The position numbers and the translations under genes are program-made. Positions 1-64,000 of a stretch of 64,000 nucleotides of DNA are shown here, one piece after another. How positions within the stretch are numbered: position 1 is the stretch's first letter; each line of letters opens with the position of its first letter. The DNA lies in NCBI GenBank assembly GCA_016716905.1, contig JADJUS010000004.1, positions 326,249 through 390,248 on the forward strand, in the 5' to 3' direction. Source of the DNA: Acidobacteriota bacterium. GTDB lineage: Bacteria > Acidobacteriota > Vicinamibacteria > Vicinamibacterales > SCN-69-37. Under the pieces are notes generated by a model. That model was not told the DNA's origin. It saw only the letters and a program-made list of their open reading frames with translations, and ran no database searches.

Positions 1-1670
1 GTCGCGACGCGGGGCAGGCAGGCTGGGTGTACTCCACCTACATCAACGACGACACGGAAAGCCTGAACGCCCGGGCGAATCAGAAGTACATCGAGGCGAT
101 CGCGCGGTTTGCCAAGGACGCCGTCAAGTACGACGGTGTGAACGTTTCTCCGGATGCACGGCGCCAACTGGATCTGCTGAAAGTGTCATTGGTGCTGGTC
201 ACTCCAGGCAACCCGCAGGAGGCAGCGGAACTGACCACGATTGCTGCAGGCCTGGAAGGCACGTACGGCAAAGGCCGATGGTGCCAGGACGCGGCGAAAC
301 CGTCGGAGTGCCTCGACATCGAACAGATCACCGACATCATGGCCACCTCGCGTGATGAAGCCCGACTTCGCGCCGTCTGGGAGGGCTGGCACACCATCTC
401 GACGCCGATGCGGTCTGACTACACCCGATTTGTGGAACTGGGAAACAAGGGTGCGCGCGAACTCGGCTTCGCCGATACCGGAGCCATGTGGCGGATGAAG
501 TACGACATGCCCGCCGATGACTTCACGAAGGAACTCGACCGCCTATGGCAGCAGGTCCGGCCGCTGTATGAGTCGCTGCACGCGTACGTGCGTCTCAAAC
601 TGCGGGAAAAATATGGCGACGTCGTTCCTGCCGACGGCCCTATCCCGGCCCACCTGTTAGGCAATATCTGGGCACAGGATTGGTCGAATGTGTATGGGCT
701 CGTCTCGCCGGGGAGCGCGGATCCCGGGTACTCGTTGTCCGACATCCTCAAGGGCAGGAAAGCGTCGGCCGTGGACATGGTCAAGATGGGTGAGCGATTC
801 TATTCGTCGCTCGGCCTGGCACCGATGCCCGGCACGTTCTGGACGCGGTCCTTGTTCACCAAGCCGCAGGACCGTGATGTGGTGTGCCACGCCAGCGCCT
901 GGGACGTGGACTACGAAGACGACTTGCGCATCAAGATGTGCATCGATGCGACCGATGAAGACTTTTCGACGATCCATCACGAGCTTGGGCACAACTACTA
1001 CCAGCGCGCGTACAAGGCCCTGCCGACGATTTATCGTGACAGCGCCAACGATGGGTTCCACGAAGCCATCGGCGACACGATTGCGTTGTCCATCACGCCC
1101 GAGTACCTCGTCAAGATCGGCCTGATCGACAAGGCGCCTGATGCATCGCGAGACCTCGGTCTGCTCATGGGGCGTGCGCTCGAAAAGGTGGCCTTCCTGC
1201 CCTTCAGCCTGCTGGTGGATCAGTGGAGATGGCAGGTGTTCTCCGGGCAGATCGCTCCGGCCGACTACAACAAGGCGTGGTGGGCATTGCGGCTCAAGTA
1301 CCAGGGCGTCGCGCCGGCCTCGGCACGGGGCGAGGAATATTTTGATCCGGGCGCGAAGTATCACGTGCCGGGGAACACGCCCTATACCCGGTACTTCCTT
1401 GCCCACATCCTGCAGTTCCAGTTCCATCGCGAATTGTCCAAAACCGCTGGATGCACGTCGCCGCTCCACAGATGTTCGATTTACAACAGTGCAGACGCTG
1501 GCAGGCGTCTGGATGCCATGATGAAGATGGGGCTGTCAAAACCGTGGCCCGACGCGCTCGACGCCCTGGCCGGATCGCGCCAGATGGATGCCACCGCGAT
1601 CGTGGACTACTTCGCGCCGCTCAAAACATGGCTTGACGCGCAACTCAAGGGCACACCGGTAGGATGGTAG
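1..1670 (+). CDS. M2-family peptidyl-dipeptidase (angiotensin-converting-enzyme-like zinc peptidase), 5' end cut by window edge
   Basis: The frame of ORF 27..1670 stays open to the window start. HHELGHNYY (HEXXH) zinc motif with downstream HEAIGD. ACE-like sequence throughout. Confidence 0.85.
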   Translation, partial: RDAGQAGWVYSTYINDDTESLNARANQKYIEAIARFAKDAVKYDGVNVSPDARRQLDLLKVSLVLVTPGNPQEAAELTTIAAGLEGTYGKGRWCQDAAKPSECLDIEQITDIMATSRDEARLRAVWEGWHTISTPMRSDYTRFVELGNKGARELGFADTGAMWRMKYDMPADDFTKELDRLWQQVRPLYESLHAYVRLKLREKYGDVVPADGPIPAHLLGNIWAQDWSNVYGLVSPGSADPGYSLSDILKGRKASAVDMVKMGERFYSSLGLAPMPGTFWTRSLFTKPQDRDVVCHASAWDVDYEDDLRIKMCIDATDEDFSTIHHELGHNYYQRAYKALPTIYRDSANDGFHEAIGDTIALSITPEYLVKIGLIDKAPDASRDLGLLMGRALEKVAFLPFSLLVDQWRWQVFSGQIAPADYNKAWWALRLKYQGVAPASARGEEYFDPGAKYHVPGNTPYTRYFLAHILQFQFHRELSKTAGCTSPLHRCSIYNSADAGRRLDAMMKMGLSKPWPDALDALAGSRQMDATAIVDYFAPLKTWLDAQLKGTPVGW

Positions 1671-1693
1671 GGAACTGGGGAACTGGGGAACTG
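1670..1693. repeat. Tandem octamer GGGAACTG/GGGGAACT x3 between the M2 peptidase stop and the DinB start
   Basis: Read directly: gggaactggggaactggggaactg, immediately before ATGATG at 1694. Confidence 0.7.
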
Positions 1694-2227
1694 ATGATGA
1701 CGATTGAGGAATTGAGATACCCGACGGGCAAGTGGGTGAAAGTGCCGAACCCTGACGCTGCCACACGGGAGGCCCTGATCGCGGCGGTGGCCGGTGTTCC
1801 GTCGGCGTTGAGCATCGCCCTCACCGGACTCACAGAGGCGCAGCTCGACACTCCGTATCGACCCGGTGGATGGAGCCCGCGCCAGATCGTGCACCACCTG
1901 GCCGACAGCCACATGAATGCATTCATCCGCCTCAAACTGGGCATCACGGAAACCAATCCCACGATCAAGCCCTACGAGGAGCAGACCTGGGCGGAAACGC
2001 CAGACAGTAGAGACGCGCCCATCGCGTGTTCAATGTCGATCATCGAAGGTCTGCACGCCCGCTGGGCGCAGCTGCTGCGATCACTCGACGCATCGGCGTT
2101 CGACAGGACGATTCAGCACCCTGAGCGCGGCCCGATGAGCCTGGGCGACTTGCTCGGGTTGTACGCGTGGCACGGCAATCACCACACCGTGCAGATCCTG
2201 AAGATGCGCGAACGGATGGGCTGGTAG
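1694..2227 (+). CDS. DinB/YfiT-like metal-dependent hydrolase family protein
   Basis: His-rich DinB_2/YfiT-type motifs (HHLADSH, WHGNHH). ATG 1694 preferred over 1664, which overlaps the upstream stop. Confidence 0.8.
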   Translation: MMTIEELRYPTGKWVKVPNPDAATREALIAAVAGVPSALSIALTGLTEAQLDTPYRPGGWSPRQIVHHLADSHMNAFIRLKLGITETNPTIKPYEEQTWAETPDSRDAPIACSMSIIEGLHARWAQLLRSLDASAFDRTIQHPERGPMSLGDLLGLYAWHGNHHTVQILKMRERMGW

Positions 2228-5095
2228 TTAACGCAGAATCGCCGGGACGCCCGCTGTGATCCACGTCGGCGCCGGTTCGCCCTTGAGATAGTGGGCGAAC
2301 CAGGCACCGATGCGGCGATGGTAGTCCACCTGGTTCTTCTTCACCCGCAGGCCGTGGTCTTCGTTGTTGTAGACCAGCATGACCACGTTCTTCTTTGCTC
2401 GCCGTGCGATGTTGTAGAGCTCCACCGACTGGTGCCAGTAGACGGTGCCGTCGTTGTCGCCGGTCATCAGCAACAGGGGCGTGGTCATCGTGGAGATGCC
2501 GAACACGGCTGAGTTCCTGATGTAGGCCTGCAAGTCTTCGTAGAGCGGCACCACCATGCGCTGCTGCCCGGTCTCGATGTGATCGGTCTCGGCGATGCCC
2601 GAACTCCAGTGGCCGTTGCCGTAGTTGCTGATGAGGTTCGAGATGCCCGCGCCCGAGATCGCCGCCGCAAAAATCTTCGAATGCGTCGCCAGATACATGG
2701 CGTCGAACCCACCCCACGAGTGGCCCATCACGCCAACCTTGGCCGCATCCACCACGCCCATGTCGATGACCTTCTTTACCGCAGCCGTGACGCACTCCAC
2801 GACTGAGACGCCGGGCTCGCGTGGCTGAAACACGATGTCGGGCTGGAAGTAGAAGTAGCCCTGCTGCGTGAGGGCAGTACCGTTGTAGTAGCTGCGCTCG
2901 GACGGATTGCTGAACTGGTGCAGGCCGTCCGAAAGCTTTTCGTAGAGGTAGACCACCATCGGGTACTTCTTGCCGGGCTCGTAATTCGCCGGGTAATAGA
3001 GCGAACCCTGGAGCGTCATCTTCGGTTGGCCCTTCGGCTGCACCTCGTAGCTCACCAGTTCCGTACGGCCCCACGCGTACTTCGAGAGGAACGGATTCGT
3101 CGTGGTGACCTGGATGGCCTTTGCCAGGTCGGCGCCGCCGACGAAGAGGTCCGGCGAGTCATCAGACCCCTGAACGGTGTAGCTGAAGACGTCCGCGTTT
3201 TCGGCCTTTGCGAGGCCGGTCACGCTCTTGTCGAGCCAGACCAACTGCGTCACCGCGCCGCCGGCGCCGGAGGTGAAGCGTCCATAGCCCGATTTCTTGG
3301 TGCGCGTGCCGAACAGCGACAGGAAGCCACTCTCAAGATCCACTGGCTCGGCTGGGGCTCCGAAGCCGGCCGCATCGACGCGCAGATAGCGGTGACGCAC
3401 TTGCGACGCTGCGCCCGAGGTGAGTTTCACCGCGGTCTGGCCATCCGGCGACACTTTCCACAAATCGAATGCGTCATTGATCACGACCGACGCATCGTCT
3501 TTCGTCCAGCCGGCAACGCCGAACATGGGCTTCTCGGGGGCGGTGCTGTCGGAGTCCAAATCGACGAAGGACGTCTTCGCGCCTTTCGTGATGTTCGTGA
3601 CCGCCTTGGTGGTGAGGTTGATCGTCCAGTAGTGGCCGCCCTCAGAGTAGATGGCGTACTTGCCGGCAGGGCTGACCTGCAGGCCGCTCGTCGCGCGGGT
3701 CTTGAGAGGTGTGCGTATGCCGGTGGTGAGATCCACCACCTGCACGTCCGATGCCGGCCGTCCGATTGATCGGTCCATCAAGTACGGCGTGAATTCAGAG
3801 ACGATTGCGAGCCTGGTGGCGCGAATGGGTGTGACCTGTTCGTCGAACGTTTTGCCGACCACCACAAGCTGGCCAGTGGCGAGATTCCAGACAGCAGGGA
3901 GGTTGCGACGCCGATCAGCGGCGACGCTCAGCTTCTGCGCGGACATGACGGTGGTGTCGTTCCAGTGCCAGACATCGACGTCCGCTTTTTCCGGGACCGC
4001 GGCCGAGCCCCGGCCGCCCCGGCCTCCTTCGGGTGCCGCCGGCTTCGGCGTCCAGTCGGCCACGCCCAGCAGGATCATCGCGCCGTCATTCGCGCCCGTT
4101 TCGAGCCAAGACGGCCGGCGGAACGTGACGAGGCGCTTCGACATCGGCAGCGCGCCCGCGGTAGGGTCCAGCGTCAGCGCTTTCTCACTCGACTGTCCCA
4201 GCGAGGTCCACGCCATCACCACCTGCGTCGGGCCGTCGTACTTCTCGTTGGTCCTGGATTTCAGCGCGACGAGGTCGGCCGAGTCGTTCCGCCAGGTCAG
4301 ACCCGAGTAGTCCGCCGCGGATGCGTCGAGTGCTCTGAGGACCGACGTTGCGGGGTTGTACAGATGAATGCCGTTGCCCGCCTGGCCTTCGGCACTGATG
4401 ACCATCGCCAGCAGGTGGCCGTTGTCGGAAGGCTGCCACGCGTATTCCGACACGTTGCCGAACGTCGTCGTGGCGCCCGTCTTCAGGTCGCGCACCAACA
4501 AGGTGGTGCCGATGGCTGTTGCGGGCGCGGCCTGCGCGCCTCCACGGCCGCCCGCCGGTGGCGCTGGTGCGGTAGCGGGTGCGCCGCTGGCGGCACCGGC
4601 CGGCGGAGCCGGCGCATAACGTTTCATCGCGATCGACTGGCCGGTGCGATCAAAGGCAAACGACTCGATGCCGTCGATGATGGTCTCAGTCTTTGTGGCG
4701 AGATTGAGCAGGCCCAGCTTGCGCTGAATCGGTTGCCGCGCCGTGCGCAGCCGCTCCTGCTCGGCTTCCGACTGGCCGATGCCGTAGGCCAGCCATTCCG
4801 AGCTCAACGTGAATGACGCTCCCGACCCGAAAGGCACGATGCGCGCGGTGTCTGACGCGGTGGCGCCGGTGGCCGGAATGATCCGGAGTTCGTTGTCCCC
4901 GCCGATGCGCGTAATGCCGTACGCCAGCCACTTGCCGTTTGGAGAAAGACCGCCGCGAGCGGCGCTGGGCGTCACGCTCTCGAACTGGTCGTAATCGGCG
5001 GGCGTGAGCGTGGGTTTGTTCTGGGCAGTGGGAGCGGCCGTTGAGGCCAGAACGAACGCAATAAACGAGGCGGCAATAAACCCGGACCGGCGCAT
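2228..5095 (-). CDS. Secreted S9-family serine peptidase (prolyl oligopeptidase / dipeptidyl peptidase type) with N-terminal beta-propeller region
   Basis: Signal peptide MRRSGFIAASFIAFVLASTAAPTAQ. GHSWGG nucleophile elbow. Later GDNDG and EDHG acid/His motifs. 955 aa. Confidence 0.85.
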   Translation of the reverse strand: MRRSGFIAASFIAFVLASTAAPTAQNKPTLTPADYDQFESVTPSAARGGLSPNGKWLAYGITRIGGDNELRIIPATGATASDTARIVPFGSGASFTLSSEWLAYGIGQSEAEQERLRTARQPIQRKLGLLNLATKTETIIDGIESFAFDRTGQSIAMKRYAPAPPAGAASGAPATAPAPPAGGRGGAQAAPATAIGTTLLVRDLKTGATTTFGNVSEYAWQPSDNGHLLAMVISAEGQAGNGIHLYNPATSVLRALDASAADYSGLTWRNDSADLVALKSRTNEKYDGPTQVVMAWTSLGQSSEKALTLDPTAGALPMSKRLVTFRRPSWLETGANDGAMILLGVADWTPKPAAPEGGRGGRGSAAVPEKADVDVWHWNDTTVMSAQKLSVAADRRRNLPAVWNLATGQLVVVGKTFDEQVTPIRATRLAIVSEFTPYLMDRSIGRPASDVQVVDLTTGIRTPLKTRATSGLQVSPAGKYAIYSEGGHYWTINLTTKAVTNITKGAKTSFVDLDSDSTAPEKPMFGVAGWTKDDASVVINDAFDLWKVSPDGQTAVKLTSGAASQVRHRYLRVDAAGFGAPAEPVDLESGFLSLFGTRTKKSGYGRFTSGAGGAVTQLVWLDKSVTGLAKAENADVFSYTVQGSDDSPDLFVGGADLAKAIQVTTTNPFLSKYAWGRTELVSYEVQPKGQPKMTLQGSLYYPANYEPGKKYPMVVYLYEKLSDGLHQFSNPSERSYYNGTALTQQGYFYFQPDIVFQPREPGVSVVECVTAAVKKVIDMGVVDAAKVGVMGHSWGGFDAMYLATHSKIFAAAISGAGISNLISNYGNGHWSSGIAETDHIETGQQRMVVPLYEDLQAYIRNSAVFGISTMTTPLLLMTGDNDGTVYWHQSVELYNIARRAKKNVVMLVYNNEDHGLRVKKNQVDYHRRIGAWFAHYLKGEPAPTWITAGVPAILR

Positions 5096-5138
5096 GGCAT
5101 TCCCCTTTGCAAGACGTGAGGGAATTCTAACGCAGGGC

Positions 5139-6380
5139 TCAGGGTGTGGGATACGTGCGCGCCACGTAGTCGTCCACGAGCGCCTGGAACGCCACGGCCA
5201 ATTCGCTATAGGTGCCCCGCAGTGAGGTCACGTGCTGGCCGTCGATGTAAATCGGGCAGTTGGGCGACTCGCCGGTGCCGGGCAGCGAAATCCCGATGTT
5301 GGCCGCCTTTGATTCGCCCGGGCCGTTGACGACGCAGCCCATGACCGCCACCGTCATCGTCTCGACGCCGGGGTGCCGCGTCTTCCAGACGGGCATCATC
5401 TCTCGCACGTAGCCCTGGATGCGTTCGGCCAGTTCCTGGAACGTCGTAGACGTGGTGCGGCCGCAACCAGGGCAGGCGGTGATCGCAGGTGAAAACGCGC
5501 GGAGCCCCAGCGCCTGCAGGATTTCGCAGGCGGCGTAGACTTCCTCGCGCCGGTCACCATCGGGCCGCGGCGTGAGCGAGACACGGATGGTGTCGCCGAT
5601 CCCTTCCGCCAGCAGCACGCCGAGCGCCGCGGCGGACCAGGCAATGCCTTTGATCCCCATGCCGGCTTCAGTGAGACCCAGGTGCAGTGGCTGATGGGTC
5701 TTGCGCGCCAGATCGCGATACACGCTGATCAAATCGCGCGGCCGCGACACTTTGCACGAGATGATGATCTGGTCGGTGCGAAGGCCGCAGTCGAGCGCCA
5801 GTTCCGTGGACTGCAGCGCCGACAGCACCATGCATTCGTTCACGATGTCCTCGGACGACTTGCCGAGATTGCGGTCTGTGTTCTCCTGCATCTTCGCCAT
5901 CACGAGTTCCTGATTCAGGGACCCGCCGTTCACGCCGATGCGCACCGGTCTCTGGTGATCGACCGCGACCTGGCAGATGGTGGAGAACTGCTCGTCGCGC
6001 CGGCGACCGGTGCCGACGTTGCCGGGATTGATGCGGTATTTGTCCAGAGCCGAGGCCGCGCCGGGCTGCCGGGTCAGCAATTGGTGGCCGTTGTAGTGGA
6101 AGTCTCCAATGAGCGGCGCCGTACAGCCGGCGTCGATCATGCGCTGCTTGATCTCGGGCACCGCGGCGGCGGCTTCCGGCGTGTTGACGGTGATGCGCAC
6201 CATCTCGGAGCCGGCTTCGGCCAGCTCCACACACTGGCGCGCCGTGGCCGCCGCATCGCTCGTATCGGTCATCGTCATGCTCTGCACCACGATGGGGGCG
6301 CCGCCGCCGACCTGGACGTTACCCACGCGCACGCCGAATGTCTTGTGCAGCCGAACCGGAATGGCCATGAAAATGATCAT
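5139..6380 (-). CDS. ispG: 4-hydroxy-3-methylbut-2-en-1-yl diphosphate synthase (flavodoxin)
   Basis: GcpE family hallmarks: PIVVQSMT, CPGCGRT and MGCVVNGPGE Fe-S cysteine motifs. The true start may be the internal Met at 6368. Confidence 0.92.
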   Translation of the reverse strand: MIIFMAIPVRLHKTFGVRVGNVQVGGGAPIVVQSMTMTDTSDAAATARQCVELAEAGSEMVRITVNTPEAAAAVPEIKQRMIDAGCTAPLIGDFHYNGHQLLTRQPGAASALDKYRINPGNVGTGRRRDEQFSTICQVAVDHQRPVRIGVNGGSLNQELVMAKMQENTDRNLGKSSEDIVNECMVLSALQSTELALDCGLRTDQIIISCKVSRPRDLISVYRDLARKTHQPLHLGLTEAGMGIKGIAWSAAALGVLLAEGIGDTIRVSLTPRPDGDRREEVYAACEILQALGLRAFSPAITACPGCGRTTSTTFQELAERIQGYVREMMPVWKTRHPGVETMTVAVMGCVVNGPGESKAANIGISLPGTGESPNCPIYIDGQHVTSLRGTYSELAVAFQALVDDYVARTYPTP

Positions 6381-6456
6381 ACGACGGCCAGCCCGTGTTC
6401 ACCGGAGTCACAAGGGATGATGGGCTCCAGCTGAGGGGCCGATAGAATGAGTTGGG

Positions 6457-7317
6457 GTGGTGTGTATGGGCAGGATGAAGATTGCGCTGATTGGGTTGTT
6501 GGTGGTGGGGCTGGCCGGGTCGATGATGGCGCAGGCCGTCACGGAGGCTGACCTGGGCCGGTTGGACGTGGCCGCGGCCGAAGTAACGCGCCATGCAGCG
6601 GTCCTCAAAACGTCGGACGCGACGTTGGCGTCCGAGGTGGACAAAGCCGTGGCCCTGCTCAAGGAAGAGATTATTTATCTGCGCGTCCGCCTGCGGCGGG
6701 AGGGTACGGTGCCGCGTACCGAGTACATCGACCTGCGCGACCGTCTAGAGACACTGCGGGTGAAGGCCGTCGGCCAGAAGGTGACCGCGCATCCGGTAAT
6801 TACCGATGACCCCGTCAGTGGTGGGTGGATCGTTCCTGTCGGCACCGAGATGGACGTGAGACTGCAGACCCCGCTCAGTTCGCGCACCGCCAGAGTGGAG
6901 CAGCGGTTTGAGGCGACGAGCGTGGTCGACCTGAAGATCAAAGGGGACGTGGTTCTGCCGGCCGGCACCGTCGTCCGCGGATTTGTCGGATCGGTGCAGC
7001 CTGCCGGACGTGTGGAGCGCCGCGGGAGCCTGACGTTGGCTTTTGACGAAGTGGTGCTCAGGAAGGGGCCGGTTCGTTTGAGGGCGTCGGTGACTCAGGC
7101 ACTCGACGGCAAAATGAGCGAAGACGTCAGCCGGATTGGCACCGGTGCCGCGATAGGCGCGATCATCGGGGGACTGCTGGGGGGCGGGAAGGGTTTGCTG
7201 GTGGGTGTGCTGGTCGGTGGCGGCGGCACGATCGCGGCGACTGACGGGACCGATGTGGACCTGCCGGCCGGCACCCTGTTGCGGCTGCGAATCGATTCTC
7301 CGCTCGAGGTTCGATAG
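6457..7317 (+). CDS. Secreted hypothetical protein with C-terminal glycine-zipper segment
   Basis: N-terminal hydrophobic signal (KIALIGLLVVGLAGSMMAQA). C-terminal GAAIGAIIGGLLGGGKGLLVGVLVGGGG. Confidence 0.6.
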   Translation: MVCMGRMKIALIGLLVVGLAGSMMAQAVTEADLGRLDVAAAEVTRHAAVLKTSDATLASEVDKAVALLKEEIIYLRVRLRREGTVPRTEYIDLRDRLETLRVKAVGQKVTAHPVITDDPVSGGWIVPVGTEMDVRLQTPLSSRTARVEQRFEATSVVDLKIKGDVVLPAGTVVRGFVGSVQPAGRVERRGSLTLAFDEVVLRKGPVRLRASVTQALDGKMSEDVSRIGTGAAIGAIIGGLLGGGKGLLVGVLVGGGGTIAATDGTDVDLPAGTLLRLRIDSPLEVR

Positions 7318-7326
7318 ACTCGGCGG

Positions 7327-7854
7327 ATGACGTCCGGGTTGGATCACGCGCGGCGAGTGGCCGCCACGGCAGATGCCTTTGAGGCGTCAATGACGCGCTT
7401 TCTGTCGCGCGTGGAGCAGACCTCCGAGGCGGATGCGGAGCGGGTGCCTCCCGATGGCGGCTGGTCGGTGGCCGGCATTGCCTGGCACGTGGCGGTGACC
7501 AACGAACAATTCGCCGCGCTGGTGGATGGCTCGGTGCCGCTTGCCATCGCGCCCGAGGCGGATTTCTCCGAAACGCCGTTTTCCGAGATTACCGCGCTGG
7601 TCCCGGACAAGCTCGAGGCGCCAGAGAAGTTTCATCCACCCGAAGGTGTGACCAAAGCCGAAGCGCTGGCCAGAGCGCGTGCTTCGCAAGAGCGCCTGGC
7701 TCGGGCTTTGCGGGAAATGCCGGAATCACGTGGCTTGTGGTCGGTCCACTCCATCCTCGGCCAGGTCACCGTGTATCAGGTGGGCGACTGGGCCACAGCC
7801 CATGTGGCACGCCACAACGCACAGGCGAAGCGCCTGATCTACAATTCCCAGTGA
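7327..7854 (+). CDS. DinB family protein
   Basis: WSVAGIAWHV...DWATAHVARH pattern of DinB four-helix-bundle proteins. Confidence 0.7.
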   Translation: MTSGLDHARRVAATADAFEASMTRFLSRVEQTSEADAERVPPDGGWSVAGIAWHVAVTNEQFAALVDGSVPLAIAPEADFSETPFSEITALVPDKLEAPEKFHPPEGVTKAEALARARASQERLARALREMPESRGLWSVHSILGQVTVYQVGDWATAHVARHNAQAKRLIYNSQ

Positions 7855-7883
7855 TTCACTACCTCCGGGGGAGAGGCAAGGCC

Positions 7884-9359
7884 ATGTCCACACACACGCT
7901 GAGTTCTGCCGCTGCCGTCGCATTGAGCGGCGCCGTTGTTGCCACGATGTTCACGATCTCGCCCGTCAGCGCGCAGGCGCCGACGGCTGAACAGGCCCTG
8001 ATCACAAAAGCTCGTGGCATCCACGAGCGTGTGATCACGCTTGATACGCATGACGACATCAACGCGAACAACTTCCGCGCGGACTGCAACTACACGATGC
8101 GCCTGACGACACAGGTCAACCTGCCGAAGATGAAAGAGGGCGGGCTGGATGTGTCGTTCATGATTGTGTATGTCGGCCAGGGCGCGCTGACCGAGGAAGG
8201 GTATGCCGGCGCGTATCGACAGGCGGTGGAGAAGTTCGACGCCGTGCATCGCCTGACGAAGGAGATTGCCCCGAACGAGATCGAACTCGCGCTGACGCCT
8301 GCGGATGTGGTGCGCATCGCGAAGAGCGGCAAGAAGGTGGCCGTCATCGGGATCGAGAACGGTTACGCGATCGGCACCGACCTCGAGCGTGTGAAGGAGT
8401 TCTGGACACGCGGCGGCCGGTACATGTCATTGGCGCACAACGGCAACAGCCAGCTGGCTGATTCCAACAGCACCGAAGCGGCGAATGGCGGCATTCATGG
8501 CGGCTTGAGTCCTCTGGGCAAGCAGGTCATTGCCGAGATGAACAAGTGGGGGATCATGGTGGACATCTCCCATCCCTCCAAGCAGGCCAACATGCAGGCG
8601 ATTGCGTTGTCGAAGGCGCCCGTGATTGCGTCGCATTCTTCGACGCGCGCGCTCGCCAATCACACCCGCAATATGGACGACGAGCTGTTGCTCGCGCTCA
8701 AGAAGAATGGCGGCGTGATGCAGACCGTGGCGTTTGCCACCTACGTGAAGGTTGATGACAAGGCGGCCGACCGGCAGGCCGCGACCACCGCACTGAACAC
8801 CGAGTTTGGTATTGCCGCGCCCGCCGGACGGGGTGCTGGTGGCGGTGGCCGTGCAGGCGGCGCCGGCGGGGGACGTGCGGGTGGCGAAGGACGCGGGCAG
8901 GGGGCCACGCCGGCGGCACCGCCTCCCTGTTCGATCGAGGATCCGAACACGGGGACCGCACCGCAGGCGGCGCGTGGGGGCGGGGCCGGCCGTGGCGGCA
9001 ATCAGGCGGCCCTTGCCGCACTGACTCCGGAACGTCGCGCGGAGTACGACACGAAGCTGGCGGCCATTCAGGCCAAGTTCCCAGCACCGGCGCGGGCGAC
9101 GGTCTCGGATTTTGTGGACCACATCGACTATGCCGTGAAGCTCATCGGCGTCGATCACGTGGGCATTTCATCGGATTTTGATGGCGGGGGCGGGGTCACT
9201 GGCTGGAACAGCGCGGCGGAGACCTTCAATGTGACCCTGGAGTTGGTCCGCCGAGGCTACACCGAGGAACAGATTGGCAAGATGTGGAGCGGCAACCTGT
9301 TGCGGGTGTGGGCCGAGGTTGAAAAGGTAGCCAAACAGCTTCAGGCTGGGTCGAAATAG
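7884..9359 (+). CDS. Membrane dipeptidase (peptidase M19, renal dipeptidase family) with Gly/Arg-rich insertion
   Basis: TLDTHDD, AHNGNS, VDISH, ASHSS and SSDFDGG motifs. ATG 7884 is preceded by GGGGGAGAGG. Signal-like N-terminus. Confidence 0.85.
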   Translation: MSTHTLSSAAAVALSGAVVATMFTISPVSAQAPTAEQALITKARGIHERVITLDTHDDINANNFRADCNYTMRLTTQVNLPKMKEGGLDVSFMIVYVGQGALTEEGYAGAYRQAVEKFDAVHRLTKEIAPNEIELALTPADVVRIAKSGKKVAVIGIENGYAIGTDLERVKEFWTRGGRYMSLAHNGNSQLADSNSTEAANGGIHGGLSPLGKQVIAEMNKWGIMVDISHPSKQANMQAIALSKAPVIASHSSTRALANHTRNMDDELLLALKKNGGVMQTVAFATYVKVDDKAADRQAATTALNTEFGIAAPAGRGAGGGGRAGGAGGGRAGGEGRGQGATPAAPPPCSIEDPNTGTAPQAARGGGAGRGGNQAALAALTPERRAEYDTKLAAIQAKFPAPARATVSDFVDHIDYAVKLIGVDHVGISSDFDGGGGVTGWNSAAETFNVTLELVRRGYTEEQIGKMWSGNLLRVWAEVEKVAKQLQAGSK

Positions 9360-9386
9360 ATCCTCGCTATTAATAAGGATACAAAT

Positions 9387-9413
9387 CGGCGCGGGGCCAA
9401 TGGCTCCGCGCCG
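9387..9413. terminator. GC-rich hairpin between convergent genes (possible bidirectional terminator)
   Basis: CGGCGCGG-ggccaatggct-CCGCGCCG, 8-bp perfect stem abutting the stop of the minus-strand activator. No clear U-tract. Confidence 0.45.
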
Positions 9414-12047
9414 TCACTCCATCCCCAGCTTCTTCCGCTTCAAAAACAGGCCTTTTCTCGAAATCCCGAGCAATTTCGCCGCATCTGACACCCGGCCGCC
9501 GGTGTGTTCGATCGCCCGGGCGACAAACGCCCTTTCGATATGGGCGATGGCCTGGTCGAGGGGCTGGTCCAGTCGCACGCTGACGACCGGTCCGGCCGGA
9601 GCAGACTGAGCGGCCGGCCGCCTCGACCTCCACCCCTGAGCAATTTCCGCCGACAGGTCATCCGCACCAAGCGTCGCGCCATCGTCGGCAAGGGCGACCA
9701 CGCGCCGCACTTCGTTGGCGAGCTCCCGGATGTTGCCAGGCCAGTCATGGAGCAGAAGTGCGGCAATGAAGTCGTCGGCGACATTCAAGCGTTGCCGGCC
9801 GGCCTCTTCGCACGCTTTGCGGACAAAGAGCGCGGCAAGGGCGGGAATCTCGTCCTTGCGTTCGCGCAGGGGCGGCAGCCAGAGCGGCGCGACCCGCAGC
9901 CGATAGAACAGATCACTTCGGAAGCGGCCCTGGCTGACCAGTGCGTCGAGCGAGGCGTTCGTGGCCGCCACGATTCGCACGCGCGTGTGGGTGGGGCGGG
10001 GTTCGCCAACGACATGAATCTCGCCCGATTCCAGGAATCGCAGCAACTTTGGCTGGATGGCCGGATCCAGATCGCCGATCTCATCAAGAAACAACGTGCC
10101 ATGTTCGGCGGCGCGAAACACCCCTCCCGATGTTTCGAAGGCGCCGGTGAACGCGCCGCGGCGATGGCCGAAGAGCTGACTCTCCACCAGGTCCTTCGGG
10201 ATCGCTGACGCATTAAAAGGCACGAATGGGCCTCGCGACCATTTGCTATGGGTGTGGATGACCCTGGCCACCACTTCTTTTCCCGTTCCCGTTTCCCCCA
10301 TGATCAAGACGGGCAGTTCGCTCGAGGCCAGCTTGATCGCGACGCGCAGCACCTCCTGCATGCGCGGAGACCAGAACACGGAGTCGCCGCCGCTTGGGAG
10401 TGAGACCTGCGGCCAGAGGAGGTCTTCGTCGAGCACGTGTGGATCCCCGGAGCGGCTGATCCCCGCTTTCGCGATTTCGACAAGATTGCGAATCAGCGAG
10501 ACGTCTTCAAGGGCAAACACGTCACGGAAACGCAGCACTGCCCGCCGGTCGATGTCCGACAGGATGATCCGGTGCGTGCCGTCCGCAGCGGTCTCCCAGG
10601 CGACGGGGCCGCCGGTGGCCTCGTTGGCGGTTGTCTCGGTGGTCACGTCGAGCCGCGTGCGCAACGCGGTGGTGGAGACCACGGCTGCGAGGCGCTGGCT
10701 CATCACGTCAATGGAATGTCCGGCGCTGAGGGCGGTGGCGATGTCGGTCAGGATGAGATTCGTACTCTCGGTGTCGGTCTGATCCCGGCGTGCGGCGGGG
10801 AGCTCGGTCCTGTCGTGGGCCGGCAAGGCCTCGCGTTCCTTGGTGACCACCCATTCCTGAAACCGATGGGAGATGGCCTGGCACGCGCGAAGGGCCCGAT
10901 CGAAGTGCCTGTTTCCGCGCGCGGCGTCGCCTCGAAGCGTGAGGCACGTGCCGGTGGCGGCTTCGACGGTGATGAGGGGATCGACGGCACCTCTGGGACA
11001 CAATCGCAGCGCGGCGACCAGCGCTTTGTCGGCATCGTCGTGTTGACCGAGGAACGCCAGGGCGCGGGCTTTTGCGCTCAGGAGCGACGCGTGCCAGACG
11101 CGCAGCTGACGGCGTTCCAGTTCCGGGTGTGCGGCGTCGACGATGGTGACGATGCCTTCCCAGTCTCGAATGTGGCTGAGGTAGAGGCACCGGGTGATCT
11201 GATGGGCGAGGTCGTACCAGGATCGCGCCGGTACGTGTTGACGTCGAATGAGTGCCTCGGCTTCGTCGAGGTGAGCGACGCACTCAGGCAAGTTGCCTTC
11301 GTATAAGGCGACGTTGGCTAGGCTGTCGGCAAGGCCTAGCTGAACGAACGACATTTCGCCGCCGACTTGACCGGCCTGATTGAGGTAGTGACGCGCCTGC
11401 TTCGCGTTGCCAAGGTACAACGTGAACAGACCAATGTTGCCTAATGCTCGGGCGCGGGGGACTTGCTTGTCGTTCTGATTCGCCTCCTCAAAAGCTCTCA
11501 CTGCGGCGCGACGGGCTTGATCCACGCTACCGACATCTAGGAGAGGTGATGCGGAAACAAGTTCGATTGAGCACCTGAGGTCGCTTGATCCCGATTCCAC
11601 TGCAAGGCGCTTAGCGATGTCTAGGTGCAGCCGCGCGTCCGAACTTGAACCGCGAAGAGCTTCGATTCGCGCAACTGCGAGATGAAGCCCTGCGAGTGAC
11701 GATGCGTCTCCGATGGCAGTAGCGAGTTGCCGAAGGGTCGCCAGGCGCGATGCGGCGTCTGCAGGAGCCTGAAATGTGGACTCCCTCACGAAGAGCGAGA
11801 ACTCTGCGCCAAACCTTGCACTGTCCGGTTGGTCCCGGAGTTCCCCACATAAGTCTGAAAGCAGCCCGAGTGCCTTAACGACATCGCCGGTGTCATACAG
11901 CGCCGTGGCGTGAACCAGCCGGCCAGGGAAATCGGTTAATCCATCGCCCTCCACTGCGGCGATAGCCTCGGAGAGACGACCGTTCCGGTACAGGGACTGG
12001 GCCTGCTCCGTCGATGGCGACACACTGGCGAATGTGCGTCCGGGCAT
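9414..12047 (-). CDS. Sigma-54-dependent transcriptional activator (bEBP) with long N-terminal TPR-like sensor region, AAA+ core and C-terminal Fis-type HTH
   Basis: GETGTGKE Walker A, GAFTGA sigma-54 contact loop, GNIRELANEV, C-terminal AAKLLGISRKGLFLKRKKLG. No receiver domain. About 420 aa helical-repeat N-terminus. Confidence 0.9.
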   Translation of the reverse strand: MPGRTFASVSPSTEQAQSLYRNGRLSEAIAAVEGDGLTDFPGRLVHATALYDTGDVVKALGLLSDLCGELRDQPDSARFGAEFSLFVRESTFQAPADAASRLATLRQLATAIGDASSLAGLHLAVARIEALRGSSSDARLHLDIAKRLAVESGSSDLRCSIELVSASPLLDVGSVDQARRAAVRAFEEANQNDKQVPRARALGNIGLFTLYLGNAKQARHYLNQAGQVGGEMSFVQLGLADSLANVALYEGNLPECVAHLDEAEALIRRQHVPARSWYDLAHQITRCLYLSHIRDWEGIVTIVDAAHPELERRQLRVWHASLLSAKARALAFLGQHDDADKALVAALRLCPRGAVDPLITVEAATGTCLTLRGDAARGNRHFDRALRACQAISHRFQEWVVTKEREALPAHDRTELPAARRDQTDTESTNLILTDIATALSAGHSIDVMSQRLAAVVSTTALRTRLDVTTETTANEATGGPVAWETAADGTHRIILSDIDRRAVLRFRDVFALEDVSLIRNLVEIAKAGISRSGDPHVLDEDLLWPQVSLPSGGDSVFWSPRMQEVLRVAIKLASSELPVLIMGETGTGKEVVARVIHTHSKWSRGPFVPFNASAIPKDLVESQLFGHRRGAFTGAFETSGGVFRAAEHGTLFLDEIGDLDPAIQPKLLRFLESGEIHVVGEPRPTHTRVRIVAATNASLDALVSQGRFRSDLFYRLRVAPLWLPPLRERKDEIPALAALFVRKACEEAGRQRLNVADDFIAALLLHDWPGNIRELANEVRRVVALADDGATLGADDLSAEIAQGWRSRRPAAQSAPAGPVVSVRLDQPLDQAIAHIERAFVARAIEHTGGRVSDAAKLLGISRKGLFLKRKKLGME

Positions 12048-12066
12048 GATCGCGCGGACAATACCA

Positions 12067-12128
12067 GATTCGGCCCTGCTACGGGGTGCCCTCAGTGCGG
12101 CCCAAGCCGAATCATGTACAAGATTCGG
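12067..12128 (-). promoter_or_regulatory. Three-part alternative-pairing element between the HD-GYP stop and the activator start
   Basis: Minus-strand RNA reads CCGAATC-TTGTACAT-GATTCGG ...33 nt... CCGAATC. The middle arm can pair with either flanking arm. The last arm lies about 20 nt before the ATG at 12047. Confidence 0.35.
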
Positions 12129-12146
12129 TGGGGCCGGCGGCCAAGA

Positions 12147-14087
12147 CTAGTGGACCTGTCGACCGTCCCGTCGGCCGGCCAAATGATTCGCCAGCCCGTG
12201 TTCCTGCGGCAGAACTGAGCCCGGAGCGAACAGTAGCGCCGCGGATTCAAGCATCCGGCTGTGGTTTTTGTGAAATTCTTCGCCCGCGTACAGGGCAATC
12301 ACACCAACTACCTGGTCGCCATCGAAGACCGGGGTCGCCAGTGTAAAACGCAAAGGTACGGGCAGGACGCGGGCCACCGGTCCCAGGTCGAGGGCGGCGT
12401 CGGAGTTGAAGACGATCTGCCGATGGGCAAACGCCCAGCCGGAGATTCGCTCACCCACGGGAATTCTGGTTGATTCAATCGTCGACGAGCCGGAGCCGGC
12501 GCAATACACAGCCGTGAGATCGCCCTGGCCGGGCGACTGCGTATAGAAGGCCACCGCAGCGGCCGGCACCACGCGGCGCACATGACGGAAGAAGATCTCA
12601 GCCGCGGCCTCGAGCGACGGCGCCTTGGGCAACTCGCGCCGAAGTTCTCCAAACTCCCGTTCCTCGGCCGTCGCCGCGCTGATGACGTCCAGGGCCGAGT
12701 GCGCGAGGTGGCCCACCGCCGCGCCAGCGCCTGGGACGCTGCGGCCCTCCGCTTCATCGATGGCTTCAAGCCGGTCGAGGATCCGGAGGAATCCATCCAC
12801 GACCCAGGGGTCATACATGGTGCCCCTGCGGTCAATCAGGATGTGCTCAGCCTGCTGTCGGCTCATCCGCGGACGATAGGGGCGGTCGGAGGTGAGTGCG
12901 TCGTAACAGTCAACCACCGATAGAATCCTGGCGCCGAGCGGGATCTCCTGTCCCTTCAATCCATCGGGATATCCCTGGCCGTTCCAGTTCTCGTGGTGAT
13001 GCCTGACGATAGGTTCCACCGGGTACGGGAATTCGATGCTTTTGAGGATGTTTGCGCCGACGGCCGCGTGTTCCTTCATCTTCTCGAACTCGGCCGTGGT
13101 TAGCGGACCGGGTTTGTTGAGGATGTACTCGGGCACGGCCAGCTTTCCAGTGTCGTGCAGGAGGGCCGCCGCCTCGATAGCCTTGATCTGCCGATCATCG
13201 GTGACCCCGAGTGCGCGCGCGGTTTCCATCGTGTACTGCTGCACGCGCCGGATGTGACCGTGAGTGACCTGGTCCTTCGCATCAATGGCCATCGCGAACG
13301 CCGCGATCGTGGACATATGGACCTTCTCGATAGCGTCGATTTTTGCCTGCATTTCTTCGACCCTACTTGCGGAGTTCCGATACGTGAAGTAGAGCATCGT
13401 CATCAGCGGGAGGATGACGAGTATCCGTGCGAAGATGCCGTCTGGGGAAGCCAAGAGCGCTGCGATCGATGCGCCGGCGATATAAGTCAGAAATCCGTCT
13501 CGAATCCCCCACCAAGTGACTGCGAAGTCGCGCAACAGCCTTGTTCGGCTCTTTGATTGGGTCAGGGCAATCGCCATCGCGACGAGGCAGGAATTGACCA
13601 AGAAATACAAGATGGCAAAAATGGCCAAGCCGAAAACGAAGAGCGATGGATCGTCCTGTAGTTGCAGTGGAGGCGGTCCAGTAATCGAAAAAAGCGCCTT
13701 TGACGCCAGCCAGACAGAAAGTGGAGGCGCCGCCAAGTTAAACGGCGTTCGATTCCAGTCAAAACGGCCCTTCGAGTAGCAAATTGTGGCAGAAAGAACT
13801 ACCGCGTCGAGCAATACCAGCACCGTGCCCACTGCTGGGCCGTACACCAAGGTTCCCCAGATTACGAACGTCTCGGAGATTGAGTAACGGGCGCCCACGG
13901 ACTGAAACTTGACTGACAAGAACCCGCTGACCAAGGTCAGTAATGTCAACGACAGCCACTCGCTAGCGGGCGGGTCGACAATCACCTGGCGGATGTTAAT
14001 CGCCGATGTCAGGAATCCACTGACGACAACAGTCACCCAGAAGGCTCGGGCTGTCGCTGAAAAAGTTGGGCTAGTTGGCTTGGTCAT
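12147..14087 (-). CDS. Integral-membrane HD-GYP domain protein (putative c-di-GMP phosphodiesterase) with C-terminal GAF domain
   Basis: About 230 aa N-terminus with multiple hydrophobic helices. HGHIRRV...LHDTGK...HHENWNGQGYPDGL (HD-GYP). GAF-like C-terminus. Confidence 0.85.
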   Translation of the reverse strand: MTKPTSPTFSATARAFWVTVVVSGFLTSAINIRQVIVDPPASEWLSLTLLTLVSGFLSVKFQSVGARYSISETFVIWGTLVYGPAVGTVLVLLDAVVLSATICYSKGRFDWNRTPFNLAAPPLSVWLASKALFSITGPPPLQLQDDPSLFVFGLAIFAILYFLVNSCLVAMAIALTQSKSRTRLLRDFAVTWWGIRDGFLTYIAGASIAALLASPDGIFARILVILPLMTMLYFTYRNSASRVEEMQAKIDAIEKVHMSTIAAFAMAIDAKDQVTHGHIRRVQQYTMETARALGVTDDRQIKAIEAAALLHDTGKLAVPEYILNKPGPLTTAEFEKMKEHAAVGANILKSIEFPYPVEPIVRHHHENWNGQGYPDGLKGQEIPLGARILSVVDCYDALTSDRPYRPRMSRQQAEHILIDRRGTMYDPWVVDGFLRILDRLEAIDEAEGRSVPGAGAAVGHLAHSALDVISAATAEEREFGELRRELPKAPSLEAAAEIFFRHVRRVVPAAAVAFYTQSPGQGDLTAVYCAGSGSSTIESTRIPVGERISGWAFAHRQIVFNSDAALDLGPVARVLPVPLRFTLATPVFDGDQVVGVIALYAGEEFHKNHSRMLESAALLFAPGSVLPQEHGLANHLAGRRDGRQVH

Positions 14088-14143
14088 CGTGGAGAAGGGA
14101 CCGGAGTGGCCGACGAGTCGGGGCGTGCCCGTCGATTCGTGGC

Positions 14144-14173
14144 TCAGTCCAAGTGATGACCGTAAGAAATCAT
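14144..14173 (-). pseudogene. Mini-ORF P8, highly diverged copy (MISYGHHLD)
   Basis: ATG ATT TCT TAC GGT CAT CAC TTG GAC TGA. Same length and GAC TGA ending as P7, but the core is lost. Confidence 0.2.
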
Positions 14174-14205
14174 GGTTTCAAAAAGAATCGCGCTAAGCAG
14201 AGCAA

Positions 14206-14235
14206 TCAGTCCCAAACAACAATTGTGCAAGTCAT
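14206..14235 (-). CDS. Mini-ORF P7, peptide MTCTIVVWD
   Basis: ATG ACT TGC ACA ATT GTT GTT TGG GAC TGA. An in-frame ATG two codons upstream is also possible. Confidence 0.35.
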   Translation of the reverse strand: MTCTIVVWD

Positions 14236-14287
14236 AGTCATCCTTCGACAGGAACGAGCAAAAGGCGAGAACGTCAAGAAGGGCAAC

Positions 14288-14317
14288 TCAGCTCCAAACG
14301 ATAATTGTGCAAATCAT
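14288..14317 (-). CDS. Mini-ORF P6, peptide MICTIIVWS
   Basis: ATG ATT TGC ACA ATT ATC GTT TGG AGC TGA. 9-codon length retained. Confidence 0.4.
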   Translation of the reverse strand: MICTIIVWS

Positions 14318-14331
14318 GGCCGTCACTGCTT

Positions 14332-14388
14332 TCAAGCGATCAGTAGCGTTAACGAACTGTCAGCCCAAACGATAGTCGTGCGAATCAT
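14332..14388 (-). pseudogene. Mini-ORF P5, degenerate copy (MIRTTIVWADSSLTLLIA)
   Basis: ATG ATT CGC ACG ACT ATC GTT TGG GCT GAC... The stop at codon 10 is lost, so it reads on to TGA at 14332. Confidence 0.3.
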
Positions 14389-14427
14389 GTCGTCCTGCTT
14401 TCAGAGCTACTAGCGTTGGCGACCGTC

Positions 14428-14457
14428 TCAACCCCAAACGATAATTGTGCGAATCAT
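14428..14457 (-). CDS. Mini-ORF P4, peptide MIRTIIVWG
   Basis: Same 30 nt as P3, preceded by AGCAGGACACC. Confidence 0.55.
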   Translation of the reverse strand: MIRTIIVWG

Positions 14458-14496
14458 GGTGTCCTGCTTTCAGAGCTACTGGCGTTGGCGACCGTC

Positions 14497-14526
14497 TCAA
14501 CCCCAAACGATAATTGTGCGAATCAT
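14497..14526 (-). CDS. Mini-ORF P3, peptide MIRTIIVWG
   Basis: ATG ATT CGC ACA ATT ATC GTT TGG GGT TGA, preceded by AACAGGACACC. Confidence 0.55.
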   Translation of the reverse strand: MIRTIIVWG

Positions 14527-14565
14527 GGTGTCCTGTTTTCAGAGCTACTGGCGTTGGCGACCGTC

Positions 14566-14595
14566 TTAACCCCAAACGATGATTGTGCGAATCAT
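14566..14595 (-). CDS. Mini-ORF P2, peptide MIRTIIVWG
   Basis: ATG ATT CGC ACA ATC ATC GTT TGG GGT TAA, preceded by GGAAGCAGGACATC. Confidence 0.55.
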   Translation of the reverse strand: MIRTIIVWG

Positions 14596-14635
14596 GATGT
14601 CCTGCTTCCTAGAATCAAGGCCTTGAAGTGAGTCA

Positions 14636-14665
14636 CTAACCCCAAACAATAATCGTGCGGTTCAT
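14636..14665 (-). CDS. Mini-ORF P1, peptide MNRTIIVWG
   Basis: ATG AAC CGC ACG ATT ATT GTT TGG GGT TAG. The ATG overlaps the protease TGA (cgATGAac). Confidence 0.55.
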   Translation of the reverse strand: MNRTIIVWG

Positions 14666-16506
14666 CGCTGGCCTCCACTGGTGACGTCGGCTTGGATTGC
14701 GTTGTCCCACACCAAGGTGTTGTCCCAAACCAAAGTGTTATCCCAGACCAAGGTGTTGTCCCAGACGAGCGTGTTGTCCCAGACCAACGTCTCGCCCCAG
14801 ACTCGGTTGTCCCAGACCAAGGTGTTATCCCAGACAAGCGTGTTGTCCCAGACCAAGGTGTTGTCCCAAACCAAGGTGTTGTCCCAGACCAAGGTGTTGT
14901 CCCAGACCAGGGTGTTGTCCCAGACCAAGGTGTTGTCCCAGACCAGCGTGTTATCCCAGACCAGGGTGTTGTCCCAAACGAGAGTCGTTCCCCACGTCGA
15001 CTGTTGGCCGAAGGCCATTCCGCCGCCGAAGGATTGTTCGCCGCCGATCGTGTTCGACGTCTGCACCTTGTCGCCGTCCTCGCGCATGGCAAACTTCACG
15101 GCCAGGGCGACGTTGATCGACCCGGCGCCTTGCGAGATGAGTCCCTCGCCCGGGATGAACTGCGCCGTGAGCTGCAGCGCCGTCTTCACCTGACGCGGAG
15201 TCAGATCCTCATTCGCCTGCAGCAACATTGCCGCCGCGCCGCTCACCACCGCCGCAGCCATGCTCGACCCCGACAGCACCAGGTAGGCCCCGCCGTTCGC
15301 GCCGGTCACACGACGCTCCGGCAGCATCTCCCACAGCAGGCTCCGCTTCGAAATGGTCGACACAATCGCATTGCCCGGCGCCACCACGTCCGGCTTCAAC
15401 AGCGTGTTCTTCGGCAGATCCTGGGGCGTGGCAGGCGCCGGCGTGCCCGGGTCCACAACGGGACCACGCGAGCTGTACGTCGCGACCTTGTCGTCACTCC
15501 GGAACACCGTGCCGTTGGTGTTCAACGCGCCCACCGTCAGCGCACCAGGCGTGAAGCCGGGCGACACAATGGCGCCGACAATCGGCACACCCGCCGCGTT
15601 CTTGCCCATGTTGCCGGCCGATGCCACCACCACAATGCCCGCGGCCACGGCGCGCTCCACCGCGAGCGCCAGCGGATCGTCGCGATACGCTTCCGATGCC
15701 GGGTGACCCAGCGAGAGGTTGATAACTCTGATGTCGAGGCGATAGCGGTATTTGATGCAGTAGTCGATCGCCTCGATCACGTCCGACACATACCCCGAAC
15801 CATCGTCGCTCAGCACTTTCATGCTGATGAGCGACACGCCCGGCGCCATGCCGATATACGGCGTGCCCTCTGCACTGCGGCTGCCGGCGCCGCTGCCCGC
15901 AATCGTGCCCGCCACGTGCGTGCCGTGGCCGTAGCCGTCGCGACCGCCTTCGCGCACGCCGCCCCGCGGGTCCGTGAAGTCGTACGACACCTGCAGGCGA
16001 TTATTCAGGTCCCCATGCGACGACACGCCGGAGTCCAGCACCGCGACGCCCACTCTCCGGCCGGTGATGCCGCCAAACGCCGAACCCGATTCGCCGCGCC
16101 ACACCTGGTCGGCGCCTGTGGCCTGCGGCGTGATGGCCATGGTGCTGTAAATCGGCCGGTCTTCCTCGATGAACTTCACGCCAGGGTCGGAAGACAGCGA
16201 GTTGACCTCGGTCGACGTCCCGTAAAACACCGCACCCGACGCCATCCGCTTGACCCGCATTTTGTGCGTCCGCTCAAGGCGGTCCACTTCGTCCTGGGGC
16301 GCCGTCACGATGACCGGAATCTGCCTGCCGTCGTCGGGCTTTGCCAGCTTCTGCGACAACTCGCGCGACATCCGGGCTCGCTGGCCGTCAGCGGCCATCG
16401 CGATGGACGGAAGGGCAAGTCCGACGACGAGAGCGAAGCCCAGGAGGGCGACCCAGACGTGTGACAGGCGATTGGGCGTGTTGTGTGCGTTCATAAAAGC
16501 ATTCAT
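14662..16506 (-). CDS. Secreted subtilisin-like serine protease (peptidase S8) with C-terminal (TLVWDN)15 repeat domain
   Basis: Signal/TM segment WVALLGFALVVGLALPSIAMA. Catalytic triad contexts VLDSGV, HGTHVAGTIAG and SGSSMAAAVVSGAAAML. 614 aa. Confidence 0.92.
   Translation of the reverse strand: MNAFMNAHNTPNRLSHVWVALLGFALVVGLALPSIAMAADGQRARMSRELSQKLAKPDDGRQIPVIVTAPQDEVDRLERTHKMRVKRMASGAVFYGTSTEVNSLSSDPGVKFIEEDRPIYSTMAITPQATGADQVWRGESGSAFGGITGRRVGVAVLDSGVSSHGDLNNRLQVSYDFTDPRGGVREGGRDGYGHGTHVAGTIAGSGAGSRSAEGTPYIGMAPGVSLISMKVLSDDGSGYVSDVIEAIDYCIKYRYRLDIRVINLSLGHPASEAYRDDPLALAVERAVAAGIVVVASAGNMGKNAAGVPIVGAIVSPGFTPGALTVGALNTNGTVFRSDDKVATYSSRGPVVDPGTPAPATPQDLPKNTLLKPDVVAPGNAIVSTISKRSLLWEMLPERRVTGANGGAYLVLSGSSMAAAVVSGAAAMLLQANEDLTPRQVKTALQLTAQFIPGEGLISQGAGSINVALAVKFAMREDGDKVQTSNTIGGEQSFGGGMAFGQQSTWGTTLVWDNTLVWDNTLVWDNTLVWDNTLVWDNTLVWDNTLVWDNTLVWDNTLVWDNTLVWDNRVWGETLVWDNTLVWDNTLVWDNTLVWDNTLVWDNAIQADVTSGGQR
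14701..14985 (-). repeat. In-frame 18-bp tandem repeat encoding TLVWDN x10, RVWGE, then TLVWDN x5
   Basis: 15 units have identical peptide sequence but at least 9 different nucleotide versions (Thr ACC/ACT/ACG, Leu TTG/CTC/CTT/CTG, Val GTG/GTT/GTC, Asp GAC/GAT). Confidence 0.95.
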
Positions 16507-16557
16507 TCGAAAACGGGGCGAAGACCACCGTGGGCTTGCCGCTGAACCCCGCTCGTA

Positions 16558-16573
16558 CGCACATACCGTACCA
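16558..16573 (-). promoter_or_regulatory. Candidate sigma-54 (-24/-12) promoter for the S8 protease operon
   Basis: Minus strand TGGTACGGTATGTGCG versus consensus TGGCACG-N4-TTGCW. GG and GC have the correct 10-nt spacing. About 52 nt lie between the -12 element and the ATG at 16506. Confidence 0.5.
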
Positions 16574-16606
16574 CCGACGCGCTATAGAGATAACTAGATG
16601 GGGATG

Positions 16607-16629
16607 AAAAAACCGGCCGAAAAGGCCGG
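16607..16629 (-). terminator. Rho-independent-terminator-like hairpin on the minus strand, upstream of the sigma-54 promoter
   Basis: Minus strand CCGGCC-TTTTC-GGCCGG followed by TTTTTT. No annotated minus-strand gene lies upstream of it. Confidence 0.5.
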
Positions 16630-16660
16630 ATCTCCGTACACTCCTTATTGGCATGCGATC

Positions 16661-16683
16661 CTGACGCATTACAAAATCGTCAG
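16661..16683. promoter_or_regulatory. Inverted repeat CTGACG-N11-CGTCAG, candidate activator-binding site (UAS)
   Basis: Perfect 6-bp arms about 90-110 bp upstream of the -24 element, inside the A/T-rich divergent intergenic region. Confidence 0.35.
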
Positions 16684-16818
16684 CCAAACCGCAAAAATGT
16701 GTAATTTGTGAGTGTAAGGTCTTCAGGGGAGGGCGACCCCTAAGTCCCATAATTGCCTCATAATACGCCCCATCTGCGTTGGCCGAATGACACTTTTGGA
16801 CCCGATTTTAGGAGCGTT

Positions 16819-18549
16819 ATGACCCCCTCCCGTATCCTGCGCCTGGCCCTGCTGATAGCACTAGGTGTGGCGGTGGTCATGTTTGCCCGGCAGTGTGGTA
16901 CCCCACAATCCGGGGCCGATACGGCGCCTCAAACCGGCGGCAAATTGGTGGCCAGTTACCGCACAGAACCCACCCATTTCAACCGTCTCGTGGAGGCGCG
17001 GCCGGGGGCTCGTCTGACGGCGTTACTCACGCAGGCCACCCTGCTCCGCGTGGACCCGAACACAGCAGAGTTGGTGCCGCGCCTTGCCACAGAGTGGACC
17101 GGAACACCCGACGGATTGACGTGGACGATCACCCTTCGCAGTGGCGTACGTTTTTCCGACGGCACGGCCTTCACCGCGTCGGATGTGTTGTTCACATTCC
17201 AGGCGATCTACGACGACCGCGTGAAGAGTCCTCTGGCGCAGGACATGCGCGCCAAAGGCCAGCCCTTCCAGCTGCGCGCCATCGACGATCACCACATCGT
17301 GCTCACCTTCCCCTCCCCGTTCGGACAAGGCCTGGCCATTCTCGATAGCGTGCCTATCCTGCCTCGCCACAAACTCCAGGCAGCGTTTGATGCCGGTACG
17401 TTCCGCGACGCCTGGAGCCCGAGCTCGAATCTCTCGGAGATGGCTGGTCTGGGCCCGTTCATCCTCAAGGAGTACGTGCCTGCGCAGCACCTGCGATTTG
17501 TCAGGAACCCCAACTTCTGGCGCACGGACGCCACTGGACAGAAGCTGCCGTATCTCGACGAACTCGAGGTGCAGATTGTGCCCGAACAAAATGCCGAACT
17601 CCTGCGCCTGCAGTCGGGCACGACAGATCTCACCAACGGCGGTGCGCGCGCGGAAGACCTCGCCATGCTGCGCGATGCGGAAACCGCCGGCCGCGTCAGG
17701 CTCGTTGATGCCGGCCCCGCGATAGACGTCAGCACACTCTGGTTCAATCTCACTCCAGGTTCGAAGGCCGTCGCTGACAAACCCTGGCTGGCGCAGGAGG
17801 CATTTCGCCGTGCGATCTCACACGCGGTGAACCGGCAGGCCATCGTTGACACCGTGCATCTGGGCGCCGCGGTGGTGGTGTATGGCCCGGTGTCACCGGG
17901 CCATGGCGACTGGTTCGTGCCCGATCTTGGAGCCACGCCGTTTGACCTCGCTCGCGCGCTCACGCTCCTCACGTCGATCGGTCTGCAGGATCGCAACGGC
18001 GACGGCGTGCTTGACGACGCGTCCAATCGGCCCGTCGAGTTTTCGCTCTTCACGCAGAGTGGACACACCGAGCGCGAACGCACGAGCACACTCGTGGGCG
18101 AACAGTTGCGCCAGGTCGGCATCAAGGTGAATGTGGTCCCGATGGATCAGCGGGTCGTACAGGCGCGGTTCGGGAGTGGCGACTACGAAGCGATCTACTA
18201 CGGCGCGCAGGCCAGCTCAAAAGACCCGACCAGCAACCGTGGGTTCTGGTTAAGCAATGGCCCCATGCACTTCTGGAACCCCAATCAGCTGACGCCGGGC
18301 TCGGAGTGGGAAGGCCGCATCGACGCGCTCCTGCAGCAGGTGGCCGAGACGATGGACCCTGCCGAACGAAAGCGGCTGTTCACCGAGGCGCAGCAACTCC
18401 TCGCCGACCATGTGCCGGCGCTGTGGTTTGCGGCGCCGCATGTGTCCGTGCCGATGAGTGCGCGGGTGGGCGGAGCGAGGCCAACAGTCATCCAGCCGCC
18501 GGTGTTGTGGAACGCGGAAGAACTGTTCGTCCTGGGTCCGCGTCGGTGA
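16819..18549 (+). CDS. ABC transporter substrate-binding protein, family 5 (Opp/Dpp peptide-binding type)
   Basis: AGGAG 5 nt before ATG 16819. Signal/anchor RILRLALLIALGVAVVMFA. SBP_bac_5-like sequence (LVPRLATEWT..DGLTWTITLR.GVRFSDG). Confidence 0.85.
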   Translation: MTPSRILRLALLIALGVAVVMFARQCGTPQSGADTAPQTGGKLVASYRTEPTHFNRLVEARPGARLTALLTQATLLRVDPNTAELVPRLATEWTGTPDGLTWTITLRSGVRFSDGTAFTASDVLFTFQAIYDDRVKSPLAQDMRAKGQPFQLRAIDDHHIVLTFPSPFGQGLAILDSVPILPRHKLQAAFDAGTFRDAWSPSSNLSEMAGLGPFILKEYVPAQHLRFVRNPNFWRTDATGQKLPYLDELEVQIVPEQNAELLRLQSGTTDLTNGGARAEDLAMLRDAETAGRVRLVDAGPAIDVSTLWFNLTPGSKAVADKPWLAQEAFRRAISHAVNRQAIVDTVHLGAAVVVYGPVSPGHGDWFVPDLGATPFDLARALTLLTSIGLQDRNGDGVLDDASNRPVEFSLFTQSGHTERERTSTLVGEQLRQVGIKVNVVPMDQRVVQARFGSGDYEAIYYGAQASSKDPTSNRGFWLSNGPMHFWNPNQLTPGSEWEGRIDALLQQVAETMDPAERKRLFTEAQQLLADHVPALWFAAPHVSVPMSARVGGARPTVIQPPVLWNAEELFVLGPRR

Positions 18550-19466
18550 TCCACGCCACGGCGGCGTACGTCGCACGCCGACTGGTGGCCGCGCTCGTTC
18601 TCGTGCTCTCGGTGTCAACCGCCGCGTTCGTCCTGGCGCGTCTCGCACCCGGAGATGAAACCACGGCTGACGTGATGGAAGGTGTCGACCCGAAGGTGAC
18701 CGCGGACACGCGGGAACGGCTCGGACTCGACCGGCCGTTTCCTGTCCAGTTGGCGCACTTCACCTGGGACTTGCTGCGACTCGATCTGGGCGAATCCGCA
18801 AGGTACGATCGGCCCGTTGCGGCACTGGTCGGCGAACGCGGCGCCAACACCGCCCGCCTGGCGTTTGTCGCACTGTTGCTCGCCACACTCATCGGACTCC
18901 CTCTCGGCGTGGTGACCGGCGCCTACTCCGGGACGTGGTTTTCAAGGCTGCTGTCGATCGCCTCGATCGCCGTACTCGCCTGTCCGCCTCTGGTCGCGGT
19001 GTTGGTTCTGCTGTATGTCGCGGCGATCACAGGGTGGGTGTCGGTGGCGTCTGGAGATCTGCTGGTGCCGGCGCTCGCCCTCGGACTGCCTGTCGGCGCG
19101 GCACTCGAGCGCCTGCAATCGCAGGCCACACACGACGCCATGGCATCACCCGACCTGCTGGCGGCCGCCGCTCGCGGCATCCCGCCTCATCGGCTGGTCT
19201 GGGTGCATGCCGCACGCCAGTCGTTGCGACCCGTGCTGGGCGTCTACGGCATCGTGATCGGCAGCCTCTTCAGCGGTTCGATGGCCGTTGAGTTCGCCAC
19301 GTCATGGCCCGGACTTGGCCGTTTAATGCTCGAGGCGGTGCAGCACGGCGACGTCCGCCTGGTGGCTGGATGTGTGTTCGCCGGTGGCATCTGCCTCGCC
19401 GTCGGCAACCTTGCGGCTGATGCCCTTCGGTCACTCGCCGACCCCAGAGTGAGGGACCTGTCGTGA
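18546..19466 (+). CDS. ABC transporter permease (OppB/DppB type)
   Basis: GTG 18546 overlaps the SBP stop (GTGA). YVARRL... N-terminus typical of OppB. Multiple TM segments. Confidence 0.8.
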   Translation: MIHATAAYVARRLVAALVLVLSVSTAAFVLARLAPGDETTADVMEGVDPKVTADTRERLGLDRPFPVQLAHFTWDLLRLDLGESARYDRPVAALVGERGANTARLAFVALLLATLIGLPLGVVTGAYSGTWFSRLLSIASIAVLACPPLVAVLVLLYVAAITGWVSVASGDLLVPALALGLPVGAALERLQSQATHDAMASPDLLAAAARGIPPHRLVWVHAARQSLRPVLGVYGIVIGSLFSGSMAVEFATSWPGLGRLMLEAVQHGDVRLVAGCVFAGGICLAVGNLAADALRSLADPRVRDLS

Positions 19467-20455
19467 TTCGCCGCGCTGCAGGCGCCGTGTTGCTCGCCAT
19501 CGTGCTGATGGCGACGGCCGCGCCGTGGATTTCGTCCAACCGTCCCGATCTGCCGTTTGACGATCGCGCGTACGCGCCGCCCATGCGCGTGCATCTGCGC
19601 GATGCCGCCGGGTGGCACGCGCCGTTTGTCTACCAGCAGCGTCTCGTCCATCGCATCAACCGCACGTATGTCGACGATCACACGGCCCGCGTGCCGCTGC
19701 GATGGTTTGCGAACGGTCACCTCGTGTCGATCGATCCCGGCGCCGGCCCGTTGCTCTGGTGCGGCGCAGACGCACTGGGCCGCGATCTGTGTGCCCGACT
19801 CGTGTACGGCGCCAGGTTGTCGCTTGGTGTTGCCGCGCTTGGCGCATTCGGGGCGTTGCTGCTCGGCGCGTTGCTCGGCGCCGTGGCTGGATCCTCCGGT
19901 GGCCGCCTCGACACACTCATCACAACAGTGGCCGATTTCGTGCTGGTTCTTCCCGTCGTGTACCTCGTGATCGTGCTGCGCGCCACGCGCCCCCTCGTCA
20001 TCAGCCCGGCTGAAATGTTCTGGCTCATGACGATCCTGTTCGCGCTTGCGGCCTGGCCCGACGTCGCCCGAGGGGTGCGCGCGATCGTCGCCACCGAGCG
20101 TACGCGCGATTATGCCGCCGCCGCACGCGCCCTTGGCGCCGGGCCCTGGCGAGTGATGACCCACCTGTTACCGGCCGCCTACGGATTTCTGCGCATCGAG
20201 TTTGTCCTGCTCATCCCGGCACTTCTCGTGGCCGAGTCCACGCTTTCATTCGTTGGCTTTGGATTCGGAGGGGCGACGCCCAGCTGGGGCGGACTGCTGA
20301 AGGACGGCGAAGCGTTGACGGCCATGTACTCGGCGCCATGGCTCCTGCTGCCGGCCGCCGCACTCTTTGTCGTCGTGCTCGCGCTCCAAACGGTGGCAGG
20401 CGGAAGGCCCGGTTTCCCCGCATCGATCGTTGACACAACGGCCGCGCGCCGATAG
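19463..20455 (+). CDS. ABC transporter permease (OppC/DppC type)
   Basis: Start overlaps the previous stop. LGADALGRDLCARLVYGARLSL motif typical of OppC. TM-rich. Confidence 0.8.
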   Translation: MIRRAAGAVLLAIVLMATAAPWISSNRPDLPFDDRAYAPPMRVHLRDAAGWHAPFVYQQRLVHRINRTYVDDHTARVPLRWFANGHLVSIDPGAGPLLWCGADALGRDLCARLVYGARLSLGVAALGAFGALLLGALLGAVAGSSGGRLDTLITTVADFVLVLPVVYLVIVLRATRPLVISPAEMFWLMTILFALAAWPDVARGVRAIVATERTRDYAAAARALGAGPWRVMTHLLPAAYGFLRIEFVLLIPALLVAESTLSFVGFGFGGATPSWGGLLKDGEALTAMYSAPWLLLPAAALFVVVLALQTVAGGRPGFPASIVDTTAARR

Positions 20456-20480
20456 CCTCCGGAAGGACGATGAAGATCCG

Positions 20481-21365
20481 ATGAATCTCAGTGGCGTATT
20501 TCCCCCGGTGCCGACACCGTTTGATTCGGCGACCGGCGAATTCACACCGGCGGCCCTGACAGCCAACATCAACCGGTTGCTGCGCGCACCGGTGGCCGGC
20601 GTACTCGTGCTCGGCTCGAATGGCGAAGCCGGCCTGCTCGATGAGACTGAGGCCGATCGTGTCGTCGCTGCCGCCCGCGCAGTCGTGCCGGCCGGCCGCA
20701 CGCTGCTGGTGGGCGCCGGGCGCGAGTCCACACGCGCCACGATCGCGGCGTGCGTCCGCGCTGCGGGCAATGGCGCGGACAGCGTGCTCGTTCGTGCGCC
20801 GTCGTTTTTTAAGGCGCAGATGACGCACGAGGCGCTCGTCACGCACTACCGCGCGGTGGCCGACGCCTCACCGGTGCCCGTGATGCTCTACAACGTGCCC
20901 GGCATGGCAGGCTTCAGCCTCACGGTGCCCATGGTGCGCACGCTGGCCGCACACGCGAACGTGATCGGGATCAAGGAAACCAGCAACGACCTGGAACGCC
21001 TCGGCCAGTTCGCGGCGATCACCGACAGCGGTTTCGACGTGCTGGTGGGCTGGGCGCCGGTGGCACACAGCGCGGCCGTGGCGGGTGCGCGCGGTGCCAT
21101 CATTGCCGTGGCCAACGTGCTGCCTGACGTGTGCACGCAACTGTGGTCCCTGGCCACGGCGGGCCGGCACGCCGAGGCACTTGTGCTGCAACGCCGTATC
21201 ACCACCATCGCACAGCTGGTGTCGAGCGTGCATGGTGTGGCCGGTCTCAAGTGCGCGCTCGATCTGGTGGGCGCGTATGGCGGGCCCGTGCGCGCCCCGC
21301 TCCTGCCGGTGACCGCGGCCGTGGCCGAGGACATCCGCTCGGCGCTTGCTCCATGGCAAGCGTGA
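20481..21365 (+). CDS. DapA/DHDPS-family aldolase, HOGA1-like (putative 4-hydroxy-2-oxoglutarate aldolase)
   Basis: GVFPPVPTPF, LGSNGEA (GSNGE rather than the GTTGE of DapA proper), and Schiff-base Lys context IGIKETS. Confidence 0.7.
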   Translation: MNLSGVFPPVPTPFDSATGEFTPAALTANINRLLRAPVAGVLVLGSNGEAGLLDETEADRVVAAARAVVPAGRTLLVGAGRESTRATIAACVRAAGNGADSVLVRAPSFFKAQMTHEALVTHYRAVADASPVPVMLYNVPGMAGFSLTVPMVRTLAAHANVIGIKETSNDLERLGQFAAITDSGFDVLVGWAPVAHSAAVAGARGAIIAVANVLPDVCTQLWSLATAGRHAEALVLQRRITTIAQLVSSVHGVAGLKCALDLVGAYGGPVRAPLLPVTAAVAEDIRSALAPWQA

Positions 21366-21387
21366 GACACACGCGAAGAATGTGACC

Positions 21388-22503
21388 ATGCCAAAATCCG
21401 CTCTGCCCACCACTCCACGGCTCCTCATGGGACCCGGTCCATCTCCCGTGTCGGATCGCGTGATGCAGGCCATGGCCGCACCTCCGCGATCACACCTCGA
21501 CCCGGAGTTTGTTCTCCTGCTCGACGATGTCCGCGCCCGGCTGACGACGCTGTTTCAGGCGCCGGCGGATCACTTCTCATTCGCACTCTCGGGCACCGGC
21601 ACCACGGGCATGGATGCCGCCGCCGCGAATCTGCTTGAGCCCGGCATGATGGTGCTCTGCGTCGTCAACGGCTATTTCGGCGATCGGCTGGCGCAGGTGT
21701 GCGCGCTCCATGGCGCATTTGTCGAGCGGCTCCAGGGCGAGTGGGGACAGGCGATTGATCCCGCGCAGGTTGAGCGGGCGATGAGCGACGGGCGCTTCGA
21801 CGTGGTGGCCGTCGTCCATGGGGAAACATCCACTGGTGTGCTCAATCCGGTGGGGGACATCGCCGCGATCGCGCAACAACACGATGCCCTGCTGATCGTT
21901 GATGCCGTGACGTCGCTCGGGACGGTCCCGGTGGATGTGACGTCGTGGAACGCGGACGCGTGTTATTCCTGTTCGCAGAAAGGGATTGGCGCCCCGTCGG
22001 GCCTGGCGCCGATCACGTTCTCGGCGCGCGCGCGCCAGGGGCGCGCAGACACCACGCCGTTTTCACTCGATGTTCAGAAGCTTGAGGACTTCTGGGTCCG
22101 GCGCAAGTATCACCACACGATTTCCGCGCCGATGATTTATGCCCTGCACGCCGCCCTCGCCGAGGCTGCTGAAGAGGGCCTTGAGGCGCGCTGGAAGCGG
22201 CATGCGGACGCGCACGCCGCGCTGATCTCGGGACTGGACGCCATCGGCCTTCGCCTGCTTCCGGCTCCCGCCCATCGCCTCCCAAGCCTGAACACCGTTT
22301 GTGTGCCCGACGGCGTGGACGCGGCCGAGGTGAAGGACCGCATGCTGACCAAGCACCAGATCGAAATTGGTGCCGGACTCGGGCCGCTCGCGGGCAAGGT
22401 CTGGCGAATCGGGTTGATGGGAAGCGGCGCCACCATCCACAATGTGGAGAAGGTGGTGACGGCGCTCGCAAAGTCGCTTGGCCGCACACCTCCCCGGAGG
22501 TAG
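21388..22503 (+). CDS. Class V aminotransferase (alanine-glyoxylate / serine-pyruvate aminotransferase type)
   Basis: LLMGPGPSPV N-terminus. PLP-lysine context CSQKGIGAPSGLAPITFS. Confidence 0.8.
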   Translation: MPKSALPTTPRLLMGPGPSPVSDRVMQAMAAPPRSHLDPEFVLLLDDVRARLTTLFQAPADHFSFALSGTGTTGMDAAAANLLEPGMMVLCVVNGYFGDRLAQVCALHGAFVERLQGEWGQAIDPAQVERAMSDGRFDVVAVVHGETSTGVLNPVGDIAAIAQQHDALLIVDAVTSLGTVPVDVTSWNADACYSCSQKGIGAPSGLAPITFSARARQGRADTTPFSLDVQKLEDFWVRRKYHHTISAPMIYALHAALAEAAEEGLEARWKRHADAHAALISGLDAIGLRLLPAPAHRLPSLNTVCVPDGVDAAEVKDRMLTKHQIEIGAGLGPLAGKVWRIGLMGSGATIHNVEKVVTALAKSLGRTPPRR

Positions 22504-22507
22504 GCGC

Positions 22508-23935
22508 ATGGTTCGTCGATATGGGCTCGTGGTTGTCGCCGTTGTCGCGATGGCCTGTGTCACCAATCCCGCCACCGGCCGCAGCCAGCTGAACATGCTG
22601 TCCGAAGCCCAGGAGATCGCCCTGGGACGCGAGGCCGATCAGCAAGTTCGTGCCGAGATGGGGGTCTACGACGACGCGGGTTGGCAAGCCTACGTCACGC
22701 GTGTGGGTATGGCGATGGCAAAAAAATCGCATCGCCCAAACCTGCCATGGTCGTTTGTCGTCGTGGACGCCTCGGCGGTCAATGCGTTTGCGTTGCCGGG
22801 CGGGTTCATCTACGTCACGCGTGGCATCCTGCCGTTTCTGCAGAGTGAAGCGGAACTGGCGAATGTGTTGGGGCATGAGATTGCACACGTCACGGCACTA
22901 CATGGCGCCAGTGCGTACTCCAAACAACAGCTCAGCGGTATTGGGCTCGGTGTCGGGCGGATCCTTGCGCCCGAGCGGTACCAGGTGCTGTTCGGCGTGG
23001 CTGAGGCTTCGCTGAGCTTGTTGTATCTCAAACATGGCCGTGCCGCGGAGATTGAAGCCGATCGCCTCGGCGTGGGCTACGCCTCGTCCAGCGGTTGGGA
23101 TCCGGCGGGGATGGTCGGTCTCCTCAGCACGCTCGGCCGACTGTCGGAGGCCTCGGGTTCGAGTCGCGGCGTGCCGAACTTCCTCACCACGCATCCGTTG
23201 CCTGCCGATCGCATCGAGTCCGTGAAAGCGCTGGTGACTGCCGCCCAGGGACCGGGCGCACAGACGATCAATGCGGCCGAGTTCAGTGGACGGTTGCCTG
23301 GCGTGGTGTGGGGTGACAGCCGCGAACAGGGAATCGTGCGCGGACGCGAGTTCGTGCATCCCATCCTGCGGATCGCCCTTCGATTCCCCGACGGCTGGGA
23401 GATCAGCAATGGGGCCTCGCAGGTTACGGCGCAGCCTGCGGGCGAGGCGCAGGCGGCAGTGGTGCTGCGAGTGGTGCCGAACGCCACCGGTGGGCCAGCA
23501 CAGACGGCGCGGGCCCAGATGGCGGCCGCGAAGCTCACCGAAGTCAGTGGCGGCGAAACCACCATCAACGGCCAGCGTGCCTATGTTGGCACCTATCGCG
23601 GTGAGCAGGAGGTGGTGCGCGCGGCGTTCATCGTCGCTGGGTCAACAACGTACTTGGTGGCCGGCGTCGCCACCACCCAGGCGTTTGGCAGTGCGCAGGG
23701 CACATTCGCGAACACGATCGAATCGTTCCGGACGATGACGCAGGCAGAGGCGGATCAGATCCAGCCCTTCCGCGTCGGCCAGTACACCGTGCGATCGGGC
23801 GACACGTGGTCGTCGCTCGCCGCCGCAGCGGCGCCGCGGCCGATTGGCCCGGCCACACTCGCGATCATGAACGGCGCCACGGCCGCGTCCACGCCGCCCG
23901 TTAATGCACGCATCCGCGTCGTGGTCGGCGGCTGA
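22508..23935 (+). CDS. M48-family zinc metallopeptidase lipoprotein with C-terminal LysM domain
   Basis: Lipobox-like VVAMAC. HEIAHV (HEXXH). C-terminal YTVRSGDTWSSLA LysM-like segment. Confidence 0.8.
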   Translation: MVRRYGLVVVAVVAMACVTNPATGRSQLNMLSEAQEIALGREADQQVRAEMGVYDDAGWQAYVTRVGMAMAKKSHRPNLPWSFVVVDASAVNAFALPGGFIYVTRGILPFLQSEAELANVLGHEIAHVTALHGASAYSKQQLSGIGLGVGRILAPERYQVLFGVAEASLSLLYLKHGRAAEIEADRLGVGYASSSGWDPAGMVGLLSTLGRLSEASGSSRGVPNFLTTHPLPADRIESVKALVTAAQGPGAQTINAAEFSGRLPGVVWGDSREQGIVRGREFVHPILRIALRFPDGWEISNGASQVTAQPAGEAQAAVVLRVVPNATGGPAQTARAQMAAAKLTEVSGGETTINGQRAYVGTYRGEQEVVRAAFIVAGSTTYLVAGVATTQAFGSAQGTFANTIESFRTMTQAEADQIQPFRVGQYTVRSGDTWSSLAAAAAPRPIGPATLAIMNGATAASTPPVNARIRVVVGG

Positions 23936-24618
23936 TGCGGCGAGCGCTGCGATTCGCGCTGGCGGCCGGCGCGATCATGTTCGCAATGCTCTCGTATACG
24001 TGGATGACACTGCCGGACGTGCGAGCGCTCGCGAAGACCCCACCGGCGTCAACGGCATTCATGCGCATGCGAGAGGCGCAGGCCGCGTCCCAGGACCGTA
24101 CGGCGAGGCGGCGCCACCAGTGGGTGAGTTACGACCGCATCTCGCCGAACCTGAAGCGCGCGGTGCAGGTGGCCGAGGACGCGGCGTTCTGGCAGCACCA
24201 GGGCCTGGACTTCGACGAGATTCGCGCATCACTCGAGTCCAACTGGGAGCGCGGAGAATTCGCGCGCGGCGCCTCCACCATCACGCAGCAACTTGCGAAG
24301 AACCTGTATCTGTCACCCTCGCGGAACCCGTATCGAAAAGTGCGTGAGTTGTTCATCACGCGTCGGCTCGAAGCGGAACTGTCCAAGCGCCGCATTTTTG
24401 AGCTCTACCTGAATCTGATCGAGTGGGGCGATGGCATCTGGGGCGCCCAGGCAGCTTCGCTGATCTATTTCGGGATCCCTGCGTCGGACCTGAACCAGAC
24501 GCAGGCCGCGCTGCTGGCCGGCGCGATCATCAACCCGCGCGTCTACAGCCCCGCGCGTCCCAATGCGCGGTTGCTGCGCCGTCAGCAGATCATTCTGTCG
24601 CGAATGGGCTCGGAGTAG
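23935..24618 (+). CDS. mtgA: Monofunctional biosynthetic peptidoglycan transglycosylase
   Basis: GT51 motifs EDAAFWQHQG and GASTITQQLAKN. 227 aa, single domain. Confidence 0.88.
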   Translation: MRRALRFALAAGAIMFAMLSYTWMTLPDVRALAKTPPASTAFMRMREAQAASQDRTARRRHQWVSYDRISPNLKRAVQVAEDAAFWQHQGLDFDEIRASLESNWERGEFARGASTITQQLAKNLYLSPSRNPYRKVRELFITRRLEAELSKRRIFELYLNLIEWGDGIWGAQAASLIYFGIPASDLNQTQAALLAGAIINPRVYSPARPNARLLRRQQIILSRMGSE

Positions 24619-25198
24619 CTGCCAGCACCCGTCGCGCGCCCACGTACCGCGATGTCCAATACGACGCTCGCATCTGGTCGATGCGCACCACACCCGATGC
24701 GGCGGGCGCGTGCACAAACTCAACGGCACTGATCGCCAATCCCACATGAGACGGCCCGGGTGCGACGGTGGAGAAGAACACCAGGTCGCCCGCACGCACG
24801 TTCCGCAGATCCACGCGGGTGCCGAGCGCATACTGCTCGGCGGCGGTGCGGGGTGCCGGCACCGAATGCTGCGCCAGCACGTATCGGACGAATCCGCTGC
24901 AATCAAATCCGCTCGCCGGGCTGTCGCCGCCCCAGAGATACGGTACGCCCTGGAATCGCAGCGCGGTCTTCAGCACGGCGCTCGCGACGGGGCTCCACGG
25001 CGCCTGATCCGCATTGGGCTTGATCGCAGTCGGCGATGGTACGTTGGGAAACGGCGACGGGTAGGCGCCGCCTTGTGTCATCGCCCGTGCGGCACAGACC
25101 GCCGACGACATTGAGAGCACCATTACCAGGCCGATCCGCCAGGCGCGGTTCGCGCGTTGCATCACCGCCATATCGGCCGTTCGGGTGCCGGCCGCCAT
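24590..25198 (-). CDS. C40-family peptidoglycan endopeptidase (NlpC/P60)
   Basis: FDCSGFVRYV catalytic Cys context, GDLVFF, SHVGLAI. Signal peptide. Confidence 0.85.
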   Translation of the reverse strand: MAAGTRTADMAVMQRANRAWRIGLVMVLSMSSAVCAARAMTQGGAYPSPFPNVPSPTAIKPNADQAPWSPVASAVLKTALRFQGVPYLWGGDSPASGFDCSGFVRYVLAQHSVPAPRTAAEQYALGTRVDLRNVRAGDLVFFSTVAPGPSHVGLAISAVEFVHAPAASGVVRIDQMRASYWTSRYVGARRVLAATPSPFATE

Positions 25199-25274
25199 GG
25201 CATGGCTCTAACCTGCTGATAACGTTGATGTTACCTCCCGTCACCGCTTGACACCGCGTCCCAGCTGACCGACA

Positions 25275-25826
25275 ATGAGCGCCAGTACCGTCATGGAACA
25301 GACGCTGTTGCTCAACGCCACCTACGAACCCTTGCGGGTCGTTCACTGGCAAAAAGCGATCACGCTTTGGTGCCAGGGCAAGGTCGAGATCGTTTCGGTG
25401 TACGACCGCGAGATACGCGCGGTCACATTCAGCATGAAGTTGCCGTCGGTCATTCGCCTTCTTCGAAGGATTCGGGTGCGGCGACGGTTGGACTACGTGC
25501 CGTTTTCACGCGCCAACATCTACGCGCGGGATGATCATCGTTGTCAATATTGCGGAGCCGTGTTCCCGACGGCCGAACTGACGTTTGACCACGTCGTACC
25601 GGTCGCGCAGGGCGGTCGCAAGGACTGGGAAAATATTGTGACCTGCTGCATCACCTGCAATCGGCGCAAGGGTGGTCGCACGCCGGCTCAGGCGCACCTG
25701 CACTTGATTCGACCACCCAAACGTCCCGACAAGGCGCCGGCGATTCGCATCACGTTCGGCTTGCGGAACGCGCCCGAGAGCTGGCGCGACTACGTCTACT
25801 GGAACGTCGAATTGGACGACGTGTAG
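25275..25826 (+). CDS. HNH endonuclease family protein
   Basis: CQYCG...FDHVVPVAQGG...WENIVTCCITCNRRKG (HNH with zinc-binding cysteines). Confidence 0.85.
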   Translation: MSASTVMEQTLLLNATYEPLRVVHWQKAITLWCQGKVEIVSVYDREIRAVTFSMKLPSVIRLLRRIRVRRRLDYVPFSRANIYARDDHRCQYCGAVFPTAELTFDHVVPVAQGGRKDWENIVTCCITCNRRKGGRTPAQAHLHLIRPPKRPDKAPAIRITFGLRNAPESWRDYVYWNVELDDV

Positions 25827-25829
25827 TTC

Positions 25830-26849
25830 GTGCCGGTGCTGACCTCTCTCCGTCCGAGCGCCGCGGTACACGGCGGACGGGTCACGTTGCTGGGTACGGA
25901 TCTCCCGATTCCATCCGACGGTCCTCCGGACGTCACGATCGGCGGCGTGAAGAGTCGCGTCGTGTTTGCGTCGCGCCGGGCCATCGAGGTGCTGGTGCCC
26001 GCCGATGCGGCAGGGGGGAGATTGCCGGTGCAGGTCGCTGACGTGCCGGAAGGCGCGCTGGCGCTCGACGTCGCGACCGTGTTGGTGAGTGGCGTCCACC
26101 AGGTCGATAGCCCGCTCTGTACCGCGGACGGCGCGGTGTACTTCACCCATAGCGGCACCCGTGGCGCGAAGGCTCCAGTGCCACTCGGCCGGTTGAATCC
26201 CGACGGCACACAGGATGCGATGGCGGTCGACATCGCCAACCCCACGTCACTGGCCCTGGGACCCGATGGCACCGTCTATGTGTCCAGCCGCTTCGAGGGG
26301 CAGATCTACCAGCTCACTCGGGATGGCCGCGCCGAACTGTACGCGACCGACCTCGGCGTGGCGACCGGCCTGGCGTGCGGCGCAGACGGCACCCTGTACG
26401 TCGGCGATCGCACCGGCACCATCTTCCGGATCAGCGCGGGCAAGTCAGGCGAGTCCACGCGCCATGTGGAGCCATTCGCGACGATTCCAGCGAGCGTGGC
26501 GGCGTTCCACCTTGCGATGGGGCCCGATGGATGCCTCTATGTCACGGCGCCCACCCTTGCGGCACACGATGTGATCTACCGCGTGACGCCGCAGCGCGAA
26601 GTGCAGGTGGTGTGCGGAGGGTTCGGGCGTCCGCAGGGACTCGCCTTCGACGCGTCGGGCATGCTCTTCGTGGCCGACGCGCTGGCCGGGGCCTCGGGGC
26701 TCTATCGCGTGGACGTGTGCGACACAGCGCCCGTTGCCGAACTGGTGATTGCGGCGCCGCACCTGGTCGGCGTCGCGTTCGACGCGCAGGGCCGATGGTT
26801 GTTGTCGTCGAGCGACACCCTCTTTCGGATGCCGCCCTCAGGCGTCTGA
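25830..26849 (+). CDS. IPT/TIG domain plus six-bladed beta-propeller (NHL/SMP-30-like) repeat protein
   Basis: N-terminal Ig-like segment (GGRVTLLGTDL...IGGV...). Repeated DG(T/A)(L/V)YV(S/G/T) blade motifs. GTG start 3 nt after the HNH stop. Confidence 0.65.
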   Translation: MPVLTSLRPSAAVHGGRVTLLGTDLPIPSDGPPDVTIGGVKSRVVFASRRAIEVLVPADAAGGRLPVQVADVPEGALALDVATVLVSGVHQVDSPLCTADGAVYFTHSGTRGAKAPVPLGRLNPDGTQDAMAVDIANPTSLALGPDGTVYVSSRFEGQIYQLTRDGRAELYATDLGVATGLACGADGTLYVGDRTGTIFRISAGKSGESTRHVEPFATIPASVAAFHLAMGPDGCLYVTAPTLAAHDVIYRVTPQREVQVVCGGFGRPQGLAFDASGMLFVADALAGASGLYRVDVCDTAPVAELVIAAPHLVGVAFDAQGRWLLSSSDTLFRMPPSGV

Positions 26850-28292
26850 GTCCTCGTCCAGCCTGGTGATGGTGAATCCGGTGAACCCGTAGATCGCCGA
26901 CACGACCGGGTTGATCAGATTAAAGAATGCGTACGGCAGGTACGCGATGGTGGCCACGCCAAGCGTCTGCGCCATGAACGCCCCGCAGGTGTTCCATGGC
27001 ACCAGCGGGGAGGTCAGGGTGCCGGCATCCTCCAGGCATCGTGAGAGATTCTGGGGCGCCAGTTGGCGACGCTTGAACTCGGCCTTGAACATGCGCCCTG
27101 GCAGCACGATCGCCATGTACTGGTCGGAGGCCAGGATGTTCATGCCGATCGAGGTGGCGAGCGTGGCGGCAATCAGGCTACCCGTGCCGCGGACGGCCCC
27201 GAGGATGGCCTCGGCGATGCGACCGAGCATGCCGGTTTTCTCCATCACGGCGCCAAACGTCATCGCCGCCAGAATCAGCCACACCGTATTGAGCATACTG
27301 GCCATGCCGCCGCGCGACAGCAAGTCGTCGAGGGCCGCATTCCCCGAGGTCAGGGCAAAACCCGTGGCCAGTGATTGCCAGCAGCCCTTGACGAGGGCAG
27401 CCCAGTGGGGAATGTCCGGCGAGGCCGCGAGTGTCGTCACCGCGCCGGGCTGAAAGATCACAGCGAAGACACACCCGATGAGCGTGCCCACCATCAGAGC
27501 GGGCGTCGCCGGCACTTTTTTCACGACCAAGATCAAAACCAGCACCACGGGCAGCAGCAGATGCGGGCCGATGGCGAAGCTGGCGCCAAGTGATGCGCGA
27601 ATCGCATTGACGGCGGCGGTGTCGTGGGGCGCCGCCGTGGTGAGCCCGATCACGGTGAACAGGATCAGGGCGAGCAGGATGCTCGGCGTGGTGGTCCACA
27701 GCATGTGGCGGATGTGGGTGAACAGTTCGGTGCCGGCCATGGCAGGAGCCAGGTTGGTGGTGTCGGACAGTGGCGACATCTTGTCGCCGAAATAGGCTCC
27801 GGAGATGACGGCGCCGGCGGCCAGGCCCATGTTCAGGTTCTGCGCGGCCGCAATCCCGATGAGCGCCACTCCCACCGTGCCCGCCGTCGTCCAGGAGCTT
27901 CCGGTGGCGAGCGACACGAGGCAACACAACACGCATGCGCTTGGAAAAAACACGGCCGGTGTGAGCAGCTGCAGGCCGTAGTAGATCATCGTGGGCACCA
28001 CGCCCGCGAGAATCCATGAGCCGATCAGCGCGCCCACAATCAGCAGGATCAAGACGGCGCTCATCGAGAGCGAGATCCCGTGCACAATGCCGTCCTGCAG
28101 GTCCTTCCACGAGTGGCCCAAACGCAGGCCGACGGCGGCGGCGATGGTTGCCGCGAGGATCAGCGCGATTTGATTCGGTCCTCCCGAGTTCGAGTCGCCG
28201 AACAGGGCCACCGACCCCGCCAGGAGCATGACGAGCATGGCGACGGGGAACAGCGAAAGGGCGAGCGACGGCTTTTTGATCAGTGTGCTCAT
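26838..28292 (-). CDS. Na+/H+ antiporter NhaC family transporter
   Basis: 484 aa polytopic membrane protein with NhaC-like sequence (GPNQIALILAA..., FGDKMSPLSDTTNLAPA). Confidence 0.8.
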   Translation of the reverse strand: MSTLIKKPSLALSLFPVAMLVMLLAGSVALFGDSNSGGPNQIALILAATIAAAVGLRLGHSWKDLQDGIVHGISLSMSAVLILLIVGALIGSWILAGVVPTMIYYGLQLLTPAVFFPSACVLCCLVSLATGSSWTTAGTVGVALIGIAAAQNLNMGLAAGAVISGAYFGDKMSPLSDTTNLAPAMAGTELFTHIRHMLWTTTPSILLALILFTVIGLTTAAPHDTAAVNAIRASLGASFAIGPHLLLPVVLVLILVVKKVPATPALMVGTLIGCVFAVIFQPGAVTTLAASPDIPHWAALVKGCWQSLATGFALTSGNAALDDLLSRGGMASMLNTVWLILAAMTFGAVMEKTGMLGRIAEAILGAVRGTGSLIAATLATSIGMNILASDQYMAIVLPGRMFKAEFKRRQLAPQNLSRCLEDAGTLTSPLVPWNTCGAFMAQTLGVATIAYLPYAFFNLINPVVSAIYGFTGFTITRLDEDSDA

Positions 28293-28344
28293 ATCTGTCT
28301 CAGGAATCTTCCGAGGGCCGCGATGATAGCATCCCTACTTTCCC

Positions 28345-29451
28345 ATGGCTGCGCTGTCTGGTGTCCGTGTGCTCGACTTGTCGAGACTCCTGCCCGGTGG
28401 GTTCGCCACCCTGATGCTCGCGGAGTTGGGCGCCGAGGTCATCAAGGTCGAAGACCCGCGTGGCGGCGATCCCATGCGCCAGTTGCCGCCGTTTGTCGAA
28501 GGACGCAGCGTCTACGACCTGCTGCTCAATCGCGGCAAACGCAGCATCGTCCTTGACCTGCGCAAGCCCGAGTCCGGCACTGTGCTCGACGCACTGGTGG
28601 CGCGCGCCGACGTTGTCGTGGAGAGCTTTCGTCCGGCGACGGCGCGCCGCCTTGGAGTCTCTGGTCCTCAACTTCGGGAAAAATATCCGCGCCTGGTGCA
28701 CGCGGCGATCACCGGATACGGCCAGACGGGACCGTACGCCGAACGCCCCGGTCACGACCTGAACTATGTGGCGGTCACCGGCGTGCTCGCGGCCGACCGC
28801 CCGCATCCCGCGCATTTGCCGAAGATGTTCATGGCCGATGTCGGTGGCGGCGCGATGAGCGCAGTAGTCGCCATGATCGCCGCGCTGTTTGCCCGCACGA
28901 CGACCGGGCAGGGCGCGAGCCTGGACCTGTCGATGCAGGATGCGGCGTTGTTCTGGGTGATGCTGCCTGGCGCGGCGGACCTCGTCGACGGCGGCGGCGC
29001 CGCAGTCGGCGAGTTGCCGACGTTCGGCGAACACGCCTGTTACAACGTCTACGAGACGCATGATGGGCGCCAGGTCGCGCTTGGTGCGATGGAAACGAAA
29101 TTCTGGACGACCTTTTGTGACGCGATCGGCAGGCCCGACCTTCGCGCCCGTCATCTGACCGGCCCCGAGGATCAAGCTGCGGTCATTCGGGATGTGCGCG
29201 AGATCTTCCGTTCGCGGACACAAGCGGAATGGCTGGCGTTTTTTGAAGGGCGAGACGTTTGCCTGTCGCCCGTCAACACACCCGCCGAGGCATTTGCCGA
29301 CCCCAACATTGCCGCTCGAGGCACGATGGTGCAGGGAAATGGGCTTCGCGCGGTGCGATCGCCGTTCGGACACGCGCCCGTTGCCCTGGGCGCCGCGCCA
29401 ATGTTGGGCCAGGATACGGCCGACGTTCTCGGGGCGCTCGGCATAAAATAA
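28345..29451 (+). CDS. CaiB/BaiF family III CoA-transferase / alpha-methylacyl-CoA racemase-like
   Basis: [34 protein letters not shown]-terminus and mid-protein GHDLNY motif. Confidence 0.85.
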
Positions 29452-29461
29452 CAAGAACCAC

Positions 29462-32284
<2,823 letters not shown>

Positions 32285-32299
32285 CGCTGTGTCAGGAAA

Positions 32300-32344
32300 C
32301 ACACAAGCCGAAGGGCGCCTTGTGTGGCTCATCGGCCACACAAG
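32300..32344 (+). promoter_or_regulatory. Triple-segment alternative hairpin (CACACAAG / CTTGTGTGG / CCACACAAG) after the uvrA stop
   Basis: Segment 2 can pair with segment 1 (8 bp) or segment 3 (9 bp). An A/T-rich inverted repeat AAGTCTT-N8-AAGACTT follows at about 32385-32406. Confidence 0.35.
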
Positions 32345-32461
32345 CGCCAGACTGGCAGAATTCGTGTTCCTGAATTGTATGGATAAGTCTTTCTATTTGA
32401 AGACTTTAGGTGGCTTCGTGCCCTGTCAACCGGAGTTGGCAGTGAGATTGCTATAGGAAGG

Positions 32462-33376
32462 GTGTCAGCGTTCTCGATGCCTGCTCAACGCACCCTTCGC
32501 AAAGTGGCCTCCTGCACCGGGATTGGTCTGCATTCCGGCCAGAGAGTGTCGATTTCTCTCAAGCCCGCTCCGGCCAACTTCGGGATCCGGTTCCTGCGCG
32601 CCGACCTCGGCGTGGAGATTCCGGCCGACGTCTCCTGCCTCGGGGCTGTTCAGCAACTCCAGACCGGCCTGCGGAAAGGCGACGCGTCGGTTGAGACCGT
32701 GGAGCACCTGCTGTCGGCCCTGACATCGCTCGGGGTGGACAACGTGCTGGTGGAACTGAACCAGGCCGAAGTGCCCATCATGGACGGCTCGGCTGCGCCC
32801 TGGGTGTATCTGATTCAGAGCGCCGGGACACGGGACCTGGCCGCGCCGCGGCAGACGATGGAGATTCTGTCCACGGTGGAAGTGCGTGACGGAGACAAAC
32901 GCATCGCGGTGCACCCGTCAGATCGTTTCAAGGTCAGCTACACCATCAGCTTTGACCACCCCCTGCTGCGCCATCAGGAGATGACGCTCGATATCAACGA
33001 ACAGACATTCGTGGATGAAATTGCGCCGGCGCGCACCTTTGGTTTCCTCAAGGAAGTGGAAATCCTGCGCCAGCGCGGACAGGCCCTTGGCGGTTCCCTC
33101 GACAACGCGGTGGTGATTGGCGAGACCGGCGTGCTGAACCCGCTGCGGTTTGATGATGAATTTGTGCGGCACAAGATGCTGGACGCGATTGGCGACCTGG
33201 CCCTGGTGGGGCACCCGATTCGCGGGCATCTGGTGGTGCAGCGGGGCGGACACGCCCTGCATACGGCGTTCGCCAAAGAACTTCTCCGCCGGCCCGACGC
33301 GTGGCGCCTGGTGGATTCGCGTGAGCACGTCCCGGCCACCGCCGTGGCCGTTCCCGTCCGTCAGTCCGCCCGCTAG
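32462..33376 (+). CDS. lpxC: UDP-3-O-acyl-N-acetylglucosamine deacetylase
   Basis: QRTL...GIGLHSG, ETVEHLLSAL and HKMLDAIGDLAL motifs. The start is either GTG 32462 or ATG 32477. Confidence 0.93.
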   Translation: MSAFSMPAQRTLRKVASCTGIGLHSGQRVSISLKPAPANFGIRFLRADLGVEIPADVSCLGAVQQLQTGLRKGDASVETVEHLLSALTSLGVDNVLVELNQAEVPIMDGSAAPWVYLIQSAGTRDLAAPRQTMEILSTVEVRDGDKRIAVHPSDRFKVSYTISFDHPLLRHQEMTLDINEQTFVDEIAPARTFGFLKEVEILRQRGQALGGSLDNAVVIGETGVLNPLRFDDEFVRHKMLDAIGDLALVGHPIRGHLVVQRGGHALHTAFAKELLRRPDAWRLVDSREHVPATAVAVPVRQSAR

Positions 33377-33396
33377 GCGGCCCTTCCTTCCACTTT

Positions 33397-33675
33397 TCAG
33401 TCGCCGTCCGTGGCTTCGCTGGCCTTGCGGACCACCGCGATCAGCCGTTCGTTTTCGAACCGGTTGAAGCTCATGAACAGGCTTTCCTTCAGATAGACAC
33501 GCAGCTCCTCGGGCGTGAGCTGGTTGATCAGATGCTGGAACTCCCGCTCCACTTCCTCGAAGCCGTAGTCGAGGTCGGCTCGCCGCGCGAGGTCGCGCGA
33601 GATGGTCTCGATCACGGCGAGTACGTCGCCATCGGTGTCCACAGGGGTGCCGGCGCTGGTGGTGATCGTGCGCAT
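33397..33675 (-). CDS. Hypothetical acidic 92-aa protein, last gene of the ECF sigma-STAS operon
   Basis: ATG 33675 lies 1 nt after the STAS stop. No recognisable motif. Internal Met chosen because the longer ORF overlaps the STAS gene by 50 nt. Confidence 0.5.
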   Translation of the reverse strand: MRTITTSAGTPVDTDGDVLAVIETISRDLARRADLDYGFEEVEREFQHLINQLTPEELRVYLKESLFMSFNRFENERLIAVVRKASEATDGD

Positions 33676-33676
33676 C

Positions 33677-34018
33677 TCAGCCTCCGAAACTGGCCAACGC
33701 CGAGGCCTGATCGGCGTAGACCTCAAGGAAGTTGTGGGCCCCGGTCATGGTCAGCATGGTCTCAACCCGCTTCTGCACGCCTGAGAGCTTCAACTGGCCC
33801 CCGGCGGTGCTGGCCTGCCGGTACAGGTCCATCAGACAGCCAATCGTGGCGCTGTCCACGTAACTGACGGTGCCCAGGTCCACCAGGATCTGTTTTTCCC
33901 CTGCGGCCACCAGGCCGGCGACCGTGGTCGCAAAGTCCGAGAGGATGGGATAAGTCAGCCGCGTTTCGGTGACGTGCGCCACCACCACGTTGCCGTGACG
34001 AGAAGTCGTGACATTCAT
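33677..34018 (-). CDS. STAS-domain anti-sigma-factor antagonist (SpoIIAA/RsbV-like)
   Basis: LVDLGTVSYVDSATIGCL with the conserved phosphorylatable Ser context. 113 aa. The ATG overlaps the sigma factor stop (ATGA). Confidence 0.8.
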   Translation of the reverse strand: MNVTTSRHGNVVVAHVTETRLTYPILSDFATTVAGLVAAGEKQILVDLGTVSYVDSATIGCLMDLYRQASTAGGQLKLSGVQKRVETMLTMTGAHNFLEVYADQASALASFGG

Positions 34019-34638
34019 TCGTTTCCTCCGCGCGAAGCCATGGAGCCCGGCGGCCTGTGTGATTGAAGACGGCGGATTTGACGGGCCAGTTCAAGCCGCC
34101 CTCGATTGATACGCGATTTGACGGTGCCTTCGGGAAGTCCCAGCTGATCGGCAATTTCCTGGTACGAGAACTCCTGCAGGTCACGCAGCGTCACCGCCTG
34201 ACGCAGCGTGGCCGGCAGCTCCGCCAGCGCCTGGCGGATGAGGGACTTCAGATCGACCTGTTCGAGTTCTCCAAGTGGTGTGCGCTCATGGGAGACGGGC
34301 GACAGCTCCGACGCGTCCACGCCCCGCGCCATCGTGGCGCGTTCCTTGCGCACCGAGCGGTAGTGATCGATGCAGAGATTCCGGCTGATGCTGATGAGCC
34401 AGGTCTGGAAGTTGGCGCGGCGGTCGAAGGTGTGCAGCGCCTTGAAAATTTTGATGAAGACATCCTGCGTGAGGTCTTCGGCCTCGTCGTGACGGCCGAC
34501 AAACTTGTACGCCAGGTTGAAGATCTTGCGGCGATGCGTGCGTACGATCTCCTCCCACGCGACCTGGTCACCTGCCAGGCAGCGTGCGATCAAGGCGTCC
34601 ATGGCCTCGTTGGGCGCGGGGGAGGGATCAGATGACAT
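34015..34638 (-). CDS. ECF-type sigma-70 family RNA polymerase sigma factor
   Basis: Region 2 (DLTQDVFIKIFKAL, FQTWLISISRNLCIDHYR) and region 4 (FSYQEIADQLGLPEGTVKSRINRGR). Confidence 0.88.
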   Translation of the reverse strand: MSSDPSPAPNEAMDALIARCLAGDQVAWEEIVRTHRRKIFNLAYKFVGRHDEAEDLTQDVFIKIFKALHTFDRRANFQTWLISISRNLCIDHYRSVRKERATMARGVDASELSPVSHERTPLGELEQVDLKSLIRQALAELPATLRQAVTLRDLQEFSYQEIADQLGLPEGTVKSRINRGRLELARQIRRLQSHRPPGSMASRGGNE

Positions 34639-34701
34639 CAGACGGGCCGTGACCGCAAATCATATCGTGGAAACGGCCCCGCCCTGCGCCGATCAGCGGC
34701 A

Positions 34702-35973
34702 GTGCGGTGGGCTACAATCAGAGGCCCTGTGCCTGGATTCCACCGCCGCCACGGCGCACTGATGTGCGATGACGTGCCGCTCACGGCCATAGCCGAGGCA
34801 GCCGGTACGCCGTTGCACGTGTACAGCCGGGCGCTGCTCAGCACGCGCGTCCGGGAACTGGACGCGGCGTTTGCGGCGTACCCGCACGACCTCCACTACG
34901 CCATCAAGGCCAACGCCACGCTGGCCGTGGTGCGCGAGATTCGGAGTCAGGGCGCGCATGCCGACGCCAATTCCGGCGGCGAGATTGACGTCGCCCTGCG
35001 TGCCGGATTTGCGCCGGACCAGATTGTGTTTACCGGCGTGGGCAAAACACACGATGAGCTGGTGCGAGCCGTCACGATGGGCCTCAAGGCCATCAACGCC
35101 GAATCGCCCGGTGAAATGGAACGCATCGACGCCATCGCCACGGCGCATGGCACTCGTGCCCGGGTCGCACTGCGGATCAACCCGGACGTGGACGCGGGCA
35201 GCCATCCCCACATTTCCACGGGCCTTCGCGCCAACAAGTTCGGCATGACTCCCGCGCAGGCACACGGCATGGCCACGGCCATGGCCGCGCGGGATCACCT
35301 GCATGTGGTGGGCCTGCATGTGCACGTGGGCTCACAAATCACCAGCGCTGATCCGCTACGCCTTGGTGCGGCTGCGATCGCCGATCTGGCGCGGGCGCTG
35401 GCTGCAGACGGCATCCCACTCGAGCACCTCGACGTGGGCGGCGGACTCGGCATTGCGTACGAACCGGGCCAGGCCGTGTTGTCGGTGGACGACTACGCGG
35501 CCGCCGTGTTGCCGGTGGTCCGCCCCACCGGCCTGCGCCTGATCCTCGAGCCCGGACGATGGATTACCGCGCCCGCCGGTGTGCTCCTCACGCGCGTCGT
35601 GGACATGAAAGAACAAGCCGGCGGGCGCTGGTTCGTGATTGTGGACGCCGGCATGACCGACCTGCTGCGCCCGGCCCTGTACGGCGCGTGGCACACCATC
35701 GAGGCCGTGACGCCGCGTGAGGGCGCGCCCATCGCGTGCGACGTGGTGGGGCCGGTGTGCGAATCCAGCGACACCCTCGGCCGCGGCCGGGAATTGCCGC
35801 CGGTCGTTGTCGGAGACTTGCTGGCGGTCCGCGACACCGGTGCGTATGGGGCGATAATGGCGTCGAATTACAACCGCCGGCCCATGGCGGCCGAGACCAT
35901 GGTCGACGGCCCCAACTGGCGCCTGGTACGGCGCCGCCAGACCGTAGACGACATGTTGCAGTGGGATGAGTGA
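34702..35973 (+). CDS. lysA: Diaminopimelate decarboxylase
   Basis: PLP-Lys context YAIKAN, HVHVGSQI, GGGLGI and CESSD motifs. The exact start is uncertain. Confidence 0.92.
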   Translation: MRWATIRGPVPGFHRRHGALMCDDVPLTAIAEAAGTPLHVYSRALLSTRVRELDAAFAAYPHDLHYAIKANATLAVVREIRSQGAHADANSGGEIDVALRAGFAPDQIVFTGVGKTHDELVRAVTMGLKAINAESPGEMERIDAIATAHGTRARVALRINPDVDAGSHPHISTGLRANKFGMTPAQAHGMATAMAARDHLHVVGLHVHVGSQITSADPLRLGAAAIADLARALAADGIPLEHLDVGGGLGIAYEPGQAVLSVDDYAAAVLPVVRPTGLRLILEPGRWITAPAGVLLTRVVDMKEQAGGRWFVIVDAGMTDLLRPALYGAWHTIEAVTPREGAPIACDVVGPVCESSDTLGRGRELPPVVVGDLLAVRDTGAYGAIMASNYNRRPMAAETMVDGPNWRLVRRRQTVDDMLQWDE

Positions 35974-36554
35974 TGCTGATTGCGTTTGAAGGTCTGGATC
36001 AGAGCGGCAAGGAAACCCAGGCTCGGCACCTGCGTGCGCGGATCGAACAGGACCGGAAGGTCCATCCGCTGTCGTTTCCGGACTATGAGACGCCGATTGG
36101 CCGCGAGATTGCCAAGGCGCTGGCCGGCGAGCGGGAGTTTGGCCCCGACGTGATGCAACTCCTCTACGTCGCCAATCGGTGCGAGTACCTGCCAAAAATC
36201 GAGATGTGGCTCGCGGCAGGTTCTGTGGTGATGTGCGATCGCTACCGGGCGTCGAGCATCGCGTATGGCGAGGCGCAGGGCCTCGATCCCGCGTGGCTCA
36301 ACGACATTCAGCGCTATCTGCCGCCGGCCACGATCACGGTCCTGCTCGACATCGCGCCTGAGACTGCGGTTGAGCGCAAGGCGACGGGACGCGATCGGTA
36401 CGAGCGCGATTTGTCGCTGCTGTCGCGCGTGCGCGAGAGCTACCGGCGCCAGGCGGAGCAGTCCGACTGGGTGCTCATCAACGGCGAGGCATCAAAAGAC
36501 GACGTGTGTGCGGCGGTGGAGGCCGCCGTGCTGCCCCGGTTGCCCCAGCGGTAA
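35970..36554 (+). CDS. tmk: dTMP (thymidylate) kinase
   Basis: IAFEGLDQSGKETQ P-loop, DRY motif. 194 aa. Start overlaps the lysA stop. Confidence 0.9.
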   Translation: MMLIAFEGLDQSGKETQARHLRARIEQDRKVHPLSFPDYETPIGREIAKALAGEREFGPDVMQLLYVANRCEYLPKIEMWLAAGSVVMCDRYRASSIAYGEAQGLDPAWLNDIQRYLPPATITVLLDIAPETAVERKATGRDRYERDLSLLSRVRESYRRQAEQSDWVLINGEASKDDVCAAVEAAVLPRLPQR

Positions 36555-37296
36555 GCGTGACGGCGCGCGCGGCGGTCAACGCGCCGATCCACTCCACACC
36601 TTCCGCGCGCAGCACGCGGCTGCACGCATCCAGCGTCGCCCCCGTCGTCATCACGTCGTCGACCAGGACGACCCGCCGCGGGTGGCGGGCACGAGGACCG
36701 GCCCAGAGCGGCGAGAGCGCATACGCCCCCACCACATTGGCCCGCCGATCATCGCCGCTGAGCCCTGCCTGGGGCGGGCGAAGTGACCATCGCTTCAATG
36801 GGCGCCACACCGGCTGCCCGAGGGCCATTGCCAACTCGTCGGCCTGATTGAACCCGCGGCGCAATCGCCGCCAGGGGTGCAGCGGAACGGGTACAACCGC
36901 ATCGGCCTCGGCGAGCAGGCCTGCGCCTGCGTGGCGCATCAGGGCGCCCAGCGGCGCCCCCAGCGACCGAAGACCCCGGTACTTGAGGGCGTGGATGATC
37001 TGCCGCAGCGGGCCCTCGTACAGCCCGCAGGCGCGGGCCTGGTCAAATGGTGGGGGATGGGCGATGCAACGCGCGCATCGGCCGGTGGTGATGATTCGCC
37101 ACGACTTCAGAGGTTCGCCGCAGGAGTCGCACCACGGCGGGCTTACTGTCCGGATGGAGTTCCAGCACAGACGGCAAACCGGTCCACGGCGGCCGGTGCC
37201 GAGTGTCAGGCCGCAGGCCGCACATGCCGGATCAAACAGCGCGGCCAGTGCGGCGTCGGCCCATTGATTGATTGCCACCGCGCTGTCCGGGTCCAA
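36478..37296 (-). CDS. comF: ComF family protein (phosphoribosyltransferase domain with N-terminal zinc-ribbon cysteines)
   Basis: CAACG...CRLCW...CDSCG...CARC. PRT motif VVLVDDVMTTGATL. The 3' end overlaps tmk convergently by 77 nt. Confidence 0.8.
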   Translation of the reverse strand: MDPDSAVAINQWADAALAALFDPACAACGLTLGTGRRGPVCRLCWNSIRTVSPPWCDSCGEPLKSWRIITTGRCARCIAHPPPFDQARACGLYEGPLRQIIHALKYRGLRSLGAPLGALMRHAGAGLLAEADAVVPVPLHPWRRLRRGFNQADELAMALGQPVWRPLKRWSLRPPQAGLSGDDRRANVVGAYALSPLWAGPRARHPRRVVLVDDVMTTGATLDACSRVLRAEGVEWIGALTAARAVTLTAGATGAARRPPPPHTRRLLMPRR

Positions 37297-37386
37297 GAAC
37301 CCTGCCAGCGTCTCGTGGCGCGCGGCTGGAGTTCAGCGCGGTCTAGACCCGCGCTGTGTGTAAATTTCTGCGATGTCCGCGCCCGT

Positions 37387-37953
37387 TCAGGGTGCAGAAA
37401 CCTCGATCGGTTCGGCGCCGCCCCACAAGCGCTCAAGCGCATAAAACGTGCGCCGCGTCGGCAGGAAGATGTGGACGATGAAGTCGAAGTAGTCCATCAG
37501 GATCCACTCACCGCGCCGGTAGCCTTCAACAAGCGCCGGCTTCTGGCCGGCAACCCTGAGGGCGGCCTCGATGCCATCGGCAATCGCCTGCACTTGTCTC
37601 ATATTCGTCCCGGTGCAGACGATGAAGAAGTCGGTAAAGGCTGTGGAGTTGCGCAAGTCCAGGACCGTGAGGTCCACCGCGAGTTTGTCCTGCGCAGCGG
37701 CGATGGCGGCCTTGACGTCGGCGGGCAGGCGCGGCTTGGCCACGCGTTTTTCCGGAGCGGCCTGGGCGGCGGCCTTTGCGGTCGCCGGTCTCGGCTTTGC
37801 CCCGCCCGCCGGCCTCGGCCTTGACGCAGCCGCTGGCCGTCGGGCCGGCGCGGCCTTGGCTTTGGCCTTTTTCTTCACGGGGGCTTTTTTTGCACGTGCA
37901 GCGGACGTGGTGCGGGGGGCGGCGGTGCGCGCGGGCCTGGCGGTCTTACTCAT
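37387..37953 (-). CDS. rsfS: Ribosome silencing factor RsfS with about 80-aa Lys/Ala/Pro-rich N-terminal extension
   Basis: C-terminal FFIVCTG.N.RQVQAIADGI...WILMDY.DFIVHIF core. ATG 37953 overlaps the nadD stop (ATGA). Confidence 0.85.
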   Translation of the reverse strand: MSKTARPARTAAPRTTSAARAKKAPVKKKAKAKAAPARRPAAASRPRPAGGAKPRPATAKAAAQAAPEKRVAKPRLPADVKAAIAAAQDKLAVDLTVLDLRNSTAFTDFFIVCTGTNMRQVQAIADGIEAALRVAGQKPALVEGYRRGEWILMDYFDFIVHIFLPTRRTFYALERLWGGAEPIEVSAP

Positions 37954-38597
37954 GCGACTCCTCGGTAAAGAGCGTTTCTGTCGATATATTCGGCCACCGC
38001 TGGCGGCACGAGACCCGCGAGCGATGAACCGGCAGACGCCAGTGCCCGGATCTTCGTTGAAGACACCGGCGCGGTTGGCGCGTCCACTAAGAAGATACTC
38101 GGTTGCAACCGGTCGTCGTAGTCGCCGGGGTCGCGCATGCGCGCGGCAAGAGCCGGCAGGGTCTGGCGCAGGCCAGGTGCCGGATGCCCCGGGCGTGACA
38201 CGACGACGAAGTGGCAGCGGCTCAGCAACGTTTCGGCGGCTTTCCACGAGAGGATACCCGCGAACGCGTCGGCGCCGGTGATCACGTGCAAGGTATCCAG
38301 TGCCGTGCCTGCTGCCACAAGCCGGTCAAGGGTGTCCACGGTGTACGACGGCGTGTCGGCCGTCATCTCAATGTCCGAAACCCGGAGCCAGGCGGCCGAC
38401 TTTGCGGCCAGAGCCACCATCGCCCGGCGGTGTGCTGCCGTCGCCTGCGGAGCCAATCGATGCGGCGGGACACGTGCCGGCACCAGGTGGACCGTCTCGA
38501 GCGACAGGGCGTCATGCGCGGCCCGTGCCACGTCAAGATGGCCGCAGTGAATCGGGTCGAACGTCCCACCAAGCCAGCCCTGACGGACGCGGCTCAC
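37950..38597 (-). CDS. nadD: Nicotinate-nucleotide adenylyltransferase
   Basis: [11 protein letters not shown] motif. GTG 38597 overlaps the obg stop (GTGA). The track ORF extends to 38636. Confidence 0.88.
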
Positions 38598-39640
38598 TGC
38601 GGCTGCGACTCCGCGTGCGCCGCGACAGCCGTCCACATGGCTTCAAGCAGCGCCGGCAGGCCTTCTCCGGTCACCGCGGAGATGGGATAGAGAGGGACCT
38701 TGTGTTTCTTGAGGTGCTTGGTCAGTTTCTTCAGGCGCTCCGGATCGTCGAGGGCGTCGATCTTGTTGGCCACCGCGATTTGCGGCTTGGACGCCAGGGC
38801 CTCGGCCATGTCGTCGCCGCTGCCCTGGAACATCTTCAACTCGTTGCGGATGACATCGAAGTCGCTGACCGGGTCGCGTCCTGAGAATGACGACACGTCA
38901 ATGAGATGCACCAGCACCTTGGTGCGTTCCAGATGCGCAAGAAATTTCATCCCGAGCCCGTGGCCCTCGTGCGCGCCTTCGATAAGGCCCGGCACGTCGG
39001 CCACCACAAAGTTCCGGTCGCCTGTGAGACTGACCACGCCCAGGTTGGGCGTGAGCGTCGTGAACGGGTAATCCGCAATCTTGGGCTTGGCCGCCGAGAT
39101 GCGGGCGATGAGGGTGGACTTGCCGGCGTTGGGATATCCCACGAGACCGACATCCGCCAGCAGTTTCAAGCGGAGGCGCAGCGTGCGTCCTTCGCCGGCT
39201 TCACCGGGCTCGTGTTTGCGGGGCGCGCGGTTGGTGGCGGTCGCAAACGCGGAGTTGCCTCGTCCGCCACGTCCACCCCTGGCGACGAGGACGCGGTCTC
39301 CCACTGCGGCGAGGTCCCCGAGGGGAATCAGGTCGCCGTCTTCAGTTTTTTCGTACACGACCGTGCCTGGCGGAACCTCTAGCGTCAGGTCGTCGCCGTC
39401 GGCGCCGGTGCAATTGGAGCCTTGCCCGTGCACGCCGCGCTGGCCGTTGAACTCAGGATGGAAGCGGTAGGTAACGAGCGTGTTCTGGTGGAGTGTGGCG
39501 ACGAGGTAAACCGACCCGCCATGGCCGCCATCTCCGCCGCTTGGCCCGCCGCGGGGTACAAACTTCTCGCGGCGGAAGGCCATGCAGCCGTTGCCGCCAT
39601 CGCCCGCCTGAACGCGAATCTCGACTTCGTCTACGAACAA
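38594..39640 (-). CDS. obg: GTPase Obg/CgtA
   Basis: [27 protein letters not shown] Obg fold, then G-domain [22 protein letters not shown]. Confidence 0.96.
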
Positions 39641-39919
39641 CTACGCCTTGTCGGCGCTCGGCGCTGCGCTGGGGACGATGCTGATGAAGCGGCCGCGCTG
39701 GCCCTGATCACTGAACTTGACGGTGCCGGTGACCTTGGCGAAGAGCGTGTCGTCTTTACCGAGGCCCACGAACAGGCCCGGCTTGAACTTCCGGCCGCGC
39801 TGCCGCACGAGGATGGAACCACCCGGCACGAGTTTGCCGTCGTGTTCCTTGACCCCAAGGCGCTGCGCGTTACTGTCGCGACCGTTACGGGAACTTCCCT
39901 GACCTTTTTTAGTAGCCAT
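39641..39919 (-). CDS. rpmA: 50S ribosomal protein L27
   Basis: [24 protein letters not shown]...G.I.VRQRG. Confidence 0.96.
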
Positions 39920-39952
39920 CGTGCTGTCCTGATGTCGTAAAGCGCCTGGGCG

Positions 39953-40267
39953 TCAGGCGTTGATTGCCGTGACCTTCACGCGGGTGGACTGCGTGCGGTG
40001 GCCGATCGTCTTGCGCTCCGTCTTGCGGCGCTTCATTTTGAAGACGCGAATCTTTTTTCCCTGCGTCTGCTCTTCGATCACTCCGGTGACCGTGGCGCCG
40101 GCCACATAGGGAGCGCCGGTCACGATGTCGCCAGTGGCGGTCTCGAGCAGCAGCACCCGTTCAAACGTGTATTCCGCGCCGGGTTCAAGGTCCAGGCGGT
40201 CGACCACAACAACTGCGCCCGGGGTGACCTTTTCCTGCCGGCCACCGGCTTCGACAATGGCGAACAT
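39953..40267 (-). CDS. rplU: 50S ribosomal protein L21
   Basis: MFAIVEAGGRQEKV start at 40267. KKIRVFKMKRRK near the C-terminus. The upstream extension in the track ORF is not L21-like. Confidence 0.93.
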   Translation of the reverse strand: MFAIVEAGGRQEKVTPGAVVVVDRLDLEPGAEYTFERVLLLETATGDIVTGAPYVAGATVTGVIEEQTQGKKIRVFKMKRRKTERKTIGHRTQSTRVKVTAINA

Positions 40268-40399
40268 CTGCAACTCTCCCAACAATCTTCGAGGAATACC
40301 CATATGGACCCCCTGGAGGGGGCCCCGTGGAACCTCCAAGGCTACCACTTCGGCCCCATTCATTTCAAATGAGGCCAGGGGCCGGCCCATTACGGGCGT

Positions 40400-41179
40400 T
40401 CAGCGCAGAAGTGTCCTTGTGCCCTTGATCTTCTGCGTACTAAGCGTGCTCAGGAACCCCGGGAGGAGCCTGTCGATCAGCTCGAAATACGATGACAGCG
40501 GAGGGGTGTTGTTCGTCGCGCTGTACAGCGTCTCCTCGCGGAACGACTCGCTGTAGAGCTGCACCCCGGTCCGGCCATCAATAAAGATGAACTTCGGCAC
40601 CAGCGCATACCCCCGGCGGTCTTCGAACCGGCGTACCGGCGTCACCGCCCGGCGGCCGGTCTGATCGATGGTCTCCTGGGTGGTCGAAAACATGCCGCTG
40701 GACTGCACATCGGTGAACAGCACCGAGCCGGTGATGATCAACGGAGCCTGGTACTCCTCGCCAATCTTCTTCCAGTAGTCCACGTCGGCGAAGATGGCCT
40801 CGTATTCCTGCAGGTCCTTCTCGTTCTTAATCCGCGGCTCGTCGGCAGCGGTAGCGGCGGGCGTCGTGGCCGGGATTTCTCCCGACGCGCGCCGCCGGCG
40901 GTCGACCTCGTCCACCAGCGACAACACGTCGGAGTCAATGACCTTCAGGTCCGACTTCGTGCGCAACTGGCTGCGCAGCAGGCGCACCGTCTCGGTATTG
41001 GGGTCCACGTCTTTTGACCCGCCTCCGAGGAAGCCGAGAATCAGGACGCGCTGAAACGACGAGACATCGAGCTTGGCCTGGATAGGCGTCTCGATCCCGA
41101 TGTCGTAAAACCGCAGGCAACTGGACGCGCCAACGGTCAACCCGAGGCTAACGAGTGCGGCGACGGTTTTGGCGCTCAT
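40400..41179 (-). CDS. Hypothetical lipoprotein
   Basis: MSAKTVAALVSLGLTVGASSC lipobox at internal Met 41179. The longer track ORF overlaps the TPR gene in another frame. Confidence 0.55.
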   Translation of the reverse strand: MSAKTVAALVSLGLTVGASSCLRFYDIGIETPIQAKLDVSSFQRVLILGFLGGGSKDVDPNTETVRLLRSQLRTKSDLKVIDSDVLSLVDEVDRRRRASGEIPATTPAATAADEPRIKNEKDLQEYEAIFADVDYWKKIGEEYQAPLIITGSVLFTDVQSSGMFSTTQETIDQTGRRAVTPVRRFEDRRGYALVPKFIFIDGRTGVQLYSESFREETLYSATNNTPPLSSYFELIDRLLPGFLSTLSTQKIKGTRTLLR

Positions 41180-41495
41180 AGATCTCCATGAACATGTCGT
41201 AGTTCTGCCGGATGAAGTTGTTCTTCGGATCGAGGGTCGTGGCCTTGTCGTAGGCCTTCTTGGCTTCGGCAAATTTGCCCTGCTGCTCGTACGCAATGCC
41301 GAGGTTGTTCCACGCCGCGCTGTACGTCGGGTCCAGCTCGACGGCTTTCTCCCACCGGAACTCTGCTTCTTTCCAGAGCGCCTTCTGGGCAAGTTCAATA
41401 CCGAAATCCACCTGCTCCTTGGCTTCCGAGCGGCGGTCTGCAGACAGCGGCGCAGCGAACACCAGCGCCAGCACAAGTGATAACGCGTATTTCAT
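41148..41495 (-). CDS. Small secreted TPR-repeat protein
   Basis: Signal MKYALSLVLALVFAAPLSA. TPR consensus (AAWNNLGIAYEQQGKFAEAKKAYDKATTLDP). Confidence 0.7.
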   Translation of the reverse strand: MKYALSLVLALVFAAPLSADRRSEAKEQVDFGIELAQKALWKEAEFRWEKAVELDPTYSAAWNNLGIAYEQQGKFAEAKKAYDKATTLDPKNNFIRQNYDMFMEIYERQNRRRTR

Positions 41496-41668
41496 AGCTG
41501 TGTGCCCCACTATACCCCCGTACGTCTCCCGGGATTCACTGTTGTTGACGCGCAGATTCTGCAAGGGTCTTGCCGCTCCGAGATCGCAGTAAATGCACAC
41601 CTGCCACCTCACACCGTGTCACCTTGGCCGGGAATATGTGGCACCGAGGGTGCAAGTCCTGCGAGGGC

Positions 41669-42751
41669 ATGACCCCTGCAGACATCACCGCCGTTGCCCT
41701 GTCCTTCCTCCGGCCCGGTCCCGACACCCAGGCCTGCAAACTGATCAGGCAGGAGGCGATGGGACTCATGGAGCTGGGTTTTCGCGTCGGGTTCCCGCCC
41801 GACGAGGTCCGCGCCCGTGTGGCCGACGCGCTGCGCCGGGCCGAGGCCGCCCTCACGGACGCCGCCCGTCTGGGCCTCCGCGTTGTCGCCGCGCGTACAC
41901 CGGCATATCCGTCCCGTCTGGCCGAGATCATCGACCCCCCAATTGTCTTGTGGACGAGCGGGGATGGATGTCTCGAACGGCGCAGTGTGGCCATTGTGGG
42001 ATCGCGGCGAGCCACGCCCGCCGGCCTCCACGTGGCGCGCCAGTTGGGGCGTGATCTCGCAGGCGCCGGCTGGACCATCGTGAGCGGCATGGCCCTGGGT
42101 GTGGATGGCGCCGCGCACGAAGGCGCGCTCGAGGCCGGCGGGGAAACACTGGCCGTGCTCGGGTGTGGGGCCGATATCGTGTATCCCTACGCGCATCGGG
42201 CCCTGGCGGCGCGAATCGCCGGACACGGCCGGATTCTGAGCGAGTTTCCGCCCGGTACGGCGCCGCGGCCCTGGCACTTTCCGCTGCGCAACCGGATCAT
42301 CAGCGGACTGGCCCGGGCGATCGTGGTGGTGGAAGCGTCGGAAAAGAGCGGGTCGCTCATCACGGCCCGGCTTGCCATGGAACAGGGCCGCGACGTGCTC
42401 GCGGTACCGGGCAGCGCTGCGTCGGGCCGCTACCGCGGCAGTCACGCGCTCATCAAAGATGGCGCCCGGCTGGTCGAGACCATGGATGATGTGCTGGACG
42501 AAATCGAAGGTGTGTCGAGAATTCGCGCCGGGCACGCAGACAAGACTTGCGTTATCAGTGAATTGGAAGGAATGATGGCGGTCGGGGAGCCCTACAGTGT
42601 TGACGAATTGGCGGCGTTGAGTCGCCTGCCGGCGCCCGATTTGCTGGCCCAGTTGGGCCGCCTGGAAGTGGAAGGCAGGATGAGCCGAACGGCCGGGGGG
42701 AATTTTGTCCGGCTTGACTCGACTGCTAGTGTTAGGGGAATCGGCTCATAA
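41669..42751 (+). CDS. dprA: DNA-processing protein DprA (Smf)
   Basis: AIVGSRRATP.G...A..L...LA.AGWTIVSGMALGVDGAAHEGAL Rossmann core. Start set to Met 41669 (uncertain). Confidence 0.88.
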   Translation: MTPADITAVALSFLRPGPDTQACKLIRQEAMGLMELGFRVGFPPDEVRARVADALRRAEAALTDAARLGLRVVAARTPAYPSRLAEIIDPPIVLWTSGDGCLERRSVAIVGSRRATPAGLHVARQLGRDLAGAGWTIVSGMALGVDGAAHEGALEAGGETLAVLGCGADIVYPYAHRALAARIAGHGRILSEFPPGTAPRPWHFPLRNRIISGLARAIVVVEASEKSGSLITARLAMEQGRDVLAVPGSAASGRYRGSHALIKDGARLVETMDDVLDEIEGVSRIRAGHADKTCVISELEGMMAVGEPYSVDELAALSRLPAPDLLAQLGRLEVEGRMSRTAGGNFVRLDSTASVRGIGS

Positions 42752-42755
42752 AATT

Positions 42756-45200
42756 ATGGCAAAGGTATTGGTAGTGGTCGAGTCGCCGGCGAAGGCGAAA
42801 ACGATCAACAAGTATTTGGGGCGCGACTACACGGTACTCGCGTCCATGGGGCACGTTCGGGATCTTCCCAAGAACAAGCTGGGTGTGGATGTCGAGGACG
42901 GGTTCAAACCCGACTACGTCGTCATTCCGGATCGCGCCAAAGTCATCAAGGAACTGAAGGCCGCCGCCAAGTCAGTGTCCGAGATATTCGTCGCAACCGA
43001 CCCTGACCGCGAGGGCGAGGCGATCGGCTGGCATCTGGCCGAGGAACTGGGCACCAAAAAGCGGAAAGTCCGCCGCCTGATGTTCAACGAAATCACCAAG
43101 AAGGCCATCCTCGAAGCGGTGGCCAACCCGGGTGAGATCGACATGGACATGGTGGACGCCCAACAGGCGCGCCGCGTGCTCGACCGCCTCGTGGGATACA
43201 AAATCAGCCCACTGCTGTGGGACAAGGTGCGCCGTGGCCTGAGTGCCGGACGCGTCCAGTCGGTGGCGCTCAAGTTGATCTGCGACCGCGAGCGCGAGAT
43301 CGAGGCGTTCATCCCCGAAGAGTACTGGCACGTCACCGCCCGCCTGGCGGCAGCGCTGCCACCCGAGTTCGATGCACGCCTGGCGCGCAAGGGCAGCGCG
43401 GCCGTGAAGATCACGAACGAGGCCGAGTCCAAGGCGGTGCTGGCCGATCTGGCCAAGGCGCCGTTTGTGGTGTCCTCGGTCCAGACAAAAGAGCGCAAGA
43501 AGAACCCGGTTCCTCCGTTCATCACGAGCAAGCTGCAGCAGGCGTCCCGCTTCCCGGTGAAGAAGACGATGATGATTGCGCAGCAGTTGTATGAGGGCAT
43601 TGAGCTGCCCGGCGAAGAAGCGGCAGTAGGTCTCATCACGTACATGAGAACCGACTCGGTGCGCGTGGCCGATCAGGCCCTCGTCGACGTGCGCGAACAC
43701 ATCGGCAAGGCCTATGGGGCCGATTACCTGCCGGCCCAGGCCAATCAGTACCGTGTGAAGCAGACCGCGCAGGATGCCCACGAAGCCATCCGGCCGACCT
43801 CGATGGGATATCCGCCCGAGCGCGTGGCGGCCCATCTCACGCCGGATCAGTTTTACCTGTATCGCTTGATCTGGAACCGGTTCGTCGCGTCGCAGATGAT
43901 GCCGGCGACGTTCGACGATACGACGGTGGAGATCACTGCACTCGACTACCTCTTCCGGGCCAAGGGATCGGTGCCGAAGTTCGCCGGCTGGCTCGCGGTG
44001 TATGGCCAGGCGAAGGACGAAGCCGAGGAAAGTGAGCGAACGGAACGTCCGGCGCCGGCCGCGGGTGCCCAGACCGACGCCGAAGAAGACAGCGGAAGCG
44101 CCGTGTTGCCGCTCGTGAAAGAAGGCCAGACGCTGGCGGTGCGAAGCCTGACGCCCGATCAGAAGTTCACGCAGCCACCGCCGCGGTTCAACGAAGGGTC
44201 GCTCGTGAAGGCGCTGGAAGAAAACGGCATCGGCCGGCCCAGCACCTACGCGTCGATCATCAACGTCCTGCAGTCGCGCGAGTACGTGAACAAAAACGAG
44301 GGCCGGTTCAAGCCCACGATTCTGGGTCGCCGGCTCGTGGACAAACTGCTGCATCCCGCGTTTGATGACATTCTCGACATCGAGTACACGGCCCGCATGG
44401 AGGACGAACTCGACCAGATCGAAAAGGGCAAGGCGAAGTACGGCGCCATCCTTTCGAAGTTCTACAAGAAGTTCGTCAAGGATCTGGCCAAGGCCGAGAA
44501 GATCATGCCCAGCTTCAAGGAAGGGCAGCCGACCGACATCGTGTGCGAGAAATGCGGCGCGCCGATGGTGGAGAAGTCGGGCAAGTTCGGCATCTTCCTG
44601 GCCTGCAGCACCTATCCGGCGTGTGACAACACGAAGGAAATTGAGGTGGCCGACACGCCAACGGAAGAACTGGAAGAGGCGTGTGAGAACTGCGGGAAGC
44701 CGATGGTGCTCAAGCGCGGCCGGTTCGGCATGTTCCTGGCGTGCACGGGATATCCCGAGTGCAAGACCACTCGCAAGGTCATCGCCACCAGACAGGGTGT
44801 GACCGCGGCGAAAGCGGATCAGATCCTGGACGAGAAGTGCCCGAACTGCGGCAAGAACCTCGTGGTGAAACAGGGGCGCTTCGGTGAATTCACCGCGTGC
44901 ACCGGGTATCCCGAGTGCAAGTACGTGAAGCAGCAGTTGACGGGGATCAAGTGTCCGAAGGATGGCGGTGACGTGGCCGAGCGGAAGTCGCGGCGCGGTA
45001 AGGTGTTTTTCGGCTGCGTGAATTATCCGAAGTGCGACTTCACGCTGTGGAACAAGCCCATCATTGAGCCGTGTCCGAAGTGCCAGCGGCCGTTCCTCAC
45101 CGAGAAGATCACCAAGCGTCACGGGCGCCAGTTGATCTGCAGCAACGAGGAATGCGACTACCTGCGCAGTGAGGCGCTCGAAGAGACGACGGCCGGGTAA
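42756..45200 (+). CDS. topA: DNA topoisomerase I with C-terminal zinc-ribbon repeats
   Basis: LVVVESPAKAKTINKYLG Toprim start, catalytic ITYMRTDS, four C-terminal C4 zinc-ribbon modules (CEKCGAPM..., CENCGKPM..., CPNCGKNL..., CPKCQRPF...). Confidence 0.96.
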   Translation: MAKVLVVVESPAKAKTINKYLGRDYTVLASMGHVRDLPKNKLGVDVEDGFKPDYVVIPDRAKVIKELKAAAKSVSEIFVATDPDREGEAIGWHLAEELGTKKRKVRRLMFNEITKKAILEAVANPGEIDMDMVDAQQARRVLDRLVGYKISPLLWDKVRRGLSAGRVQSVALKLICDREREIEAFIPEEYWHVTARLAAALPPEFDARLARKGSAAVKITNEAESKAVLADLAKAPFVVSSVQTKERKKNPVPPFITSKLQQASRFPVKKTMMIAQQLYEGIELPGEEAAVGLITYMRTDSVRVADQALVDVREHIGKAYGADYLPAQANQYRVKQTAQDAHEAIRPTSMGYPPERVAAHLTPDQFYLYRLIWNRFVASQMMPATFDDTTVEITALDYLFRAKGSVPKFAGWLAVYGQAKDEAEESERTERPAPAAGAQTDAEEDSGSAVLPLVKEGQTLAVRSLTPDQKFTQPPPRFNEGSLVKALEENGIGRPSTYASIINVLQSREYVNKNEGRFKPTILGRRLVDKLLHPAFDDILDIEYTARMEDELDQIEKGKAKYGAILSKFYKKFVKDLAKAEKIMPSFKEGQPTDIVCEKCGAPMVEKSGKFGIFLACSTYPACDNTKEIEVADTPTEELEEACENCGKPMVLKRGRFGMFLACTGYPECKTTRKVIATRQGVTAAKADQILDEKCPNCGKNLVVKQGRFGEFTACTGYPECKYVKQQLTGIKCPKDGGDVAERKSRRGKVFFGCVNYPKCDFTLWNKPIIEPCPKCQRPFLTEKITKRHGRQLICSNEECDYLRSEALEETTAG

Positions 45201-45208
45201 CGCGTCAC

Positions 45209-46618
45209 ATGGTGCATATCATCGGTGGCGGGCTCGCCGGTTGCGAGGCAGCCTGGCAGGCGGCCTCGATGGGCGCGGACGTCACCCTCTACGAAATGCG
45301 GCCGGTGCGGCCGACGGCCGTTCACCAGACCGACGGCCTCGCCGAACTCGTCTGCAGCAATTCGTTTCGCGGCGACAAACTCGACAACGCCGTCGGGCTC
45401 CTCAAGGAGGAGATGCGGCGGCTCGGGTCGATCATCATGCGCATCGCCGACGAGGTGCGTGTGCCGGCCGGCGCAGCACTCGCCGTGGATCGGCATCTCT
45501 TCTCGGAACGCGTGACGGCCGCCATCACGTCACACCCGCGCATTCGCGTTGACCGCCGCGAGATCACACACGTGCCGACGCCGGCCGAGATGTCGCCGGT
45601 CGTTATTGCCACCGGCCCCCTGACATCGGACGCGCTGTCGGCCTCCATCGCGACGTTCCTTGGACGCGAACACCTCGCGTTTTTTGATGCGATCAGCCCG
45701 ATCGTGCTGGCCGAGACCATCGATATGTCGAAGGTCTTTCGGGCGTCGCGCTGGGATCGGTCGCTGCGAGGGCCTGCGCCGGAAACGACCTCAGAGGTCG
45801 TTTCGCCGGCGGTGACCGAAACGACCTCTGAGGTCGTTTCCGGGGGCACGTCCGAAGGTGACTACCTCAACTGTCCCTTCACGAAAGACGAATACGTCGC
45901 CTTCCACCAGGCCATCGTCTCTGCCGAAAAGGCGGAGGTGCACGACTTCGACAACACGAAGTTCTTCGAAGGGTGCCTGCCCATTGAAGTGATGGCGCAC
46001 CGGGGCGTAGATACCTTGCGGTTTGGCCCGATGAAACCCGCCGGACTTGACGACCCGCGCACGGGCCGGTGGCCGTATGCCGTTGTGCAACTGCGGCAGG
46101 ACACACTCGCCGGTGACCACTACAGCCTCGTGGGATTCCAGACGCAGTTGAAGTGGCCGGAACAGAAGCGGGTGTTCGGGATGATTCCGGGACTCGAGCA
46201 CGCCGAGTTTGTGCGGTTCGGCATGATTCACCGGAACACCTACATCAACGGTCCGACCGTGCTGACGAGCACGTGGCAGACCCGCAGGCGTCCGGACCTG
46301 TTCTTCGCCGGGCAGGTATCGGGTGTGGAAGGGTATGTCGAGTCGGCGGCGTCCGGCCTTGTGGCGGGAAGAAATGCGGCGCGCCTGTCGCTGGGACATG
46401 ACCCGGTGGCTCCACCACGCACGACCGCGATCGGGGCGTTGGCCCACTACGTGGCCCACGCTGATCCGGCGCACTACAACCCGACCAACATCACGTTCGG
46501 GATCATCCCCGCGCTCGACGCACCGCCAAAAAGCCGGCATGACCGGAGCATGGCGACAAGCGCGCGTGCCCTGGCCGATCTTGAACCCTGGAGCACGGCT
46601 ACCGCCGGCGGGGTGTGA
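45209..46618 (+). CDS. trmFO: Methylenetetrahydrofolate--tRNA-(uracil-5-)-methyltransferase TrmFO (Gid)
   Basis: IIGGGLAGCEAAWQ FAD motif. ELVCSNSFR. YLNCP. FAGQ.SGVEGY.ES. Confidence 0.93.
   Translation: MVHIIGGGLAGCEAAWQAASMGADVTLYEMRPVRPTAVHQTDGLAELVCSNSFRGDKLDNAVGLLKEEMRRLGSIIMRIADEVRVPAGAALAVDRHLFSERVTAAITSHPRIRVDRREITHVPTPAEMSPVVIATGPLTSDALSASIATFLGREHLAFFDAISPIVLAETIDMSKVFRASRWDRSLRGPAPETTSEVVSPAVTETTSEVVSGGTSEGDYLNCPFTKDEYVAFHQAIVSAEKAEVHDFDNTKFFEGCLPIEVMAHRGVDTLRFGPMKPAGLDDPRTGRWPYAVVQLRQDTLAGDHYSLVGFQTQLKWPEQKRVFGMIPGLEHAEFVRFGMIHRNTYINGPTVLTSTWQTRRRPDLFFAGQVSGVEGYVESAASGLVAGRNAARLSLGHDPVAPPRTTAIGALAHYVAHADPAHYNPTNITFGIIPALDAPPKSRHDRSMATSARALADLEPWSTATAGGV
45782..45840. repeat. Two 23-bp perfect palindromic hairpin elements, mutually inverted, in frame inside trmFO
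   Basis: GAAACGACC-TCAGA-GGTCGTTTC (45782-45804) and GAAACGACC-TCTGA-GGTCGTTTC (45818-45840). Each encodes ETTSEVVS. Confidence 0.9.
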
Positions 46619-47577
46619 TGAGCGTGATGCTGAGGGACGCCACGCGGGAGTTCCTGCAGTTCCTGAAGTTCAACAGGAACGCCTCGCCGCATACGGTGCG
46701 CGCCTACGAGACCGACCTGACCCAGTTTCTCGATTTCCTCAGCGCACGCGACGCGACCAAGCCCAGCAAGGTGCCGGTGACCGCGCTTGACGCCGACGGG
46801 GTGCGCGGGTTCCTCGAATCGCTGCACGATCGCGGCAACAGCCGCGCCTCTGCCGCCCGGCGCCTGGCTGCCTTGCGCACGTTCGCGCGGTACCTGGTGC
46901 GCGAGGGCCGGCTGGCCGACGACCCGACACAGATGGTTGGGGCACCGCGCAAGGAGCAGACCCTGCCCCAACATCTCGACCTGGCGCAGGTGGACAGCGT
47001 GATCGGCACACCCGATCTGGACCGCGCCGCAGGACGGCGAGACCGCGCGATCCTCGAGTTGTTCTACGCGTCCGGTCTGCGGCTCAGTGAGCTGGTGGGG
47101 CTCGATATCGAAGACGTGAATCTCCCCGGTCGCGTGGTCAGGGTACGGGGCAAGGGCGGCAAGGAACGGCTGGTACCGTTTAACCACTCCACAGCCGACG
47201 CGCTCAAAGTGATGCTGCAGGACGCCCGCGCGCTGAAGCCCGAAACGACCTCGCGGCGATCGCGTGGCTCGGGTCCCCACGCGCGGACGCGCCATGCGAT
47301 GTTCCTCAACCTGCGTGGCGGGCGGCTCACCACGCGCAGCGTGGATCGCATTGTGCGTCAGGCGGCGCGGGCGGCGGCAGTACCTGGCGGGCTGAGTCCG
47401 CACGCACTGCGGCACACGTTTGCCACGCACCTGTTGCAGGCCGGAGCCGACCTGAGGGCGATTCAGGAGTTACTGGGTCACGAGCGCCTCAGCACGACGC
47501 AACGGTACACACATCTCGACATCGGCCGGCTGATGGAGGTGTACCGCGCGTCACACCCGCGCGCACGCAAGTCCTGA
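46615..47577 (+). CDS. xerC: Tyrosine site-specific recombinase XerC/XerD family
   Basis: N-terminal SAM-like domain (ASPHTVRAYETDL). Catalytic ELFYASGLRLSEL, HALRHTFATHLL, LLGHERLSTTQRYTH. Confidence 0.9.
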   Translation: MMSVMLRDATREFLQFLKFNRNASPHTVRAYETDLTQFLDFLSARDATKPSKVPVTALDADGVRGFLESLHDRGNSRASAARRLAALRTFARYLVREGRLADDPTQMVGAPRKEQTLPQHLDLAQVDSVIGTPDLDRAAGRRDRAILELFYASGLRLSELVGLDIEDVNLPGRVVRVRGKGGKERLVPFNHSTADALKVMLQDARALKPETTSRRSRGSGPHARTRHAMFLNLRGGRLTTRSVDRIVRQAARAAAVPGGLSPHALRHTFATHLLQAGADLRAIQELLGHERLSTTQRYTHLDIGRLMEVYRASHPRARKS

Positions 47578-48978
47578 CTACACTTCTTCCAGGGCCGTCA
47601 AGTGCCGACGGGATCGGGGAATCTCGATGTTCAGGATTTTGATCTTGTAGTTCATGACCCGCGGACTGATATCGAGCAGGTCCGCCGCATCCTTCTGGAT
47701 CCAGTTCGACATCTTGAGCGCCTCGACCACGGCCTGGCGTTCAATTTCCTCGAGACGGATCCCGGTCGCCGGGATGTTGACCACAAGCGATTGCCCGCGC
47801 GATGTGGTCACCGCCTGATCGCCAATCTGCAAATCGCTCAGCGTCACCGTACTGCCATCGGTGAGCAGGACGGCCCGCTCCACCACATTCTCCAGTTCCC
47901 GAATGTTGCCGGGCCAGTGATGCCGCTGCAGCACCTTCATCGCGTCAGACGCCACGCTGTCGACCTTCTTCTTCAACTCCGCCGAGAAGCGGCGCACGAA
48001 GAACTCGACGAGCGCAGGAATGTCGTCCTTGCGGTCGCGCAGGGGAGGCATGTCCACCGACACCACGTTCAGGCGATAGAACAAGTCTTCGCGGAATCGC
48101 CCGTCCTGCACCATCTGCGACAGGTTTCGGTTGGTGGCCGTGATGATGCGCACATCGACGCCCACCGTGCGTGTGCCGCCCAGCCGTTCGAACTCATGCT
48201 CCTGCAACACGCGCAGGATCTTCGCCTGCGTGCTGGGACTCATGTCGCCGATTTCATCCAGGAACAACGTGCCACCGTCTGCCTGTTCGAACCGGCCAAT
48301 CCGCTGCTTGTCGGCGCTCGTGAACGCGCCCTTTTCGTGACCAAACAGTTCCGACTCGAGCAGGTTCTCCTGCAGGGCTGCGCAGTTGACCTTTACGAAC
48401 GCCTTGCTGGCCCGCAGCGAGTTGTGGTGAATGGCGCCGGCAATCAACTCCTTGCCCGTGCCCGTTTCGCCGCGGATGAGCACCGTGGAATTGCTCCGCG
48501 CCACTTTCGAGACGATGCTGAGCACGTGCTGGAGGGCGCCACTGGCGCCCACGATCTTGTCGAAGTTGTAGAAATCCTGCTGGGCATGCCGCAGGTATTC
48601 CACCTGATGTTTGAGATGCCGGAGCTCGATCGCTTTTTCGATCTTCAGCTCCATCTCCTCGATCTCGAATGGCTTCTGCACAAAATCCACGGCGCCGATC
48701 TTCATCGCCTCAACGGCGGTATGGATCGATCCGAAAGCCGTCATCAGGATGACCGCGGCATTGGGCTGGAGCGACCGTGCGGTCCGCAGCACGTCCATGC
48801 CGTCGGCGCCGCCCATCCGCAGGTCCGTCAGCACCACATCGTACTGGCTGGCCTGCAGCCGCTCGATGGCGCCGGTTCCGTTCGGCGCGTCCTCGACCTC
48901 GTGGCCAGCGCTGGTTAACGCTTTGACAAGGCCCTTGCGAAGCGAATCGTGATCATCAACGACGAGAATGCGTCCCAT
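47578..48978 (-). CDS. Sigma-54-dependent response regulator (NtrC family)
   Basis: Receiver (ILVVDDHDS...TDLRMGG), AAA+ core GETGTGKE / GAFTSA / GNIRELEN, and C-terminal HTH. Confidence 0.92.
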   Translation of the reverse strand: MGRILVVDDHDSLRKGLVKALTSAGHEVEDAPNGTGAIERLQASQYDVVLTDLRMGGADGMDVLRTARSLQPNAAVILMTAFGSIHTAVEAMKIGAVDFVQKPFEIEEMELKIEKAIELRHLKHQVEYLRHAQQDFYNFDKIVGASGALQHVLSIVSKVARSNSTVLIRGETGTGKELIAGAIHHNSLRASKAFVKVNCAALQENLLESELFGHEKGAFTSADKQRIGRFEQADGGTLFLDEIGDMSPSTQAKILRVLQEHEFERLGGTRTVGVDVRIITATNRNLSQMVQDGRFREDLFYRLNVVSVDMPPLRDRKDDIPALVEFFVRRFSAELKKKVDSVASDAMKVLQRHHWPGNIRELENVVERAVLLTDGSTVTLSDLQIGDQAVTTSRGQSLVVNIPATGIRLEEIERQAVVEALKMSNWIQKDAADLLDISPRVMNYKIKILNIEIPRSRRHLTALEEV

Positions 48979-50224
48979 AAATACTCTTCTGCAGGAAGGG
49001 GCCGGCCTTTACCACCGGCAACGTGACCCGAAAGGTGGTGCCGCGGCCGGGTGCGGATGCGGCTTCGATAATTCCGTCGTGGGCGTCCACGACTTTTCGC
49101 ACAATCGACAGACCGAGGCCGGTGCCCTTGGGTTTGGTCGTGAAAAACGGGCTGAAAATTCGTTCGAGGTCGCCTTCGGATATCCCAATGCCCTGGTCGC
49201 GGACTTCGATGGTCACTTGCGCGGGCATCGGTTGTCCGGCACTCGCCAACTCGGCGTCTTCCGCCACGTGGGACACCCGCACGTACACCGTTCCTTCCGG
49301 CTCCATCGCCTCAATCGCGTTGGTGATCAGGTTGGTCAGGAGCTGCCGCAACTGGCTGGCGTCGGCCATCAATTCCGGAACGTCTTTATCGACATCCACC
49401 TGCACCTGCGAGGCGCCCAGTTCGAGGGTGTCGATCGCATCCCGCACGACCTCGCCCACGACCACCGGCTCAACCTGGAGACGGATGGGTCGAACGAATT
49501 CCAGGACCTCCACCACGATGGAATTGGCGAGCTTGGACTCCTTGATGATCTCGCTCAGCGTTTCCATCGCCTCGGGGCGGTCTTTCAGCTGGCGCCGGAG
49601 TGTGCCTGCCATGATTTCAATGCTGGCGAGCGGATTCTTCACCTCGTGCGCGATGGTGGCCGCCATGCCGCCGAGCGTCGCCAGCCGGTCGCGGAGACGC
49701 TGCCGCTCTTCAATCTGCTCCACCCGCGTCAGGTCCTTCACAAACAGCGTCAGCCCGACTTCGGCGCGCGAGTCATCATGAATTTTCGAAATGGTGTAGC
49801 CAATCGCCCGCCCGCTCTTGCGCAGGCGCAGTTCCGCGCGGTTCGGCAGGTCCGACGTTTCGAATGCCGACTGCACGATGCGTACGACTTCGGGGCAGTC
49901 CTGAAGCACCTCAAGGTAGGACCGCCCGAGATCGGTTTGGCGGGGCTGCAGCCCCAGCACGCGATACGCGATGCTGTTCATGGCCGCGATCCGCCCATCC
50001 CGGGTGATGGCCAGCACACCGTTGCGGAGGTTGAACACCAGGTGGCGGAAGAACCGGTCCGGCAGCACGTCTGGCGCCGCAGCCCCGCTTTCGCGCGGGT
50101 CATTCTCCGCCTTGGGCTCCGCCTTGGGCTCCGCCTTGGGCTCCGCCTTGGACCCTGGACTCTGGACCCTGGACCCCGGACTATCCTCGGGTGGCGACGG
50201 ATGTGGCGAGGCAGACAGCAACAT
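48956..50224 (-). CDS. Sensor histidine kinase (PAS-HisKA-HATPase)
   Basis: H-box IAHEVKNPL, N-box LTNLITNAIEA, G-boxes DQGIGI and GTGLGL. N-terminal KAEP x4 low-complexity repeat. Confidence 0.9.
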   Translation of the reverse strand: MLLSASPHPSPPEDSPGSRVQSPGSKAEPKAEPKAEPKAENDPRESGAAAPDVLPDRFFRHLVFNLRNGVLAITRDGRIAAMNSIAYRVLGLQPRQTDLGRSYLEVLQDCPEVVRIVQSAFETSDLPNRAELRLRKSGRAIGYTISKIHDDSRAEVGLTLFVKDLTRVEQIEERQRLRDRLATLGGMAATIAHEVKNPLASIEIMAGTLRRQLKDRPEAMETLSEIIKESKLANSIVVEVLEFVRPIRLQVEPVVVGEVVRDAIDTLELGASQVQVDVDKDVPELMADASQLRQLLTNLITNAIEAMEPEGTVYVRVSHVAEDAELASAGQPMPAQVTIEVRDQGIGISEGDLERIFSPFFTTKPKGTGLGLSIVRKVVDAHDGIIEAASAPGRGTTFRVTLPVVKAGPFLQKSIYGTHSRR

Positions 50225-50385
50225 ATCCAGATATCTGACGTGAGCGTGGGAGCAAGGGGCGTACCGACCATGGCGCCCGGTCCAAACACAGAATTGCGCG
50301 TAAACGCTTGCGCGCTCCAGACTAAACGGGCCGGTTGGCCTGCAAAATTAGCCGAGAATTACAAATTTCGTCAAACCAGGTGTCG

Positions 50386-52368
50386 CTACTCGTCGGGCTG
50401 TTGCAGGGTTTCCCAGCGGTTCATCAGGTCGCCAACCTCCCACATGAGCTGCTTGTGGAGGGCCACGGCGGCTTCGGCCGCCGGCCGGTCGTCGTAGAAG
50501 CCCGGCCCGCTCATTTGGGTCTCGATGTCCCGGATCTTTCCCTCGTGCGCGGCGATACGTTGTTCGAGCTCGTTGACCTTGCCCCGGCGCTCATCATCGG
50601 CCCGGCGGCGCCGCCGGGCATCGGCGTCCGCACGTTTTTTGTGTTCGTAGGACACCGGCGCGGCCACCGGAGCGGGAGCCGCCGGCGCGGTCGGGCTGGC
50701 CTGGGCCTGACGAGCCTTCGACGGAGCAGCGGCCTTGGAGCTGGGGGCGTCAACCGCGGCCTGGCGCTGTTTCTTGCTCCACAGGTATTCCTCGTATGTG
50801 CCCGGATAGACCTCCACCTTTCCGTGGCCGACCGCGATGATCTTCGTTGCCAGACGGTCCACAAAGTAGCGGTCGTGCGACACAAAGATCAGGGTGCCGC
50901 CAAAGGCGGCGAGCGCCTCGAGCAGGACGTCTTTTGAGTCAAGGTCGAGGTGATTGGTCGGTTCGTCGAGCAGCAACGTGTTGGCCGGACGCAGGAGCAT
51001 GCGCGCCACGGCCAGTCGGGTGCGTTCCCCGCCCGACAGGACGCCGGCCTTCTTGTAGATGTCGTCGCCGGCGAACAGAAACCCGCCGAGGAGATTGCGA
51101 ATCATCGGCACCATGTTGATCGGGGCGTCCGATTCCAGCGTCTGGTAGACGGTCTTCACCGGGTCGAGGCGTGTGGCCTCATCCTGGGCGAAGTACTGCT
51201 TCACGACCTGGTGTCCCTCGCGGCAGGAGCCGGAGTCAGGCGCCTCGGCCCCCGACAGCATGCGCATCAGCGTGGACTTGCCCGCGCCGTTTGGCGCGAC
51301 CAGCGCAATGCGATCGCCGCGTTCGATGTGCAGATTGAGGCGATCAAAAACCACCAGGTCGCCGTAAGCCTTGCGCACGTCGGTCAACTCCATCACCATG
51401 CGGCCGCTTTTGGGGCAGCTCGGGAAGGTGAAGTGCACATGCTTCCGCTCGGGTGGGACCTCGATGATCTCGACCTTGTCGAGCATCTTGATCCGGCTCT
51501 GCACCTGGGCCGCCTTGGTGGCCTGGTAGCGGAACCGATCGATGAACGCCTTCATTCGGGCGACCTCATCGTCCTGCTCCTGCTTCGCCTTGCGCAGGCG
51601 GTTCATCCGGGCGTCGTACTCGGTGAGGTAGAACGAATACGTGCCGATGTAATCGGTAATCGTGCGCAGCGACAGGTCAGCGACTTTGGTGACCACTGCG
51701 TCAAGGAAGTACCGGTCGTGCGAGACGAGGATGACCGGATGGGGATAGGCGATCAGGTAGGACTCAAGCCAGTTGCGCGCGTCCAGATCCAAATGGTTCG
51801 TCGGTTCGTCGAGCAGCAGGAGGCCGGGACGGCCCAACAGCAACGTGGCGAGCGCGATGCGCATCTGCCAGCCGCCAGAAAACGTCTCAACAGCCTTGTT
51901 CGCGTCCGAGCGTGCGAAGCCCAGACCATCCAGCACCTGCGTGACTCGGAGGTCGATGCTGTAACCCTCTTCGCGACGGAAAAATTCGCTGAGGTCGTGA
52001 TACCGCTCGAGCAACCGCTCGTGTTCGCCCTCGGGGAGTGTTGGCTCGGCCAGTGCGTGTTCAATGCGCGTCAGTTCCTCGCGCGCGTCGAGCAACGGCC
52101 TGAACGCCTGCGAGACTTCGTCCACCAGAGTCCGACCGGCGTGCGCCAGCCCATCCTGTGGCAGGTAACCGACGGTGAGGCCTGTGGGTCTGACGATGGT
52201 GCCCGAGTCGGGCTCGTCGAGCCCGGCGAGCATCCGCAGGAGCGTGGTTTTGCCCGCGCCATTGGGCCCGCACAGGCCGACGCGATCGCCGTCCGAGACC
52301 TGCCAGGTGACGCGGTCGAGCAGTACACGCTCGCCGAACCGTTTCGTGAGGGCGGAAAGTTGAATCAA
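50386..52368 (-). CDS. ABC-F family ATPase (Uup/YheS/EttA-like translation factor type)
   Basis: Two ABC cassettes (GPNGAGKTT and APNGAGKST, two LSGG signatures), no TM domain. Charged C-terminal coiled region. Confidence 0.9.
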   Translation of the reverse strand: MIQLSALTKRFGERVLLDRVTWQVSDGDRVGLCGPNGAGKTTLLRMLAGLDEPDSGTIVRPTGLTVGYLPQDGLAHAGRTLVDEVSQAFRPLLDAREELTRIEHALAEPTLPEGEHERLLERYHDLSEFFRREEGYSIDLRVTQVLDGLGFARSDANKAVETFSGGWQMRIALATLLLGRPGLLLLDEPTNHLDLDARNWLESYLIAYPHPVILVSHDRYFLDAVVTKVADLSLRTITDYIGTYSFYLTEYDARMNRLRKAKQEQDDEVARMKAFIDRFRYQATKAAQVQSRIKMLDKVEIIEVPPERKHVHFTFPSCPKSGRMVMELTDVRKAYGDLVVFDRLNLHIERGDRIALVAPNGAGKSTLMRMLSGAEAPDSGSCREGHQVVKQYFAQDEATRLDPVKTVYQTLESDAPINMVPMIRNLLGGFLFAGDDIYKKAGVLSGGERTRLAVARMLLRPANTLLLDEPTNHLDLDSKDVLLEALAAFGGTLIFVSHDRYFVDRLATKIIAVGHGKVEVYPGTYEEYLWSKKQRQAAVDAPSSKAAAPSKARQAQASPTAPAAPAPVAAPVSYEHKKRADADARRRRRADDERRGKVNELEQRIAAHEGKIRDIETQMSGPGFYDDRPAAEAAVALHKQLMWEVGDLMNRWETLQQPDE

Positions 52369-52376
52369 ACGAGGCG

Positions 52377-52970
52377 TCAGGCTTCGGCGGCCGGTACCGG
52401 CTCGCCGAGTGCCCGCGCGGTGGCCGCAAGAATGCGGGGCAGGCGGAAGGGCTTGGTGATGTAGCCGGCGACGCCGAGGTTGATGGCCTCGATGGCGGCC
52501 GCTTCAGTGGAATAGCCCGTGATGATGATGACCGGCAGGTCCGGGGCCGTGCGCCGGGCCTCGCGAATCACCGACAGGCCGTCCATCCCGGGCATCTTCA
52601 GGTCGGTGATGAGCAGGTCGTACGCCCGTGCGCGCAACTGCTCAACAGCGGCCGCGCCGTCGATCGCCGAATCCACGTCGTAGTCGGCGCCGGCCAGCGC
52701 TTTGGCCAGCAACTCCCGCACCGAGGGTTCATCATCGACCACGAGCACCCGCGGGCGCTCGTCACCGGTATGGGTCCCGTCGCTGATCTGGGCCATCTCG
52801 CGGCTGACGTCGAGCCATGTGTCGATATCGCTTCGGCGGAACAGCCATTGCCGCCCCACCCTGACGGCCGGGATCTTGCCGGCCTTAATCAGGCGGTAGA
52901 CCGTACGCAGGTTTACCTGCATGTAGTCCAGCACCTGCTCGGTGGTCAGAAATTGGTCGTTGGTCATCAC
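52377..52970 (-). CDS. Response regulator with N-terminal excisionase/MerR-type HTH followed by a receiver domain
   Basis: LTTEQVLDYMQVNLRTVYRLIKAGKIPAVRVGRQWLFRRSDIDTWL, then VLVVDDEP...TDLKMPGMDG...KPF. Confidence 0.8.
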   Translation of the reverse strand: MMTNDQFLTTEQVLDYMQVNLRTVYRLIKAGKIPAVRVGRQWLFRRSDIDTWLDVSREMAQISDGTHTGDERPRVLVVDDEPSVRELLAKALAGADYDVDSAIDGAAAVEQLRARAYDLLITDLKMPGMDGLSVIREARRTAPDLPVIIITGYSTEAAAIEAINLGVAGYITKPFRLPRILAATARALGEPVPAAEA

Positions 52971-53041
52971 CGGAAGCTGCCAAGTGTAACACCTGGCGCA
53001 AGGGGGGCGGGGTACCCCTCCCCAGGACCCGGCGCCGAAGG

Positions 53042-53320
53042 ATGGGGGAAGGCTGGAGGGAGGGTAGCCGGGCCGACCAGGAGATTCCCATTCGAGTGGT
53101 GGCCACGGCCCTGCCCGCCGTGAAGCTCGACCCCGACACCGTCGTGAAGCTCGCCCGGCCTCAATGGGAGTACAGGGAACTACGCATTCCGACCATTCCA
53201 GGCACGACGCCCAACGCCATCGCGGCGCTGGCCAGTGCCGGCGCGGATGGATGGGAAACGACGGGCATCACATTCAGCGCGCCCGGCGCTACTGTGCTGG
53301 TGATGAAGAGAATGAGGTGA
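53042..53320 (+). CDS. DUF4177-like small protein
   Basis: WEYREL...GADGWETTGI...VLVMKR resembles the DUF4177 pattern. The real start is probably internal (for example GTG near 53144). Confidence 0.45.
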   Translation: MGEGWREGSRADQEIPIRVVATALPAVKLDPDTVVKLARPQWEYRELRIPTIPGTTPNAIAALASAGADGWETTGITFSAPGATVLVMKRMR

Positions 53321-53490
53321 AGATCTGGTTTTCATCGCACGAGCGCCGTCGCCTACTTTGTTCGTATTAGTCAAATGACTTTCTCTATAGGTGAATCTTT
53401 GCCTGTCCAAGGCCGTCTGAGCCACTGAGAGGAGCCGATGATGACCATGGGCTCCGGACGAAACTCAGACAGAAAGGGAAAAGACTCATC

Positions 53491-54225
53491 ATGAAGACAG
53501 CTCGAATCAGCGCCGTTTTGTGCGCGCTTACAGTGGCCGCCGCGCCGGCCTTCGCCCAGACCTCAGAGAAGCCCTGGTCGGTGTCATTCGACATCGGGGC
53601 AGAACGCGCGCTCTCCGGCGACCTGCATGGGGGAGCGAACGGCACGGTGCTCGGCCTGCCGACGCAGGTGGCCGCTCGCACCTACGACGACATTTACGGC
53701 ATGGGTTTTCGCTGGACGGCCGGTCTCGGGTATGCCGTCACACCGTCGGGCGAATTGCGCGCGCAGTTCGCCTGGGCGAAGGGCACTGCGGACCGGCTGA
53801 AGGTCGGCACGGTCGCCAACTTCGATCTCCTTGGCCTGTTCGACGACGACAAGTCGATGGAATTTGACCTGGGCTACCGGCAGTACCTCGGCGGGGCCGA
53901 GAGCCGGGTGCGCCCGTACCTCGGCGTCTTCGGCGGCGTGTCACGCGTGGACGCGATCAAAGCCGAATTCACCGTACCGGCCGCCAGCGTCACGCTGCCC
54001 GGCGTGGACATGTATGAAGAGTCCACCGTTCCGGTGTTCGGCGCCAGCGCCGGCCTTCAGGCGAAGCTCACTGATGCGCTGTCGCTACAGGTGGGGGCCG
54101 ACCTTCGCTGGCGCGGGGATCTCTCGCCGAAAGATGGCCTTGCCGGCACGGGCCTCGACGGCATCAACGACAAAAGCCGGCGCTGGTCGCTTCCGGTTTT
54201 CGCGGGCCTGACGGTCCGCTTCTGA
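53491..54225 (+). CDS. Outer-membrane beta-barrel protein (OmpW/porin-like)
   Basis: Signal MKTARISAVLCALTVAAAPAFAQ. Alternating amphipathic strands. C-terminal GLTVRF aromatic terminus. Confidence 0.75.
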   Translation: MKTARISAVLCALTVAAAPAFAQTSEKPWSVSFDIGAERALSGDLHGGANGTVLGLPTQVAARTYDDIYGMGFRWTAGLGYAVTPSGELRAQFAWAKGTADRLKVGTVANFDLLGLFDDDKSMEFDLGYRQYLGGAESRVRPYLGVFGGVSRVDAIKAEFTVPAASVTLPGVDMYEESTVPVFGASAGLQAKLTDALSLQVGADLRWRGDLSPKDGLAGTGLDGINDKSRRWSLPVFAGLTVRF

Positions 54226-54419
54226 CCGTTTCCTCCGATGGCGGTCTGGCGCAGATTCGCGCGCCAGGCCGCCCTGATTAAGCTCCCGGCCATCCCCCGG
54301 CTGCCTACATGGAGCACCAACCGCGAGACTTGCCGGCCGGCCCCTATACTGGGTAGGCCTGTTCCCCCCGTACAGACTCTTGGCCCCTCCGGGTCGTCAG
54401 AATGGGCAAGTGCGGCACG

Positions 54420-55028
54420 ATGACGTCAGATGAAGAACTGGTCGCACGGGCGACCGCCGGAGATCACGACGCGTTCGCCCAGCTGGTCACCCGCTGGGAA
54501 CGGCCGATCTACGCGCTGGCCTACCGCACCCTCCGGCGGGAAGAAGAGGCGCGGGATGTGGTGCAGGACGCGTTCCTGCGGGCCTATCGCGGGCTGAAGG
54601 GGTTCAAGGGCGAGGCCAAGTTCTCGTCGTGGCTGTATCGAATCACCCTGAATCTCTGCCGCGACTGGATGCGCAAGGAACGGCGGGCGCCCGTCGCGCA
54701 GGTCCCCGAGGGCACCGACCCACTGGACCTGGCCGACCAGCAGGCGGCACCGACCGAGTCGGTGGAGGATTTGGTGGCGCGCCGGGAAATGTCGGCGGCC
54801 GTGCAGCTGGCCATGGCCGACCTGCCTGAAGAGCAGCGCACGGCCATCATGCTGAAGGAATACCACGGCCTGACGTTTCAGGAAATTGCCGAGATGCTTG
54901 ATTGTCCCCTGAGCACCGTCAAGACGCGGCTGTATCAGGGATTGTCGGTGCTGCGGCGACGGTTGGAGCGGCAACAGGCCGAGGCCACGCGGGTGCGGCG
55001 CGCGACATGGGAACGAACACTGTTGTGA
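54420..55028 (+). CDS. ECF sigma factor (RpoE-like)
   Basis: Region 2 DVVQDAFLRAYRGL / FSSWLYRITLNLCRDWMR. Region 4 LTFQEIAEMLDCPLSTVKTRLYQG. Confidence 0.9.
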   Translation: MTSDEELVARATAGDHDAFAQLVTRWERPIYALAYRTLRREEEARDVVQDAFLRAYRGLKGFKGEAKFSSWLYRITLNLCRDWMRKERRAPVAQVPEGTDPLDLADQQAAPTESVEDLVARREMSAAVQLAMADLPEEQRTAIMLKEYHGLTFQEIAEMLDCPLSTVKTRLYQGLSVLRRRLERQQAEATRVRRATWERTLL

Positions 55029-55045
55029 AGTTGAGGAATAGATCT

Positions 55046-55747
55046 ATGTGTGATCAGCGTGAACGTGTGTTGGATTACATCTACGACGAGGTGACCGACG
55101 CGAGTCGCCGCGACATGGAACAACATCTGGAATCGTGCGACGACTGCCGCGACGAGCTGCGCGCGTTGCGTAGCGTGAGGACCGACTTGCTCGCGTGGTC
55201 GGTGCCGAATCCTCCGTCCGTGTGGACGCCGTTTGCCCCGGTCCCGGTGGTGCCATGGTTCCGTCAGGTGCCCGCGTGGGCGATGGCGGCCGCGGCGAGT
55301 GTGATGTTTGTCATGGGCGCCGGCGGCGGGTTTGCGGCGTATGCGTTGGGCGCACGCGGTGCGGTGCAGGCGTCGGCTGTGACGCCCTCCGCAGTGGTGG
55401 CCCAGACGCCCGGGCTTGACGCCGAGACCGTGAGCGCGTTGGTGCGGCGCGAACTGGCCAGTGCGCAAGTGACTTCCGAAAAACCGATGGCGGTGCCTGC
55501 GGCGGCGCCGGCGTATCGGTTGGACCCGGCCACCGAGAAGCGGTTTCTGGCTCGTGCGACTGAACTCGTGGGCGCGAGTGAGGAACGGCAGCTGATCCTC
55601 GTGCGGGACTATCTCTATGAAGTGGGGCGGGACGCAGAGCGGCAGCGGCGCGCAGACGGGCAGACGCTGACCGCGCTGAAGGCCCAGGTCGACCAGTTGC
55701 AGGCGGTCCTGAGCCAGCTGGTGCAACAGCAGATGAAGGTGCAGTGA
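55046..55747 (+). CDS. Anti-sigma factor (zf-HC2 type, single-pass membrane)
   Basis: HLESCDDCRDEL zinc motif. TM WAMAAAASVMFVMGAGGGFAAYAL. Lies directly after the ECF sigma gene. Confidence 0.75.
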   Translation: MCDQRERVLDYIYDEVTDASRRDMEQHLESCDDCRDELRALRSVRTDLLAWSVPNPPSVWTPFAPVPVVPWFRQVPAWAMAAAASVMFVMGAGGGFAAYALGARGAVQASAVTPSAVVAQTPGLDAETVSALVRRELASAQVTSEKPMAVPAAAPAYRLDPATEKRFLARATELVGASEERQLILVRDYLYEVGRDAERQRRADGQTLTALKAQVDQLQAVLSQLVQQQMKVQ

Positions 55748-56481
55748 TGAATCGAGTTCATGTTGTCGTGATCGCGGTGGTGTTGGCCTCGGGCCAGGTG
55801 GCGGCAGGGCAGGTGCGGCCCGTCCCCAATGTGTCGCCCGAGGTGCAACTGCAGCAGCGCCGGTTCCAGTTCCAGTTGATGGAGGGCGTGCTTGAAAACG
55901 CCGTGCGCCAGGGCGCCCAGGAAGTGGCGCAGGAAGTGGCCACCCGTGCGCAGGGCGTGATGCCCATCGGCATGCTCTTTTTTGGCCGGGGCAAAGCGCG
56001 CGGATTTCCCCTGGAGCAGTACGGCGTCGTGTTCGACGTGGAGATCCCGGAAATTCGCGAGAGCGCGGTGCTGTTGAACCAGTTTCCCCGGCCGACCGTG
56101 ACACCACAGGCCTCGAACCAGCCGGTGCGGAACACCGGAGCCGCCACGACACGCGCCGCCGGAGTGGTGGCGGATGACCCGATGGTGCGGTCGTCGGTGG
56201 CCGTCGATCCGTTCCTGGCTGATCCGAACCAGTTCTATCGCGACGTCATCAAGGCCAAGCTGATTGACGCCATGCTGGACTATTCGAAGTCACTGGAAAT
56301 CCCGGAGAACGAGTCGCTGTCGGTGGTGGCACGCGGCGAGGAAGATCCGATTCCGACCAGTCTCTACGACGACTCCCGCGCGCTGATCCTGAAAATCAGA
56401 GGATCCGACCTGGCGTTGTTCTATAGCGGAAAAATCACGCGCGAGGAGGCCCGGAAGCGGGTCGTTGAAACGCAATTCTGA
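55744..56481 (+). CDS. Hypothetical secreted protein (sigma/anti-sigma operon member)
   Basis: Start overlaps the upstream stop. N-terminal signal VVVIAVVLASGQVAAGQ. No known motif. Confidence 0.5.
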   Translation: MMNRVHVVVIAVVLASGQVAAGQVRPVPNVSPEVQLQQRRFQFQLMEGVLENAVRQGAQEVAQEVATRAQGVMPIGMLFFGRGKARGFPLEQYGVVFDVEIPEIRESAVLLNQFPRPTVTPQASNQPVRNTGAATTRAAGVVADDPMVRSSVAVDPFLADPNQFYRDVIKAKLIDAMLDYSKSLEIPENESLSVVARGEEDPIPTSLYDDSRALILKIRGSDLALFYSGKITREEARKRVVETQF

Positions 56482-56498
56482 TCTACAATCGGCGGGCA

Positions 56499-56999
56499 AT
56501 GTCCCGCCGACTTCTGCTCGTGCGCGCGGCCCTGTGTGTGGCGCTGGCCGCTGCCTCCAGTTGCGGCGAAATTGATCTGAAAACGGCCGTTCAGATCGCC
56601 GACGTGTCGTCGGGCTACTATGACGCTGGCATCACGCCTGAAGGGCTCAACAAACTCGTTCCGAGCCTGACGTTCACGGTGCGCAACGGCGCGGATGCGC
56701 CGCTGTCGTCCATCGACATGGTGGTGCTGTTCTGGCAAACCGGCAAAGACGCCGAGATGGATGAACTCGTCGTCAAGGTCATTGGCGGCGAGGGGCTGGC
56801 GCCAGGCGCCAGTTCCGAACCCGTGGTGCTGCGCGCCAGCGTCGGCTACACCACTGGCGGGGCTCGGGCAGAACTCTTCGGTCACCGCGACTTTCTCGAC
56901 ATCACGGCGAAACTCTTCGTCAAGCGGGGCGGCCGCATCATGCCGGCCGGCGAATACAAGATCGATCGAAAGCTCCTGTTAAGCGCGCCCACAAAGTGA
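56499..56999 (+). CDS. Hypothetical lipoprotein
   Basis: Lipobox LAAASSC near the N-terminus. 166 aa. Confidence 0.55.
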   Translation: MSRRLLLVRAALCVALAAASSCGEIDLKTAVQIADVSSGYYDAGITPEGLNKLVPSLTFTVRNGADAPLSSIDMVVLFWQTGKDAEMDELVVKVIGGEGLAPGASSEPVVLRASVGYTTGGARAELFGHRDFLDITAKLFVKRGGRIMPAGEYKIDRKLLLSAPTK

Positions 57000-58393
57000 C
57001 GCCGCCAACCGAGGCCGTTCCGGCTCACGCCCCTCCCTCGCTCGAACGCCGCCTCGGGCCGCTCGACGCGGCGGCCATCATCCTGTCGAACGTCATCGGC
57101 GGCGGCATCTTCTACGTGCCCGTCCTCGTCGCCGCGCTCGTGCCTGTCGCCGCCGGCATGCTCGGTGTGTGGGTGCTCGGCGGGGTGCTCGCCTTTGCCG
57201 GCGCCATGGCGTACGCCGAACTGGCGGCGCTCCGTCCCCGTTCAGGCGGCGAATATGTCTACCTGCGCGAGGCCTTCGGGCCCCTCGCGGCGTTCCTCAC
57301 GGGATGGACGTCGTTTGTCGCCGGGTTCTCTGGTGCCATCGCAGCCTCCGCGTTGTTTCTGGCCGATGCGATCGGCCGCTTCGTGCCGGCGGCGGCGGAT
57401 CGCACGCCGATTCTCCAACTCCCCCTGCCGTTCGTGCCACTGGTGGTCACGAAGCAGACGCTGGTCGCGCTCGCCGCCATCGCGCTCCTGTCGTTCATCC
57501 ATATGCGCGGCCTCGGGCCAGGCCGGCTTGTCCACAATTTCCTTGCGGGGCTCAAGGTCTCGGGCATCCTGATCTTCCTGGCTCTGGGGTTGGCTCTGGG
57601 CTCGGGCTCGTGGGGCAACGTGGCTTCGAGCCACGCGGTTGCGGCGCCGGCCACGGGCTGGCTGCTCGCATTGATTCCCGTGATGTTCAGCTACTCGGGG
57701 TGGAATGCTGCGGCGTACGTCGCCGAGGAGATTCGTGACCCGGGCCGCAACGTGCCGATCGCGCTCGGGCTCGGGACTGCGGCCGTGGTCGCGATCTACG
57801 TGGCGCTGAACGTGCTCTATCTGTATGCGATGCCGCTGGCCGATCTCGCGGTGGTGGCCGATGGCCGGCTCACCGATACCGTCGCCGAGCGACTCTTCGG
57901 CTTCGTGGCCGGCAACGTCATCGCCATCTTCACCATCGTGAGCGTCGCCGCAAGCATCAGCGCGATGGTGCTCGCGGGTCCGCGCGTGTATTTCGCGATG
58001 GCGCGTGACGGCGCCTTCCTGCCGTCGGTCGCCCAGGTGCACCCGCGTTACCGCACTCCTGCGCGCGCCATCTGGGCCCAGGCCGCGTGGAGCGCTGTAC
58101 TCGTGCTCTCATCGACGCTGTCGGGATTGGTGAACTACACCGGCTTCGCCATTGTGCTGTTCTCAGGCATCGCCGTCGCGTCCCTGTTTGTGCTGCGCAT
58201 GCGCGAACCAGGAGCCGATCGCCCGTTCCGCGCCTGGGGATATCCCTTCGCGCCTGGACTGTTTGTGGCCGCCTCTGCGGCGATGATTCTGCACCGCCTC
58301 TGGACCGAACCGAGCCAGACGCTCTACGGCCTCATCATCATTGGGGCTGGCGTGCCGCTATACCTCGCCTTTGCGCGCAAAGTGGCTCGGTAG
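56996..58393 (+). CDS. APC-superfamily amino acid permease
   Basis: About 12 TM segments. IGGGIF, YAELA...P.SGGEY.Y motifs. Confidence 0.85.
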   Translation: MTPPTEAVPAHAPPSLERRLGPLDAAAIILSNVIGGGIFYVPVLVAALVPVAAGMLGVWVLGGVLAFAGAMAYAELAALRPRSGGEYVYLREAFGPLAAFLTGWTSFVAGFSGAIAASALFLADAIGRFVPAAADRTPILQLPLPFVPLVVTKQTLVALAAIALLSFIHMRGLGPGRLVHNFLAGLKVSGILIFLALGLALGSGSWGNVASSHAVAAPATGWLLALIPVMFSYSGWNAAAYVAEEIRDPGRNVPIALGLGTAAVVAIYVALNVLYLYAMPLADLAVVADGRLTDTVAERLFGFVAGNVIAIFTIVSVAASISAMVLAGPRVYFAMARDGAFLPSVAQVHPRYRTPARAIWAQAAWSAVLVLSSTLSGLVNYTGFAIVLFSGIAVASLFVLRMREPGADRPFRAWGYPFAPGLFVAASAAMILHRLWTEPSQTLYGLIIIGAGVPLYLAFARKVAR

Positions 58394-58759
58394 CGCCAGC
58401 GCTGCCAACGTCGCGAGCGCAAGCGTGCCGTCAGTTGCAGCAAATAGAAGGTACGACGAAGGCGCGTTGCCAACGACGTAGTAGCCGATGAAGACCGACG
58501 CGCCTGCAGTTTTGAGGAGCACGCCAAAGACCCACATGTACGCGCGGTGACGAACCGGGTCGCGCAGGGGGGGCAGGTAGCCCAGCCCGACGCACACAAG
58601 AAACACACCCAACAGTGTCACAAAGATGCGCGGCTCAGGGACCACCACGCCGAAGAGAGACGCGAAGCTGTCGGGCGCCGCGAGCAGCGCCAGTCCGATC
58701 ACGAGATCGTAGACCAGCGAAATGCCCGCGACGACCGACAGCGCGCGTCCGGCGTGCAC
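58358..58759 (-). CDS. Hypothetical small membrane protein (about 4 TM)
   Basis: Hydrophobic throughout. Tightly linked (2 nt) downstream of the PEGA gene. The 3' end overlaps the permease convergently. Confidence 0.5.
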   Translation of the reverse strand: MHAGRALSVVAGISLVYDLVIGLALLAAPDSFASLFGVVVPEPRIFVTLLGVFLVCVGLGYLPPLRDPVRHRAYMWVFGVLLKTAGASVFIGYYVVGNAPSSYLLFAATDGTLALATLAALALPSHFARKGEV

Positions 58760-58761
58760 GC

Positions 58762-59772
58762 CTACTTGACGGCCTTCTTCAACGCTCCTCGCACCGTGGT
58801 GGTTTTGCCTTCCACGATCGAAAGCTGCGGCACGAACGTTTCGTACCCGTCAGCCTTGATTTCCACCAGATGCGTGCCGAGCGTGAGTTTCAGATGCCCG
58901 CCCAGGCCGTCAAAATCGTCCACGACGCCGACCAGTGCGCCGTCCACGAAGACCTTCGCGTGGGCCGGAGACACCCGCAGCCGAACCGAACCCGTCGGCT
59001 CCGATGAGGACTCATCGTTGCGACCGCCACCGCCGCCGCCCGCGCCCACCGTGTACGAATCACACGGCCAGTAGCCCGAGCCGTAGCAATAGGGATCGTA
59101 AGGGCTGTACCAGGAGCCGTATCGCCACAGCGAATACCGGGAACTGCCGTAGCGCCACGGGTCATACGAGACGTATCCGAAGCCGCCGTTATACCAGGGG
59201 TACCATCGGCCCCACGGGCTGAACGGGTTGTAGCCGGAGTAGTAGTTGTAGTCAACGGCACCGCCGCCGTATTGCCGCGCAGGCCGGTCTGCTGCCGTGC
59301 CGACCGCTTCCCGCGACCCGCGCGACCGCGAACCTGACGATCGACTGGATGCCGATCCGGTGGCCCCGCCGCGGCTCACAGACGAGCTTGTGGACCCTGA
59401 CGATCCTGACGACACCGAAGATCCCCGAGACGACGCCGAACCCGAGCTGCCGCCAGACGACGAGCTCGATCCGCCTCCGCTCCGTGACGACGCCGACCCG
59501 GACGATGTCCCGGATGAAGTGGGTGTGCGCGACCCGGCCTGAGACTGCTCACGCGGCGGCTCCACCTCACGGGCCGGCATCGAAACTTCGCGCATTGGCA
59601 ACGCGGGTGGAGCCTCAGATCCAGTCGAACCCGAGGATCCCGACGAGCCCGATCCAGGGGCCGGACGGGGGATGGCCTGGGCCAGGGCCGCGGCCGGCGC
59701 GGCCAGTGCCAATGCCAGGGCGGTGGCGACCAACAAGCGGGGATTTCTATCCATGTCCATGCACTCCTTCAA
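58762..59772 (-). CDS. Secreted PEGA-domain protein with Ser/Gly-rich and Trp/Tyr-rich low-complexity regions
   Basis: Signal LLVATALALALAAPAAALA. C-terminal PEGA-like VRLRVSPAHAKVFVDGALVG...HLVEIKADGYETF. Confidence 0.75.
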   Translation of the reverse strand: MKECMDMDRNPRLLVATALALALAAPAAALAQAIPRPAPGSGSSGSSGSTGSEAPPALPMREVSMPAREVEPPREQSQAGSRTPTSSGTSSGSASSRSGGGSSSSSGGSSGSASSRGSSVSSGSSGSTSSSVSRGGATGSASSRSSGSRSRGSREAVGTAADRPARQYGGGAVDYNYYSGYNPFSPWGRWYPWYNGGFGYVSYDPWRYGSSRYSLWRYGSWYSPYDPYCYGSGYWPCDSYTVGAGGGGGGRNDESSSEPTGSVRLRVSPAHAKVFVDGALVGVVDDFDGLGGHLKLTLGTHLVEIKADGYETFVPQLSIVEGKTTTVRGALKKAVK

Positions 59773-59947
59773 CCGAGATGACTCGACAGCGCGGCTTCAG
59801 TCTGTGACTCTGCAACAATACTGCCATCAAACCCCGCCCAAATACTGTGACAAAGTGGGTGGTGAATGGGACGAGTGTCCTCATCACTGGCCGGCCTTGC
59901 CCTCTACGGCGGACGGCCTTACGATGCCAGTTCCGGCCTGTTTTCTT

Positions 59948-60481
59948 ATGCCTGAAACCCACGCAACGACAGTGCTCGCCGTCCGACACCACGGAAAGGT
60001 CGTGATGGCGTCCGACGGCCAGGTCACACTGGGCCAAACCGTCGTCAAACACCGCGCCCGGAAGGTCCGCCGGCTGTACGAAAACCGGGTACTGGCCGGG
60101 TTCGCCGGCACGGCGTCCGATGGGTTCGCGTTGTTCTCGCGTTTTGAGAGCAAGCTCGAGGCCCACCGGGGCAATCTGGAGCGCGCGTCGGTCGAACTGG
60201 CCCGCGAATGGCGTACGGATCGCGCCATGCGACGCCTCGAAGCGATGCTGCTCGTGGCCGACCCCGGCGCGATGTATCTGCTGTCAGGCACCGGTGACCT
60301 CATCGAACCCGACGACGGCATCATGGGTATTGGGTCGGGCGGCGCGTTTGCCATGGCCGCCGCGCGCGCGCTCGTGGCGCATACGCCGCTTCCGCCGCGG
60401 GCCATTGTGGAACACGCCATGGCGATAGCCGCTGACCTCTGCATCTACACCAATACGTCGTTGACGCTGGAAGAACTCTGA
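59948..60481 (+). CDS. hslV: ATP-dependent protease subunit HslV (ClpQ/CodW-like)
   Basis: [33 protein letters not shown]. Start at internal Met 59948. Confidence 0.92.
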
Positions 60482-60482
60482 A

Positions 60483-61877
60483 ATGCCCACTGTCGCATTA
60501 CCTGCACCCGTACTGGCCGGCGGTGCAATGACACCGCGCGAAATCGTCGCCGAGCTCGACAAGTACGTTGTCGGGCAGGCCAAGGCGAAACGCGCGGTGG
60601 CGATCGCCCTTCGCAACCGCCACCGGCGGCAGCGCCTTCCGGCCGAGATGGCCGAGGACGTCGCGCCGAAGAACATCCTGATGATTGGGCCCACCGGCGT
60701 CGGCAAGACCGAGATCGCACGGCGACTGGCCAAGCTCGCGCATTCGCCGTTCCTGAAGATCGAAGCCTCCAAGTTTACCGAGGTGGGGTACGTCGGCCGT
60801 GACGTGGAGTCGATGGTGCGGGACCTGGTGGAAATCGGCGTGAAGCTGGTGCGCGAAGAACGCGAGGCGGAAGTGCGGAGCCGTGCGACGCAGGCGGCCG
60901 AAGAGCGCGTGCTCGACCTGCTTCTGCCGCCGTCCCCGTCGGGCCCCGGATTTGGTGCAGGGTCGCACGAGGAACAACTGGCGCGCGACCAGGTGGTGTC
61001 CACGCGCGAGAAGCTGCGCGAGCAACTGCGCGCCGGCAAACTCGACGGCAAGATGGTCGAGGTTGATGTCGCGCAACGGGCGGCGATGCCGTCGTTTGAG
61101 GTCGTTTCGGGATCATCCGTCGAGGAGATCGGCGTCAACCTGCGCGACATGATGCCGGGGTTGTTTCAGGGCAAGACCCGGCGCCGGCTCCTGCCTGTGT
61201 CTGAGGCGCGTGAGCATCTGGTGCAGGAAGAGACGCAGAAACTGATCGACATGGATGGTGTGGCCCGCGCGGCCATCGAACGCGTCGAGAATTCGGGCAT
61301 CATTTTTCTCGACGAGATCGACAAGATCGCCGGAAAGGACGGCGGTCATGGCCCGGATATCAGCCGCGAGGGCGTGCAACGCGATATCCTGCCCATTGTC
61401 GAAGGCACCACGGTCAGTACGAAACACGGCATGGTCAAGACCGATCACATCCTGTTCATTGCCGCCGGCGCGTTTCACGTGTCGAAGCCGTCGGACCTGA
61501 TTCCCGAACTGCAGGGCCGGTTCCCCATTCGCGTGGAACTCGAGGCGCTGGGCCGCGACGAGTTCATCCGCATCCTGACCGAGCCGCGCAACGCCCTGAT
61601 CAAGCAGTACATGGCGCTGATGCTGACCGAGGGGCTGCGGCTGGAGTTCACACCCGAGGCCATTGCGCGCGTCGCCGAACTGGCCACCCTCGTGAACGAC
61701 CGCACAGAAAATATCGGCGCACGCCGCCTGCACACGGTACTTGAGCGCTTGCTCGACGACGTGTCATTTCATGCACCCGAACTGGACGGCCAATCGATTA
61801 CGATCGACCCGGCCTATGTGGATCGCATGCTTGCCGATATAGCGAAGAGCGACGACCTGTCGCGGTACATCCTGTGA
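60483..61877 (+). CDS. hslU: ATP-dependent protease ATPase subunit HslU
   Basis: [53 protein letters not shown]. Confidence 0.96.
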
Positions 61878-63100
61878 CCGTTCGCGCGTGCATCATCGCG
61901 GGACTGGGCCTCGTCGCGATCATTGCGGCCGGGTGCGGGTCGAAAGGACCGCCGCTGGCGCCGTTGCGTCCCGTGCCCGAAGCCCCGGGCGGCCTGGCGG
62001 TGCGTCGCGTGGGTGATCGGATCACCCTGAACCTGAAGGTGCCGGGCGCCAGCGCCGATCCCAACGCAGAGGTGGTGATCGCCGCGGTGGAAATTTACGC
62101 CCGCACGCTGCCCCTGGGTTCAGAGACGCCAACAGTGGCCCAGCTCCTGCGTAAGGAAAACCTCGTCGGGAGGATTGAGGTCCGCCCGGATCCCGTGACG
62201 CCAGAGCCCGGGGCTGACGCCACCACGACGCCCGTGCCTGCGGCCGCGCCCGCGGGGCCGCCCGACGCGCGTCCCGCCCGCGGCGAAACCACCGTGTGGA
62301 CCGAGACGATTCCGACCACCGCACCGCGCCCGTTGGAGTTGAACCGCCAGCAGCAGACAACCGCCGGGCGTCGACGGCCCGTGTGGGTTCCTCTGCGACC
62401 AACTGGGCTGACGGTGCCGATCAGCCGCGAGACCGTGCCAGGCGTTCTACCGACCAGGTATTACGTCGCTGTTGGCGTGTCCGATCGAGGCCGGCCGGGC
62501 CCGGCGTCAGTGGTTGTGGCCCTGCCCTTTGGTCCCGCGCCTGCGACTCCGGTCCTGAGCACGCCCACGTACGACGAAACAGAACTGACCGTGACGTGGA
62601 CGACCGCTCTGCCCGGCACCCCCGTAACCATTGTCGAAGCGACCAGTGCGGGCGTGGAGCAACCGGTGCCGGTGCAGGTTGCGCCATTGACGCGCGGCTC
62701 CTGGTCCACACCGTTTGAGTTCGGCAAGGAGCGCTGTTTCGTGGCGCGCGGTGTCGTGCGCCGCGGAGTCTCATCCACGGAAAGTGAAACCGCCGGGCCC
62801 GTCTGCGTCACCCCGGTGGACAAATTCCCGCCGGCCGCACCTGCCGGTCTGGTGCCGGTCTCTGATCCGGGCGGCGTGACGCTGCTGTGGGATCCAGTCT
62901 CAGCTGCTGACCTGGCCGGGTACCTGGTGTTGCGCGCCGAGGGCGCCAGTGAGACCTTTCTGGAACTGACGCCGAAACCCATTACGTCGGTGCAGTACGT
63001 GGATACCACCGTGCGCGCCGGTGTGCGTTACGTGTACGTTGTGGTGGCGGTGGACGCGTCCGGGAACCGAAGCCCACGGTCCAATGCCGTCAATCGCTGA
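61874..63100 (+). CDS. Hypothetical lipoprotein with C-terminal fibronectin type III domain
   Basis: Lipobox IIAAGCG. Pro/Ala/Thr-rich linker. FN3-like P.AP.GL....[10 protein letters not shown]...DLAGY.V.R. Confidence 0.6.
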
Positions 63101-63124
63101 TCCACTCAGACCCAAGGGAGAGAG

Positions 63125-63883
63125 ATGATTCGACTGTATCGCATCGAGCATGAGGGCGGTCCGAGGTACGCGGCCGAAAGTGAAGGCACTTGGCGGCTGG
63201 TTGAGGGCGACATCTTCGGCGTGTGGAATGAAGGCCCCGAAATTTCGTCAGAGGGTGTGCGTCTCCTCGCGCCTGTCCAGCCCTCGAAGATTGTCTGCGT
63301 GGGCCTGAACTATCGGGATCACGCGGCCGAGCAGAACAAGGCCTTGCCGGCCGAGCCGCTGCTGTTCATCAAGCCCTCAACGTCCGTGGTGGGGCCCGAT
63401 GCTGTGATTGAGGCGCCGGCGTGGGCGGGGCGAATCGATCACGAGGCTGAACTGGGCATCGTGATCGGCAAACGTGCCCATCGCGTGCCCCTGCACCAGA
63501 CGCAGGACTACGTGCTCGGCCTCATCGCGGTGAATGACGTCACCGCCAGGGACCTGCAGAACAAAGATGGCCAGTACACCCGCTGCAAGGGGTTCGATAC
63601 CTTCGCGCCCATCGGGCCGTGTGTCGCGATGGGGCTCGACGGCCGCGACCTGAGCGTGCGTGCCTACGTCAACGGCCAACTGCGGCAGGATTCGCGCACG
63701 CGTGAGCTGATCTTTACCATCCCGGAGCTCATCACGTTCATCACGTCGGTGATGACCCTGCTGCCCGGCGATATCATTTCGACCGGCACACCATCGGGAA
63801 TCGGTCCGATTGTGCCTGGCGATTCAGTCACCGTGCATGTCGAAGGCGTGGGCGCGCTGACCAACAAGGTGGTGGCGCAGTGA
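63125..63883 (+). CDS. Fumarylacetoacetate hydrolase (FAH) family protein
   Basis: [43 protein letters not shown] motifs. Confidence 0.9.
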
Positions 63884-64000
63884 AGATTTTTCTCGATACT
63901 GGCAACCTGAAGGAGATCGAAGCCCTGGTGCCCCTGGGCATTGTGGACGGTGTCACGACCAACCCGTCATTGATGGCGAAAGAAGGCGGCGACCCGCGCG
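63880..64000 (+). CDS. tal: Transaldolase / fructose-6-phosphate aldolase family (type 3B), 3' end cut by window edge
   Basis: GTG overlaps the upstream stop. [30 protein letters not shown]. Confidence 0.85.

Follow-up and report, generated by a model that had tools for sequence, protein, structure and literature searches.

How does a stretch of DNA with strict inverted symmetry come to be translated inside trmFO, and what keeps it there? The question is raised by 64 kb of acidobacterial DNA (hereafter the window, i.e. the whole stretch that was analysed), in which two short palindromes lie within the trmFO coding sequence. An earlier note on this DNA had read them as copies of a dispersed repeat residing in frame, in the manner of the Rickettsia palindromic elements (RPE), and had called this unexpected in such a genome.

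Results

The element within trmFO

The two perfect 23-nt palindromes described in the earlier note are indeed present in frame in trmFO (Table 1), with 13 nt between them. The 23-mers are exact reverse complements of each other; both have perfect 11+1+11 symmetry, which in practice gives a 5-nt loop on a stem of 9 bp. Both are translated as ETTSEVVS in the 469-aa trmFO ORF and, because the unit is a palindrome, a minus-strand ORF crossing the doublet (45322..45849) gives the identical peptide. The doublet pattern was obtained 0 times in 100 dinucleotide-preserving shuffles, even when 3 mismatches were permitted, and the whole window holds five perfect palindromes with a stem of at least 9 nt, two of which are the trmFO units.

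The inverted symmetry, however, runs past the 23-mers, a feature that the earlier note missed, and it results in 27-nt arms separated by an 11-nt spacer. Since these arms are 100% complementary, the trmFO element is a single 65-nt long hairpin (-38.3 kcal/mol, z = -9.4, as single-stranded DNA; -59.8 kcal/mol, z = -8.0, as RNA), and it is better described as one inverted doublet, of the REPIN/BIME kind, than as two independent palindromes. With Rfam 15 no family scored above its gathering threshold on this hairpin, the generic long-hairpin miRNA precursor models reaching at most 33 bits against cut-offs of 60-105. A terminator and promoter scan at the doublet found neither a terminator-like tail nor a promoter. 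We also looked for target-site duplications: no direct repeat flanks the doublets, the flanks being inverted instead.

Table 1. Coordinates in the window of the trmFO gene, its loop and the parts of the doublet
Feature	Position	Strand	Remarks
trmFO coding sequence (host gene)	45209..46618	+	ORF of 469 aa; 100% identical to P0001 (MBK9239725.1, annotated TrmFO)
Lineage-specific loop, residues 186-215, LRGPAPETTSEVVSPAVTETTSEVVSGGTS	45764..45853	+	Absent from Thermus TrmFO; hypervariable in acidobacterial orthologs
Whole REPIN-like doublet	45779..45843		27-nt arm + 11-nt spacer + 27-nt arm; one long hairpin possible
Left arm, CCGGAAACGACCTCAGAGGTCGTTTCG	45779..45805		27 nt, 100% complementary to right arm
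Palindromic unit 1 (type T1, central A), GAAACGACCTCAGAGGTCGTTTC	45782..45804		Reads ETTSEVVS
Spacer, CCGGCGGTGAC	45806..45816		Part of PAVT; locus-specific, common only to ortholog L042
Right arm, CGAAACGACCTCTGAGGTCGTTTCCGG	45817..45843		27 nt, 100% complementary to left arm
Palindromic unit 2 (type T1, central T), GAAACGACCTCTGAGGTCGTTTC	45818..45840		Reads ETTSEVVS

The loop that carries it

The window TrmFO aligns with the TrmFO of T. thermophilus (3G5Q) at E = 9e-135. In the phmmer alignment the query residues 185 and 216 both fall on chain residue 183, hence the Thermus thermophilus protein has no residues matching 186-215 of the window protein, as the earlier note had expected from other TrmFO sequences being short at this site. 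Among the acidobacterial orthologs of our alignment (A1) the loop varies from 0 to about 100 aa in length, while the remaining protein is 76-99% identical. From the gap in 3G5Q and this variability in length we infer that residues 186-215 form a surface loop. An AlphaFold2 model built on a 25-sequence alignment had a mean pLDDT of 55.6, with values <50 across residues 153-315. Judging from the aligned sequences, the doublet most likely occupies a dispensable, permissive loop of TrmFO that accepts nearly any sequence at nearly any length. For the concatenated ETTSEVVS peptide, a word-indexed protein search gave no match; for the 30-aa loop, exhaustive phmmer gave a single one, an unrelated Thr/Ser-rich repeat protein.

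Copies in other genomes

Nine stretches from species-representative genomes and 27 from metagenomes contain the exact 23-mer, which amounts to 35 loci besides trmFO; these belong to MAGs and metagenomes of acidobacteria, with one Pirellulaceae MAG in addition. Contigs of about 62-71% GC, like the window, contain 35 of the 36 loci fetched. The MAG CAZAZR01 has at least five T1 loci with nine copies, and a single contig of 9.3 kb (L028) has three T1 doublets. The loci were selected for containing the motif, so that copy densities are overestimated and the sample of locations is small and biased. The T1 unit, which is REP-like, has the consensus CGGA-AACGACCTC-N-GAGGTCGTT-TCCG.

In most cases the 23-mer is part of an inverted doublet. 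The doublet elements measure 59-66 nt. In the non-redundant doublets (n = 17) the spacers are 13-19 nt long, with no sequence in common between non-homologous loci, and the central bases of the two units are complementary (A/T or T/A) in all but one case (16/17). The arms remain complementary for 1-3 nt beyond the 23-mer, through bases that are specific to each locus.

In the window the only T1 units are those of the trmFO doublet, and each of the 20-kb syntenic regions from eight relatives has only the trmFO copy; none of the T1-bearing loci of other genomes, trmFO aside, has an ortholog within the window that would give an empty-site comparison. Two half-sites GAAACGACCTC, one at 47242 (in xerC, reading PETTS) and one at 61098, have no partner arm and were judged to be due to chance; around the former, the XerC alignment is an ordinary variable segment. 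The exact 23-mer of L016, in a contig of 41% GC, extends to a 29-nt hairpin in a repeated intergenic block and was treated as unrelated to the acidobacterial family. Hairpins of the T1 doublet kind break assemblies, for example at L027.

We looked for an enzyme that could move these units. A tblastn search for Y1 transposases, with IS200 TnpA and E. coli RAYT queries, gave no hit at E < 0.1 in about 400 kb, a tiny sample, and no class 3 Y1 gene was found near any T1 copy in the available DNA.

In-frame residence in other proteins

T1 units occur on either strand of unrelated genes, and in-frame copies are found in at least eight unrelated protein families, i.e. at least seven besides TrmFO. 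By Pfam, the hosts are MutS2, ApbE, DUF72, Pkinase (Ser/Thr kinases), PBP transpeptidase, SelA and GluQRS. Other copies are at the C-terminus of NuoM, at the junction between MeaB and an epimerase, and between genes. The doublets inside proteins encode 20-21 aa. In every intragenic event at least one unit is in the ETTSEVVS frame, and only two units are read in another one. In DUF72 and in the kinases the segment encoded by the repeat takes the place of a loop of similar length rather than simply lengthening the protein, so that these segments may not be simple insertions. In these genomes the same kinases also have classical GTAG-REP doublets in frame, which are easily recognised.

The trmFO orthologs

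The doublets in the trmFO orthologs are of three sequence types: T1, T2 (GAAATGAGCTCGGAGGCGATTTC and its reverse complement) and T3 (GAAATGACGTCGGGTGCCTTTTC, likewise with its reverse complement). All lie at one site, and in all of them the arms are Watson-Crick complementary nearly throughout, G-T pairs being very rare. Other sequence types replace T1 at the same orthologous site, and the spacers of the three types are unrelated even at a neutral divergence of only 0.2-0.3. The other types are not confined to trmFO: the exact T2 23-mer is also in the DUF72 gene of the genome with T2 in trmFO, and T3 doublets are present at other loci.

One ortholog, L010, is 98% identical to the window (divergence of 0.018 at 4-fold sites) and has one unit only, CCGGAAACGACCTCAGAGGTCGTTTCCGG. 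The two differ by a recent 36-nt indel, as expected from recombination between two units, and the doublet and the singlet allele are each represented by several independent assemblies (clusters of 10 and 5 members, respectively). Two further orthologs (L045 and L046) have only one decayed arm. No ortholog was found with the peptide and without a palindrome, the case that the earlier note had singled out; in fact, related octapeptides come with inverted-repeat doublets or, in L045 and L046, with the decayed arm.

Discussion

Origin of the trmFO segment

We consider it probable that the trmFO segment is a copy of a dispersed family of selfish palindromic DNA, REP/REPIN-like in structure and RPE-like in its residence, which is tolerated in a permissive loop. 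The presence of the 23-mer elsewhere and the number of host protein families (at least eight) support what the earlier note had proposed on this point. The doublet habit, the permissive site, the recent doublet/singlet indel, the Watson-Crick pairing of the arms with its compensated changes, the different types at one orthologous site and the precedent of in-frame REP dimers speak for the same reading. Against it stand the single doublet in the window, the Y1 search without a hit in about 400 kb, the absence of a GTAG or CGTC foot and the replaced loops in DUF72 and the kinases. The T1 doublet would be non-coding 'selfish' DNA whose hairpin form lets it spread or be renewed as DNA, and we infer that an HUH-Y1 enzyme acting in trans on single-stranded DNA (RAYT / TnpA-Y1-like) would catalyse this spread and that the peptide would be neutral for TrmFO. 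The unit would persist in trmFO because in this frame it has no stop codon and gives the same polar octapeptide, ETTSEVVS, from either strand, and because the loop accepts almost any sequence and length. The spacers are not conserved, with which copy-and-paste of whole REPINs does not agree.

The same distribution could have been reached by recombination and not by transposition, the repeat being either a recognition or uptake-type sequence (as in DUS/USS 'dialects') or a repeat driven by gene conversion and written over tolerant loops, with each species showing its own dialect (T1, T2 or T3) at shared orthologous sites. The trmFO and DUF72 sites do differ in type between genomes, one genome having T2 at both; the DUF72 and kinase segments replace a loop of similar length with nothing added; and neither a target-site duplication nor a conserved flank is visible. 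However, the density is far too low for uptake (a single doublet over the 64 kb of the window and one in the 20 kb from each of eight relatives), uptake signals do not need a strict inverted doublet with Watson-Crick arms, and T1 and T3 are together in single contigs (L007, L029 and L034), so that one dialect per genome is not strictly true. We therefore regard spread by recombination as unlikely.

It is somewhat less probable still that the hairpin is functional and selected in trmFO, either as an mRNA structure (a ribosome pause, an RNase III site or a stability element) or as a DNA cruciform regulating trmFO or the downstream xerC. A perfect duplex of 27 bp has sufficient length for RNase III to act on, the RNA fold is very stable (z = -8), and the pairing of the arms is preserved, with compensated changes, in all eight doublet-bearing trmFO orthologs. 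In a set of 15 doublets, 92% of the arm-arm helix is paired and 15 of its 27 pairs vary on both sides, the two local hairpins covarying far less; between the window and L042, which have the same spacer at a neutral divergence of 0.42, three pair changes are compensated versus one uncompensated. Nevertheless, G-U pairs are almost absent from this helix (about 4 of 395 cells), which argues that the symmetry is kept at the DNA level and not at the RNA level. Moreover, the identical unit occurs intergenically as well as on both strands of unrelated genes; half of the element is gone in the 98%-identical strain and two orthologs have one decayed arm; and the scans above gave no terminator-like tail, no promoter and no Rfam family above threshold.

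A local origin, in which a fast-evolving loop gained its palindromes on the spot through template switching or fold-back synthesis and these are unrelated to repeats elsewhere, would account for the inclusion of locus-specific flanking bases in the inverted symmetry, as in an in-place inverted duplication, and changes between doublet and singlet clearly occur in place. As a complete explanation it is contradicted by the identical 23-mer in 35 other loci and at least eight unrelated families, with 0 chance matches expected, and we hold it to be very unlikely; it may well supply the second arm that turns a single unit into a doublet, and that alone. Finally, that ETTSEVVS itself is selected in TrmFO (e.g. 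as a phosphorylation or tRNA-contact motif), with the DNA palindrome incidental, is highly improbable: intragenic copies strongly prefer this frame, but Thermus TrmFO is without the loop, close orthologs have from 0 to about 100 aa there with unrelated peptides (EMSSEAIS/EIASELIS, EMTSGVFS/EKTPDVIS), ApbE and GluQRS use other frames of T1 DNA, which lies also between genes, and the peptide leaves unexplained the perfect reverse-complement arms, including a synonymous central base.

Beyond the dispersed selfish family itself, we tentatively suggest that T1, T2 and T3 might belong to an undescribed REPIN-like superfamily (GGAAA-N15-TTTCC, without a GTAG/CGTC foot) of Vicinamibacteria-type Acidobacteria that repeatedly re-occupies the same permissive loops of housekeeping proteins, although we find this rather doubtful. 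If it were so, the trmFO and DUF72 sites would bear different, genome-matched 'dialects' with fresh unrelated spacers. For this, resident elements would have to be targets of directed replacement or homing, or a cognate enzyme would have to homogenise the repeats genome-wide, and a doublet-forming step would have to copy the first arm and a few flanking bases. In the REP/REPIN literature that we compared, such re-occupation is not reported for REPINs.

The case adds a third setting for palindromic selfish DNA written into proteins, i.e. free-living Acidobacteria of soil, freshwater and sludge, with the peculiarity that the T1 unit gives the same peptide on both strands. The trmFO and DUF72 ortholog series are a natural time-course (doublet, singlet, decayed arm, replacement by another type) on which the birth, the upkeep of symmetry and the renewal of REP-like elements can be tested, as well as the creation of diversity in protein loops. 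In-frame hairpins also make proteins look more divergent than they are, and annotation based on alignments can be misled by them.

Comparison with known systems

MITEs are 70-300 bp long, with terminal inverted repeats and a target-site duplication, whereas the T1 elements are shorter (59-66 nt) and have no flanking direct duplication. DUS/USS are 9-12-nt motifs, present about once per kb and spread by transformation and recombination; T1, in contrast, is 23 nt long, forms hairpin doublets and occurs once in 64 kb here and once per 20 kb in the relatives.

RPE-1 elements are about 100-150 bp long and Rickettsia is an obligate intracellular alphaproteobacterium. In common with T1, RPEs are, according to PMC3733652, palindromic repeats in frame within genes of functional proteins at tolerant positions, and RPE-4 and RPE-6 carry a CGTC tag. 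The T1 unit differs in its size (23-27 nt), in having no CGTC tag, in its host (an acidobacterial MAG) and in showing no sequence relationship, and is not an RPE family. The coding palindromes of Nematomorpha mitochondria are likewise perfect inverted repeats in protein genes with both arms translated, but they reach 284 bp, are mitochondrial and, in the portion of PMC6649704 considered, are not described as one dispersed family of short repeats.

Hairpins with a 5' CnGA foot accompany the class 3 TnpA-Y1 genes of Acidobacteria and Planctomycetes, and in Solibacter usitatus they number about 600 (Quentin et al. 2018, PMC6006769). They resemble T1-T3 in being REP-like hairpins from the same phyla without GTAG; the T1-T3 consensus starts with CGGA, the CnGA foot being in the majority consensus and absent from some copies, and one exact T1 copy is in the Pirellulaceae MAG. 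The S. usitatus examples CCGAGCCGCGACTGTCAAGGAGCGGTTG (PMC6006769) are unrelated to T1 in sequence.

As in REP, BIME and REPIN systems, a short palindromic unit (20-40 nt) is found at many loci, for T1 in related genomes, and pairs of units in inverted orientation, a short spacer apart, form a single long hairpin. There are also several sequence types per lineage, each with a dominant 'master' sequence (10.1101/2021.07.10.451892), and the T1 singles resemble collapsed doublets, comparable to the 'double-foot' REP that originates by central deletion of a REP dimer in the work on class 3 hairpins, where REPs in frame in loops are also reported (PMC6006769). Unlike REP/REPIN, the T1 unit and its conserved flanks have neither the GT[AG]G foot nor CGTC (no GTAG/CTAC, no CGTC/GACG); it is a perfect palindrome in which only the central base marks the orientation; its spacers differ among copies, the whole doublet with its spacer not being the replicated unit; it is not predominantly extragenic, about half of the sites in our small and biased sample being within genes; and no RAYT, the cognate single-copy gene that the repeats flank in a REPtron, was seen in the roughly 400 kb searched.

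The nearest parallel to its position in genes is given by the intragenic GTAG/CGTC REP dimers of free-living bacteria (Di Nocera et al. 2013, PMC3733652), which encode 20-30 aa in frame in housekeeping, DNA-repair and tRNA-related enzymes, with T1 counterparts of 20-21 aa in TrmFO, MutS2, SelA, GluQRS and others. T1 is a different sequence family, untagged, with acidobacterial hosts in place of the species treated there, and the passages compared here do not report different types recurring at one orthologous site. Because these in-frame dimers and, in Acidobacteria, REP-like hairpins of high copy number with a Y1 enzyme class of their own are already documented (PMC3733652 and PMC6006769), calling the element unexpected in this kind of genome was an overstatement. 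Selfish DNA inside genes is already known in other bacteria, and the trmFO case is a new and somewhat unusual example of it, not a new phenomenon.

The doublet and its host gene

We considered as a unit one 23-nt palindrome, as a doublet two inverted units with their spacer, and as a singlet one unit; T1, T2 and T3 are sequence types of the repeat arm, the trmFO doublet of the window being T1. The earlier note had described two mutually reverse-complementary 23-nt palindromes in trmFO, each translating to ETTSEVVS, and sequence and ORF agree with it: both units are perfect 11+1+11 palindromes, and the opposite strand is likewise open and encodes the same peptide. The 23-mers stand, while the symmetry proved larger than noted, extending to 27-nt arms with an 11-nt spacer. 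Because these arms are complementary, the 65 nt can form a single long hairpin (-38.3 kcal/mol, z = -9.4, as ssDNA; -59.8 kcal/mol, z = -8.0, as RNA). The doublet pattern was found in 0 of 100 shuffles with up to 3 mismatches permitted.

Perfect palindromes with a stem of at least 9 nt number five in the 64-kb window, and those outside trmFO occur once each. Apart from two isolated exact 11-nt half-sites, no T1 motif was found elsewhere in the window. The half-sites were judged to be chance matches; no partner arm accompanies either of them, and at the first one the alignment of XerC is just an ordinary variable segment.

Table. Features of the window and of other DNA loci (L numbers, loci fetched from other genomes or metagenomes)
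Feature	Source	Position	Strand	Sequence or remark
trmFO ORF	window	45209..46618	+	469 aa
Palindromic unit 1	window	45782-45804		GAAACGACCTCAGAGGTCGTTTC; within trmFO
Palindromic unit 2	window	45818-45840		GAAACGACCTCTGAGGTCGTTTC; exact reverse complement of unit 1
Doublet arms	window	45779-45805, 45817-45843		27 nt each, 100% complementary
Other perfect palindromes	window	17882-17904, 30024-30045, 50600-50619		ATGGCCCGGTGTCACCGGGCCAT, TCGAGGACGAGATCGTCCTCGA, GCCCGGCGGCGCCGCCGGGC; stems 10-11 nt
Half-sites	window	47242-47252, 61098-61108		GAAACGACCTC; in xerC (as PETTS) and in another ORF
T1 arms in trmFO	window, L010, L042, L037, L038			GGAAACGACCTCAGAGGTCGTTTCC
T2 arms in trmFO	L040, L041, L039; single arms in L045, L046			GGAAATGAGCTCGGAGGCGATTTCC and complement; EMSSEAIS / EIASELIS
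T3 arms in trmFO	L043, L044			GGAAATGACGTCGGGTGCCTTTTCC and complement; EMTSGVFS / EKTPDVIS
T3-type doublets	L034; L007; L029	1424-1488; 7082-7155; 3775-3835		GGAAAAGACGTCGGGTGTCTTTTCC and reverse complement
Single exact T1 unit	L009	7141-7163
Extended 23-mer	L016	566-588, 1440-1462		AACGAAACGACCTCTGAGGTCGTTTCGTT
Contig end in T1 unit	L027	3050-3115
RHH-PIN pair	L043; L044	11421-12016; 11510-12138
meaB/epimerase doublet region	L005	3732-5687
meaB/epimerase doublet region	L029		-	535-aa ORF
GTAG-REP doublets	L012; L011; L019	2407-2469; 1234-1257, 4080-4133; 762-785		GTAGGGCGTGGCTTTAGCCGCGCC and reverse complement
Second GTAG-REP family	L029; L031; L047	248-383; 2723-2792; 15492-15519		GTAGCGCGGCCTGAACCTCAAGGCCGCG

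The host ORF is 100% identical to P0001 (MBK9239725.1, annotated TrmFO) and matches Thermus thermophilus TrmFO 3G5Q with E = 9e-135. An insertion had been proposed where known TrmFO sequences are short, and 3G5Q indeed has no counterpart of residues 186-215, residues 185 and 216 both aligning to chain residue 183. Among 25 acidobacterial orthologs, 76-99% identical elsewhere, this one segment ranges in length from 0 to ~100 residues. Residues 186-215 are thus a lineage-specific, permissive loop, probably solvent-exposed. In two relatives an RHH-PIN toxin-antitoxin pair lies between trmFO and xerC; the window has no such pair, and the two genes abut (46615-46618).

Dispersal of the T1 unit

The exact 23-mer, which the earlier note expected to recur, was found at 35 other loci in public collections. 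It occurred in 9 species-representative genome stretches (from Solibacteraceae-labelled MAGs, a Lake Baikal acidobacterial MAG and one Pirellulaceae MAG) and in 27 metagenome stretches, all except one with window-like base composition (~62-71% GC). The MAG CAZAZR01 holds nine copies at five loci, and a 9.3-kb contig (L028) holds three doublets. Solibacteraceae, Vicinamibacterales and 'Acidobacteria bacterium' are labels taken over from the source records. The T1 loci were selected by motif content, hence they are evidence for dispersal, not for density. In eight relatives, the 20 kb syntenic with the trmFO region contained no further T1 copy.

The unit of the Pirellulaceae (Planctomycetes) MAG, the sole match outside Acidobacteria among the high-GC loci, comes right after a terminator-like hairpin and T-run. 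On a 41% GC contig of a different organism (L016) the extended 23-mer is part of an intergenic block, at least 150 nt long, that is present twice at a distance of 874 nt; a T-run follows the block. The flanks of the unit in which contig L027 terminates are mutually reverse-complementary (gaatcgag...ctcgattc), suggesting that the assembly folded back at the palindrome.

Copies inside genes

The behaviour proposed for the repeat, as described for Rickettsia palindromic elements, was borne out by its in-frame residence in several real proteins. Pfam-confirmed hosts were MutS2, ApbE, DUF72, several Ser/Thr kinases, a PBP transpeptidase, SelA and GluQRS; other T1 positions were the NuoM C-terminus, the MeaB/methylmalonyl-CoA epimerase junction and 5′ regions. 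At least one unit was in the ETTSEVVS frame in every intragenic event, and two units only used an alternative frame (NDLRGRF in ApbE, KRPQRSF in GluQRS). As is evident from the sequence itself, the T-centred orientation has TGA in one frame, therefore that combination is not viable within genes.

Around the T1 doublet that separates meaB from the methylmalonyl-CoA epimerase gene, a single open frame spans both genes; the repeat may have mediated a gene fusion, or the intergenic stretch may simply be open. Classical GTAG-tagged REP doublets, encoding VGRGFSRADPGVDGAAKATPY, occur in frame in the same Ser/Thr kinases as T1, hence several REP families are tolerated within genes of these genomes. 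A second GTAG-REP family forms intergenic inverted doublets in T1-bearing contigs and in the T2 genome.

Structure of the doublets

The 17 non-redundant doublets have an inter-unit distance of 13-19 nt, spacers with no common sequence between loci, and, in 16 of the 17, complementary central bases (A..T or T..A). Arm pairing usually runs 1-3 nt past the 23-mer through locus-specific bases (CA/TG, GT/AC, GGC/GCC and, in the window, CCG/CGG), and the family consensus is CGGA-AACGACCTC-N-GAGGTCGTT-TCCG. When 15 doublets were aligned, the long arm-arm helix was 92% paired; 15 of its 27 pairs had changed at both positions, and its covariation score was 0.39 (0.12 in shuffles; 0.15 for the two local hairpins). 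G-U was nearly absent (~4 of 395 cells) and the rare mismatches were G-A, C-C or G-T; hence the symmetry is Watson-Crick, which points to the DNA level rather than the RNA level.

Single units exist besides doublets. In a relative with 98% identity to the window (L010; 4-fold-site divergence 0.018), trmFO carries one unit, CCGGAAACGACCTCAGAGGTCGTTTCCGG, exactly as if deletion had removed 36 nt between the paired units of the window's doublet. Since the 469-aa and 457-aa alleles were each found repeatedly in independent assemblies, the doublet-to-singlet change is recent and ongoing.

Turnover at the trmFO and DUF72 sites

Comparing the DNA of eleven trmFO orthologs, we sought the peptide without the DNA symmetry, a case that would speak against the earlier note. 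All orthologs with two octapeptides had near-perfectly reverse-complementary arms (0-2 mismatches over 17-38 nt, loops of 10-14 nt). Self-palindromy of the T2 and T3 arms is limited to GGAAA...TTTCC, thus the conserved feature is the arm-arm symmetry of the long hairpin, not the small hairpins.

The window and L042 have a common spacer (1 of 11 nt different) at a 4-fold-site divergence of 0.42, and in their 20-bp stem three pair changes are compensated and one change is not, which amounts to maintenance of pairing in place, with change slower than neutral. Spacers are unrelated between the window (T1) and L041 and L040 (T2), at divergences of 0.20 and 0.30; L038 and L039 differ in type at 0.26, and L038 and the window are both T1 at 0.61. 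Type is therefore discordant with the host-gene tree and the element at the trmFO site was replaced or re-acquired, so that descent and turnover are both at work.

DUF72 repeats this pattern: depending on the ortholog, one site holds T1, T2, T3 or another, fourth inverted pair (GTGVFS...ENTPVP), and distant homologs have there an unrelated loop of similar length. In the genome of L039, whose trmFO is of type T2, DUF72 (L047) likewise contains the exact T2 23-mer, and the spacer there measures 4 nt. T3 doublets occur at non-trmFO loci too, at times next to T1; those listed in the table share contigs with T1 doublets. The fourth, longer family was seen at the protein level, at this DUF72 site, in seven DUF72 orthologs (P0137, P0138, P0161, P0164, P0165, P0167, P0172) as RGTGVFSTE(I/T)A..GTGL....RPVP..(I/V)SVENTPVP, in which GTGVFS and ENTPVP are reverse-complement readings of one DNA.

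Discussion

The best-supported reading of the trmFO element is a REP/REPIN-like selfish palindromic repeat. A permissive loop, and a unit that in this frame is polar and lacks stops, would account for its persistence in trmFO. Dispersal, in-frame tolerance, arm symmetry at the DNA level, a recent indel and same-site turnover are direct results; the agent of spread is an inference. REPs and the hairpins flanking class 3 TnpA-Y1 genes suggest, by analogy, that a trans-acting HUH-Y1 enzyme acting on the single-stranded hairpin may be this agent; no gene for such an enzyme was found in ~400 kb. Unconserved spacers and locus-specific paired flanks argue against doublets as wholesale copies. Speculatively, the second arm could arise in place through reverse-complement copying of the first arm and a few flanking bases, or two units could be deposited at fixed spacing. 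RNase III would be expected to act on a perfect 27-bp RNA duplex within an ORF, which may make the element costly.

Recombination could instead spread the motif as an uptake or recognition 'dialect'. Genome-matched types at one and the same site, and the replacement-like pattern at DUF72 and kinase sites, fit this view; low density and hairpin geometry speak against it. A functional hairpin of trmFO would agree with the conserved pairing, but G-U pairs are nearly absent, the identical unit sits in unrelated places, and it was recently halved in a near-identical strain. The identical 23-mer at the other loci excludes a purely local origin as full explanation. The hypervariable loop, the units read in other frames and the copies between genes contradict a protein-level module.

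Comparison with known repeats

Repair and tRNA-related enzymes with in-frame REP dimers of 20-30 aa have been documented (PMC3733652), and in its in-frame residence T1 is like the intragenic REP dimers and Rickettsia palindromic elements described there. In-frame REPs in loops and 'double-foot' REPs produced by central deletion of a dimer have also been described (PMC6006769). Given these cases and the GTAG-REPs in the kinases considered here, in-gene palindromic repeats are already known as a phenomenon. In Acidobacteria and Planctomycetes, class 3 TnpA-Y1 genes are bordered by REP-like hairpins with a CnGA foot, which number ~600 in S. usitatus (PMC6006769). Those published for S. usitatus are unlike T1 in sequence, and the present family, unlike GTAG/CGTC REPs, has neither a GTAG nor a CGTC foot. 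What is particular here is that the T1 unit is a perfect palindrome and hence gives the same peptide from both strands, that the intragenic share among sampled copies is high, that spacers are unconserved, and that the same loops are repeatedly occupied by different, partly genome-matched types.
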